A stretch of DNA of 64,000 nucleotides, from positions 137,947-201,946 of the forward strand of contig ADNK01000862.1 in NCBI GenBank assembly GCA_000320545.1. The letters run 5' to 3'. Shown piece by piece: positions 1 through 64,000 of this stretch; the stretch's first letter is position 1; each line of letters begins with the position of its first letter. The stretch comes from Bigelowiella natans CCMP2755 (Eukaryota; Protista; Cercozoa). The translations under genes and the position numbers were made by a program. A model generated the notes under the pieces. It ran no database searches and had not been told where the DNA came from. It worked only from the letters and a program-made list of their open reading frames with translations.

Positions 1-1319
1 GACGGTCGTCAGTGTTCCGACACGAGTTTGACCTCATCGACAAAGCGCTCATGGAGACGCCTGGATGGCAAGGCTACCAAGGCGAGCGCAGCCTGGCAAA
101 TCTTCTCCACTTCTCCCCCCCCTCCAACACCAAAAGTGGCAACGAAGATAGCGACGCTGCTGCTACTGCCGCGGAGATCATGTTCCAAGATGCATCTGTG
201 CTGCAGCCGGTGATGTTTGCTCTTGAATACGCGCTTGCCTCTTGGTTCGTTGCGCACGGAATCAGGCCCCAGGCCACCCTGGGTCACAGCTTAGGTGAGA
301 TAGCGGCCTTTTGTGCTGCCGGGAGCCTCACGCTCCAAGACGCGTGCCTTCTAGCTGTGGGCCGTGGAAAGGCAATGAAATCTCTGGTAAGCGGCAATGA
401 CGGCCAAGGCCGTGGCGGGATGGTAGCCGTTCGTGCTTCGGAGAGCGATGTTAAAGAGGTGCTCAATGCAAGCGGATTTTCTGGTCTTGTGATCGCCGCC
501 GTGAATTCCCCCCTCGGAGTTGTCGTCTCTGGCGAAATAGCGCAGATAGAGCGCGCGGTCCGCGTGTTCAAACAGGAGAAGAAGTGGAAGGCCAAGCAGC
601 TGGATGTGAGTGTCGCATTTTCCATCATCGTTCACCCTTTCGTAGCAGTGATGAAAGAGTGTGTAGCTCTGAAATGAGAGCTTAGCTGTAGATGATATTG
701 ATGATGAAGATGATGCCAAAAGAGAACAACAACACAACAGCAAAAGAAAAGTAGGACACGATCGTCATGCTCATACATTACTAATGGCGCTGATGCGAGT
801 CCTCTGTCATTCTCAACTGTCCTTTTGAAACCTTTTTTCACACTCGAGTCTTCTCTGTTTTTGAACCGACACACCTTCTGCACCGTTGGCTGTGTACTTA
901 CATCTATGTAGGTATCAGCTGCCTTCCACTCGCCTCTGGTCTCCCCATGCCTGGCGTCTTTGCGGAAGGCTGCCGAGAAAGTGAAAATCCTCCCTCCCCA
1001 TCACGGCATCCGCCTGCTATCTAGCGTGGATGGCAAGGAGGTAAAGGGAGGGGAGGATGCAGCAGAATACTTTGTGCGACAGGCAAGGAGTCCTGTGCGG
1101 TTCATGGAGGCACTGACTGCGAGCAAATGCAACGTGACGTTAGAGATTGGCCCCCAGCCACACCTCTCCGTCCATGCGGAGCCTGTGTTCGCCTCACATG
1201 GTGACGTGAAAAAGCAGGAAAAGAAGACCAAGACCAAGAATTCTAGGCAACGTGGCCGCATGTTTAATGTAATTCGCACTCTGCGCAAAGGAAAGGACGA
1301 TATCAATCAGATCTTCCAG
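1..1319 (+). other. PKS acyltransferase (AT) domain, probably malonyl-CoA type
   Basis: LQPVMFALEYALA, active-site GHSLGE (282-299), conserved Arg in RGKAM, IAAVNSP..VVVSG, spliced VSAAFHS, Q..SPVRF, LEIGPQPHL. Confidence 0.92.
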
Positions 1320-1407
1320 GTAATAGTCATGGGAGGGGGGGGGGAGCAGATTTGATGTCATCCTCGTCGTCAGTCGATAGAACAAGTTACAAACAGCATA
1401 TCTAACA

Positions 1408-1451
<44 letters not shown>

Positions 1452-2442
1452 ATCTTCTGTCGGCTAGGCCCTTGCATCACTCTATCGCTCTGGAGTCCCT
1501 TTGAACATGCGCGCGCTTTTCCTCCGATTGCAGCAGGAGGAGGAGGAGTACCAGCAGAGAGAGGAAGAGAAAGAGGAGGGGAAAGGACAACCGCAGCAGC
1601 AGCAGCAGCAGCAACGACAACGACAACAATATTTAGTGCGGCTGCCACCATCTGGACTTGCCCGGAAGAGGTACTGGATCGATCTTCCTGGAGTGCCCTC
1701 GCCACCACAACTCTTTCAACACAGCTACGAGGAAGAAGCAGCAGCCAAATGTGACGGTACCGAGAGTGTGTTCCAGTGTACGTGGGAGGAGGATAAGGAC
1801 CAGGAGAGATTTGCAGCTGTTGGTGGTGCTTCAGGCAAGAGCTGGGTAGCAGGAGCATCGTCATCAACGTCGTCATCAATCGTAGTAGTGACAGATAGAA
1901 AGCTAGGGCCATCATCTTACGAATCTACTCATCCAACAACCAAATCATCATCATCACGATCACCATCTTCGTCGCTCTTCACAAGGACGCTGCTTAGTGC
2001 CTTGGACACGAAGGTTGTCATTGTCGTTGTCGTCATCGTCGTCTTCGTCGTCTTTGTCGTCGTTATCTTTGTCATCGTTGGTCGTCTACGCTTTCTTCTT
2101 TTTTCATTTTAAATTGGCAGCGGAACTAGTAGAGCAGTAGGTAGCAGCTATCAGAAGAAGCAGTAGAAGGAAAGGAATTAAAAGAAGAAGAAGAAACACG
2201 TACTGGTAAACTAGGAAAAAGTATGAACTCCCACGTAGCGATGTTGACCGGTACGTTCGGGGATGATGGTGGCACTCCTACCATCTATTTGTTCTACCTG
2301 CAGTTATCATTTTTTGATTGATGTATTTAGTGGGTGGAGAATCGTCCCAGGAGCCTCGCAGCGGCAAACGAGCTGTTAGATCGCTGCTCTGTCGACGGGA
2401 AGCAACGAGGAGACACCATCGTCTACGTGCAGCATCAGCAGG

Positions 2443-2479
<37 letters not shown>

Positions 2480-4732
2480 GAAGAAGAAAGAGGTAGGCGA
2501 AGGCCTTGTCTCCTCAACATTTGGACCTCTATTCTTCCTACTAAAGGCTCTACAATTGCGCCGCGAATCCTCGCGGCCAAAGCACCTCATCGTGGTTACG
2601 TTCGGTGCACACGCTACTCTCTTCGAGGAGCAGCGATCGCCATCGTCATTATCGCAATCGTCTTCCCCTTCGTTCTTCTCAACAATCTCCGGCTCGATTC
2701 TGCAGGGCTTGTGCCGATCCTCACGCATGGAGTTCAGGGGGAGTCTGAGCATCCGACTCATCGATCTTCCTGCATCAGCAACGACGCCAACAGCAGCGGT
2801 GTCGTCATCGGTGGCGATAAGAGCAGCAAATCGAGTTGCTACGGAGGTGTTTGACGTGGTCCGTCTCGGTGGAACTGATGATGCTGCTGCTGGCATTCCT
2901 GACGTGGACGTGCTGTACCTTCCCGCAGTGCAGGAGGGGGGGGAGACGGCAGGTAGCAGCAGCACCAATGCCAGTGACAGCAATACCCATGGTAGAGAGA
3001 TGGGTATGAGGCGCTTTGTGCGCCGTCTAGAGGCCGTGGGTCGTGCCCACGATTCTGCCATTCCTCGCCATCTTGGCCGCCGTTTCGATGCATCGCCATC
3101 ATTGCCGTTTCCATTGTCTCCCTCTCCCCGTGGTCATGTGAATGATGGAGTTAAGCGCAGCACATACGCGATCACGGGCGGGACTGGAGCATTAGGCCTC
3201 GTGATGGCTTCATGGCTGCTAAGACGAGGAGCACGGCAAGTCTTGCTGCTCTCGCGATCTGGCAAGGTCCATGACTCCAACGCGCACCTCTACGCCGCTG
3301 CAGAAGCCCTCGTGAGGAAGCAGCAGCAAGAGGAGGAGGAGGAGGAGAGGGTGGATCGGACGGAAATGAAGGACGCAAAGGAGGGCGGTGCCGTACCGCC
3401 AAGATCAACAACAATAGGAGGGCGGTTGAGTATAGTGAAGTGCGACGTGAGTGATAGGAAGGAGGTGTTCCGATTCGTTCGGCGTGTGAGAGTCAACCTC
3501 GCAGGGGTCATCCACTGCGCTGGCGTGCTCGACGACGGGCTGCTCCAAAACCTGACTATCGACCGAGCGCACAAGGTCCTGGTCCCTAAGGCCGTTGGCG
3601 CGCAATGGCTGCACGAAGCAGTGCTGAAGTATATCGAAGAAGCAAAAGAGGGGGGGGGGCATCGTCGTCAGCGGTTGAAGATGTTTATGCTATTCTCATC
3701 CGTGACGAGTTTGATGGGCAATGCTGGCCAGGCAAATTACGCCGCAGCCAATGCGTTCCTGGACGGTCTAGCACGACACAGAAGGAGGTTAGGACTGAGG
3801 GCTCTCAGCGTGCAATGGGGGCCCTGGGCAGACGTTGGGATGGCAGTCGCTACTGTGGTAGTAGTCATTACACTAGTAAAACTTGCAAAATATCAAGAAG
3901 AGCAAGTCAATACATATTCGTGAAAATATGAATCCCCCTCTCCTCCCCTCCCTTCCTCCCTACCTCCCTCCCTCCCTTGCGCTCTCCTCTCTGTGGACCC
4001 AAGTGTGGGTGTGCAAACAGCCGCAGAGTTGTCCAAACAAACTTCTTCATGGTCATCATCATCAGCAGCAGCAGCAGCATTTTTCACTAATCAAACCCCG
4101 TATTTTTTTTGTCTTGGTTGTCCTTAGCTGGCCAATACGCGTAGCCAAAGCAAGTCGCTCTACGTGGCCATGACGCCTCCGCAGTGCCTTGCACCTCTTG
4201 ACGGCCTCCTTCTTATGGAGAACGAAGACTTCGCAGCGGGAGGAGGAGGAGGAGGAGGAGGAGGAGGAGGGGGGGGGGGGGGGGAGGGGGAGGAGGAGGC
4301 GAAGGATAGCAGATTCTACGTCGATTACGCTGTTGTAGCAATCTGTAGATTCCAGCAGCAGCCCTACTCCTCCTCCCCCCTCCCTCGACTATTCAGCCGC
4401 ATGCCTTACTATCGGTCCTTCCTCGCTCGCTCGCTGCCCTCTGCTGCTGCGACTGTGGAGATGGCAACAACACAGGCACAGCAACACCGTCGTCATCAGC
4501 ACACTGCCACCACAACTAGATTGCTTCCTGTCGTGAATGAGAAGGAGGGGGCGATCGAAGGGATGGAGAAGAAGGGTAACGTGGTAGTAAATGGAGGTGC
4601 TACGAGCCGCGATAACGTTGCACGAGAATGTATAGCAATTCTCGCGGAATTTGTCAGTGACGGGATTTCACTTTCCGAAGATACGGAGCTCATGGACCTG
4701 GGCATTGACTCCCTTGATTGGACCGAGGTCAT

Positions 4733-4774
<42 letters not shown>

Positions 4775-5419
4775 ACACCACCGTGTCATCGATATCCATA
4801 GCATGCGTGCGCGTCCTCATCATTCTCATTCTGCCTCCATATTTCTACCAACACTACTCAGGTTTTGGGCCAGGTGAACCGTCGAATGCAAGTGCACGCA
4901 ATGCCCACGTTGGTCCTAGAGATAACCGTTGTACGCGACCTTATCGAGTGGGTGGCGGGGCAGCATGTCCAAAATCACCAGAGCGTCTCCACTACTACGA
5001 AGAATGCTAAGAGCTATGATGACATTACGAGGCCGATGCAGATGGGACCTTCCCAGCTACTCGTCAAACAGTCCAATAATGGAGCATTCAGCAGCAACGT
5101 CGCTGCTACCACTACCACCACGTCGCCCTTTTCCTCTCCATCATCAGCCACTGTAATGAGAGGATTCGAGAGACTCTCTCCGATGTCTGCTCAAAGGAGG
5201 GAGGAGGAGACGAAGAGGAAGAGCATCAATCTCAAAGATATCACACTCGGTGTCATCGATGTGGTAGTTTCTGGTGGCTTTGGGGAGCAAGCAGACATCG
5301 TAGACGTAAAGGAGGAGACAGACCTCAACGAGCTTGGGATCGATTCGCTGGACTTTGTTGAGTAATCCTCGCCCATCACCACACACACATAATATTGATA
5401 TATACATGTATTATATATT

Positions 5420-5483
<64 letters not shown>

Positions 5484-7976
5484 GCTGGCATGCTATCTCG
5501 TTTAAAGTAACGTCAACGTCCTCTCTAGCATCATCACTATCAGCGCCATCATCATTATCACCACCGTTGTTGATGCTGAGCATGAAAACTATGCAATGTA
5601 TGCCCAGGCTGCTCCGAGCGGTGGGTACGCGATTTGGCGTGGACGCTCCTCCTACGCTCGTTCTTGAGGTTCAGTCGGTCGGGCAGCTCGCAGCTTACGT
5701 GCATGGGCAGTTGACGGAAGGAGAGATAAGTGGTAGGGAGGACGACGAAGAGATTGGAGAAGGGGACCGCCTCCACGAGTCCTCGCACAACAACTCTGCT
5801 TACGACTCAAAGGCGGCAACGTCAATGCATCAATCACTACTTGGTCGGGATGATGGGAAGCAGCAGCCCCTGTCCTCTTTTTCCTCGAAGCCGGTTTCTC
5901 CTGAGCAGAGGAGAGCGCTGCAGCTCGAGCACGAGTTGAACGTAGTCATGATGCCCCAGGGTGTCACCCAGATGGCGGTCAATATTCTAGGCTCGCTCCT
6001 ACGTCTGAGCGTGTATGCAGCAGGCTTTGTACCCATCGTCCTCATCGAGGAGAGAACGCACTTTTTCTCGGAAAGGTTTTCAGAATAATGATGATGGCGA
6101 TGATGGTGGTGGTGATAATAACGATGATGGTGATGGTGATGATGATGATGATGATGGTTGCTTGCTCTTGGGCGATACGAACACTAAAGGTATAAACCAT
6201 ATGCGACAGAGTTGTTAGGAGATCAGGAAAACGAAGAGAAAAACCTAACGATATTGTCAATCTTCATTGATGTTAAAAATCTTCTTCTGCTACAGGTATA
6301 ATAGGGTAGAGGCACGCTCTGCATTGGAGCTTGCCGTGTGGTTCAGCGGAATGCTAACGCTCTGGACAGCGTGCTCCATGATCGCGCTCATAATTTTCAA
6401 GTGGCTTATCGTGGGCAGATATCGAGAGGGGAACTTCCACAGGTACAGCTGACAAAAAGGAGCAGAGTATCGAGCATATTCTCTCGTTGCCGTCCTTACG
6501 GCGGTAGCAACCGTGTCGTAGTAGTCAAAGATTTGGAATGTTAAGAAATGTGACGATAATGATGATGATTATTTATTTACTTAATTACTTACTTGCTAGG
6601 TGGTCATGGGAAGGTGCGAGATACGGGCTGTATGACCTTGTAGGGGGGCTGGACGGGCCTATTGGCTGGGTCTTCAACTCGCTTCCAGACCCCATTCAGA
6701 GAACGTATGTTGAGCGACAACAAACAACAACAGCAAAAAAAAAAACAATAATGAGATCAAGAAGAAGAAGAAGAAGAAGAAGAAGAAGAAAGTGGGATCC
6801 AAAAGAGAATAACACTACGATGTCGCTAGTATATCGCCAACTATAGTTACATGCCATTATTCAACTCAACTCCTCCTTCCTCTCCTCCGTACTCCTCCCT
6901 CTCCTACTACTACCACTACTACTACTATCACTACTACTACTTCCGATTACAATCCCCTTTGCAACCCCCGCAGGTATTTTCGAGCGCTAGGGGCAACCAT
7001 AGGCTCGGATGTGACGCTGCACGGGGAGATCACCACCGGTTATGACCTGATCAAAATAGGCAATGGAGCTGTCATCGAGTCCGGCTCATCGCTGAACCCA
7101 AGTAATTACTTAACTGAAATAAAATCTCATCGTTCGCCACCATCATCAATAGCAATATCAGCATCAGCATCAGCACCAGCATCATCAACCTAACAGATGG
7201 TTTCCCCAACACCAGGCGTAACGGAGGACGGCGTTTTCGTGCAATACGCGCGCATAACCGTGGGTGCGGAGAGCTTGGTAGCAATCCGATCAAGGGTCGG
7301 CCCAGGCGCGTGCCTCGGCCAACGCGCAATGCTCGCACCCTATGCCTTTGCCCAGGGCTACGTGCCACCACTCTGCGTTGTCACCGGGGAGAATTCCTAC
7401 CTCAAGAAGCCCAATAGTCCTGGCTACAAACGCGTGCCTCAGAGCGCGCTTGCATTCCCCAGAGGCGGTGTTACGATGTTCTGCCTGGAGGCGGTTGCGT
7501 TCATATACCTCGCCTTTTGTAGCGGACTGTGCATTATGTCCGGCTTCCTTGTGCGCGCCGCGGTTGCAAAGGCGATCTGGGAGGGCATTGACAAAGATGG
7601 CGAGGAAGACGGAGGGGGGGGGGTGATTAAGTGGGACTTCTGGTCTATCACGATGGTTCTCACGATTGCACTTCTAGGAGCCATGCAGGCCTGTGTTTTC
7701 CCAGTCGCGCTCATCAACAAGTATCTCTTCACTGGCCGCGTCCGAGCGGGCCGACGAGCACTCACGCAGCTTTTGTGCGTGCGCCACAAGGTTGCAGGCC
7801 GCTTGATCGCGCTCGGTGATATGATCTTGCTGGCCTACTTTGAATCGACACCTGTGCAAACCGTCTGGTAGTAGATTGAACATCAACTCGTTAACGCAAG
7901 CATGACTATAGTTTCTTCCTCAATATCTCATTGGCAATAATGACATCTATCACGCACGATTCCATCTGTCCACACA

Positions 7977-8030
<54 letters not shown>

Positions 8031-10090
8031 ATCTCCCCTAACTTAAGAAAAAGGAGCCTCCTGTCTCTGTATGCTTGAATGCACTGCTGTTCCAATAATA
8101 TGATTACGATAAATGAAGGTACTGGCTCCTGGGTGCCAACTTAAAGATGTCGTCGATCGTGAGCTCGTGGGACGGCGTGCAAATCGCTCCGGATCTTCTT
8201 ACCGTAGGCCGCGACGCATACATAGGCAACGCGCCCTATATCGGGTTTGTAACAGTGCACAAAGAGAGAATGGAGGTGAGCTTTGACCCTATCGTCGTAG
8301 AGGAGAAAGTCTTTGTTGGGCCGTTCTCCCATCTTGCCGCCGGCACGCATATCCAACGCACGGGCGCGGTCTCAGCGATGGCGATCCTCAAGCGTAACGA
8401 AAACGTTCGGAGCTTTACGACAAGGGTTGGCTATAGGGCAAGCGTATCATACCGGCCGGAGGGCATCTACGCCCCGATGACGCTCTATACGTTCATCCTT
8501 GTCTCTCTCAGCTCGCTTCACATGTGCATGGAACTAGGTGCCGTCGGGCTCCTCTTCGCAGCCGTAGAGTACGTGCTCTTCAACCCGGAGAAGCTAGGCC
8601 TGCCCAAGTACGGCGCCAGTAATAGTGTCGTGAGAAACCACGGCGAGTGGATCATGATGATGACAGCTGTCGTCCTGGCGGTCCTTAGTGTGCTCTCCTT
8701 GCTCATCTCCATCGTGTATATTTTCATTGCTTTGGCTGTGAAATGGCTGACGATGGGTCGCGTCGATCCCGAGCGCAAATACCCTTTGCGAGGCAGATAC
8801 CACGCGATGTGGGTATTCAATCTCCACCTGATGTACCGGGTTAACGGCATCCTGGGCGCGCTCAAGGAGACTGGCATCGTGTCATACGTGTATCGATGGT
8901 ATGGGGCACGTGTGGGTCGCAACGTGAGATTCTCCGGGCTCGGCTCTTTATTCCCAGAGGCTGATATCTACGACATCGGTGACGGCGCGTTCATTGGATG
9001 CGCCGCGTATGGGCATAACTTCCTGAGAGGGCACCTTCGATTTGAGCCCATCGAGATAGGGAAAGGCTGCAGGCTAGTGCGCTCCGGGACACAGGTCGTT
9101 CCTGGTGTTCGACTGACAGAAAATATCGATATCGGACCAGGCCTCAATCTTATCCTTCCTGGCCGTTATGACTCGCCTGGAATGAAGCTCATTGGCATCC
9201 CAGGCCGACCATGCGTACGCGAGCAAAGACGGCGCAAACAGCGCCCAGGAGGGGGAAATAGGGAGAGCGAGGATTTTGACAATATTAAAGAGATAAAGAG
9301 AGCCGATACCCTCTCTGGAGAGCAGAAAGGAACGAAAGAGAGTGCAATCCCCCGAGCCTGGGTACGTAAGGACTTTCTACAATCAGCTGCTAATCATGAA
9401 CAAGGGGAGAACTTCATTAACACGAGTTTTAATCCGGAGCTTTACGACGACGCGCTGCTTCTTGGCGCTGCATCACCAGAGGCATCCTCTACCACTCTCT
9501 ATTGGAGGAAGAAGAAAAAAGGACAGGGATTCTGGAACTCAATCCGATTTGGCATCTTCAGCAACAATGAGGAGGAGGTGGTGGATAGCGGCAGTTACTA
9601 TGCACTCAATGATGGGGGGGGAGCACAAAATGGTAAAGACACCACGATTCATATCAAGCCCAAGAAGAATGACGGCCAAAATATCGTAAATAGCGGACGC
9701 AGTAGCAAGGATTACAGTTCACAACAAGATATAGTTGATGAGGTTGACTTCGGAGAAGAAGACATAGAATCCCTCTATAACGTTGTTACCTCCGGTAAGG
9801 GTAGCATAAATGGTAGTAGTGATGACAATCATGGCTATCTTGGTAGCAAGAGTTACTCCATGAAGGGTCGCCACGCCTCCAATTTTTCCGTCCTCCACGA
9901 AGACGATAACAACGATGAGATGCAGGGTAAAGAGCCGAAGGAAACAAAAAATAACGTCGGAGGTTTAGTCAGCTATTTCTGGCGGGGCGAAAGCAACAAT
10001 AAGAATCGGAATAAAGCCATCAAACGCAAGATGAAGCTGGACCCGGACATGACTCGTGGACTTCTGGATAGCAGTACCACTGATAAATAG
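1..10090 (+). CDS. Type I polyketide synthase, 5'-truncated by the window edge: AT-(psiKR)-KR-ACP-ACP-Pls-like (TIGR02353-type) membrane terminal domain. Hand-spliced exons: <1-605, 912-1319, 1468-2013, 2331-3857, 4128-4727, 4862-5361, 5608-6075, 6296-6442, 6600-6704, 6974-7101, 7216-7867, 8119-10090
   Basis: All 11 GT-AG junctions keep phase and rebuild motifs split by introns: LD|VSAAFHSP, FQ|ALASLYRSGV, DSLDWTE|VLGQV, DSLDFVE|LLRAV, HR|WSW, T|YFRALGATIG, W|YWLLGANLK. AT GHSLG at 282-296; post-AT linker LPPSGLARKRYWI; KR motifs GGTGALG, LDD and NYAAAN; two LGIDSL ACPs. The junctions at 2013/2331 and 3857/4128 are the least certain. Confidence 0.9.
3159..3857 (+). other. PKS ketoreductase (KR) catalytic domain, B-type (LDD motif)
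   Basis: YAITGGTGALG (NADPH site, 3177-3197), LLSRSG, CDVSD, HCAGVLDDG (LDD 3528-3536), K in PKAVGA, SSVTSLMGNAGQANYAAAN (Tyr codon at 3738), SVQWGPW. Confidence 0.93.
4614..5714 (+). other. Tandem acyl carrier protein domains ACP1 and ACP2
   Basis: DLGIDSLDWTE (Ser codon at 4710) and ELGIDSLDFVE (Ser codon at 5345); both continue after an intron into PTLVLE helix-III motifs. Confidence 0.88.
5398..5482. repeat. (TA)n microsatellite in a PKS intron
   Basis: Direct reading. Confidence 0.95.
5940..9215 (+). other. Pls/PosA-like NRPS terminal domain (TIGR02353-type): three TM-hairpin plus beta-helix-like repeats
   Basis: Three repeats, each with hydrophobic helices followed by KWLIVGRYREG / KYLFTGRVRAG / KWLTMGRVDP, then YFRALGATIG / YWLLGANLK / YRWYGARVG, then DLIKIGNGAVI / DLLTVGRDAYI / EADIYDIGDGAFI, then ITVGAESLV / IVVEEKVFVG / IEIGKGC. 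The last repeat has GHNF and ends LIGIPG. This matches the Pls-family consensus as I recall it. Confidence 0.82.
7971..8028. repeat. Compound (CA)n(GA)n microsatellite in a PKS intron
   Basis: Direct reading. Confidence 0.95.
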
Positions 10091-11128
10091 ATCTCTAATA
10101 GCCTTACCAATCAAGCTAAGCCGCTATGTTTTGTCGGTATATATTGTTTTGTCAGTCATGTATTGCGCACAGTCCGGTATCTACTTATACACAAACGAAA
10201 TATGAGACGGATGTAATGATGTGATTGAATCTTTTCAATGGTCACCTACGTAGCTAGCTCCTTTTGATTCGCGTACGTATGCGTATCGTAGCAATATAAA
10301 GCTAGCATTTCTTACACACACATAGCTAGCTAGCTAGATAGGCATATATGAGACGGATGTCATGAATGAAAATTAAATTACATTTTATAATTGGTCATCC
10401 TAGAGTAGCTATGATAATAGCAGATATGTAATTACTTGTGTCTATTATCATGGCAGCTGCGGCTACACGTAGATGGGCGTATGCTAGGAGCACAAAGCTT
10501 AACAAAACATTACATGCGTGCCAAAGCGCTGCGCTGTACGCGCCATACCTAGATATCTGCACCTTCCAGGCTATATGGCATTCTGCGTGGAGGAACTACA
10601 TGCTATGCATGCACTTAATATTCCTTTCGTAGATTTGGCAAAGATCAATGAGTAATGTAACTTCTTTCATATTTCATATTACGCTGAGAGTTGTGCAATA
10701 AATCAAGAGGTTTGAACCCTAATAGGAAACTATATGACCACATGTTCTTTAAAAAAAACAAGTATGAGGATATAGTAATCCCTGATTGGTCCTGTTTTGA
10801 AAGAGGCAATTCAAATTCCGCCAAGAATCGTCGTAAAACATGTCAATTGTTAGAGGTAATCTCTCTACCTTTGAACAAAAAAAGAATTAAATATGAAGTG
10901 CTACTTCATCTTGAATGTATAAAAAAGTTTTTTGCGACTCCCTCTTCGGGAGTGCGGCAAGGACGGATCTTCTCATTATTATAATCATCATTGTTGCTTA
11001 GTCATCATCAACACAATAGGCGGGTCAATTGTAGATGAGATGAAACTGGTTTGTTAAAATTGTAAAGCATCACTTTTCTGGCTGGCATTATCTTGAAATT
11101 TGTGCCGATTTTCCTGCAGCAGCGTAGA

Positions 11129-11899
11129 TCAGATGAGAATGACGGAAATGGGTAAGAGATTCTCTCTCATCGTCTTTCGCCTTCGCCTTTGTTCTGTCTC
11201 CACAGTACACGTATACTCGTAATGATCCACTCACATCACTACGTTAGGAGGTTCATCCCGGAACAATTTCTGTCCCGATTTCATGTAGTGTGTGGTCTCT
11301 ACTTCCACATCGCTCGAGCTCATGTTTTTCTTCACTTCGCGGTTTGAGATGAGCTGGTCGACGACCCAGAAGAACATGACATTGCAGAGGAATGGCGCGA
11401 CGATCATAATCATCACTAGCTTTAACTTAGGGTTAGGATCCATCCAGAAGAACATTGCGTGCCCAAGCTGATCTATTTGGGGAGCCAAAACGAACTCGCA
11501 CGCAGATAAAATCAGCTTCACGGCGACCATCAAGAACGAAAACCCGATTAACTGCAGGAAGAACGGCGACCACTCGTTAGGTTCGCCGTAGTGGCCACAT
11601 TGCCGTGAGGAAAGTTGATACCTATGAAGTAGGCAAACAACATTTAATTTATATTACAATTGTGTGTGTGTATTTTGTATGTATGTTTAGTGTGAGTTGA
11701 ATATGTGTGAAATATGAATCACCTTTGCACTGCCTTTTCATATGGTTTTAGGAGGAGCCAAACGAGCACTACGCCAAAGAAGATATCGACGCAGAAGTTG
11801 ACGAAGTACACGTCGCACTCATCGGCTTTGGTTGTGCCGCCACCCCATATTAACAACTTGGCTGCAATAAAGAAACGAGGTAAACATCAGATTTTATTT

Positions 11900-11941
<42 letters not shown>

Positions 11942-12430
11942 ATGCTTAGTACACAGGGACTCCCAGTACACAGGGACTCCCAAACTTCAGAGATGAAGTG
12001 AGGGGTGGATTTAGTGAGTTATTAAAGTTAATTAAAACTTACCTAGGAAAATGTTGAAGAAGTGGATAGTGACACCGCTAACAGCTTGCTTGGTCGTGTC
12101 GAACACGAAGGATCGGATATCCCTAGAGTATTGTACAGATTATTAGATACATAATATGAAATGTAGATGTGCGTGCATGTGAGTGCATGTGTGTATGTGG
12201 GTGTGTGTGAAGGTTATAAGAATCCTTCATCCTGAGCGTACCTCTCTGTATTTTCGAATTTAAACTTGATCCATAGAGTAGCAAATGCTGAAAAGCCCAA
12301 GATTCCTTGAATCTAGAATTTTGTAAAAATTGGTCATTACATTAGCCCCAGTGTACACCGCAGAAATTCAGTTTTTGATATAATCACTTATCTCACCAAG
12401 TAGTCAAAGGCAGAGGAAAGAAGCCGACAT
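11129..12430 (-). CDS. STIMATE/TMEM110-family multi-pass membrane protein; multi-exon, 5' exons possibly extending to ~12842
   Basis: Exon peptides CRLLSSAFDYL, IQGILGFSAFATLWIKF, FVFDTTKQAVSGVTIHFFNIFL, DECDVYFVNFCVDIFFGV, CGHYGEP, KLVMIMIVAPFLCNVMFFWVVDQLI; both ends approximate. Confidence 0.78.
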
Positions 12431-14158
12431 CTGATATTTTAGAAGAGTTGGAATTAGCCACAACAAACGCAGGTAACTTTATAAGACATTATTCAATTTC
12501 AAAATTTTATCCTAACCTTGCTGGCTCAACTCCTCTTTCATTCATAACCGATTCAGGACTGGAGAAGACTCCGCTCGGTGAACTTCCTTCAAGAGTATTG
12601 AGCACCTCATGCTCGATGTTTTGCAATCCCCCCACCTTTGAATATACAATCATTTTTTCGGGTGAAATATTGAGGAGGCTTTTATATTGCGCCTCATTGT
12701 GGAGCAAATGTGGTCCGCTTCACAGGTTCTACTATTTCTAAAAAATACTTGAACATTACCAGCGGCATCGACATCGCTAAGATGGTAGCAAACAGCACGG
12801 GAAGGCCCGGCTTACATAATTTCCCAACTTTAAGTTGCAGCATCCCTGCTTCGTCCGTCTGTTTTCTTCCCTCGTGCTGTGGTCAGGGAGATGGGGGCTA
12901 GATGGACCTTACCAACACGATTTAAGACTAGGTTGTGTAGCTTGCTGAATGAAACTTACCGTATTTTAGATGTATTACTGAAAAACCCATTCCTTATTAC
13001 CTTGCGACAACATCTATCTTCTAAATATGAGAAATGATAACTGGGATACTTCGGTATGAAGGAATATCGTTAATGGTTGGAATTTTCGCAAAGCTTTTGT
13101 AGGTCAAGTGTTGTGATCTTGCTTATTGTAAATAGAAGATTGCAAATCTTAGATATTTATGCGATAAATATTTACCTCGCATCAATCAAGAAAAGCGGTG
13201 TGAAATCCTCTCAAAACAAAATTCGAGTGCCATTTCATCAGATATTCGCACTTATTTGGCTGAGTTAGATCTTTACCGTAACGTGATCCAAGATGAAAAA
13301 GGCGACAACCATGTCTAAATATTTATGCGAAAAAAATGGAAAATCACGCATATTATTCTATAATCTTTCTTTTGAAATGAAATATTGTAAGAAATGACAA
13401 GTAGAAAGCCCGCGCTGTTGTGAAATTACGTCTTAGGCTTAAGCAATTTTCAAATAATGGGATTTTGTTCCAGAATTCAATGATATTACCCTTATCTTAC
13501 ATAAAACCTACTACATTTGTCATTGTCATTTGAACACCAACTTCGCAAGAAATGTGCCAAATGAACAGCCTTGGTAGATCTAGTTCAATTAATTCAGGTA
13601 AAATCAGTATAAATGAACAAGATGAACACCACAATGTCCATTTCTGTGAAAACAAAACTCATCGAAATCCATTTCATGCCAAATCAGTGACAATCTCTCC
13701 AAGCACGCACACTCATACAATTAATCTCATTGAGACATAACAAAGAGGATGTCGTTATATAAAAATTAAGGGTAGATAATCCTATCATATTATTTATTGT
13801 CGTAGGACGTGATACCCCTCACATTATTATTATTTTAGGTTGTTTAAAATGGGCAAAATTGGGATGCGGCTCGAAGTAACTCTGGAGATCTCTGGGATCT
13901 CAAAGGTTGGGGTGTTGTTTCTGTTGTTTTTTCACACGGTTCGGAATGGCGGTCTACACGTGGAGTGAGAAACGCCAGTAACGCACACGAGCCATTCCAA
14001 GAGTAGGAGCTAAGACCTGAATAGGGGCTTGTGCAACATGGCCAGCGAGCAGTATATTGAAAAACAGGTAGTCGACCGAAATTGAGAGCTACAATTCGTG
14101 GATCGAACATAGTCAGAATAGGAGTTAGGGGGAATTAAGATTGGTGGATAAATTTTAG

Positions 14159-17100
14159 GTTGGGATCTTCCAAGAAGGGTTGGACCAAATCCTGAGCTCG
14201 TACGACCGAGCTAGAAAGAATCCGAAAACATGCTCAGGTAAAGAACTGGCATCACCGACTAATTCCATGTAGCCCATTGGCCATCATCTAGAAGACAAAC
14301 TAAGTGTTTCTTTTTGTTACATTAGTTGGATTCGGAATCCAGAGCTCGAACGCAGCAATCAACATACGACGAAGACTGAAAGTATGGCTGAAGAAAAATA
14401 CATATGATCTTGACAAAAAAATCAAGGGTGGGCCTTATGAAGCAGCAATGCGTTTCGCAGCTGAGAGACTGTACAGGTGAGAGCTGAGATGATGCAGTTG
14501 GCTGCACACTGGATTTATGAGATTTATTTTTCGTTGATTCCGTTAGATTGAGGGCTTACAGCGAAGCAAGGCAATGCTATGGGATGATACTGAGGAGCTT
14601 CTTATCTGTATGAAACTTAATCTATATCGTTTCACAAGACCTCTACACCCTGCCCCTTCATATATTCATGAAAATCATAATTCGATCATGTTTCATGCTC
14701 GCATTCCCATGTAAGAATATAAATTGATTATGTACACTTGTAGCGCACTGACGACTTCAGCGTCGTTTCCACCCTGGATATCGTCCGGTCAATAGAGGCG
14801 AAAATTGCAGAGGAGAAGAAGAGCAAGGGACAGCTTCAGGACCTTAAGTATTTCCTCTAACAATCATAATGCAATTCACAATTTTCTTTTATTAAGAAAA
14901 TCTTGCTCCAAACAAAATATAATAGAAAATTATCGGGGGCGCTGTTCATGAGGGCAATGTCTGCGTTCTACGACACGATTTCGGAAGACCCAAACCTGTT
15001 GGAGCAGAGAAACTTCGATGCTGTTATGGGTAAGTGCTATATATAACCGTTTGTTAATCTTCTATTCCCTTATCCCAGTGATTTTTTATTTTAGCATGCC
15101 TTGAAGCTATAAGACACACCATACAGCTAATTCTCAATGTGGGTGATGAAGAACACTGTCATCTGCTCTACAATGGGAGCTGCCATATGTTCGAACTTGT
15201 GAATGCAATGACGCCCTTCAGTCGTCCACTGAAGATCGTTGAGTTTCTCACCTTTAGCGTGATAAGCATAGAGACCAGTGTTCCCCTTCTCACCGCGAGG
15301 TACGTGCCCTGGCGCACTCGACTCTACATCGCTATCGCCAAGCTATACCATCAAGCCGGGAAAATTCAAGCCGCACTAAATACGATTACATCCGAGAAGT
15401 ATGGAGGATTGCCCAAGGTGCTGAATCTGAAATCTCTAGAGAACATCGACGGTAATATCCCAATACAGAAGGCCTACACAATAGACATGTGCCAGCGTGC
15501 GCTCGAGAGCGAGAAGTTTAAGTACACTGCCCTGCTCGAGGCACCGGACAAAGATAAGATAAAAACGATGATCACTGGGTTCTGCAAGACGGAGCAGCAT
15601 GCGATATATACCCTCGCACAGACGTGTGTTGATCCACGCAGGAAGATTGTCCTTAATAAATTTGCTGGGTTCGGAAAACATCCGAGCTTTGACCAGGCGA
15701 ATCCATATGAAGACGAGCAAACGGCCCTGACAAGGCTTGTCGATGCCGCTTTCGAGCGCGCCATGCCGTTCCTCAAAAAGCTCGCTTCCTACTTGCTGCC
15801 TGACTATAAAACAGGGGACGATGAGGACGAAGGCGCACCCAAGATGAAAATAACTCACTACGAAGCCCAAAAGTTTGAGCGCAACGTACCACTTACCACG
15901 CACATGAGTCTGGTCCGCAGCGCCTTTTCTGTACGAGCATGGGCACAATTTAAGGAGTTGGTCGAGATTGCATTGATCCGTCTGGATCAGCACGAATATC
16001 TGAGCAGCCTCGTCATTCAGAAGATCCTGCCCATCGAACAAGTAACAGCGGAGGATATTGCCGCGTGGCAATACGAGTGCCACATGCTCCAAAGTCTTGC
16101 ACCCATGTGCGACTGTAAGGTGGATGAGGAGAGCGCGCTCAAACTTATTGAAAGTATGAACGCAGCACTCAAGGGGAATGTGGCGCTCCAGCGTCACGGT
16201 GAGATATACGAAGACACTGCGTACTTTCTCTGGACCCTACCAGTGAAAGTATGGATCCGACAGCTCAACAAGCTCGAACTTGCATTAAATTCCAAAGAGA
16301 CTCCAGCGAACGAGGTTGGCGGCTTGAGAGAGAAATGGAGCAGTAAACGCGATCTCTTGGTCAAGTCCTTGATGGCTATGCATGAGACTTTCCATCGCCT
16401 CGACTATGCAGACGCTCTGGCTCGCTGCGGCGTCGCTTTGGAGGTGGTGGAGCTCCTGCAGCTCTGCAAGAACGTCAAAGGGCGCAGACGGGCGCAGCGC
16501 GTCTGCGAGGAAACTCTGCATTTTATTCAGAAGAAAAGTAGTGCCGACGTAATCCGACTGACAAAAATTGATGGGTTTGGCCTTGTAAAGTGCATCAGAT
16601 CAGACTTTGATATGCGAGTGAGAATCCCTCCATTCCACCCCCTGCTCCCGAGAACCCAGGCGAGTCGTGTTCAGCGCGACCTTCCCGTGCCGACCTCACG
16701 AGCAGCCAACATGCTAGCTTCGTATCACACTTCGCTACTTTTTAAATACTTCAAGCTCACACTGGCAGTTGGATTCGATAGGGCAACGAAGAAAGCCAGG
16801 ACAGAGTAAGATTTCTCTTCTGTTTTGAGCCAGATATTCATGATGATAGTAGTAGTTTCGTAGTAGCTATTTGAGGCTTTCATAAGATATTCTACTGTCT
16901 CTCGTTCTCTCTCTCGCTCTCTCCTTTGTAACTTGTAACTATTCTCTCCAAATATCCAATCCTTATTCATGTACCATTGGTCCTTGTTCGTCCTAGGTAC
17001 AAGACATTAGTTGACGAGCAGACCTACATGGCACCATTCAAATCGACCTTCCATCCGATGACTGCGCAGCTGAAGCTTCCGGAGACATCAAAGAGCATCG

Positions 17101-20100
17101 AGAACCATCTCATTAAGCTCTGTGGCACAAATAGCACCTGGAAGGCGCTACTGTTTATCCAGATTGCATCATTCCGCCGCGAATGTCACGAGCAGCATGA
17201 GCTCCTGCTAAAGGCCTCTCAGTGCCTTCGTGCCGCTGAGGAGGAGGAGCGACATATGCTCACGCGCGTGGGTATATCATTGGTAGATACAAGAGAAACT
17301 CCGACATTCGCCCAGCAGTTTCTGCTTAAACGGCCCACGCCTCCGAGACATGCTGAAGTAGAAATTGAGAAGATTGTGCATTCATCAGAAGGAGATGAGG
17401 CAGGCAAGGGAGACGAATACGACAGAAAGTCGTCGTCGAAGATTCTTCCGGCGCCATTGCTGGTGACACGGAGTTTGTACAGCGTTGTCCTACGGCCTAT
17501 CATTCCGCAGTGGTACATCAACCGGTTTCGTCTTCGCGGGTTCATCGTGTATGGTAAAGAAGCGAGCACGGGGACCAACGTTTCTCAAATCGACTGCGAG
17601 CTCCTTGGGACTGGAGTCGAGCACCAGCTGCCGCCCAAAGGTGCCAACATGGTAGATGTGGAAGTATCATGCCTGGATATCAACACCCCTTACTCATTCG
17701 CCGTGGTTGGGGTGAACAAAGACGGCGAGATCGTGGCGGACCGTGGGGCCATCGGAGCGACATCCAAGCCAATCCAAACTGCCCTTCCCGTACCGCTGCA
17801 TACGTGCTGGGGGTTTCTAGCGGTCGCGGCGGCCAAGGCGAACTACCCAGCGGTAGCGGGATTTCTGGATAAAGCTCTTCATCGCTTCGCCCGCGGACGG
17901 TGCCAGGTTGAATGCATACCGACCGCTTGGAAGGACCGCCTGCACTTCCAAATGCTGGATTCTCGGGCCATTTACCTCGCTCCAGAGCCCAACCTGCACC
18001 TTCTGGTGAAGCTGCTGCTGTTGCGCTCTGACACATACGATTCCAAAGTGCCCTCCCTCAAGAGCGGTAAATATGTGTCGCCTATCGGACACGTCGAGGG
18101 CCACGTGCTTAGACAGGCCCGCCCCCTCCTTCTGGCGCTCCAGGTGGCCATGGTCGCCCGAGACGAGGAAGTCGCGAGTAGTATCATCGAGCGCATCTAC
18201 AACCATATCGTGCAGATATTACCGGATTGCGAGCGATCGGGGTTGGGCCAAGCCACCCTTCAGGTCCTCATTCCATGTTATATCGGCGCTTCCTTGATCC
18301 GCGAGAAGATGGCACCGAGAGATTGGACAGAGTCCTTCAACGCCGCTACAGCACGTGTGCTGTTCGAGCTTACCAAGCTTTATCGAGGACTCGGCGAGTC
18401 GTCATCCCAAGGGGATAAGGATAGTAATATTATGACCCGTTTCATCAAACGCCATCTCTCGCACCTACAGAGGGCCTCTATCGAGGATGAGAAGGAAGCG
18501 GCGGCTGCCAAGGAGAAGGCTGCAAAGCTCCAAGAGGACTTTAAGAAGCGCCGAGCAGAGGCACTTGAGGAAGCCAAGCAGGAAATTGAAGCTATCCAAA
18601 AGGAGCGAGAAGAAGAGAAGAAGAAGCGGGAGGAGGCAGGGGGAGGCAAGAACGATGAAGAAGAGCATGAGGACGACGATATGCTTACAGCGGAGGAAAT
18701 TGCCGCACAGCGCGTACCGGACGTTGATATATCCTTCGACCCAGACCGCCGCAGCTGCTATCGGTGCATATCTGAAGACAGGGCGCTTGCCATCTTCCTC
18801 ATTCTCCTTGACAATGAAGCACTCAGCAAGGAAGGTAGCGAGCTCTGCAAGGTCAGTTGGGCCTCATGGTTGCGATTTAGCAAGAATACCCTGCGTGCCG
18901 CAGGCTTCGACGAGAGACTTGAGGGTTGGAAAATGAAGAAAAACGAGGGAGAAGATGACTTTGAGGCCCAGATATTCGAAGCGATGCAGAAGGCAACTAG
19001 AACTGGCGGTGGGAAAGAGGGTACCCTGGACGATGTACACGCCAAATTGTCACAGAAGAAGGAACATGTGCAATACCCCATGCTCCTTGCGAGGCTCTGC
19101 AGCACCCTGCTTCTCACTTCCACCGATTCAGTGGAAGGGGACGCTGCCTCCTCAACCTACTCCAAGGCTTTAGGATGGCTCCAAGGGCAGAACGGTGGTG
19201 ATAGTAATGTACCCCCCCTCCAGCTTCAAAACCCTTCTCTGCGCTACGATGCACTTGCTGCGGTTCACGAGCAGATAAAACGTGTCGTAGCAGAGCATGG
19301 GCCATGCACACCCACTGTAGCGATTGATACGGGAGTGAGCTCGTCGGACTGGATGCACAACTTCGTGGTTACCGGGCGCGTAAAGCCGACCTTCGACCCA
19401 GCCGGTATCGTGCACAAGTGCGGACCAAGCTCCGACGACCCCAATGGTGGAGGCTTCTTGCTGGTGTTTCGCAAAGGCCACCTCTGCTTCAGGTTCGCAG
19501 GGCAGCCATGGATCAAGGGACCAGCCATGAACATGGGGGAATGGAACAATTTCTCCTGCGAGTACAACCGAACCCACCTCACGCTCACGTGCAATGCGAC
19601 CTCAAGCAAGGCTGAGGCTGGCCTGATCGCCTTCAACACCGTGCAGCTCCGCTTCGCCTTGGGAGACTTTGGAAAGCATTTTCGCGGTGAGATTCATGGA
19701 ATCAAACTCGTCCGCGGCGAGACGATGGCTCATCAGCAGACAGCAACAGCCGATGTCGAGGAGAAAGAAAAAGAGGAGGAAAAGAAAGATGGAGAGGAAA
19801 GCAAAGACAACGCAGAGAAGACAACGCAGAAACTGACAGCATACCAACTACTGTGGTTGAGTGAAATCGAGCGCCTTAAAGCCATTTGCTCACAGGAGAA
19901 GCTTATTCGCCTTCGCTGCACCAACCGGCAAGCTCTTTGGGAGATCGTAAAGGCTAGTGGAGACTCGACGGCAGCGGTAGATGAAGGCGACAAGAAGAAG
20001 GGAGGAAGCGATGGAAAAAGTGAGGGCTCAAACGAGGAGATCCCGTCCAAAGGGCAGATTCTTAGCACTCTCGTCTACGGGTGTGTTGGCATCGACGAGC

Positions 20101-20946
20101 ACGTGGACTGGGGCGCTCTTGAGTCCGATGACCTTGGCGTAGAGTGGCGTAAGATGACCGATTTCGCTGCCTCCCACTCCCTCGCTCCACAGCGAGCGAA
20201 GAAAGAGAATAAAGATGGGGAAGGTGACCAGGATGCAGAGGGAAAAGGAGAAGAGAAGAAGACTGAGGAAGAGAAAAACGATGGAGATGGAGAAACGGCA
20301 GAAATGAAACAAGAAGACCCCGTCTCCAAAGCTGCAGCGATGAAGGAGCTTCTTCGCAAGAAGTTCAAACCGATGCATGTGGCGGAGGTCCTTGTGGCGA
20401 TTGATATCTGGCGGAGCGCCTCCGTAGCCTGTATGGCTGCCAGCTCAGCACGTGCGTGGATTCAGCTACAGAATACGGTGCGTGTATTCTGGAACTCTAT
20501 ATCATCTATGCGAGCCAGACCCTACCGCGTGGCACAGCTTTCAAGGATAGAGGGTGCTCTCCGTCAGCAGGGGGGAAAGAAAGGAGATGAAAATGCTAAG
20601 AGCAATCATGCTGCGCCTGTTGTAGAGCACTTGCGAAGGATGGGCGAGGCAATCCTCGAAATGCTGGCTAGACTGTCGGCTGCAGCCGAAGAGGAGGAGA
20701 AGGAGGAGGAGATGGAAGGGGGGGAAGAAAGGAAGAAGCATGACAATCAAAACTCCCCCTCCACGTCATCAACCTGTTACCCTTCTATTGTTGTGCAAAA
20801 TAGTCCAGAGTTCGCATCCGCCAGAGCCCGAGAGCTGGGGCCGTATCCGAGCGTTAATAATTCTGAGGAGAAGTTGCTCGGCAATAAGTGCAAGGTACTT
20901 GACTGCGTTTACTGGCACTTTCTTCCCTCACACTCTGTAGCAAAAC

Positions 20947-21007
<61 letters not shown>

Positions 21008-24000
21008 ACTTGAGTCACACGATGGCTCTGTTTATTTTGCGTAATCACCGTTGTTGTCGTTGTCGTCGTCGTCATCCTGTCTCTCAGATGTGGAAAGATG
21101 AGTGGCGACTCGCACAGCCAGGGCATGGAGAGCTTCAACTCAATGTTCTTCCTGATGGCGCTAGCAGTGATGGCGGCGAAGAGGGGGGAAAGGAGAAGCA
21201 ACAGCTCCCTTTTGTATGCCTAGGGATAAGTGGCGCCAAGTCTATAGGATCGAATTCATATATCATTGAGATATCGGGTGGCTCCTGCAGGCTGCTACGT
21301 CAGTCCGTAGGTTACACTCCCCAGGAACGCGTAGTACTCAAGGAAGTTGGGTACGGCGGCGATGACGACATCGATCTCAAAAGCGGAGGCACCGGCGGTC
21401 TCTTCTCCATCCGTGTCGACTCTGAGCGAGTTGTAGTTTCAGTGAGAAAGAGGAGTAGTTCTTCCTCTTCTGCTGCATCGCAATCATCGTCATCGTCGAC
21501 ATCGTCCGATGGGAGCAGTGGCTATCGCGAGTTGCTGACTTACACAAGCGCAGAGATCAAGGGAAAGCGGCTAACTTTCTTCTCCCTAGGCGGCAATGCG
21601 GTCGTCTACAAGCAAATTACCATGCTTCCCTCCACAGATCCTCTGCAAGTCGTTCCTTCGCATCCGAGGAAGCTGGAAGATTATCGGGTTGAACAGATAT
21701 CTCTCAATAATCATCTCGTTACCGTGGAGGACTCAGCTGCTGTTCACTGGTTGCTAGAATGATTACTGATCCAATTGAGAATCGGAATGTTGATCTTTAC
21801 ATTTAGTGTCAATTGTAAACATCGCCCACAAATCAACATCATCGTCATCGTCATCACCATCATCATCATCATCATCATCATCAATATCATCATTATCATT
21901 ATCATCATTATCATCAACTCTAGATGTAGTAATGAACATTTTCACCATATAGGTACACCAGCCATCCAACTCTGAGCCCGCAGCTGGAATGGATATCCAA
22001 TGTAATCCTCTTCATTCTGGAGGTGCTGTTCCATGACGAGAGGTGGGAGCAGCTCGTTGAGCTAGGGTTGGCGTTCAACCACCTTACTGAGAATATTGAA
22101 GAACGTCGAGTGACCAAGCTGCTCGTCTTTGCGCAAAGAGAGCTCATGACACGAGCGACCGCGAAGCGGGATGAGTCGGCTTTCGAGCTGAAAGAGCTAA
22201 CCGACAACATGGAGTCAAAAGAGAAGGCAATTCTGAAGAGGAAGCAGCAGCTTCGATCGCAGCGAGGGAAGAAAGAGCAGGACCGCCTTCTTGCTGAAGA
22301 ACGCGCTGCCTTCGAGGCTAAACGCGCCGTCATCGTACCTGAGCTTGAGGCTCGAACGATCGTTTCCCGGCACGCTCAGGATACCTACCAGCAGTTCATC
22401 AATGAGGCAACAGTGATTGAGCGCGAGATGCGGAAGTTCCTTCTCGTGCTCGAGAAGGCGCGCTATTATCTTACGCAACACAGCACGCACAACATTGACC
22501 AAGCAGCGACGGCTATCGAAGGTTTCGGCGTTGCCACTATTATATCCGGCTCTGAGGGAGCAGGAGAAGAGAAAAGCGGCGGCAGCGTGGTCAGTGGGGC
22601 GACGCGGCCGGTAACAAAGGCCTCAACCATGACAGGGTGAGTGAGGAATGATTAGTCCCTCTTTTTTGCATCTCTATCCCTCCTGTTCTCTGCCATACAT
22701 GCTCATGAATGTTCACGCGTATATACTCACACACGTATGCTACTCAGGACTCGGCCTTCATCTGCTGCCTTGGTATCGAGCGCGCGTGTCGCTCGGACGT
22801 ACAAGCAGAGCATTCAACAGCTCCGCCAGAAGCGTGAGAGCGTGCTTATGTCACGTGCGCTCCTTGAGCTTGGCTCATTCTTCTTCAGCAAAAATGAGAT
22901 CGATTCCGCAAGCCAGCAGTGGAAAGCTGGTGTAGACTGCATCTTCCTCACGCTCGATGCAGCTTCTGTGAGGCGCAAGATCATGTACTCCTCTCCATCG
23001 TCCCTGATACCCGAGTTCGCATCGCATACCAGCAACACCGCCACCCAGACGCTCCCCATCTATCCGTTATATCTTGCTTTAGCAGGCCTCAGGCCGGAGG
23101 ATGTTTTCGACAACGATGATGACAACGACTACTTCTTCTACCAGGACAGAGGCGGGACGCCTGAGGGAGGTAACAAGAAAGCTGATCAGGGACTTGTGGA
23201 GCGCTTTGGCTTCTGGAATTGCGTCACAGGAATGATGCTCCTTGCTACGGCGGCCAGCCATACGTGCGCAGAAAACGTGCAACAGCGCCTCGATAACGTA
23301 CTATTCGGTGCCGCTCTGGGCGCCAGCCTCTTCGCCGGGTCACTGCAGCATCCAGTGCGATTGTGTGACTTCAAGGCACACAGCCAGCCGCTGGATCTCT
23401 GGCCTGGTTTTGGCCCACATCTATTCGCAGACGAATCACGACTCCGCGTTGGCCAGTTGATGGACACGTGCCGATTTCTTGCCGACGAGCTGGTGCGGGT
23501 GACGCTGCCTATCCGCGCATTGCCCATACTAAGTCTGTACTCCTACCTCTCATCCAGCATCTGCCGCAGCCTCATGGACCATCTCATCTCGCGTGTTCTC
23601 CGTTGCGAAGCACTCGTGGATGCCGGATTTCTCTCTGAAGTCTTTACAGAGTATACTGCTATCATACGGGGCGCCAATCTTCCGACCACCCTCCCGTTCC
23701 CAGGCGGCGGGGGGTTCTCTGTCCGAGAGATGCTGCTAGGAGAAGGGGCAGCAGAAGAAGGTCAGAAACAGCAGCAGCATAAGTACTGTGATGATCTAAG
23801 CCCAGGAGAGAATAAGGCAGCAGTTGACTGGCTCCTTGGGGGCGGCGACGAGAGCGGTGGTGCCGAACCTTCAGCAAAGATAAAAAAACTGTATGGGTCA
23901 CTTCTTGTAAACCGTGTGCGTGCGGTGCGAGCTAAAATGCTTGCCAAGATTGCTCACAATATAAATACACTCCGGCGCTATGAGGCAGGCGATGTCGCCA

Positions 24001-26923
24001 GCGAAGAGGCAAAGCTGCAGCAGTCTTGTTTTGAGGAAGCAGTAAAGATCTATCACGAGATCATAGACGCTACTAACCCCAGCAAAGCTGAGGAAGAAAA
24101 GGAAGAAGATCAGGATTCAGCTCCGCCTACACAGCAGCGTTATTCCATTCACAACCTTCATATGCAGATTCGTTGCCTCCTTGCATGCGCCGAGGTGGAA
24201 GAAGCTCGCTTGCTCTTATCTAATGCTGTAGAGCTTGTGGAGCGCGCCGCAGACCTGCTTGCCCAGGCTGACGAATCTATCGAAGCAAAGAATTCAAAGA
24301 AGCTGCCTCCTCGACGCGAAAGCCTTTCACGTGCTGCGCCGGGAATAAGGGACTGGAATGAGGTGAAGATGATGCTGTTGCGACTCCTCATGAAACAAGG
24401 TCGAATGGAGGAGGCTCAGGCCTTAATATCCGCAATCGCTCCTAATGTTGATCGTGTCCATGACTCCGCTAGCCTCACGCAAATAGAATTAGCGCGGTTA
24501 GCCATGCAGATGTTTAAGGGAGCTCCTCTCCAAGAAACTCTTTCTACGGCTGGGCGGCTCTGGGAGCTTTTCACCGCGAGCTGCGTCGACCCCGTCCCGG
24601 AGTTCATGAAGAGCATTAGTCTCAAGAAGAAAAAGCGAAAGCACAAGCAACAGAAAAATGGGATTGAGGAGGCTGCAGGCTCATTGACCCAGCTCAAGTG
24701 GGTACGTTTGCCAGCAGTCTCCGAAATGCCTACGCTAGGGTTTCAATATGGGCGTGGTCTTATGTTCCTCTCTCATACGTTGGCCAGCCTGTACAACCTC
24801 TGTGGTGAGGATCATGATGAAGGCAAGGATGAAGGGAAAGGGGAAGGGGGAGGAGGAGGAGCAGGACGCGGCATCAAATGGGATACACTTGTTGTAGCGG
24901 AGCAAGCAGAGCTCATGTTTCAGATAGTTTCAAGCACGTTTGGTGTCGATATCTCCCCTGCCTTAATGGCCGACTTGCAAGAGAGCTTCGACAGGAAGGT
25001 AGCAAAGACCCTAGTCGCTGCAGATGATGCATCGCTAGAGGAGGAGGAAAAGGGTGGAGAAGGGAAAGAGGAACGCAAGGCGGAGATTGATGCTAGGGCG
25101 GAACTGAAACGCGGTGTGAATCCATGCCTGGAGAAATACAGTTCGAAGCCAATGAAGCTGCCGATCAACATCCACCTTCCATATGTGTTCAACATGGTGG
25201 CCAGCACACTCCAGTTCGCCGGTGCGCTCGCAGCGCAGGGACATCTGGAAGAGGCGCTTGCAAAAGCCGTTTGTGCTGAGAGGTATTCGATGATGTGCGC
25301 GTCCGTTGATCCACTTTTCCAAGCTCGATCCAATGCCCTCATCGCCTGCATCTTGTGGGCACGGGTGGAAACGCTAGCTCAGATCTCCCAAACAAAATCT
25401 GCAGAGCGCCACGCCTCCCTCGCTCATATTGAGAGAGGTGCGGCAATTCCGCGCCCCACGACGAGCAAGCACATGCCCGATCGAACGCTAGAGCAGTCGC
25501 ACAAGTTGCTGACGGCACAGCTCAGGGAGATAATGAGAAGACTCATTCAAGCTGCAGAAGCGCATATCGCGTACGACAACGACCTTGATGCAATCCATCT
25601 TTGCTTTGCCACTGCAGCCGAGGTTCATAGATTCGCTGCCGACAACCTGGTTTTGTCTGAAAAGGACAACGACGAAAGAAGGCGGCGGATGATGGCAAAG
25701 GAGGTGAGATATCTGCAGAGGACGCGAAGGATGGGCTCTCCCTTCTGATAGACCCCAATCTTTCCCATTTTTTTATGCTCAAGGCTACCCAAGCCCTCAG
25801 GCAGAAGGAACAGTTGGCGAATAGTGTGTGGGGCGGCGGCAACAGTGGAGGTGATGCGATGGCCACAAGTCCCTTGCAAAATGTCGACCAGCTGCCGATG
25901 TTTATTGTCAATGAGATCAAAGAGATTGGTACCCTCAACCAGGCACTCTGCAAAGCCCAGTTGGTGCAGGGTGGGAAGGGTAGCCGCAATTCGCCTGACA
26001 TGGACAAGAAGAAAGGTAAGAATGATCAGGGAGCTATTGAGGTGACATCGCGTAGAGTACTTCAGTATCTTCAGATGCTTCGCTATCAGAACGCGGCGAT
26101 CGCTGATACGGCCCACGCTGAAAAGGTTTTGCTCGATCAGAAGGTCTGCGCGCTACACCACTATTTGGTGACGAATTTCGCCCCTTACAAGGAACGGTGC
26201 TGCTTTGAGGCTGCAGCGCTCCAATACAGTGCTGAGCCCTCGCTTCCTCCCAGCCTGAAGGGAGGGGAGGGGAGTTTCAACGACTGGAAGGAAGCATGTA
26301 CAAAGCCAGGCTTTGTGTGCGTACAATGGGTGCATCCGAAGGCAGAGACCTTCAGGACCTGTGTGGGGCCTACAGACTGTGCAACTACTTCCGGGCGTGT
26401 ATCTATGATCTACTTGATTGTGTCCGCTGCAGCAGAAGCCAAGGAGGGAGCAGAAGGTGACGATAGTCAGCAGCAACAAAGACAGCGCGGCTGCGCGTCC
26501 TTCCCACGGGAGGCAGTCGTTGATATATGTAACTTGGCCGGGGATATACGGGTGCTGATCGAAGAGGAGCAGCAAGAGAAGCAACACGCAGATGTCTCCG
26601 GGTTTAGATCAACTGCGATTGAGCGCAAGCGGAGGATTGACCAGCAGACGGAGATGTTCAGCGCTCTGATGCAAAAGATTGCGCTGCTAATGACAGGCTC
26701 TTCTACGGATACGTGTCGAGGATATCTCGCCGAGGAGGAAATGAAGGCTGCGTGTGATAAATTATTTAGTAATGAAGAAGAAGCAATAAGACTGCGCAAC
26801 ATTCTGCAGATAGAGAAGTCCTTCCAGGTTGGCCTTGGAGCCGCGATTGTTAACGATGACCTACAGAAAGTGCTGGCTCGTTTGCTTAGAGCGCGTGGGG
26901 CTGCCGCCAGTAGCAACTCGTAG
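14159..26923 (+). CDS. CFAP54: Cilia- and flagella-associated protein 54 (very large; main exons ~15095-16806, 16997-20895, 21088-~21750, ~21953-22636, 22748-25703, 25784-26923; small 5' exons uncertain and may start further upstream)
   Basis: N-terminal LLYNGSCHMFEL...IVEFLTFSVISIETSVPLLTARYVPWRTRLY matches the CFAP54 N-domain. Further matches: FN3-like PAPLLVTRS...VYGKEASTGTNVS...YSFAV...IGATS, ARAWIQLQNTVRVFWN, ERWEQLVELGLAFN, LLELG...WKAGVD, ASLFAGSLQHP, LPILSLYSY. Long in-phase ORFs total >3500 aa. Confidence 0.85.
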
Positions 26924-27222
26924 CATTAATAAGCTGGCGATGGTTAAGAACTTTCATGTCATTCAGAGGCAGAATGTGTACATGCATTGCTACTACTACC
27001 TGCACAATCGTGTGAGATGAAAGCTTGACCATGCAGGCAATAAATTCAGCTACATTGTTCAAACTAACATGCTAGTGATGACGACACCTCCGTGAAGGAA
27101 TCTCATCAACTCTGAAACCCAATGGAGAAACACATTTTGTGCATGATAGACATGCAGCGGCTACAGCGCTGAGGTTACACATCTATTTGTCTCTTCTAAT
27201 ATGTACATATGTATACATATAC

Positions 27223-27228
<6 letters not shown>

Positions 27229-27263
<35 letters not shown>

Positions 27264-27275
27264 AATACATATATG

Positions 27276-27314
<39 letters not shown>
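27229..27314. repeat. Compound (TA)n...(TG)n microsatellite downstream of CFAP54
   Basis: Direct reading. Confidence 0.9.
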
Positions 27315-27316
<2 letters not shown>

Positions 27317-27899
27317 CATGGCATTTAAAAGCATCTGGTACGTATTCGCTTGTCGATGGCGTGCAGCACGCGCAGCGTCCGTGCTTCTTTTTCATCTTCA
27401 GTCAAGCGTTTCGTCTCATCGCGTTTCGATTCATGATGGCTTTCAGTTCTATGCACAGTTGGTTTCGTAATCTGTTTTGTTGGTGGCCGGTCGCATGCAT
27501 GCTTCACATTGAAGAAAATGATCTAGTGACATGAAGTGTAAATAACCGCAAAAACACGTGGGGTACTATAGCATTATGCTGTGTCTCCGTGAGCTAAATC
27601 ATGTGATTCATGCAATTTGATAATAATAAAGCATGTCATGCATCGATAGATTGATAGGTGTCCATGCCATGTGATTGCCACACACGTGCATAATCCTGTC
27701 GTCATTGCACATCACGTATCGTACGGACATGCGTGTAAGAGCGGTCCGTGCTTCGACACAATGCATTCATTCTGACAAAAAAATTCCAAAAGCTAAGTCT
27801 ACACGCTAGCAGCTGATGATCTATCTACAATTGGATCAGCCGAAGGAGTACACAGGGGTCAAGTCACAAGATTTAAAGGAGTCAAACCATGAGTAAAGG

Positions 27900-29241
27900 A
27901 GTAGCAGGCAGGCGAGCCATGCACTGATCAAGGCCAACCTTGCACTAGAGAGGAGTCCATTTCTAGCGTCATCCAGATGCCAGAGATGGATGAGGTGATT
28001 CACACTTTGAACTACACCAGCATTGGGGCAAATCGAAAAGGAAGGAGGCAGCCTCTTGTGAATTCTGGCGGCCCGGTGATCTTCAGTGCGCATCACACGT
28101 TCCTGCTCGCAATTGAATTTTCAGAATCACTTCTGTCATGTCATGCCAATCATTCACGTGTCATGGTTGTGATGCATCTTGTGCATCCTTCCGTCTCCCA
28201 ATTTCGTGGTGAATTGAGCCTGACGCCTTGATTCCAGGAGCCGAAGTTGGAGCACTACTTGGCCCTTCTCCGAAGCGAACATGAGAAGGGAGCTAATTCT
28301 TTTCCCCCCTCCTGTTCAGTCATGCTCACAACAGACACAGCAATGCACTGCGTGTGTCATGCATGTTGTGCATTGCATGTCCATCATGATCACTGTCCGA
28401 GCAGCAAATCCAGACCAACTGATTGCTCTGTTGTGATGAGAGGACCTAGATTGCTAGATTGGGACCTAGTGAACAGGGAAAAACAGCACGCAACGACATC
28501 ATCAAGCAGACATCGTGGAGACAAACACAGAAGGTGCAAAAATTGAAGCAGTGGAATCTCTCGGAAAGGGTCCATTGGTCAAATTGTTCGTGAACTCATG
28601 TGATGATGTGCAAAGTTGCCAAACTCTCAAATTGCATGTCAGGGAAGTTGCGCTCACGAATCAGGGCGTGTGAAAACAGAAGAAATCGCAAAATGGTGGA
28701 CCCTTCAAGACCACCATGTTGTGTCATCAAAACATTCGGAGTGAGAATGGAACACAACAAGGCACCACGTCATCGAACTCGCGTGTTTCACATGACGTGC
28801 GCATGCCGTGCTCACCACACCACAGTCAACGCAAGTTCGAATGTGCCGACATCATCGTGCATGTGTGGACAAGCAAGGCTGACATCTTGAGCAATCGATT
28901 GTTCATTCGCACATGAATGATGTGCAACGTGATGGCACGATGGCTACATCATGCACATTCAAGCAATGCGGAAGCAACAACGTGTGCGATCATTCAGATC
29001 ACTTGCATCGCATTGCGTAGACGTGAGGCGTGAGCTTGCAAATTCATCATTGTGCACATGGCATGTCTAGATGTTTGAAACATGGAGCATGCCCATCATT
29101 GACAATGCACGAACTGTGCATTCAAAACTCAAAACTGTGCTGCTACCCTAGCACCCGCTAGCCGGTCGGCTATGTGCAATGATGCACTTTGATCAGGAAT
29201 GTCGCTGTTGCTACGACATCACATGATTTTTGAAATGAAAT
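27900..29241 (+). pseudogene. Decayed coding-like block with near-complete TpA loss; pseudogene or element relic of unknown origin
   Basis: I count 17 TA dinucleotides in ~1340 bp, all in CTA or TAG context. Plus-strand frames 27977-28330 and ~28563-28916 are protein-like but broken by TGA stops, His/Cys-rich and nearly Tyr-free. Confidence 0.55.
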
Positions 29242-29269
29242 TTACAAGCAATTTGTCATCAAATTGAAC

Positions 29270-31668
29270 TCATTCTCTGCTGGTTCCAGCACGCTGTGCA
29301 TGCTTAAACACTTCTGCCACGGCTTTTATATTTCTCCGATTTACTTCTACACTTTTGACTTCTTCTTTTAGCCCCTTCTCAATATTCTTGAACCAGTTTA
29401 CATCACGATTCGGGTCCGGTGCTCTGTTAGGTTGAGCCGGAGAATAGCCATCTCCAAGCAATGTAATGCAAACTCCCTTCTGAGGTATTCGATCCTGGTC
29501 TATACGACCGCATCTTCCCATTCGATGAAGGTGGTTTACCTGTGTAAGAGCTGCTTCGAAGTTGATGACTACACTAACATCTGGAAGATTGAAGCCCCTC
29601 GAGAGTACGCCGAAGGTGCACATCACAATTTTGTGGCAACCTTCACTGAATTCTTGCACGACCTAATGACAGTCATTGGTGACATGATGACATGAAAGTG
29701 GTTGTCATCAATCGGTGGGAAGCACCGCAAACCCTCCTCGAGTCACGGTGATCAAACATGAAAAAGCATTTCTATGTACCTTCTTACGAGCACTAGTCCC
29801 CAATCCTCCGTGCAATACGAGCACTTTCGTGTCCTTCATGTCTTCATGTTTTTTCACAAACTGATCCAGTAGACCAAGTGAAGCATGACTGTTACAAAAT
29901 ACGATGCATTGTCCCATATCTGGTGTATCCTGTTATTTGTTAATGTTGGCAAGCCTCTGTTAGAATCTACATTTGTAGCTACACAATGTTCGCTGAATGG
30001 ACCAAAAAATCATCAAATGTTGCGTCGACAACGAGGAATTATCGTTGGGTTCAAATTGAATCTCACCCACAGTTACATCTACAATCTTACAATTTCTCAT
30101 ATTTCAACATGGAAAAATGGATAGCATAGCTAAACCATTCCTCTCTTGCTCAACTCACACCTTGCTATGAACAATACTTATCTCTGACAGCGGGAGGGGG
30201 GTAGTCAGGCTTCATGGTCCATATTTTGATGGTACTTACCGATTGGAATCCGTAGAGGTCAACAAGAAATTGCATTTTGTTTTTGAAGTCGCTACACTAA
30301 CAATGAAGAGAGATTTCCTCGTTATACTACTGGTATTAACACAACTCATGCACGTCATGAGCCTGTGGAATGTATTCGAATACCCGCGACAATATCATGG
30401 AACATATTACCTTTATTTTGAATTTTTTGATATGATTTCCTGCCAAGTCTTTGGTGGTGGTAAGTCGCACAATGTCGTAACCGGGCCCAGGCTTAGGGTC
30501 AGACTTAGGCTTAGGCTTAGGCGTAGGCTTAGGCTTAGGCTTAGGCTTAGGCTTAGGCACGTAATCGGGATCAAGAATCATTTTGAAGCCCCTGAGAATA
30601 GATTGGTCAGGGTTACTTGGAAGTCTGACCAGCTCCAGTATATGCAATTGTCTTTATAAACATTTCAGAGCAATTTATGTCAAAGCAATGTGCAATGTTT
30701 CCAGTCCTATCACAAGTTTCATCTTTCTTTTGTATTGGGAGAATAATACCTTATCCGCTTCGTCCACCACGATCAGGTCGATATCCTAATGACCAATAAT
30801 GATGAAAATTAGTAAGATCTTCATCAATTAAAAGACCTAATCACCCTCCCTTTTTTCCAGCTGTTACCTTTCCTTTGAAATTCCGTTTTTTAACCATGTT
30901 GAACAGAGTTCCAACGGTCCCGACTAACACACCATGGAGGAACAGAGTTCCAAGAAACAAAATTAATAAGGAAATCAATTAAATAAAGAGGAACACCGTC
31001 GTTAGCTATATCAACGTTCAATATATATGGAAGAAAATTTAACATTTGGATGACATATTACCGATGATGTGTATTACCGATGATATGTGGATCCCCCTCT
31101 TCCACCTCATTATTGATTTTTTTAATCTCGCCTCGAAAGGCAGTCCAGACACGTACATCATTTCCAGCCAGCCTACATTTTTGTTCATTAGAAGTGCATT
31201 GCTATCAACATTGTTGCCCTTCCATCCAAATAAATAATCATGTTTGTAGGTCAGTGTGGAGAGATGCGAGAGCTAAAGAAGAGTGGAAGATCGAGAGTAA
31301 GTCACTCACTTAGACATTTCTTTTGCAGTCTGTATTGTCAACTCCATGGTGTCGCAAAAGACTAAAGCTTGTAATCCTCGGTTGAGATCTAGCTTCCTCA
31401 GAATGGCGAAACAAAACATTCCCGTTTTCCCTGAACCCATCTCAGCTTGTGCCACTATGTGTTTCTCAGATTTAGCTTCTTCATTGGAAGACAATTTCTT
31501 CAGGACTTCCACTTGAATCCTTGTAGGACCTGATTCCCATCCCAGAACTCTCTCGGCGTTAGTTATGTATTTTTCTGGAATGAAATCTTTGACGTCTTTC
31601 CAATTCTCGCCTTCGGCTAAGCTGAGGTTTTGCAGTTTTGTTTGCAATTCTGGTGTGGTCTCGGTCAT
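29270..31668 (-). CDS. Divergent DEAD-box RNA helicase (eIF4A/DDX19-like superfamily member), multi-exon, possibly degenerate
   Basis: Q-motif-like LGWESGPTRIQ, motif I AQAEMGSGKT, Ia DTMELTIQ, Ib-like VGTVGT, II LIVVDEADK (~30750-30787), IV CIVFCNS, LHGG, V VLSRGFN, VI HRMGRCGR; I could not find motif III (SAT). Confidence 0.75.
30505..30558 (+). repeat. (TTAGGC)9 hexamer array with one GTAGGC variant; reads (PK)n on the minus strand inside the helicase gene
   Basis: Direct reading of the sequence. Confidence 0.95.
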
Positions 31669-32412
31669 GGTTTATGAAAAGTTACTTGAGTGATGTGGGG
31701 CCTTGAGTTGTGTGATGAACTCGTACACTTCTCTAATATCAGATCAAGCCAATTCCTTTTCAGATCAAGCAGCTGTGGAATCTACGGGATTTCAAAATCC
31801 GATTTTTCCCTGAATCAACTTTTACTTGATGTCGTAAGATGAAAATTTTGGACATTGACTTGCTGAATGCAGGACAGCTTTTCTATTCTCAAATCTGAGA
31901 TGAAAATCTTTCTCCCTTTTCGGAGCCGAACCTATTAAAGACGTGTCAAAAATGCATTTTTTTGGTTTTTTTTTATCGGCAAACGCATATTTTAGGTGTC
32001 TTTCGTATTTTATACATGTCGTTAATAAGGTACACAGGGAAAACAGCCTGACACATCTTCGGAGATTGTCGTAGGTTCAAAATGCAACACCGCATCCAAT
32101 TCGACCATTGTCGCAGTCGAAAAATCTCATTGTATTTCCACCATCGGTTCGGCTTTGGATGAGAAGGAGAAGGAATCCGGAATCTCACCAAACCAAAAAC
32201 AAACACACCGGTCGTGTAAGACATAACCCATTAGGCTTCGCAATCGCCCTTCACCCGCAACCACGCGAGAGTTTATCGCTACCAGGTATCTTTGATCATT
32301 AAGGGAAACGTCCAATTGACAAGATGGGATTTTGTGGCTTTTTCACGATGGACTTCATAGCTCGATTGAATGATGGAGAGGGAGAATAAATGGAGGAGAG
32401 AATGTGAGAGAA

Positions 32413-32415
<3 letters not shown>

Positions 32416-32498
<83 letters not shown>
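32416..32498. repeat. Compound (AC)n(AG)n microsatellite between the two helicase genes
   Basis: Direct reading. Confidence 0.95.
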
Positions 32499-32507
<9 letters not shown>

Positions 32508-33090
32508 TCAGGGAAAAGGTAGAGATCCCCATTGGGTAAATGGCACTGACCAGCAGCAGCAGCATATGCTCACTGCTGTTGGTCATGGTGCATGAGGTTC
32601 GACTCCTCGTGGGATCGCGAGGGGGCAGCCGGACGGCTAAAACCGGATGGGATTTGCCCCCTTCAAGACTTGAGGTGTCTTCCCATTGTGGAGGCTTAAA
32701 AGGTGGCATGCCAGGAATGGTGTGTGATTCAGCTTCCTCAAGGTAGCTACTGGTGATCGAGAAGGGCCAGTTAAGGGACAAAGGTGAAAGCCTTAGCCCA
32801 CGACGAACAATGTTCGTTCACCTTCTGTTGAATTCATTATTTGCAAAGGGTACCTCTTCTTTGCATCTTATCTTTGAGGGAACAAAATTGAAAATAACAA
32901 CAGCAACAACAACAACACCATCAATGCCAAGAACAAGAAAAACGATAATGCTTCTCAAAACCCTGCAGCTATCGATCGATCTGAACCTAGTAAGCAACAG
33001 GACCAGCAAGTAAAACAAGTGCAAAACAAGGATCAATGGCATGATGACGAAAAATCATCGTCTGAGCTACGAACTAGTGAAAACAAAAGA

Positions 33091-34278
33091 ATGCCAGTAT
33101 CCAATGATGAAAGCAAGGAAAGTTTCACAGCTGAGGAATCCTTCGACAAGATGGGTCTTCCGCTAAAGGTACTGAGAGGAATTTATACTTATGGCTTCGA
33201 GAAGCCTTCCCCCATTCAACAACGTGCAATCAAGCCAATCATTAGTGGCCGTGATGTCATAGCACAAGCACAGGCTGGAACAGGGAAAACAGGAGCGTTT
33301 GTCATCGGCGGCTTGGCAAGAGTTGATCCCAAGTTTCGAGAGACACAGATCCTTGTTGTATCTCCTACGAGGGAGTTGGCTAGACAGTCGCATAAAGTTG
33401 CTAAATGCTTGTCGGATTACACCGACATCACCATGCATCTTTGTGTGGGAGGCACGAGAGTATCAGAGGACAAAGCGACCTTCCGTCACGGTGTGCAAAT
33501 GGCCTTTGGAACTCCAGGAAGAATCAACCACCTGCTGCGCACTCGGATCTTGAGGACCGACAATGTGAAGATGATTGTTGTCGATGAGGCCGATGAAATG
33601 CTTTCCCAGGGGTTCGAAGAACAGATCTACGACATCTTTGGCAGTCTCAACCAGGATGTGCAAGTAGTCCTAGTTTCGGCCACTATGCCAGCAGAGGTGC
33701 TACAGCTCACGGAGAGGTTCATGCGCGACCCTGTAAAGATGCTGATAAAGCAGTCAGCGATAAGCCTCGAGGGCATCAAGCAATTCTACATAGCACTGGA
33801 CAACCGAGACTGGAAATTGCCGACACTACTGGACATTTACAAGGAAATCAGCATCAACCAGAGCATCATCTTCGCCAACACGAGGAGCACGGTGAAATGG
33901 CTACAAGATGAGCTCACTCGAAAAGATCATGTGGTGAGTGCCATCCATGGTGACATGGAAGATCAGGAGAGAAAGAATGTCGTGAAAGACTTCCGAAGAG
34001 GGAGTTCGCGTGTTCTAATCTCCACAGATATTCTTGCTCGAGGAATAGATTTTCAGAATCTCAGCTTGGTAATCAACTTTGATCTTCCAAGAGAAAAAGC
34101 AAACTACATCCACCGAATCGGACGCGCTGGAAGATATGGGCGCAAAGGGCTGGCAATCAACTTTGTGACCGATCGTGATGCTCGCTGGATGAAGGAGCTG
34201 GAAGCTTTCTACGACTTTAGCTGGAAAGAAATGCCTAACAACATTCGGAGCATATGCGAGCAGAGCTGCTCTTCGTAA
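33091..34278 (+). CDS. eIF4A: eIF4A-like DEAD-box helicase, intronless
   Basis: SFDKMGL, RGIYTYGFEKPSPIQQRAI, AQAGTGKT, PTRELA, VGGT, TPGR, DEAD, SAT, LEGIKQFY, ARGID, YIHRIGRAGRYGRKG; first ATG at 33091 (ORF open from 33019). Confidence 0.92.
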   Translation: MPVSNDESKESFTAEESFDKMGLPLKVLRGIYTYGFEKPSPIQQRAIKPIISGRDVIAQAQAGTGKTGAFVIGGLARVDPKFRETQILVVSPTRELARQSHKVAKCLSDYTDITMHLCVGGTRVSEDKATFRHGVQMAFGTPGRINHLLRTRILRTDNVKMIVVDEADEMLSQGFEEQIYDIFGSLNQDVQVVLVSATMPAEVLQLTERFMRDPVKMLIKQSAISLEGIKQFYIALDNRDWKLPTLLDIYKEISINQSIIFANTRSTVKWLQDELTRKDHVVSAIHGDMEDQERKNVVKDFRRGSSRVLISTDILARGIDFQNLSLVINFDLPREKANYIHRIGRAGRYGRKGLAINFVTDRDARWMKELEAFYDFSWKEMPNNIRSICEQSCSS

Positions 34279-34671
34279 TTAGTTTAATCATCACCTATAG
34301 CATCTTCATATTTCAGTGCATTTGTCGCTAAATGGGTCCTTGAAATTGAAAAATAGAATCTTGCCTGAACACTAGAGCATGCATTTTAATTAAAGTTGTA
34401 CATGTATCATGGGAACATCGGCGTAACCCTGGAATTACCGTCTTAGACGGTGCGCCTAATTAGTTTATGATAAACTTTCTTCAGGCTTATGATTGATTAA
34501 TTATGCAGTAATCCAGTTATTACTACTACTATTTACTTCTGCCACTACTACTAGCACTACTAGCACTACTAGTACCGCCAACTTCTAGTATCTCTCCATG
34601 TGTGAAAGGCCTTAATGAGCGTCAAGTGATCGCTTCGACCCTGGTGTATGTCATCATATCGGGGCAATTAA

Positions 34672-34674
<3 letters not shown>

Positions 34675-34723
<49 letters not shown>
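34675..34723. repeat. (AT)n microsatellite
   Basis: Direct reading. Confidence 0.95.
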
Positions 34724-34727
<4 letters not shown>

Positions 34728-35024
34728 TATATGCATATACTACTCTACCTACAACATGTCTTCTAACAACATACTGTTTTGAAGAAGATTCACCGTAGCT
34801 ACACATTGCAACTAGCAACTAACTAAGCTACCACTACTAACAATACTACTTTCTAGTTGCAGCATCACTAAAATTGCTATGTGTCAAGAGAGCGAAGAAA
34901 GAGGTGCATTGTTGTGTGTTTGTGTGTAAATTGCAGAAGAAAATGTGGCTCTACGCGCCTCCCATGCCTTTAGTTACACACATCATCGTGTGAAAGACAA
35001 GAAGCTACTACCTGTTGTTGCCTA

Positions 35025-35542
35025 CTACCTGCTACTGCTACTATCCTGTATGCTAGGTGTTGCATTCTTTGGCTTCATCTCATAAACCTGATTCCATGAG
35101 CGGAGGCGAGACTGCATTGGGGCATGTGAAAACTTACAACTGACGCCGTAACGACAAGAACCCCCCCTTGCCCAGAAGCGGCAAACCCCCCACCCCGCTG
35201 CTGAGCGGTGGCTGGAGCTGTTCCCAACTCTCCCCCTCGCTGCTGTGCGATGGCTGCCATTGATCTTGAGTTTCCTTTCCTTTTGTTCATTCTTCTTCAC
35301 GGGGTGATACTATCTTCAATTACTTGCTTGTTTGCTTAGGCCTATGAGTTCTGCGTCGGCTCAGAAGTTGCGGCTATCCAGACTACCTAGAAGTTGCGGC
35401 TCCAAAGAAGTTCCCTGTTTCTTCTCTTCGGCGACTCGCCGAATGACAGATAGTGCCGGTTTTCCGTTGCAACTCGGCATTTTCCTTGAGTAGTCTCTCG
35501 ATAATCTCCTTGCGTCTCTGGAGAATCTCCCCCTCTCCCATC
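35025..35542 (-). CDS. Small CCCH (C-x8-C-x5-C-x3-H) zinc-finger protein or gene fragment
   Basis: CRFWARGGSCRYGVSCKFSH at ~35124-35183; coiled-coil-like upstream exon MGEGEILQRRKEIIERLLKENAELQRK; gene limits uncertain. Confidence 0.55.
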
Positions 35543-36453
35543 AAGAAAAGGCAGCCGCAGCAGCAGCAATTCTTTGTGATGAGGCAGACTAAGGGGCTCC
35601 TCCTCAAATGGTTACGTGCACCCTGACCTTCAGTTTCCGCGTATCTTATGCCTTGTGTATTTCACCAGTGACAAAGTTCTCTTGCAGTTTATCCTGCACC
35701 TCGACAGCAAAATGAAACAACGATTTATCATAAAGAAGGTGGTCAACCCTTTGTTTTCAATCATGTTCTTCTAGCTGATGTGAATCTTGTATTACTCAAT
35801 TAATAGCTGGATGACGAACACCTTTTTTGTGCACCCCTGCCTGGGCTCGAAGAGTTAATTCGCGATAAAATGGATGAATGGCAGAATGATTTCATCTTCA
35901 CAGATGACCACGAAGAATTGCAGGAGTAAACCAGGGTAAATTTCGTGGAGAGAGTGATGCAAGACAGGGTGAATTCATAGAAGAGTTTCCATCTTAAATT
36001 TTTGACACGTATCCAGTAACATCAAAATCACGCCAATGGCATCAAAGGAATGTGTAAACTCTAACCACAGCGATGTGGTGCGCACATGATGTAGTAGATT
36101 GTGATGCAGCGCGTACTAAGCTCCCCATCTTCATACTGAACGACAAGAGACATGTGTAGGGGAATGAAATGTAGCAACTACATAATGTGCCCACCACCCG
36201 TGCAATGGACGTCAAGTCGCATCTAAAACATTTTAATGATGATCATTCCAGTGACAGTCCACTCTAGCACTAGAGCACTCTGGCGTAGCAATGATGATGG
36301 CAAGCATCGCAGTGTGTGCATGTGCGCTCCACACAAATGCATGCAAACGGAGTCATCTAGCTCGCTACATCCTACCATGCACAACTGTGCTCACCCACAT
36401 GCTAGCATGGCTATGGGTGCATCGCACTGCTAGACTGGCCTGATGTGACTCAT

Positions 36454-36574
36454 TCTAGAGCCTTTTAAGGCTATAGAGCGTACGCACGTGCGAACATATG
36501 TAGTTTAGTACACATGTTCTTTACAACATATGCTCTATGACCCAGTACGCTCTAGAGCCTTTTAAGGCTATAGA
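36454..36574. repeat. Two identical 24-bp quasi-palindromes TCTAGAGCCTTTTAAGGCTATAGA (36454-36477 and 36551-36574)
   Basis: Direct reading; each copy is a near-perfect inverted repeat. Confidence 0.85.
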
Positions 36575-37036
36575 TCATGTGCTCTAGTGCTAGCATGTCG
36601 CACAGACAGCAGCTCTAGCTAATTACGTACATGGATGTCATCGACATCACCCCTAATGTGCTAGACCGCGCGCATCACTCTCTAGCTCTCGCTCGAAACA
36701 CTTTTTTTTTGGCAATGCGACACTATGCGCTATTCAACCTCCGGCCCCTGCTTTTATTTCTAGATTTGTAAGACAATAGACACAACGCATGTCTAATAGC
36801 GTACATTGTCTAGCTGTGGCAATGGTCACGCAGTATTCGCGCGTGAATATAAATGAGAACCAATGCACATTCGTGTGATGCATTAGTTTTTGTATCGCAT
36901 TCTGATTCGGCAATTATATCTTTCGTTCTCCATCAAGACAATGTTAAGGCGAGCGAGCACGTATATGAGGCGGAAATAGAAAACTGAACATGCGCCATCG
37001 TCCATCGTTTGACTAGAATGAATATGTGTCCACTCT

Positions 37037-38521
37037 CTACAGCTCTCCTGCAGCCGCAATCTTTACCAGCCTGGAAGGTGTTCCATTACCGCTTCCGCAA
37101 CTCTCCACCTTTAGGACCAAATCTTGCCCTTCGAGCACTTTGCCAAAGACTACATGCCTGATAGATTAGTATGGGAACATGTAAAGATGGGACCGTAAGT
37201 GGAGAACGATCATCCAAAATCGCAATTAACTTAGGTAATTTAAAATTGAAATGCATGGAAGCAGCTTTTATATTGAATAAACCACTAAGCAATTATTCTG
37301 TTCTAACTACTACTTTCCATCGAGCCATCCGGTTTTCGCAGTGGTGATGAAGAACTGGGAACCGTTGGTGTCTCTTCCAGCATTGGCCTTTGTGTTGTGA
37401 TTGAAGAGGTCAGAGAATAGGAAACGAGGATGAGTTGTTAATTCCTTTCGTTGGTACTACCATGGACAAGTAGAAAGGTGCAACGTGCTTTAACCTGAAG
37501 TTCTCATCAGGGAACCGACCGCCTGATGCCCAACAGCAACATATTATTCATAGAACTAGAGTCAAATTTTATCATGAAGCAGAAGGAAGAATCGATTTAT
37601 GACGATGACGAACAAGACGATTAAGTTATCACGTATGTGCGAAATATGGTAATCAACCATAAATTGACTCTCCCCCACGCCCATCTCCCCGGGTAAAATC
37701 GCCGCCTTGGATCATGAACTGGAAGGATAAGGACGTCAGTCTCATACAACAAAAACGAACAAAGATAATCTACTTACGTTCGGGATAATTCGGTGAAACT
37801 TAGATCCGGCAAATTTCATTTCTTGTCCCGTGGATGCCAGCCCTCCTTCACCCTACGATAATTGTTGTTTTAGGTTGGACTTCCTTTTGTGGAGAGCGAG
37901 ACTAGTACCGTGCAGAGCTGCCGAAAGTTCTCAACAGTTTTCGGGACTACGTCTCCAAAAAGTCCCATTGTAATCCTTCCAGCAGGTTGTCCATCGATTT
38001 CAATATCGAAATAGACCTATCACAAAGGAGAAGAAAACAGCAAGATGAGGTAGAATTACGCAAGACGGGATGTGAGGGCAAGATGTTAGCACATTAGACC
38101 TTGTTCGTCACAACTTCCAGCTGAGCGCGAGATTGCACAATTTTTTCCAGCGTGATATATGTAAAAATATTTAAAAGGCAATTTTCAAAGACCAACCCAA
38201 ATTTCCACGTTTCAAAACAAGGAAGAATGAAGTCTGAACCTCTTCCTGAGACTGCTGAGGTCCACCTCCGAAGATCGATTCAAAAAAGTTGTTTGCAGCG
38301 ACACTGCGCGATTTCGATGGGGGTTTGCCCATTTTTTGATTCCTCTGTCCTGAGATGAGAGGCGTATTCGCAGCGAAGGCTGGTGTCGTTTTGGCAACCG
38401 TTCCAACTCTGGTAAACCCTAACGTCAATGTCTCCGACGGGGAAGCATAGTACGTTGCAGTTCTAATGGCTGCTGCCGCCAGGGCAAGGATTATCAGGGC
38501 CTGGACAGAAAATTTTACCAT
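37037..38521 (-). CDS. Cyclophilin-type peptidyl-prolyl isomerase with a signal peptide plus transit-like leader (probably plastid-targeted)
   Basis: Exons [106 protein letters not shown]; leader [18 protein letters not shown]. Confidence 0.93.
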
Positions 38522-38641
38522 GGCCGAAGCCGGTCGGTTCAGCATAGTCACCTGAGAGAATTCAAGCATGAGAGGCTGCGTCGGCACCACACGAGTCCCA
38601 TTTTTATCATCGCTATTCGAACCTAGCTAGGCACTACACAA

Positions 38642-38674
<33 letters not shown>

Positions 38675-38699
38675 CAGGCAGGCAGGCAGGCAGGGTACA

Positions 38700-38731
<32 letters not shown>

Positions 38732-38962
38732 AACTTAGCTACTACTATGTTCTGTGGGTAGTCAGTCCCCTAGGAAGGAGGTGGTTCTTATTTTACATCC
38801 ACATACATCGCATTGCCGAGAAAGGAAAGGAAGAGCCAAGAGAACGCGCCGAGATCTCCGAAGAATATCCAAATCTCTGAAGAATATCCACATCCTTTCC
38901 ACGATCGATCTCCTTTCGACGGGAGTGAGGACGACAAGAAGAGTCGCGTGGACATTGCCACC

Positions 38963-40255
38963 ATGGCCGTCGTCCGCTCCTCCGACGCCCCGCAACCTCT
39001 TGCAGCAGGGCTATTTCGTACTATTCTCCCCACAGTGCGCACGGCATCTCACCTCCGGGCAAATAATGGAGTAAAATTCCATAACCTGTCGCGAAGATGG
39101 CATCAGCGTCGACAGGGTGAGCGCGAGAGGGCAGCCACTACTGCCCAGGTCATGCTAACCTCAGCCATAAACATCGTTAACGATGCAGGGGAGTGAGAAG
39201 AGGTGAATTTTTTAGGTTAACAAACGTGAGGCTGCTGTTGGAGCCTCGTACGAAGGAAGAAGAAAAATGATCGTTTCACGTGCTTCTTCAATCGTTCTTG
39301 CTGCTATCACAGCGCTGCTTACAAGCGGACCAACCATAGCATCAACGGTATATTAGACATCAGATCATGCGAGAATCACAACCTTGAATTCGTACTCTAA
39401 ATATAGCATGAAAAATCCTATGGTGGTTAGAGCGACACTGGCGATGGAGTCGTCGACATTAGCAGAAGCCCTAGGAGCATAGGCTTCCCAGTGGCACCTC
39501 TGGGATCGGTCAAGCATGTAGGTCCAGAGAAAAGGTGGGGGTGGTGATAGGGATAGTAATGTCATTGTTTAGGTTGATGGTAATAATTGGAGACATTTTC
39601 AGCTACAAGTATGTGTCATAACCCTCTTGCAAAATATGAGCACGCTTCTCCGTGAAATAAGAGCAAAACGTTGAGCTTTGCCCGAAACTTGATTCATTAC
39701 AGAACCGGTTTAAGAGTGGAGATAATTAGGGATGTGCTCGAGAATAGCATTGGTACGGGACAATATTTCATCCATCCAGAGAGCATGCCAACGGAAATTT
39801 TCGACGATTCTTGCAGATTCAAGGATCCCACCACCGGTATAGCACTTCACAGCGAGCATGCATGCATTTCTACGTTGCTTTTGTGGCACCCTCACTAAGC
39901 TCCAGCTTTACCACTGATCGATAAATTGTGTATCTGTCATTTGCTCATAATGAAATTATCAGATGTGCAAGGGCTTTCCCGGTATGTCAAGGCACTGGGG
40001 ATTCTCTTCGATCCAAAACGGAGTTCGGTTACCCTAAAAGAAATCGAGGTTTTGTCACCGCTGCAAATCAAGGCAACTTGGACTCAGGAGGGGTTTCTCA
40101 AGCTTCCATGGAATCCATACGTGCCAGAGTACACATCTACGACATACTGGGAGTTGGATCCAGAGACGCATCTTATTACAAAACAGGAGCATCTTTGGAG
40201 TATATCAGCTCTGGAGGCTCTCAAGGAAACATTCACTCCGTACAATCTACGGTAG
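38963..40255 (+). CDS. SnoaL/NTF2-like DUF2358-family protein (likely plastid); 5' end uncertain
   Basis: YFI...EIFDDSCRFKDPTT|DVQGLSRY...LFDP...IKATWTQEGFLKLPWNPYV...TTYWELD...HLWSISALEAL..TFTP. Confidence 0.7.
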
Positions 40256-41200
40256 GAGGAGGTGTGGCCAACCATAGTTGCTTTGCTAGTAACGAATATG
40301 CATGGGGAATTAATATGTTGTTAGAATTGTGCGCATGTCGGAGTAAAAGCAAAACGAGGTGCTGCAATACGTATTTGATGATGCATCGCAGTAACAAATT
40401 GTTACGTTTAGCTGACGTGATTGACAATGTTGGCATTCTACTACATGTTTATATGAGCAATAATTTAATAGACTGCATGGCTGATATATGTGCATGGATC
40501 GAATGTTTTTGCATCGCAACTCGTGTTGCGTGTGCGTACGATCTGATACGCAGACTTCTAGACTTATAGTCATGCGATATTGTTAGGTAGAGCGTGCCGC
40601 TATATGCTCGTAGAGCATTTGTTAGCAAAAATATGTGAACTCAATGAAACGATGGTTATTGCTGCGGAGTTTCATCTACACTGGTGCAACGAGGTTTTTT
40701 ACTACAAGCGCGACCTTCCTATGTTTTAGTTTTGCCTTGTAGTTTTCATGCATGCCTAGAAGCATACATGGCTGTTTGAACATGTTATGCTAGATGCTAT
40801 TCAATTTTGCTGATTAAATTAAGCGGATGCCATGCTGTTGTAGCACAAAGTCACATGCCCGATAGTAGTTAGACGTAAGCCGATAAGAATAACATGCACG
40901 TTGTATTCATCTTGAGCAGATTGTTAATTATTTAAAATTAGATTTAGTTTACATCAGATAGCATTCCTGTTGGATTATTATGTGTGCAATAATATTAATA
41001 CCCTGATCGCATCCAATCAGTTAATTTACGCTGCTTCTAACTGCGAATTAACACTATTATCATTTGTGCGGTACCTAGAGTAGAGAATATTGAAGATTCA
41101 ACAAGGGTTACATGAATATAATATAATAATAATACTTCTATGTTGCTCATCAATATCATCACCATCATCACCACCATCATCGTCATCATTCTTATCACAA

Positions 41201-44200
41201 TTACCCCTCGACGAATGACGCGTACGGCATGAGCGACTGATGTCCATCATTCCATAGAATCTGGACGGCATAGTTGCCTGATGGGAGACGAAGGAGGAAG
41301 ATTCATTAGAAATAGAGGCGGTGAAGGAGATCCTGCATTATTCGCTGCTACACCGATCAATCGAGCATATAGAAACCCTCTTCTACTTTTGCTTCTTTTT
41401 CTTTTTCAGAAATAGTAGCGACTACCCATTGGAAAGATATCAATCGGTTTGACATCGTCCGTAATAAGCTCCTTAATATTTGTTGGCGATCGACAACGCC
41501 GCCGAAGTTCCACAGGAGAGATGATCTGTGGTGTCACGCATCGCAGGATGATGTGATGAACTCGAGAATATTGAATTAAAATGACGAGCGGGGAAGAGAT
41601 TGATTATGATTCCAAGAGAAGCAGAAGATTGGAAACAAAGAGCGTGGATTCCCAGAGAAAGAGAGAGACAGAGAAAGACAGAGAGAACAGCTTTGAAGCT
41701 ACTACCAGATACTATTACCACTACTACTACACTACTATACTACTACTGCTGCTGCTACTGTAACCAATGTATTCTGTATGTATTTGCTGCTTCTGTTGTC
41801 ATCGACCTGCTCCTCTCCTCCTTTCGTTATGGAAACCACCATATTCCGAGTTGCGTCGAATATCACCTGCAAGCAACGAATACATCATATACATACACAG
41901 CAACCAGCGAATAAGCCGCCCCATCCGAACCTCTGGCCTCGCCGCCTTCGTCTTCTCCAAGTTATGAATCTCCGTGACCACATCAGAGGCTAATCGATCG
42001 TATTGGCTAGCGATCGAGGGGTTTGATGAGGCACCGGTCAGGTAGAATGGACATCCTGAATCACCAGCTTCGGACAGCGCAGGTTCCAGAGGCAAGGCGT
42101 AAGTGTTCTCAATGCCCCACATCTCTGCGAGTCGCTTGCGGTGGCCTACGAAGGGGAAAAGAGGAAACAAAAAGCAAGATGGAAAAGGGTAGTGGAATTA
42201 GTATAGTAGTAGTAGTAGTAGTAGTAGTAGTGAGAGCCAGAGAGCGAGCGTGTGTGGTAAAACAATAAGTTGATAGGATTAGAGGATGATATGTATCTAT
42301 GGCATGTATATATGTATGTATAATAAGGAGGAGAAAGTCTGATGACAGTCCTGATCAGAGACCTCTGCTGCTGCTGCTGCCCTGCTGTTTGCTGCTATGA
42401 GTGAAAAACAAAAGCTTCGATATCTGATTATGTAGTAGTTTCCCTGCTACCTTTGCCAAAGATGTACTGCGGGGCGCTAACCAGGTCTAATAGGGATTTT
42501 CGTGTCGCTTCAGGGAGGAGAGGAGACGACGATGCACCCTCGTCCAACAGCGCCTCTACCCTTTTCGAAAGTTCATTGTTTTGCCAAAACGCCATGTTCT
42601 CTACTACAGCGACGCACGGAATCCCGACCTGTGTTTCGGTTGAATAGAGACCAGAATGAGACCTTGTTACATGAGCTGTGTACTTATAACTTCATTGTAG
42701 TACACATACCAACTGTGCATAAGTCTCATTCTTCTTATGTTCGTAGTTCTGCTGGTGGTGCTATGGCTTCCACTACCACTGTTACCATTGCTACCATTGC
42801 TAACACTGCTATCACTAACCTTGTCAAACATCTCAACCCCTTTAACAACGTCCGCGAAGCTTAGGCGCTGTGGTGTTGTGACGACTACCGCCGCGTCGAT
42901 CGATACTGACTGGCTCAATGTCAACTGAATGTCTCCTATATCAAGCATAAGGAAAGTAGTTGTGTGTCGTAAGTCTCCCTCTTCTCTCTCTCTTTCTGCC
43001 CCTCTTTCTCCCCCCCTCTCTGTCCTGTCTTAAATAAAAAAAAAAGACGACCGCGACGATGATGGTAACAAGCTTCATTCCGCTCTTCCCCATTTCGCCC
43101 CCCCCTTTGTCCTCTTTTTTCGTTTTTTGCCTCTCCTCTTAATTTGCTACTTAATTTCTTCTTCTTCTCTCCATCCCTTAGTAGTCGTACCCGTGCCTGG
43201 TGGCATATCAATAACCAAAAAGTCCAATTCTCCCCATTGGGTGCGTGTGAGCATTTGCTCCACGAGAGGTGCGGCACGAGCCCCTGTTACCAGTCATGCC
43301 ATAAGACTTATGGAGGAAATAGCTGTGAAAATGTTATTGGGACCGCCGTCGAGTAGGGATATGTTCATCATCATCATCATCATCATTATCCGTAATGATA
43401 GTACCATCATCATCATCATCATTATCATCATTTACTTATTGAACACAAGACGACCTCTGACGACCATCGAATCGGTGGGGTTGATAAAGCCCATACTCAT
43501 CATTTTCACGCCGTGACTGACAATGGATATGATCACTTTCCCACAAGATTATGCGCAAAATAGACGTGCGTGTGAGGAGGAAAACATGTTTTGTGCCCAT
43601 ATATTCCAGTCTACATGTGCTCACATGAATAACGTATGCACCATATAACATTTATCATTTCTATAGGAATTACGCTTCCACTGGGATGATTTCTGATCCT
43701 CCATTCTCAAAGGCAACCTGCCGTAGAAATAGAGTGGGGTAAATCATGATAGCCTAATGCAGGTATTGCCCTCTTCCTCCTCCTCCTCCTCCTCCTCCAT
43801 CTCTGCTTCTGCAAAGATAGCACTAATCCCTCCCGTCTCTCCCTATTGCTAGGCAGCCCCAGCAAGACTATGCGATCATCAATTTTTGCCTTTCCTTTAG
43901 AAATCACAGCCTGCAAGCTACTGCACCTCTGAATTCTCGGGAGTAACCATTGTAGGAAGGCTTGGACCGTACAAATCTGTGTCTACGATCCCGACTTTGT
44001 ATCCTTGTGCCCTTAGAGCGAATGCAAGGTTTACGGACGTCGTGGACTTCCCAACACCTGAGGAGGAGGAGTTGTAGGTTGAGAGGAAGGTAGGCGAGGG
44101 TTACATGAGTGCTACTTAGATTTTGCATGATGATGTATTGTGAGGCTACAACGCTGGCCACACTCTTCAAAAGAATGAATCAGTGTCATCATCGTGTAGC

Positions 44201-45265
44201 AAACAGCTCAGACATTGGATATCGGGGGAGGGATGACAAACCTCCTTTGCAGCTGGCCACGGCTATTACCTGAATGTGATAGCAGAGACAGTGATAAGTG
44301 TGGAATACTGTAACTCTACAATGTTTTCTCTATTGCAATAATATAGCACACAATACGCACCTTATCGACCGATTTGAGGCCCCCTTTCCGCATGGTGTCA
44401 ACTTCGGAATTACCCATGTCAGCGAAAGGTGACACAGGAGAGGAAGCAGATGACGACGGCGAAGAGGACATCACAGCGCTGGGTGCACCCTCTGGTGCTG
44501 TGATCACTATTAGCGGATTTGTAACCCATTCGATCGTCTTCACAGCGTTTTCGCACTGTTGCTGTAGGGCCTGTTTCGTCTTTGAGTCCACGGGGAGGGG
44601 CAGCTCGACCAAGACCTGAAAGATTCCGAGAAGAGTATTTGTTAAGTACTTCACTCTCGAGGATCAAATAAAAATGCTTTTTTTTTGAAAGCAAAACAGA
44701 ACTGGCACTACGGGCATATAACTTTGACTTAATAACACACAAACTATGTACCGAGGCGATGCCGAGGGCTTTCTCGCCGAGAGCCTCGCGAACCATCCCA
44801 GATTTTACGATATCAATACTGGCTTTACTTCCTCCTATCTTTGCTTGATCAGGAACCTCAATAGATGCGAGAGACTCTAACAGCTCGGGATCTACTAAAG
44901 GACTAGCATCATTTTCGCTATCAGTATTTTCCACACGACACCTAGGATGTGCGCGATGATGGAAGCGTCTAACGGGTCCTGAGGCCAGCTCAGAGGGATT
45001 TGAAGATACAAGTCGACCTGCTTTTGACATATCTTACGGTAAGCGTCGAGCAACACTCAATAGATTTGCATTTTCACAACCACTGACCTCGGATTCGAGA
45101 AAGAGGCAAGGAAATGGAAGCTCTTTGGCTCGGCAGCCGTCGTAAACGCTGAGCTATGGCTAAACTGAATTTTCTGGAATCCCACGGCGACTCTCTTCCA
45201 CCTCCCAGAATGATCAGGGCCTGGAGAAGGCAGGCAGTGGGAGACCAGGTGTGAGGGGGTACCAT
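41201..45265 (-). CDS. HCF101: HCF101 Fe-S cluster scaffold (DUF59 - Mrp/NBP35 P-loop ATPase - DUF971)
   Basis: [18 protein letters not shown]|[35 protein letters not shown]|[57 protein letters not shown]; hydrophobic N-terminal leader. Confidence 0.88.
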
Positions 45266-45657
45266 TGGCTTTTGTTGGAAGCTTTTAACGCGATTTATAC
45301 TGAACGACAACTATTCTCCATTGACACACAATTTCAATACATTGTATTTTTCTCTTTTTAGAACTCGTAGGCACGAAGCTCTTTTCCCCCCTGGAAACAT
45401 CCTAAAGGTGTTGCAGAGTTGGAGTCCCAGAGCAACATACTTCTCTGATCCATATTTCTTTAGGTAAAATGCGATGTAAAAAGGTAAAACGACTAGGGAT
45501 ATTTGATGACGTTATGCCGTTTTGGAGATACGTAATGAGACCAATCAGGAGCTACCAGATCTGACAACTTTCCAGGCCACACCCGACGGGAAGGGATAAG
45601 TGAAGGAGCAAGCAGTAAACTGATTTCACAGGGACTTCGCGTCGAAACGGAATTTTC

Positions 45658-46548
45658 ATGGCATCCAAAATACCCAGCGGAGACGAAGAAGATGAGGAAG
45701 AGCTGGAGCCCCTCGAAGGATCTCTCCAAAACATTCTCGATCAGGTTCTTGCATGTCCCATCTTCCACTGAGACTTTCCTCCCGAAATTCGAAGAATGAA
45801 TTCATTTAGTTTTTCAATTAATATAAGCGTAACTTAATACCCTTCCATCTAAAATCATTCGCCGATCAGAAAAGCCTCAAGTGGATTTTCGTTGGAGGGA
45901 AGGGCGGCGTCGGAAAGGTGATGCTTCAAATGGAATGTAGCGCCTCTTCCCACACATCACAACGAGCAGGATAATCCCAAAAAAGTGAAAACGTTGCACC
46001 AGAATCACGACTGGAATATGATGCATTCCCATTTATCGGTAACCATCGTGTAATACTTTGTCAGACGACGACATCGTGCTCCCTTGCAGTGGCTCTGACC
46101 AAAGTTAGGCGCAGCGTGCTCATTATCTCAACAGACCCCGCACACAACCTCTCCGATGCTTTTAAACAGAAAATCGGCAAAACAGCGACGAAGGTACTGA
46201 AATCCATTAACATGCAGGTTCAAAAAGAACTCTGCAAATATATAGTAATCACTTACACAGCACCTTTAACAGATCAATGCCTATGAGAACCTGTACGCAA
46301 TGGAGATTGAGGCGAAGCTGGATCTCGACGAAAATGGTCTTGATCTCACGATGGGATCCGAAGGGAAGATGGCCCCCGATTTCCTGCAGGCGATACCGGG
46401 GATTGACGAGGCGATGAGTTTCTCTGAATTGATGAAGTGAGCGATGTTATTCTAATGTTATTGACAATCGTGGACACTGAGGAAGGGCAGAAGCGGGCTA
46501 CGATGACGATGATGACGACAATGAATGATTAAGATGTGTGAGCGTGAA

Positions 46549-46615
<67 letters not shown>

Positions 46616-48268
46616 GTAATTTGCGTACATCCCTGTTTGCTACTCTGTCTGATTTTTTACCTGATCTTTTCCCATCTTCCTCCTTACTTAATCCTATCTC
46701 TCCCTTTCCTATTACTGCAGACAAGTGCAGCAAATGGACTACGAGGTAATCGTGTTCGATACCGCACCAACTGGGCACACGCTAAGGCTCCTCACCTTTC
46801 CCAAAGTCCTACAATCGACATTCGGTAGGTGAAGAAGTGTGCAAGTTCACCCATTGCGGTATTATTAAATCATTGCCTCTTCGCCATCAACATAGTCTGA
46901 TCCTGTGGTCGTTATATGGACGCTGTTGTTGTTGTTGTTGTTCTTGTTGTTGTTGTCTTGGTCAATTATGATTAGGAAAAATAAATTCGCTGAAGCAGAA
47001 GTTCTCGGGCTTGATAACGCAGGTATACCCACCCGCTTTCCATACCATTTGTGACAATAACTTCATCATCCTCTCACTTAAAACCTATATGATATGAAAT
47101 TATAATACATTACCTAGTTTGCCGGGATGCTCCAGCAGAGCGGAACCAGCCCCGACGAGATCTTCACCAAACTTGAGCAGGTAATGAAATAAGGAGGAGG
47201 AGGAGGAGGACGTCGTCACCCTCCTTCGTAGTATATATGTCATTCCGCAGATGGCCACTGCGAATATTCGCATAAATTATGATCATTCCTCATCGTTCTC
47301 TGTTTATAGTTCTGGTGGTGGTGGTAGAGGTGGTGTTGCTGATGAAATTGTGAGCAATACGGTCCTCCTCCTCCTCCTCCTCCTCCTTACCCTCTTTTTT
47401 CTTCGTCGTCTTCTTCTCCACACCGTGATGTCATTGGCTCATATAGGCCAAAAAGACGATCGATATCGTGCACGCGCAATTCCAGGATCCGGTCGGTGTG
47501 TTGTGTGTGTTGTGTTGTTTGTGTGTGCCATCAGGATGGTGTTTCATCTTGTTCGTCAACCGCTCTAATGCTTTGTTGTATACAACGAAGGACCAAACAC
47601 GTATTGTGTACTTTTGCTCTTTACGCCTCCTCCTCCTCCTCCTCCTCCTCCTCTAATATCAGGATGCAACAACCTTCGTCTGTGTGGCAATTCCTGAATT
47701 CCTGTCGCTTTTCGAGACCGAACGACTCGTACAAGAACTCACAAAGTAGTAGTAAATCAGATGGTTGTGGTGCTGTATGTAGCTCAGGCTATACATGGTT
47801 GAAGAGGCGGACTAAATATGTTATATGCAACCAATCCAGCTGTTAAAACACTGTGGGACACAAAATGCGTGCTCTCGTTTCACCCTGTGCTTCGTTGTTC
47901 TTATACGTGCATCATCGCAATGGCTCTCTCGCCCTTGATTAGGCACGAGATCGATACGCACAATATAGTAGTCAACCAGATTCACTACCTTGATGAAGGT
48001 AGGACCACTAATAATTGAATGATAGCCAAATCACTTGCTTCTGCAAGCTATGATGCGTCGTATCGATATGTACCGCGTCATCACCAGTTCTCATTAAAGG
48101 GGAAAGCGGGTGGAATCATGCGCAGGTGTTGTTAACAACAGCATCATTTCCTTATTGCAAATGAACCTTTCAGATTGCAAGGACTGCAAGAAGTGCCAAA
48201 CGAGATGGAAGATGCAAAAAAAGTAGGAGGCATCAATATTAGATTAAAACATATAAATATATATTTCC

Positions 48269-48300
<32 letters not shown>

Positions 48301-48505
48301 AAATGTTATCTTTGTATATTCATATGTCTGTATCTGTCTGGACGTGTGTGTGTGTGCACGTGTACGTCGTTCTCTTCTTCTTCTTCTTCTTCCAAACCAC
48401 CACTCACTCACTCACTCATGCCCCCACTCCCAGATACCTGGATCAAATCGATGAACTCTATGAGGACTTCCACGTTGTCAAATGCCCTCTTCTAGGCGAT
48501 GAGGT

Positions 48506-48546
<41 letters not shown>

Positions 48547-48731
48547 CCCCTCTCTTTCTTTGTCGTCGTTCCAGCTGGGAAGAAGTTTTTCAGCGAAAGA
48601 CTGCTGCTGCCCATGGGAGATTTGACCTTTGGTGTTGTGTTGTTCCTTTTGATTTGACACAGGTGAGGGGGGATAAATGCCTTGATAATTTCGCGAAACT
48701 ACTTTCGAGTCCTTATGTGCCACCCAAGTAG
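45658..48731 (+). CDS. GET3: GET3/ASNA1 (ArsA-family) ATPase for tail-anchored protein insertion
   Basis: [21 protein letters not shown]|[105 protein letters not shown]. Confidence 0.95.
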
Positions 48732-49765
48732 TTGGTGATGGAGTCGTCTGTGTTGACAGTATAGAGGGCTGATCATCACTACCGAACTGAGGATGAAAAG
48801 GATGCTGAACAGTTTGCGGGAGAATGGGCATATGTTATTGTAGTACATCGCACATTGATAGATAATATTAATAAACTTTCACGCATTTCTGAAGTACAAG
48901 CATCGCAATTTATATGTTTCGTCATGTTGCGCAATGTGCTGTGTCGTTTATGTTTAATCTTCTAACTGGAGCAGCTCCCTAGCCTTGCTAGTATGCCATA
49001 TATGGCGGATGGGTTAAAGCTATGCGCTTTGTTAACTACTGCGCTAGTGCTGTATACCTCCGCCATTCTAGAATTGCCTTTTTTTGATAAAGTTGTACGT
49101 GTAGTGCACTTGTCGGCTTGATACATGTGTATCTTAGATTACATGCAAAAGTGCTCTTATCTGTTGTACCCATGCACCGCAGGCTCATAACTCTATCTAT
49201 CAATGCTATGTGAAAGTGTTGTGCTGCGACTCTGTGCACAGGCACAATGCAATCAATTGTGTAGCAAGCTAAATGAACGCACACGGATTGTGCCGCGCGA
49301 ATTCACATGACTGCACTATGATCGTCATACATACTAGCATAATTGTGATTGATAGCATAGTTGGAACCTCTGTCGAGCAAAATATATTGCATGTACATTG
49401 ATATCTAAACAAGCAACTATTTACATCCCTCCATTCTCTACCGCTTTCATTAGACATTGCTCTCAATGCGTGACCGTGGAGTGATAACTTAGCTCTTTGA
49501 GACTTGTGACCATATATTTGAAGCAAACGGCGTTGTTATGCCAAAAGCTTTAAATGCAGCCTGATGATATAGTTTGTAACATGTTGTGGGTTGAAAACTA
49601 CTTGAGGTAGTTATTCTGAGATTGGTTTTTACACAATTTAGTTTTTGTGATGTTGTAAAGAATATAAAACAAGGGTCCGTCGTTATAGCAGATTTGTCAT
49701 CTAATCTTATTGTGTAATTTCTTTTTCCTTCTTTCTTCTTGTGTTGTTCTCTTCATTTTCTTCAT

Positions 49766-49909
49766 CTATAGTGGCCTTACGCTGACTCCAATTGGGATGA
49801 AGATCGTGCATGCAAGCGACTTCACGATATCTCGTAATTCAGCATTCTGTATTAACAGACGATGATCGTTCATTCTTGGCAGATTGTATGTGTGTATGTG
49901 TGTGTGTAT

Positions 49910-49940
<31 letters not shown>

Positions 49941-51149
49941 CGTTTGCATCGGCACTACGTCATCGATATGTAGTGTCGTATTTTGGTGCACAAGCATTCT
50001 TCTCCCTTTCATTCTTTCTTTCTTTTTTTCTCGAATCCCGCATTCGTTCACGCGCCGCACACGTCCAGAAAGAGAGAAAGAGAGAAGGAAAGAAACAAGG
50101 CTCCACCCACCTTGTTTATCGTGTACTTGAGGTATGAGAGTCTGGCCTGATAGCATCAGTTGTTTATAGATGTTACGTTTGCGATTGCTGCAAATGAAAG
50201 CGTGGAACGAGCAAGAGAGAAGAGAATATATGCAATAGAAATCGACGATGATGCGACAACGCCAACCGAATTCTCATGTAGGCAGGGCGCGTCTTTGAAC
50301 ACAGAATAATGTGTGATATCAATGTCACTGATAACATTGAAACTTTAACGCGGCGAGACGATGGCTCATGGCTCGCTGCTGCTGCTACTACCATTTTGAG
50401 AAGGCCAAGAATCCCAAATCCGTATTTAAAGGTGTGCGCCCACGTCGATATGAGCTGGTAGCAAACAACGACGCATTAGCAGCAGCAGCATGAGGAGGAG
50501 GGGAGTAGATTGGAAATTCGTATGGCGATAAGATAGAAGGGTGGTGGAGGCCAATGGTGGCTGCGAGGCAACAATTGCCTATGTTTTAGTCATTTCTCGT
50601 CGTCGTAGTCAGAATTGTCAAGACACGTGTTTCAAGAAGAATTATCATTATTGAGATATACTACCGTTTGCTTGTAATAAAAGTCGTAGTCCTGGTGACA
50701 GCTGGCCACGTAGAGATTGAATACTTGCGACAAAAATGGGTAAGATTTAATGGGAAAAGGCAGTGCGAGGAGAGAGAGAATGACAACCAAAACCACCCGC
50801 AATGCAGAAAACAGCGACACCAGTAATCCTTAAGAAGGGTTGCAATTGCTTCGCATACCGCTACGATTGCAGCAACCATTGCTCATGCTAACACTCCCCC
50901 TACCATCGTTGTAATAAATGTCTTCCAGTCGTCGTTTCTCATGATGTTTATATTATGGGCCTATCTGTGCGCTATTATGTCTTCTTCCCGCTAGGTTTGC
51001 ACGATAGTATACGGTGAAATACCCAGAGCTCCTATGCTGATTTCGAGACTCTCCATTTTCGCTCTGATGTTGTTGTCATTTGGATTTGAATAAACGGTTG
51101 TAGCAGCATTTGCAAGCAGCAGCACTGTACGGTAGCAGCATGGCTACGA

Positions 51150-51180
<31 letters not shown>

Positions 51181-51677
51181 GGGCATATTAGATTGATGTT
51201 GGATGCTCTGCTCTGTGTGTGTGTGGGTGTGTGTGTGTGTGTGGCGTGTAATGCTCTGGTTGCTATATCGTCATCTTCGTCGTCGTCGTCGTTGAAACTA
51301 CATTTGGCTATTTTCATCCATGATGTAGGCCGCCACTAATAAAGAAGAACAAACAAACAAACAGAGAGAAGAAGTATGATTACTACTACCCACTTGGTGC
51401 TCAAATACATGATGATGATGATTGCATGCCGCGAACGAGGAAAGGGTGGAGAAGAGGGAGGCGCGTCGAAACTTTGGAAGCAGCATAAACCCCCCCCCCA
51501 CACCCCTCCCTGATTAATTGATTTACCGAGGATCACGAAGAAAGAATATCCGCCAGCAAGGAGGATGCCCTGCAAAAATGATGAAAGAAAAAAAGAATGA
51601 AAATATAGCTGATTAGAGATGAGGAGAATTGTTGGAGAAGAAGATCGATCGAGGATGATGAACGTAGCACAACACAT

Positions 51678-51733
<56 letters not shown>

Positions 51734-53581
51734 CATTCCTCGTGTGCAGCTGCTGACTACCCTGATTAGTTCCTTCGGAGCTGTAAAAAGTAAGAGCTTG
51801 AATCCTGGTGTGGCGATGTCGAGGCGTCGGAACCTGAAGCATACGAGGAGAGGACGACGGTGACAACAAAAACGACAACAACTACTACAACTACCACTAT
51901 TACTGTTACTATTACTACTGACCACATCATCATCATCATCATCAAAAACATCATCATCATCATCAACAGCAACAACAAAGAGCGGTACCTATATTCCGTA
52001 AGGACTGATATGGCGACTGAAACACCGCATATTATCCTCCAAAAGACTCGCTCCGATCCCGTGTCTCGCAGTCCACAGAAGCTTCTGGTTTATCAGAATA
52101 ACAATAGCATCAGCTGTATATAAGCAAGAAAGCAGTGCCTTCCCACATATCCACATGAAGATCGTTCTGAACTATCATCATCATAACGGCATTGCCTGTC
52201 TCTACTGCTACCGCAGCGCAACATCAACTCTCGTCTATTCACCGAACTAGACGGTGGATGATACTATTAACACTACTCCCCCCCCCCCCCCTCCTCTATC
52301 CCCTCCTCCTCCTCCTCCTCCTCCAACTACTACTGTCAACGAGGCTAACTGACTCTAGCTTCTCATTTCCATCAACTTGGTGGGGACTTATGATATACCG
52401 CAGCACGCACCTCGCCGCACTGTGCGAAATGTAAGCAAAAATAACAACAATCATCGTCGTCATCATCGTGATCATTAACACCATCATCACAGCGCCATTG
52501 GAACCACCCACTCGGTGAAGGGACGGTGCATCGTATGCTTATGGGGAGGGGAGGCGAAGAGAGTGATAAGTGGCTGAAAAACCTACTGACACATGCGTAC
52601 GAGCATGCATGAGAAGTAATGAGCGCATGATCGCGTTCTTCGCTCTCTAGTCCATCGTAAACTTATATCGTCGATTTTCCGATCGATGTCCCATTCGTTA
52701 CAAATCGTTTGTCTCCCCCCCCCTCCTCTCTCCTCCTCCTCCTCCTCCTTCTTCTTCTTTCGGGACACTTACGCGTAGATACAGCCAACCCACGGCAGCG
52801 AGCGCCACAGATGGTTGATGAGCGACACACCAAGGAAAGCCGCCTGTAGGAGGAGGAGGACGAGGAGGAGAGGCGTTAGCATCAAGGATAAAATCAAGAG
52901 AGTCAGTAGGAAGATGCTAAAATTGTATAGCCGTCCTTCAGAGATTAAAGAAAGATAATGCAAGACAGTAAAATGCGGTGTGCGTGTGTGTGTGTGCGTG
53001 TTCGTTTGTGTGATGCTGGACACTATCATTATGGTGATGGTCATCATCGTTATTGTTATTATTATCATCATTATTCTTCGCACACATAACAGACGGCCCT
53101 CCTACGACGATAAACGAATAACAACCCATTCCTTTATCCCAGCCACTAAAGGAAGCTGAGCATGCATCCTAGTGGTTGAGGAAGAGGGAAGAAGAAGAAG
53201 ATAGTAATAATCACAATTAACGTCATCATCGCTGCTTTAGTCTTCGGAGACACTATCTTTCACTGCATAAAGCAACATAACGTTCTTTCCTCAGCCCCGT
53301 ACATGCAAAGGTATCACCAGCGTTTAATGGTGGCGAGGAGGGGGGTAGAGTTTGAATTACAAAACACAACGGTATAGTACGTCTCTTTCGCCTGTGCTGC
53401 GGTATTAAGGAAAACACTTGAGACGTCCTTGACAATCCAAGGCCAGAATAGCAGAGCTGCCCCGCCTGTTTTGTAGCGTAGAAGTACCAATTTGAGTTGA
53501 CAGGGGGAGAGAAAGAGGGGGGGAGGGAGAGGGAGAAAGAACATGTTTCAGAAGACTTGAAATTCGTGATAAGTATAATGT

Positions 53582-53625
<44 letters not shown>

Positions 53626-53832
53626 TTGTGTATCCCCTCAGGCGTTGTTGATATTCGGATGGAAATCATTCTTAGCATGTGCAAACTGACCGATGATCAG
53701 GCGTAATTGAGCAAAGGACAGAGGATTCTCTTTCCGCGTGTACAGCCATAGATTCGTGGAGATGAAGGAGACACCCTTTGATGCAATAAAGTTGCGTGAT
53801 AATTTAAACGATTAGAAGTCGCTTACGATACG

Positions 53833-53865
<33 letters not shown>

Positions 53866-54618
53866 GTCATCATCTTCTTCATCATCAGTATCATCAGTAT
53901 CATCAGTATCATCAGTAGCAGTACGGAGGTATATTAGGGACGTGCATGGAAATAAAAGTGTGTGTTGTCATCACCAGTGCCATGTTCCTCCATAGAGCGA
54001 GTTTTGGACCACCTATTGTTGTGAAACCAAAGATCAACCGAAGCAACCTGCTCTTTTTTTCCCCCCCCCCCCCCCCCCCTTGTTCTTTCTAAAAGATATG
54101 TGCCAGCAAGTGCATAAAAGCTATGGAAGTAACTAGTCATTAAGCAGTTGCTGGTTACTTACCGTGTAGCATTGCTGCGTTCGCCAACACGAAGCCCTGG
54201 TTCAAGAACACATCAACAACGTGAATTATTAACGTTATCGTTATGATGAAAAAGCAGCAGCAGCAGCAACTGTAAAGTTCTCCTTCTCCTCACCGCTAGC
54301 GATCCGTAGATGAAGAGAGGACGATAGGCCACAATGCCCAAGGAGGATGATGGTGAAACGGCAGCTACAATTCGTAGTAATGAGGAGGGGAAGGGGGAGG
54401 GGGGGAGACAAGTGCACAAAATCAGTGCCGGTTTAAGTTAAGTTTTCCACGTTAATACACCGATCAGAGTGTAAGGGGAAAGATGAGGCCACCTTTCGCA
54501 TACTCCGGGATGCTTAGCGTTGTTGGCAGTATCTCGACGGTGAGATTTGATCCTTTCTTCGTGCGAGCGAACACCGTGGCACGATAGCTTCCAACGCCTA
54601 ATGGTGAGGTGAGGTAAC

Positions 54619-54649
<31 letters not shown>

Positions 54650-54877
54650 CTGTTGTTCTTGTTGATGATGAAGGCGGCTAATACACAACAGCGGAAACAG
54701 CACATAGGATCATCCCTCTCTCTCGCTCTCTCTCGCTCTCCTCCTTTTTCTTCCCTTCCTCCCTTGCGCCGATAACTAAATCTCAAAACACGAAAGCTGG
54801 CTATATTAGTACGAACAGGCAACCTCCTGGGAGGGCCCCTAGCTGCTTCCCATCCACAACCTGGCAGAGAGAAAGAT

Positions 54878-54909
<32 letters not shown>

Positions 54910-55026
54910 GTTAGTAGTGAATGGAATGGCAAAAAAGGGGGGGATGCGCATTGCTGCATCGAGTAGTAGTACAGCAATGGCTAATTGAAGATCATACAAT
55001 GCATCCATCATAATTAACAATATATA

Positions 55027-55059
<33 letters not shown>

Positions 55060-55881
55060 CTTTTCATTTTCTCGTTAGCGTTGTTGTCATCAGTATCTAA
55101 CTTAAGTAGCAGCATTCAGTCGATCATCACCTTTGTCCCGTCTAGAAACACGTGCATTCGCTGAGTAAGTAGGAGAAAAGGAAATCAGAGACAGGGGGGG
55201 AGAGAGGGAGGGAGAGAGAGATAGAGATATGTATTTTGCGGCTCATGCATATAGGGCACAATGACATCTTACGGTGCTGTAACAACGATGCTCACAGTGA
55301 TTGTTCGTGTGTTTTCGAGCACAGCTTGTTGATCTCCATCTGCCGCCTCCTTCTACACGATATTCTACTCTTATTATTACGTATGTACGAAGATCTATGA
55401 GCAGGCCAACCACACTGTGGTTCTCTCCACTAGCCTTTGCCTCTACCGCACGTTTCTGGAAGAAGAAGAAGAAGACGACGAAGAGTGATATTGCGCCAAC
55501 ATATCGTTACTTACACTCCATGACAGGCTGCTCACATAACATCTCCATCATAACCATAATCTAACAGCATGGTAGTAAAGCCGATGACAAAATGATATTT
55601 CCATGCAAGAAAGCAGACAGCCAAGGTAGCATCTTTTGCTTGTAGCACGACTCTCGCTCTGCAGCAACGGCAGCGGCTACCTTCCACATGCGTTTACCAA
55701 GTGAGAACCCCACGACTCTGTATTGTTAAGGATGGGGAGGAATCGTAAGAACGAAGAATGAGAATAACACCAACAAGGAGAAGAAGAATAGGAGAGGGAG
55801 AGATCTAGGAGGAAATGCAATAGGTGTGAAATGCTGATGAGGACGTGTGGAATATAGATATATGTATATGCGTATAAAAAA

Positions 55882-55924
<43 letters not shown>

Positions 55925-55930
55925 CCCACA

Positions 55931-55970
<40 letters not shown>

Positions 55971-56368
55971 GCACATGTACGACAAGTCACTTAAAGAGAG
56001 ATCTCTCACTACCGACCTCCACATATCCTGACTGTATTCATCCCCTCCCCCTTTAGGGCTGCTGCTACTGCTACTGTGACCACGCCGCCCATGGCGAGCA
56101 TTGGAGAATGACACCTGCTCGTTGTTATTGAACCAACAACTCAACCCAAATAAGAAGAGACTGTGGAGAGTGGAAGGGAGAATCAGCATCATCCACATCA
56201 TCTCATCTGTGAGCAAACAAGCCTGAGCAAACAACTTCCTTGGGAGTGTCAAGATGAATTCAAGCCACCATCACGCTACTTGCTACTAACTAATGCTGCA
56301 ACCACTGCTCCTACTACATATTCGACTTGTCTGCTGCTCTACTACAACTGCTAATACTACTGATACTG

Positions 56369-56399
<31 letters not shown>

Positions 56400-56777
56400 C
56401 GCAATTGAATAGTGGAACGGTTTATCGGTCTCACGAGGTACTTTGAACAAACAGCTAGGTGGGAGGGGATGGTGGTGATAATAATGGTGAAAAAGAGACA
56501 ACGAGAGCGAGATAGAAAGCGAAGGAGGGGGGGGGGTATCAGGTTAAGGCGCAAATGAGAAGGAATAATATGGCGATTTTTTGAAATGTAGATGAGGAGT
56601 GTAGAGTAGCAAATGAAGCAACGAACCATACCTTCCAAACGTTCCCGAGTCTCGACTTGAATGATGGAGGGGGGAGGGGGAGGGGATGGATGGGGTAAAG
56701 AAATTATGACATGGAAAGAGGATCAGTATGAGCGACTTCATGTGCAACGATCAACTACCATCGTTGCAAAGTAAATC

Positions 56778-56837
<60 letters not shown>

Positions 56838-58038
56838 TGACAAAGAAGCACAAATCATCATCATAAATCGTCATCATAAATGATCATCTCACACCAATGC
56901 AATCCTGTCAGGTTGTGAGCAAGGAACTTCGTGCTTACGACAGGGGTCACACCGATAGCGAAATACGGGCGACGAGATCTGGGAGGGCAAACATTGAGAA
57001 ATCCAAAAAAATCAGAAGCAAATAGGCAGAAAAATGAAGGTGAGAATGAGCTCTCAACGCGTACAGAATATGGTAAAATTGTCCGTGCGTGCTATGGGAT
57101 CTTAAAACGGCGATGCAAAATACAGGCAAGGAAATGGGCCTCCTTATATGCTTTCTCTCCTCCCCTTCCTCCTCCTCCTCCTCCTCCTCGTCATCACGCC
57201 AAATATGATAGTGGTAGCATTAGCAGCTGTGTAGACAACCTCCCACGCTCCGGAACGACTCCAAACATTGTGTGAAAATTCGATACCTGTGGAGGGAGGG
57301 GAAGGGAGAGAGGGAGAGAGAGAAAGAGAAGAAAAGGAGGGCTGAGCAAGATGCAACCCACGATTTGACACAAAAACTACACGAATGATTGCAAATCAAA
57401 GCTCAAAGGGGTAGAGATATATGCATTCAATAGCTTATGGAGACTATAGATCACATTCGTTGCAAATAGCCACCTTAAACTCGCGGAAAACGAGGCCGCT
57501 ACCCGAGTCCCATTGCTGAATATCAATCATCCCACACCACACATCACAACCCACACGAACAACATTATAGCACCATAGAAATAGAGAATAAACGCTTGGT
57601 GTTGCATCTGATATGTGAGTGAGTTCCTTTTCTTTCATTCATTTACGACAGCAGGAAGTATCGATGCTATTTATTTCTATTCAACTACATCGTGTGTGTC
57701 TTTTGGAGTCCCAATATCTACAAACAGCTACTATGGGGTATTTAAATGTGTATTCAGTTCTAATAAACTAATCGCGGTTTTCTGTTTCTTTTCCTTCTTT
57801 TGTCTTTTTCTCCTTCTCCCCGTTTCTCTCTTTTTCTCTTTCTTCTTTTTTTTCCTTCTCCTGACGTTGATCGGGTATCTTTCCTGCACTAACTTGTGAT
57901 GGCGCTCATGACACCTATTATCATGATGATCATGATCATGATCATCATCTTCGCAGCCCCCTATTCTGGGTCTACGTGAATCAGATGCAGCAATACAGGT
58001 GGTGGTGGTGGTGGTGCGCGTGTGTGGTAGCAACATGC

Positions 58039-58069
<31 letters not shown>

Positions 58070-58742
58070 AGACAGAGGTATAAGCAAATATTTATCTTCG
58101 TAACCATTGGTAGAAAAAGCATCATCATAATCATCATCAGCAGCAGCAGCAGTAACAACAACAACAACAAGACAGTTAATGTGGGGTGGAAACGTACCCG
58201 CCAGATCCAAACACCACCTTGTTCATTCTAAGCAACCGAATTCGGTCATATATTCATATACAGTAAGCGTGGGGAGGATTGGAGAATCTAACACATCGAT
58301 CTATTAAATGCACACGGCAGGGAAAACAGAGAAGGTGTTCTTCAGCAACGACAAACATACGCATATACATGCATACATAAGTACACACACATACATTTGG
58401 CCAATAAAGTACACCCCACAATTCTGGTGCACGGGAAGCTGCTCGAATTCGCCTACAGAGAGGCGGATGGAAAGAGAAGGAGAGGCGGGGGGGGGGGGGG
58501 GAGGAGGAGACGACGCGAATAATACAAGAAATGAACAGCAATATCAATTAGCATAGAGATTAGTATTATGCAAGTCTTTATGGGGTAAGATTAGAGGGAA
58601 AAGGGCGGAGGATGCAACTATGAATGACGACTGCCTCTGTGGCATGATCGATCAATACCTGTGACGCATTGTCTCTTCCGAATCGTACGTGCAAACTTCA
58701 AAATAAATCAATTTACATAAATATATAGATATATGATAAGGC

Positions 58743-58781
<39 letters not shown>

Positions 58782-60927
58782 CCACTCCATCTCCACCAGT
58801 ACATAGTTGAAATTATTTTAAGCATTAATCAGAGAGCTGTTATGATCATCATCATCCTCATCCTCATCATCATCATCATCATCATCACCACCTTGATGAC
58901 ACGCCGTAATTTGACCATATGTCCTACAACAACAACAACAACAACAAGCGTCAGAGTAAGAAGAACGAAGGAGAAACACTGAAAACAGCAACTCGTAAAA
59001 GCACAATAGTGTACAATATTTTATCACCATCATCCCAATATGTTTGTAACACACACACACACACACGCACGCACGCACACACACATACAATCACAAAACA
59101 CCACCTGGTTTTAGCCCCGTTCTCTTGATGAGCTCCTTCTCTTTCTAAAATTAGCAGTATTGATTGATGTTGATGTGTCAGCAGCCAAGATAAGCGTTGA
59201 TTGATGTGTTAGCAGCCAAGATTACTGATTCACACACGCGCGCGCGCGCGCAACGACGACCACAAACCTCTTTTGTCGATATTGCTAAGAGCTCTTCCCG
59301 CGTCACCTTTGAAGAAGACACATAATGGAGAAGATAAGCGACGCAAGATGTATAGAAGGCGTTTTGGCTTGCTGAAAGATGGTAATGGTACGATCTTTAC
59401 CTTTGCGTCTATGAATGCTTTGTTATATTCGCTGTGTAGTTGCGACCGCCTGAGGGTTGGATGCCTCTATTACAAGTGTTTGTGAGCATATCCTCCACCC
59501 ATCTTACACGTATTATTCAATTATATGAATGGGGCGTTCTTGTGCAGAAATATCAACAGAACTCCAAAGGCGTTGTGAAGATCTCATGCAATGAACGACG
59601 CATCAGAAATACCTAAGAATTCCTTCCACGGTTTTTAGCTCCTAGACGATAATGGACGGCAAGTTATAAATCGACGAGAATAATGTTCAGGTAAATATTA
59701 TATTATATACACACATGCATATGTGTGTGTGTGTGTGCGCGTGAAATATGTCCGTTACCTCCTCTTCTAGTGATTTCTTCGCTTTCCCAATCGCAAAGAT
59801 AAGCCGCGTTGCCTAATACAATGATAATAGTTATATATGAATAATATAATGCTGGCGCCACCAATCTAACACTCCGCCAACTCCTCACGTGTACTACTAC
59901 CTCACTGGGCGTGATCGGCTGCATTCTAAACCATTTCTTCAGTCTTTCAAGATCGGCCTGCGTAATCAATATATTTATGAGTGAATTTTCAATGATTACC
60001 TCGCATATAATATAGTGTCGCCTTATGTGGGAGGGAGGCGACGGTCACGTGGTAGCTTATCGCAAAACGTAAGAGAGCGGCACTTGCGGACTTCTTCCAC
60101 ACTATAGAGAATGCAATGCCATTCGAACAAATCATTTCAAAGATAGTTAACCCGGGGGCTGGCAGCGGTATTTGCGTCTGTTTATAAAAGCGGGGTAGGC
60201 AAAACGGCGTGTTATATTAGTGCACATTTCTCCTTCCCATACCACTGAATATTCATTCTTGGAACATGTACCAACCCTACTCAAGAGCCCTCTCTCTTTC
60301 GTGCTCGAGCTCACCGTCTTTGAGTTCGGAAGATCGCTTCTCCTTCTCCTTCTCTACAACATCTGATATTTTGTAGAGATGGCGTAAGGTACAAAATAGC
60401 TGTCAGTCAAATGAAGAAGAAGAAGAAGAAGAAGATGATGATGATGATGATATCATCCGACGAGAGCGGTAATTGTTTATCTTCATCGCACCTAGTATCG
60501 ATTTGACTTGTTCGCTCATGCTTTCCAGTTCCTTGGGCCATTCTATCTGTTGTTCAGATCACGTAAACTGAAATCTTCGGACGATAGACGCATATACGCG
60601 CGGCCGCCGGCTCTTAGTCAGCACTCATAGTTTTTCGCTTGATGCCACTACCTTACGGAGAAGGCAGATCAGCCTCTCACTATGAAGATTAATCTCCCCC
60701 TTACCATCCAAATCCAGAGCCTGGCCAACACCAAAAATGAATGCCGTATGTAAAAGGTCACGTTGCATGCACGTGGCACCATCCACGATGACAACCTTGA
60801 AGATATTTTCCACAAAAAGCGGTGTCTTCTGACGCTTCGACTCTGGTGTCTTCTTTTCAGCCCCCCCCAGTCCATTGCGCCCCTCGCAGGGCTTCTCGGA
60901 TTCGCGATGGGGCTGCCATGCTCCCAT
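49766..60927 (-). CDS. Unidentified many-exon gene (possibly two genes): N-terminal EF-hand-like motif and multi-pass membrane C-terminal half
   Basis: Many short minus-strand exons bounded by AG/GT between microsatellite introns. Spliced IFK|ALDLDGKGEINLH is EF-hand-like. Hydrophobic exons include AAFLGVSLINHLWRSLPWVGCIY, VFWRIICGVSVAISVLTEY, GILLAGGYSFFVIL, MVAAIVAVCEAIATLL. Limits approximate. Confidence 0.45.
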
Positions 60928-61373
60928 CTCCACCTACCCGTCTTCGGAAAAATCTCAATTTTTTCTTCGGGTGGGGCTGCTGATTCTCCTGTTTCCGTCC
61001 GAAGCGAATATGTCGAAATCAGCGAAATTTAGACCATAATTTATGCGAAATATATCTGAATTCTAAAACAGTTATGAAAATTACGCAGACTGTTGTCAGG
61101 AGTATACTAAACAATGCACCCCGATCGATCCATGTAACAGCTCGTATTCATCTGAGATTTATCCGAATACAATTACGAAGTCGGGCAACAATATGTCTGA
61201 AATTTATATTTCGATATTTTATGGATATTTGATCCATCGACATTGATCACAATCCCAGAATAAACAGCCAACTTGAAATCGCTTTTCAGAGATTCTAATA
61301 CATTTATACCCTAATATATTGAAAATATCCGTTCCACTTGATTTCTTAATTCTGCTCTGCACTCCTCAGCAAA

Positions 61374-63114
61374 ATGGCGGCGCAGCTCGAGGAAGCGGCG
61401 GTAGACCTTCAAGGTCTGCGCAACCACCTGAGACAGTCAATCGCGCGCATGCTACAGTCTTTCGATAAAGATAAAGTTCTAATTCTCGACAAGTCCCTCA
61501 CGGGTCCACTTGGAGTGGTAGCGGAAATGGCTATGCTCAAGAAGTTAGGAGGTATGCTTGTTAGTATAACTTACGACAAAACCCCGCTTCCTCTTCCTCC
61601 TTCTCCTCCTCCTCCTCCTTAGTCGTGAGCCCCTCTATTGAGTGATGATGAACATTTCCAAACGCGAATTCGATAATGAATCCAGTGAATTTGAATACTT
61701 ACTGCAACGCTCTTCGTAGGAAATCATTAGAAACGAGATATTTCATGACTCTCTCTCTCTCTCCCCTCCCCCCCATAAAATCACTCACCGTCTGTGTCGA
61801 AATATTTCTTTATGTACATTAACGTCATTCTCATCATCATCATCATCATCTTACCACATTGCTGCTATCATTGTGTGTGTAGCGGGTGAGATCTACCACC
61901 TTGGAATACCAGTGACTGCTGATTCGAAAGACATCATCTTCTTCGTCAGACCCACCATTCATAACATGAATTGCGTGGCTGATCAAGTCCTCAAGGATTA
62001 CAGAGCCAAACCCCCGGTCCTTACGCACAGCGCTAAACAAAATAACGCGACACCGATTTCTCCCCCGTGTGCGTTTTTATCGGAGCTCTGATACGTTTTC
62101 CTTCCAGGTGATGAGAAAGTACAACTTGTTTATGACGCCGAGGCCTACCAAAGTGTGTGCGGAGGTGCTCACGGATAGGTATGCTAAATCACCACAAAAA
62201 ATAGCGTGCGATTTGTCCAAGCCAGTATGAGCTGGGCTTTCTTTCTCTGCCATACCCTCCGCTCATTCGGTCCTAACTCTACTTTCACAAATTCTCTCCG
62301 CAATGTCGTTGTTGCTGTTGCTATCGAATAGAGGGGTCCTTGGCGATGTAACAGTGAAGGGGGTAAGCAAGCTCCGTTGTACTATTCTGTACGTTGTTGC
62401 CGGATATCCATCATTCCTTTTCCCTCCTGCGTTCTCCCCACCGCGCCACTATTATTCTCGTTTAAAGTTTTCGTTGATTATTTAATATTCGTAAATAAAT
62501 ATCAGCTGCACCTGGGTTTCATCCCAATTGATGCGGACGTTCTGAGCCTAGAAAATGAGAGGATTTGGAGAGAGGTATTTCTCAAGAATGACATCGATGG
62601 TCTTTGGAACCTTGCTCGATCTCTCATCAAGCTACAGGTAGGGAGAGAAATTAATTCTGTGAGGAGTAGTTGTCTGTATCCAAATTCTAAGATGCCAGAA
62701 TAGGAGAACGGCGGGGGGGGGTTGAGAATCCTCTGATGATGATAAATCTTCGCGTGTGTCGCCTTAAATCTCCTCCTCCCTTTATAGGTCTTCTTTGGAG
62801 TTATTCCGACAATATACGCTAAAGGCTCGCATGCAAAGACGGTTAGAATAATCACAGTGTGTGTGGTGTGTGTGTGTGTGTGTACACAAGTTTCCTCATA
62901 TTTTCTAGAAGGCGGACCCCCATCCATACGCTTCTCTCCTCACCCTCGTCTTCATATAATTATCAGGTTGTAAAGCTGATGAAACGTATCCGCGAGGAAT
63001 CGGATCCAGAAATGTACACAATCATGCGCTTTTCTAATCGCCACGTTTTGTTCGACATTCGTAGTATTTGCGAGCCCGTCTTGTGAGGGATGTGGGTGTG
63101 TTTGTGTGTGTGTT

Positions 63115-63199
<85 letters not shown>

Positions 63200-63787
63200 C
63201 ATGGCAATGATCATCATTGTTGTGTCCATCATCATCCTCCTCCTCCTTCTCCTCCCACGAATCCGCTTCTTCTCTAGGTTCGATAGTAGTGTTTCTGAGA
63301 TCTCAGAGTGTGTCATTTTAGACAGGACGGTGGATATGGTACGAGTGCAAGTAGCGCTGCGATCATGATGAAGATGCTGATTATGCTAATGATGATGATG
63401 TTGTTAAGGAGGGGAGGGAGGGACCGGGGATGATGCTTCACCTCAGTCATCTATATACGCACGAAACATATATAACCAGGCTACACCTCTAATGACGCAA
63501 ATGACATATGAAGGCAAGATCGATGAGCACATAGGTAGGGGAGACGTTGTAGTAGTAGAACCAGTAGTTGTAGTAGTAGCTGCATCATCATTTAAAGTAG
63601 ACACTATACACACACACACGCTCACATCGGGAGAAAGAAAAGAGAGAGAGAAAGATAGAGAGAAGAGCTTATATGCAATCATTTTACACACACATACACA
63701 CGCACACACAGCGCATACATGCATGAGGTTGTACCTCCTAACTTTCTCTATCGGACTCCTTCTCCCCGCATTTTGTGGTGGTGCTTC

Positions 63788-63823
<36 letters not shown>

Positions 63824-64000
63824 ATGATGAAAAAGGCATAAAAAACAGTTGCGCGACAGTAGACGCCTCCATAACAGCAACGAAGCAAAACAAAAAAGGT
63901 ACGGAGGAGTACGTGGTTCAAAACGAAGAGGATCAAGGAATATAGACATGCCATCTCCCCCCCCCCCCCCCCCCCCCACATACAAACTTTATACACTACT
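61374..64000 (+). CDS. VPS33: Vacuolar protein sorting 33 (Sec1/Munc18 family), 3'-truncated by the window edge
   Basis: KVLILDKSLTGPLGVV, IIFFVRP, FMTPRPTKVC, GVLGDV, FIPIDADVLSLE, LARSLIKLQ..FGVIPTIYAKG, ILDRTVDM|ATPLMTQMTYEGKIDE. Confidence 0.9.
63091..63196. repeat. Compound (TG)n(AG)n microsatellite in a VPS33 intron
   Basis: Direct reading. Confidence 0.95.

What the first reader, a model, noticed from the sequence alone, without database searches (positions are those of the whole stretch)
1..10090. Type I PKS ending in an epsilon-poly-L-lysine-synthetase-like membrane domain: candidate membrane-bound polyketide/polyester polymerase
Seen: phase-consistent splicing joins AT-KR-ACP-ACP directly to three repeats of [TM helices - KW/YL..GR - (R)xxGAxxG - DL.xIG - beta-helix-like segment], with no thioesterase, reductase or condensation domain. 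Established: this TM/three-soluble-repeat C-terminus characterises Pls-type single-module NRPS-like enzymes (A-T-terminal domain; TIGR02353), where it polymerises carrier-bound monomers into homopolymers such as epsilon-poly-L-lysine at the membrane. It normally follows an adenylation domain, not a PKS module. Inference: the final module has an intact B-type KR and no recognisable DH between AT and KR, so the ACPs should carry a 3-hydroxyacyl chain. A Pls-like domain could ester-link such units into a polyester, or acylate an acceptor, and release the product at or across a membrane. I do not know of a characterised eukaryotic PKS with this release strategy.
Basis: partly seen in the sequence, partly recalled or inferred. 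Interest (0 to 1): 0.92.

Follow-up and report, generated by a model that had tools for sequence, protein, structure and literature searches.

The report
Polyketide synthase with polylysine-synthetase-type membrane end
This protist gene really does fuse a one-module polyketide synthase to the membrane-embedded, three-repeat end domain otherwise known from bacterial poly-lysine synthetases; the same unstudied fusion occurs in diplonemids and pelagophyte algae and may make or attach hydroxy-acid esters at a membrane.

Summary
Spliced RNA contigs from three studies join the ACP region to the membrane region through seven GT..AG introns. They give one open frame of 1323 codons (4862 to the stop at 10088-10090), with poly(A) at 10207.

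The 3' part holds three collinear repeats of [TM pair - KWxxxGR - GAxxG - DLxxIG - left-handed beta-helix]. This is the Pls/PosA end-domain layout. The repeats match named bacterial Pls/PosA proteins (E 2e-21) and TIGR02353. Scores lie far below that model's curated cut-off, so it is a distant relative, not an equivalog.

Upstream lie an acyl-CoA-ligase-type A domain, KR, ACP, an intact KS, a malonyl-type AT, a B-type KR and two ACPs. There is no DH, TE, R or C domain.

The gene is not unique. The same A-KR-ACP-KS-AT-KR-ACPn-Pls-like protein occurs in Diplonema, Artemidia, Lacrimia, Rhynchopus, Aureoumbra, Aureococcus and marine metagenomes. Their end domains form a separate clade (SH-aLRT 98) from the A-T-type enzymes, including this genome's own paralogues. 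I found no paper on it.

The function is inferred only: release of (R)-3-hydroxyacyl-ACP by O-acyl transfer, possibly iterative (polyester).

The parts
3..1352 (+). Acyltransferase (AT) domain in two open pieces (3-674, 912-1352). It has the active-site motif GHSLGE and an AAFHS motif of malonyl type.
   Evidence: Pfam PF00698 2e-24 and 3.9e-6; motifs read; collinear with Diplonema P0007 residues 2829-3135.
3159..3833 (+). Ketoreductase (KR2) catalytic subdomain inside the open frame 2331-3920. It has the NADPH motif GGTGALG, an LDD motif (B-type) and the catalytic Tyr in YAAAN. The preceding ~276 residues are the structural half. No DH lies between AT and KR.
   Evidence: PF08659 2.8e-51, residues 277-501; motifs; no PS-DH hit; only one off-frame HxxxGxxxxP match.
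4608..5011 (+). ACP1 (motif LGIDSLD), split by the intron 4728-4861.
   Evidence: PP-binding hit; tblastn to P0004 residues 996-1092; intron worked out.
5295..5710 (+). ACP2 (motif LGIDSLD), split by the intron 5362-5607.
   Evidence: PP-binding hits on both sides; joint 5361/5608 in three runs.
5975..6049 (+). TM helix 1.
   Evidence: Kyte-Doolittle window of 19 residues scoring above 1.5.
6296..7413 (+). Repeat unit 1: TM helix 2 (6330-6416), KWLIVGR, the linker exon 6600-6704, YFRALGATIG / DLIKIG (6974-7101) and beta-helix 1 (7216-~7413). Introns: 6443-6599, 6705-6973 and 7102-7215.
   Evidence: Unit-HMM hits: exon 6294 at positions 5-36 (3e-7), exon 6974 at 74-113 (5e-11), exon 7216 at 121-158 (1.5e-4). 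TIGR02353 positions 25-73 and 105-147. Joints.
7464..8446 (+). TM helices 3 (7464-7577) and 4 (7638-7721), then repeat unit 2: NKYLFTGR, YWLLGANL, DLLTVG and beta-helix 2. Intron 7868-8118.
   Evidence: TM helices; unit HMM on exon 7216 at positions 3-70 (9e-7) and exon 8118 at 76-175 (1e-11); joint 7867/8119; AF2 model with beta-helix strands at residues 27-110.
8489..9214 (+). TM helices 5 (8489-8581) and 6 (8639-8764), then repeat unit 3: KWLTMGR, RGRYHAMW, YGARVGR, PEADIYDIGDG, YGHNF and beta-helix 3. Residues invariant in the PKS-linked clade include K208 (8741), R224, H228, W231, G262, G266, E280, Y297, H299 (9014-9016), F301 and P328.
   Evidence: Unit HMM positions 2-180, 4.3e-57; invariant columns of A1 and A2; AF2 mean pLDDT 84.3, pTM 0.81; Foldseek hits to hexapeptide O-/N-acetyltransferases, LpxD and gamma-carbonic anhydrase.
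9215..10090 (+). Hydrophilic low-complexity C-terminal tail (~290 residues) and the stop codon TAG at 10088-10090. The tail is not conserved in relatives.
   Evidence: No family hits; homologue matches end near residue 370-390 of the exon.
10091..10207 (+). 3' UTR up to the poly(A) site.
   Evidence: Contigs end at 10207 followed by a run of A (tables 7 and 8).

Best explanation
One expressed gene encodes a membrane-anchored, single-extension type I PKS. Its layout is [ThDP-enzyme-like N-terminus, seen here only in homologues] - acyl-CoA-ligase-type A - KR - ACP - KS - AT(malonyl) - KR(B-type) - ACP - ACP - [2 TM + beta-helix] x3.

Shown:
- the fusion, at RNA and reading-frame level;
- intact catalytic motifs of KS, AT, KR and the ACPs;
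- no DH, ER, TE, R or C domain;
- an end region that is a distant homologue of the Pls/PosA end domain, with the same six-TM / three-soluble-domain plan, whose soluble parts fold as left-handed beta-helices like hexapeptide acyltransferases.

Inferred:
- The tandem ACPs carry an (R)-3-hydroxyacyl thioester made of a starter plus one C2 unit. It may bear a further hydroxyl from the loading KR.
- Two TM helices separate each pair of soluble parts, so all three beta-helix domains lie on the ACP (cytosolic) side.
- The end domain replaces a thioesterase. It releases the chain by transferring the acyl group to a nucleophile.
- Because the monomer carries hydroxyls and no obvious amine, the bond formed is most likely an ester.
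- My leading version is iterative self-condensation into an oligo- or polyester that leaves through or along the TM bundle, by analogy with Pls. This version has roughly 0.4 probability; single transfer to a separate acceptor is about 0.3.
For: - One transcript and one frame.
- Domain content and motifs.
- Triple repeat and TM pairs.
- Homology to named Pls/PosA proteins: P0026 at 2.2e-21, named.
- Relatives of the PKS-linked clade align end to end with TIGR02353: P0022 residues 258-934 on profile positions 39-695, E 1e-39; P0004 residues 1255-1951 on 48-694, E 1.9e-38.
- Beta-helix fold.
- The same architecture is kept in Diplonema (4912 aa), Artemidia, Lacrimia, Aureoumbra (3834 aa) and an ENA eukaryotic contig. 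The gene is collinear with the Diplonema protein, with 55% identity in A and 51% in KS. This argues for selection on the whole assembly.
- All three units are about equally conserved within the clade (about 29-30% mean identity), so none looks decayed.
- Recombinant Pls itself forms esters with glycerol and PEG (PMC9606270), so O-acyl transfer is within the family's chemistry.
- From established knowledge: the beta-helix enzymes LpxA and LpxD transfer (R)-3-hydroxyacyl groups from ACP, and PHA synthases polymerise (R)-3-hydroxyacyl thioesters.
Against: - There are no biochemical data for any member of this clade.
- All characterised Pls-type enzymes make amide bonds from amino-acid monomers.
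- The clade shares only about 25-30% identity with them and scores 58-137 bits against a 423-bit cut-off.
- The starter acid is unknown, so the nucleophile on the monomer is unknown.
- I could not inspect model coordinates, so the pseudo-trimer and the active-site placement of the invariant His299 are not verified.
- RNA contigs reach only about 240 nt upstream of 4500. Continuity from AT/KR to the ACPs therefore rests on homologue collinearity.
Confidence: 0.5

Rival explanations
1. Single-turnover off-loading. The end domain transfers the finished 3-hydroxyacyl chain once to a different acceptor, such as a membrane lipid head group, sugar, amine or protein. The product is an acylated membrane or surface molecule, not a polymer.
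For: - Beta-helix acyltransferases are typically single-transfer enzymes (Foldseek matches to SAT, MAT, GAT and LpxD).
- Pls accepts foreign alcohols as acceptors.
- The membrane location suits a lipid acceptor.
Against: - The complete six-TM / three-domain apparatus of a polymerase is retained.
- Tandem ACPs suggest high monomer flux.
- Every characterised relative is iterative.
Confidence: 0.3
2. Amide-forming polymerase as in Pls. The starter carries an amino group, so the ACP-bound product is an amino-hydroxy acid that is joined by amide bonds into a polyamide.
For: It keeps the family's known chemistry. The conserved acidic and His residues are shared with A-T-type members.
Against: - The loading A domain is of acyl-CoA-ligase type. 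Its best matches are feruloyl-, fatty-acyl- and malonyl-CoA synthetases and MenE, not amino-acid adenylation domains.
- It is followed by a KR, which points to an oxo- or hydroxy-acid starter.
Confidence: 0.1
3. The end domain is mainly a membrane anchor or export conduit. Release occurs by hydrolysis or lactonisation without intermolecular transfer.
For: There is no direct evidence of transfer. A polyhydroxy acid could lactonise spontaneously.
Against: The motifs in all three soluble units are strongly conserved. Invariant K, R, H, W, E, Y, H and F appear, and the units are equally conserved. This is not expected of a mere anchor.
Confidence: 0.08
4. Artefact: two neighbouring genes (a PKS and a separate Pls-like gene), or a mis-assembly, wrongly read as one.
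For: A public protein set holds only the last exon as a 647-aa protein (P0001).
Against: - Spliced contigs in runs of three studies bridge every junction.
- There is one open frame with no stop.
- Repeat units 1 and 2 are themselves split by the introns.
- Intron-free or transcript-derived homologues carry the same fusion.
Confidence: 0.02

Closest known systems
Epsilon-poly-L-lysine synthetase Pls and the Pls/PosA family of single-module NRPS-like enzymes (TIGR02353 end domain)
   Same: - A carrier domain is followed by six TM helices in three pairs, alternating with three tandem soluble beta-helix (acetyltransferase-like) domains.
- There is no C or TE domain.
- The motifs KWxxxGR, GAxxG and DLxxIG are shared.
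- Sequence homology is significant.
   Different: - The donor is made by a KS-AT-KR PKS module rather than an amino-acid A domain.
- There are two ACPs instead of one T domain.
- Scores are far below the family cut-off.
- It forms a separate clade.
- The likely bond is an ester, not an amide.
- It is eukaryotic, with introns.
This genome's own A-T-Pls-like paralogues (contigs C3248 and C230; also TIGR02353 hits on C1602 and C2848)
   Same: They have the same triple-unit end domain.
   Different: - On C3248 and C230 they are preceded by AMP-binding domains in canonical A-T order.
- They show no BLAST-level similarity to the window's domain.
- They fall in the other major branch of the tree.
Uncharacterised orthologue-like proteins: Diplonema papillatum KAJ9444505.1 ('EryA1', 4912 aa), Artemidia motanka, Lacrimia lanifica, Rhynchopus euleeides, Aureoumbra lagunensis A0A7S3JQK8 (3834 aa) and Aureococcus anophagefferens KAK7232945.1
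   Same: They share the domain order A-KR-ACP-KS-AT-KR-ACPn-[TM2-LbH]x3. The window gene is collinear with the Diplonema protein. Their end domains fall in the same clade.
   Different: - Identity in the end domain is only 27-35%.
- They have three ACPs against two here.
- The low-complexity tail is specific to the window gene.
- None has a known function.
Hexapeptide (left-handed beta-helix) acyltransferases, notably LpxA/LpxD, serine acetyltransferase and maltose/galactoside O-acetyltransferases
   Same: The soluble domains share the fold. From established knowledge, LpxA and LpxD take (R)-3-hydroxyacyl groups from ACP.
   Different: Those enzymes are soluble homotrimers that make a single transfer. 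Here three different copies sit in one chain and are interleaved with TM hairpins.
PHA synthase PhaC (polyester polymerase)
   Same: Only the proposed chemistry is shared: polymerising (R)-3-hydroxyacyl thioesters into a polyester.
   Different: PhaC has an alpha/beta-hydrolase fold and uses CoA thioesters. No PhaC-type family was reported for any piece scanned. This is a 'works like' comparison, not membership.

Membership tests
Pls/PosA end domain (TIGR02353) | Six TM helices in three pairs alternating with three tandem homologous soluble domains | tested here: met
   Hydropathy; unit HMM mapping three collinear units; AF2 helices and beta-helices.
Pls/PosA end domain (TIGR02353) | Score at or above the curated cut-off of 423.1 bits | tested here: not met
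   Last exon 58.6 bits. Whole-domain relatives of the clade score 105-137 bits. A bacterial control, P0026, scores 510.5 bits. The joined window protein was not scored, by instruction.
Pls/PosA end domain (TIGR02353) | Directly follows a phosphopantetheine carrier domain in the same polypeptide, with no C or TE domain | tested here: met
   ACP2 and TM1 lie in the same exon, 5608-6075. One frame runs throughout. No C, TE or R hits.
Pls/PosA family synthetase (whole enzyme) | A-T architecture with an amino-acid-activating NRPS adenylation domain next to the carrier domain | tested here: not met
   KS-AT-KR precedes the ACPs. The distal A domain is of acyl-CoA-ligase type.
Pls/PosA family synthetase (whole enzyme) | Iterative polymerisation of the carrier-bound monomer onto a free acceptor | not testable with these tools
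   This needs an enzyme assay or product analysis.
Type I polyketide synthase module | KS with the Cys-His-His triad, AT with GHSxG, ACP with the DSL serine | tested here: met
   DTACSSS, EAHGTGT and KSNIGH; GHSLGE; GIDSLD twice. Pfam E-values 1e-51 to 2e-24.
Type I polyketide synthase module | Canonical release domain (TE, R, or C/Dieckmann type) | tested here: not met
   None was found in the window gene or in full-length homologues.
B-type ketoreductase | LDD motif plus catalytic Tyr/Ser and an NADPH-binding glycine motif | tested here: met
   GGTGALG, VLDDG and SS..YAAAN read. The stereochemical outcome is inferred.
Hexapeptide / left-handed beta-helix acyltransferases | Left-handed beta-helix fold | tested here: met
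   AF2 pLDDT 84.3. Foldseek probability 1.00 to SAT, MAT, GAT, VCA0836, gamma-CA and LpxD.
Hexapeptide / left-handed beta-helix acyltransferases | Pfam Hexapep at or above the gathering score (27 bits) | tested here: inconclusive
   The window's last exon scores 17.1 bits. Homologues P0007 (35.9), P0010 (45.1) and P0196 (33.1) pass.
Hexapeptide / left-handed beta-helix acyltransferases | Trimer with active sites at subunit interfaces | not tested
   Three tandem copies suggest a pseudo-trimer. The pTM of 0.68 for P0022 is compatible, but the coordinates could not be inspected.

The most novel reading that the evidence does not exclude
The Pls-type end domain is a PhaC-unrelated, membrane-embedded polyester synthase. 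It would iteratively ester-link PKS-made (R)-3-hydroxyacyl-ACP monomers and extrude the chain. This would define a new enzymatic route to biological polyesters and a previously unknown polymer in abundant marine protists (diplonemids, pelagophytes and this organism).
Probability: 0.3. Interest if true: 0.9.

Novelty: new variant of a known kind. Interest (0 to 1): 0.78.

Why it matters
PKS chains are normally released by thioesterase, reductase or condensation-type domains. A conserved clade that instead uses the membrane-embedded polymerising domain of poly-amino-acid synthetases would add a new release or polymerisation logic to polyketide biosynthesis.

The donor predicted here is an (R)-3-hydroxyacyl thioester, the same kind of monomer that PHA synthases use. 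The family is therefore a concrete, testable candidate for a second, unrelated polyester synthase, or for a new class of acylated membrane or surface molecules.

It occurs in diplonemids, among the most abundant marine heterotrophic protists, and in brown-tide pelagophytes, so the product could matter ecologically. Diplonema papillatum can be transformed, which makes a knockout feasible.

For annotation, at least one public protein set holds only the last exon as a 647-aa protein, so the fusion is easily missed.

Tried and rejected
- tblastn of this genome's A-T-type paralogues against the window gave only E>=0.002 scraps, so they could not be used to define the exons.
- A sequence search of the PDB with the last exon found nothing meaningful. 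Foldseek found no whole-domain structure, only single beta-helix enzymes.
- Word-based search for homologous proteins found only the window's own protein, and only one extra full-length fusion with the Diplonema query.
Bacterial genomes were therefore not scanned for PKS-Pls fusions. Among the 150 best of 628 hits, the only PKS-linked ones were eukaryote-like.
- The protein-atlas search was busy.
- tblastn with bacterial A and PKS probes against the paralogue loci gave nothing. A-T order is therefore shown only for C3248 and C230.
- A DH motif scan gave one off-frame match, judged spurious.
- P0009 was too long for the look-up of encoding contigs. PMC4135771 is not held.
- The careful ML tree did not finish, so the quick IQ-TREE result is used.
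- The Pfam and NCBIfam scans of L013:8724-9929 did not confirm the ThDP-like N-terminus in this genome.
- Seven of the nine literature searches sought this fusion and found no description of it. The other two sought Pls structural and mechanistic background.
- Exons were searched one by one by reference, and only split codons and frame arithmetic were checked in script.
Full report
**Setting.**
The window is G000:C2875:137947-201946 of a 91-Mb, 3736-contig genome. The organism is a eukaryote: it has GT..AG introns and poly(A) tails, and myosin, calponin-homology and ankyrin genes lie on other contigs.

**Observation: domains.**
Open frames on the + strand carry the following:
- an AT domain at 3-674 and 912-1352;
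- a KR inside 2331-3920 (PF08659, 2.8e-51);
- PP-binding hits in 4128-4874, 4802-5362 and 5399-6085;
- in the last long frame, 8117-10087, the NCBIfam model TIGR02353 (Pls/PosA end domain) at 58.6 bits, E 3.7e-16.

Smaller frames in between also hit TIGR02353 in collinear order. Frame 6249-6449 hits profile positions 25-73, frame 6813-7190 hits 105-147 (E 2.2e-8) and frame 7194-7868 hits 157-324.

Weak TIGR02353 hits alone mean little. The model also rings in 13 of 14 control genomes, which I attribute to hexapeptide repeats. The rest of the case therefore rests on other evidence.

**One gene.**
Read laying on 4500-10400 showed spliced contigs in three runs from three different studies: X1 (4582 nt), X3 (4403 nt) and X13.
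- After resolving alignment ambiguities, the exons are ...-4727, 4862-5361, 5608-6075, 6296-6442, 6600-6704, 6974-7101, 7216-7867 and 8119-10207, followed by poly(A).
- All seven introns are GT..AG.
- The frame is continuous, with no internal stop, and no split codon is a stop. That gives 1323 codons from 4862 to the TAG at 10088-10090.
- ACP2 and the first TM helix lie in the same exon.
- Repeat units 1 and 2 are themselves interrupted by these introns. That cannot be explained by two adjacent genes.

One limitation: the contigs extend only about 240 nt upstream of 4500. Continuity from AT and KR to the ACPs is therefore supported by collinearity with single-ORF homologues, not by reads.

**Anatomy of the end region.**
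- Hydropathy gives six helices in three pairs: 5975-6049 and 6330-6416; 7464-7577 and 7638-7721; 8489-8581 and 8639-8764.
- I built a 180-position unit HMM from repeats found with the third unit. It maps three complete units in order across the exons.
- Each unit reads TM helix, then KW(L/I)xxGR, a helical linker, (Y/F)RxLGAxxG, DLxxIG(D) and beta-helix turns.
- The AlphaFold2 model of 8120-9250 has mean pLDDT 84.3 and pTM 0.81. It shows beta-helix, two long helices, short helices, then beta-helix.
- Foldseek matches the soluble parts to hexapeptide acyltransferases (serine, maltose and galactoside acetyltransferases, and VCA0836), to LpxD and to gamma-carbonic anhydrases.
- A model of a whole end domain from a clade member (P0022, Rhynchopus; pLDDT mostly 80-95 over residues 260-970, pTM 0.68) repeats this pattern three times. 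It likewise finds no whole-domain match in the PDB.
- After unit 3 comes a tail of about 290 residues that is low in complexity and not conserved. No TE, R or C domain is present.

**The PKS part.**
- The KS has DTACSSS, EAHGTGT and KSNIGH.
- The AT has GHSLGE and AAFHS, which is malonyl type.
- The KR has GGTGALG, the LDD motif (B-type) and YAAAN.
- Both ACPs have GIDSLD.
- No DH was found in the window or in any homologue.
- Upstream on L012 lie an A domain, a KR, an ACP and the KS.
- The A domain is of acyl-CoA-ligase type. Its best PDB matches are feruloyl-, fatty-acyl- and malonyl-CoA synthetases and MenE, and its best NCBIfam match is long-chain-fatty-acid--CoA ligase at 1.6e-93. It is not an amino-acid adenylation domain.

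**Relatives.**
- The last exon finds 628 proteins at E<=1e-3 among 1.84 billion representatives.
- Most are bacterial A-T-[unit]x3 proteins. One cluster is named 'Pls/PosA family non-ribosomal peptide synthetase' (P0026, 2.2e-21).
- The best hits are PKS-linked:
  - Diplonema papillatum KAJ9444505.1 (4912 aa);
  - Artemidia motanka (4400 aa);
  - Lacrimia lanifica (5022 aa);
  - a 5021-aa metagenome protein;
  - Aureoumbra lagunensis A0A7S3JQK8 (3834 aa);
  - fragments from Rhynchopus, Aureococcus, Cymbomonas and marine metagenomes.
- Pfam gives the same order in all full-length ones: (TPP_enzyme_N)-AMP-binding-KR-ACP-KS-AT-KR-ACPx3-Hexapep.
- A 2.9-Mb ENA contig whose neighbouring called genes carry chromatin, WD40 and flagellar Pfam domains, which I read as eukaryotic, carries the same series.
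- The window gene is collinear with the Diplonema protein, with 55% identity in A, 51% in KS and 27% in the end domain.
- In a quick ML tree of unit 3, the window groups with ten PKS-linked sequences and three pelagophyte-type ones in a clade with SH-aLRT 98. This clade is apart from all A-T-type sequences, including this genome's own paralogues.
- Within the clade the three units are about equally conserved, at roughly 29-30% mean identity.
- Unit 3 carries invariant K208, G213, R224, H228, W231, G262, G266, E280, D288, Y297, H299, F301 and P328.

**Membership.**
- Clade members align end to end with TIGR02353. P0022 residues 258-934 align to profile positions 39-695 (E 1e-39), and P0004 residues 1255-1951 align to 48-694.
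- Their scores are only 105-137 bits against a cut-off of 423.1. A bacterial control scores 510.5.
- So this is a homologous but distant clade of the Pls-type end domain, not an equivalog. The whole enzyme also fails the A-T criterion.

**Mechanism.**
What is shown is the architecture. The rest is inference.
- The ACPs should carry an (R)-3-hydroxyacyl thioester.
- The TM helices come in pairs, so all three beta-helix domains sit on the ACP side of the membrane.
- With no other release domain present, the end domain must off-load the chain.
- The monomer has hydroxyls and the loading domain is not an amino-acid activator, so ester formation is the most likely chemistry.
- Two facts from outside this gene make that credible. 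Recombinant Pls itself esterifies its product with glycerol or PEG (PMC9606270). By established knowledge, beta-helix enzymes such as LpxA and LpxD transfer (R)-3-hydroxyacyl groups from ACP.
- Whether the transfer is iterative or single cannot be decided here. I put iterative transfer (a polyester, as in Pls and with the same monomer type as PHA synthases) at about 0.4. Single transfer to another acceptor is about 0.3. The remainder goes to amide polymerisation, hydrolysis or lactonisation with an anchor role, and artefact.

**Novelty.**
Seven of the nine full-text searches looked for a PKS joined to a Pls-type domain and found no paper on one. The two others were for background on Pls.
- The proteins exist in databases as uncharacterised entries, for example one auto-named 'EryA1'. 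The architecture is therefore not new to sequence space, but it is undescribed functionally.
- It is best classed as a new variant of known kinds: a type I PKS combined with a Pls-type end domain.

Exons were used by reference.
- Earlier notes of this scan on the upstream loading module and on a ThDP-like N-terminus were used as leads. I confirmed A, KR and ACP upstream. I could not confirm the ThDP-like domain in this genome, although homologues carry PF02776 or PF00205.

Noticed in passing
window 10201-10221 and 10347-10367 (+); more than 600 places genome-wide: A short dispersed element, TATGAGACGGATGTAATGA(A/T)G, has at least 603 copies with up to 2 mismatches, against 0-1 for the reversed control. 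The PKS gene's poly(A) site (10207) lies inside it. In 3'-biased raw RNA reads, many reads match from 10203 after variable upstream letters and carry poly(A) after 10244. It looks like an element shared by the 3' ends of many transcripts.
   Followed up: partly
G000 contigs C3248 (4207-8682, -), C230 (2576-9118, -), C1602 (6900-11014, -) and C2848 (28490-30653, -): Four further loci carry Pls-type triple-unit end domains. On C3248 and C230 an AMP-binding domain lies upstream, which is the canonical A-T-Pls order. This protist therefore also has several NRPS-like homopolymer-synthetase candidates.
   Followed up: partly
P0021 (L023:63-9245), P0017/P0198, P0134: A variant architecture in marine eukaryote transcripts and metagenomes: KR-ACP-KS-AT-[TM2-LbH]x3 followed by a second AT domain after the membrane domain.
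   Followed up: no
L024 (ENA contig ctg1439, 2.9 Mb): 1-13777 and 19597-20715: In another eukaryote the orthologous gene begins with a ThDP-enzyme-like part (TPP_enzyme_M, weak). A ketol-acid reductoisomerase gene lies about 6 kb downstream. Together with the TPP_enzyme_N in the diplonemid proteins, this hints at an acetolactate-like starter, but it may be chance.
   Followed up: no
window 8147-10090: A public protein set (EukProt/MetaClust, P0001, 647 aa) holds only the ORF of the last exon, starting at an internal ATG. The fusion is therefore missed in at least that annotation.
   Followed up: partly
window 4730-4775, 2460-2500, 1560-1620 and the region L012:7235-7290: Long trinucleotide and low-complexity runs (CAG/CAT, poly-Q/E/G/S stretches, TA repeats) lie inside or beside the PKS exons and introns. 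One of them made the read aligner cut the 4728-4861 intron wrongly.
   Followed up: partly
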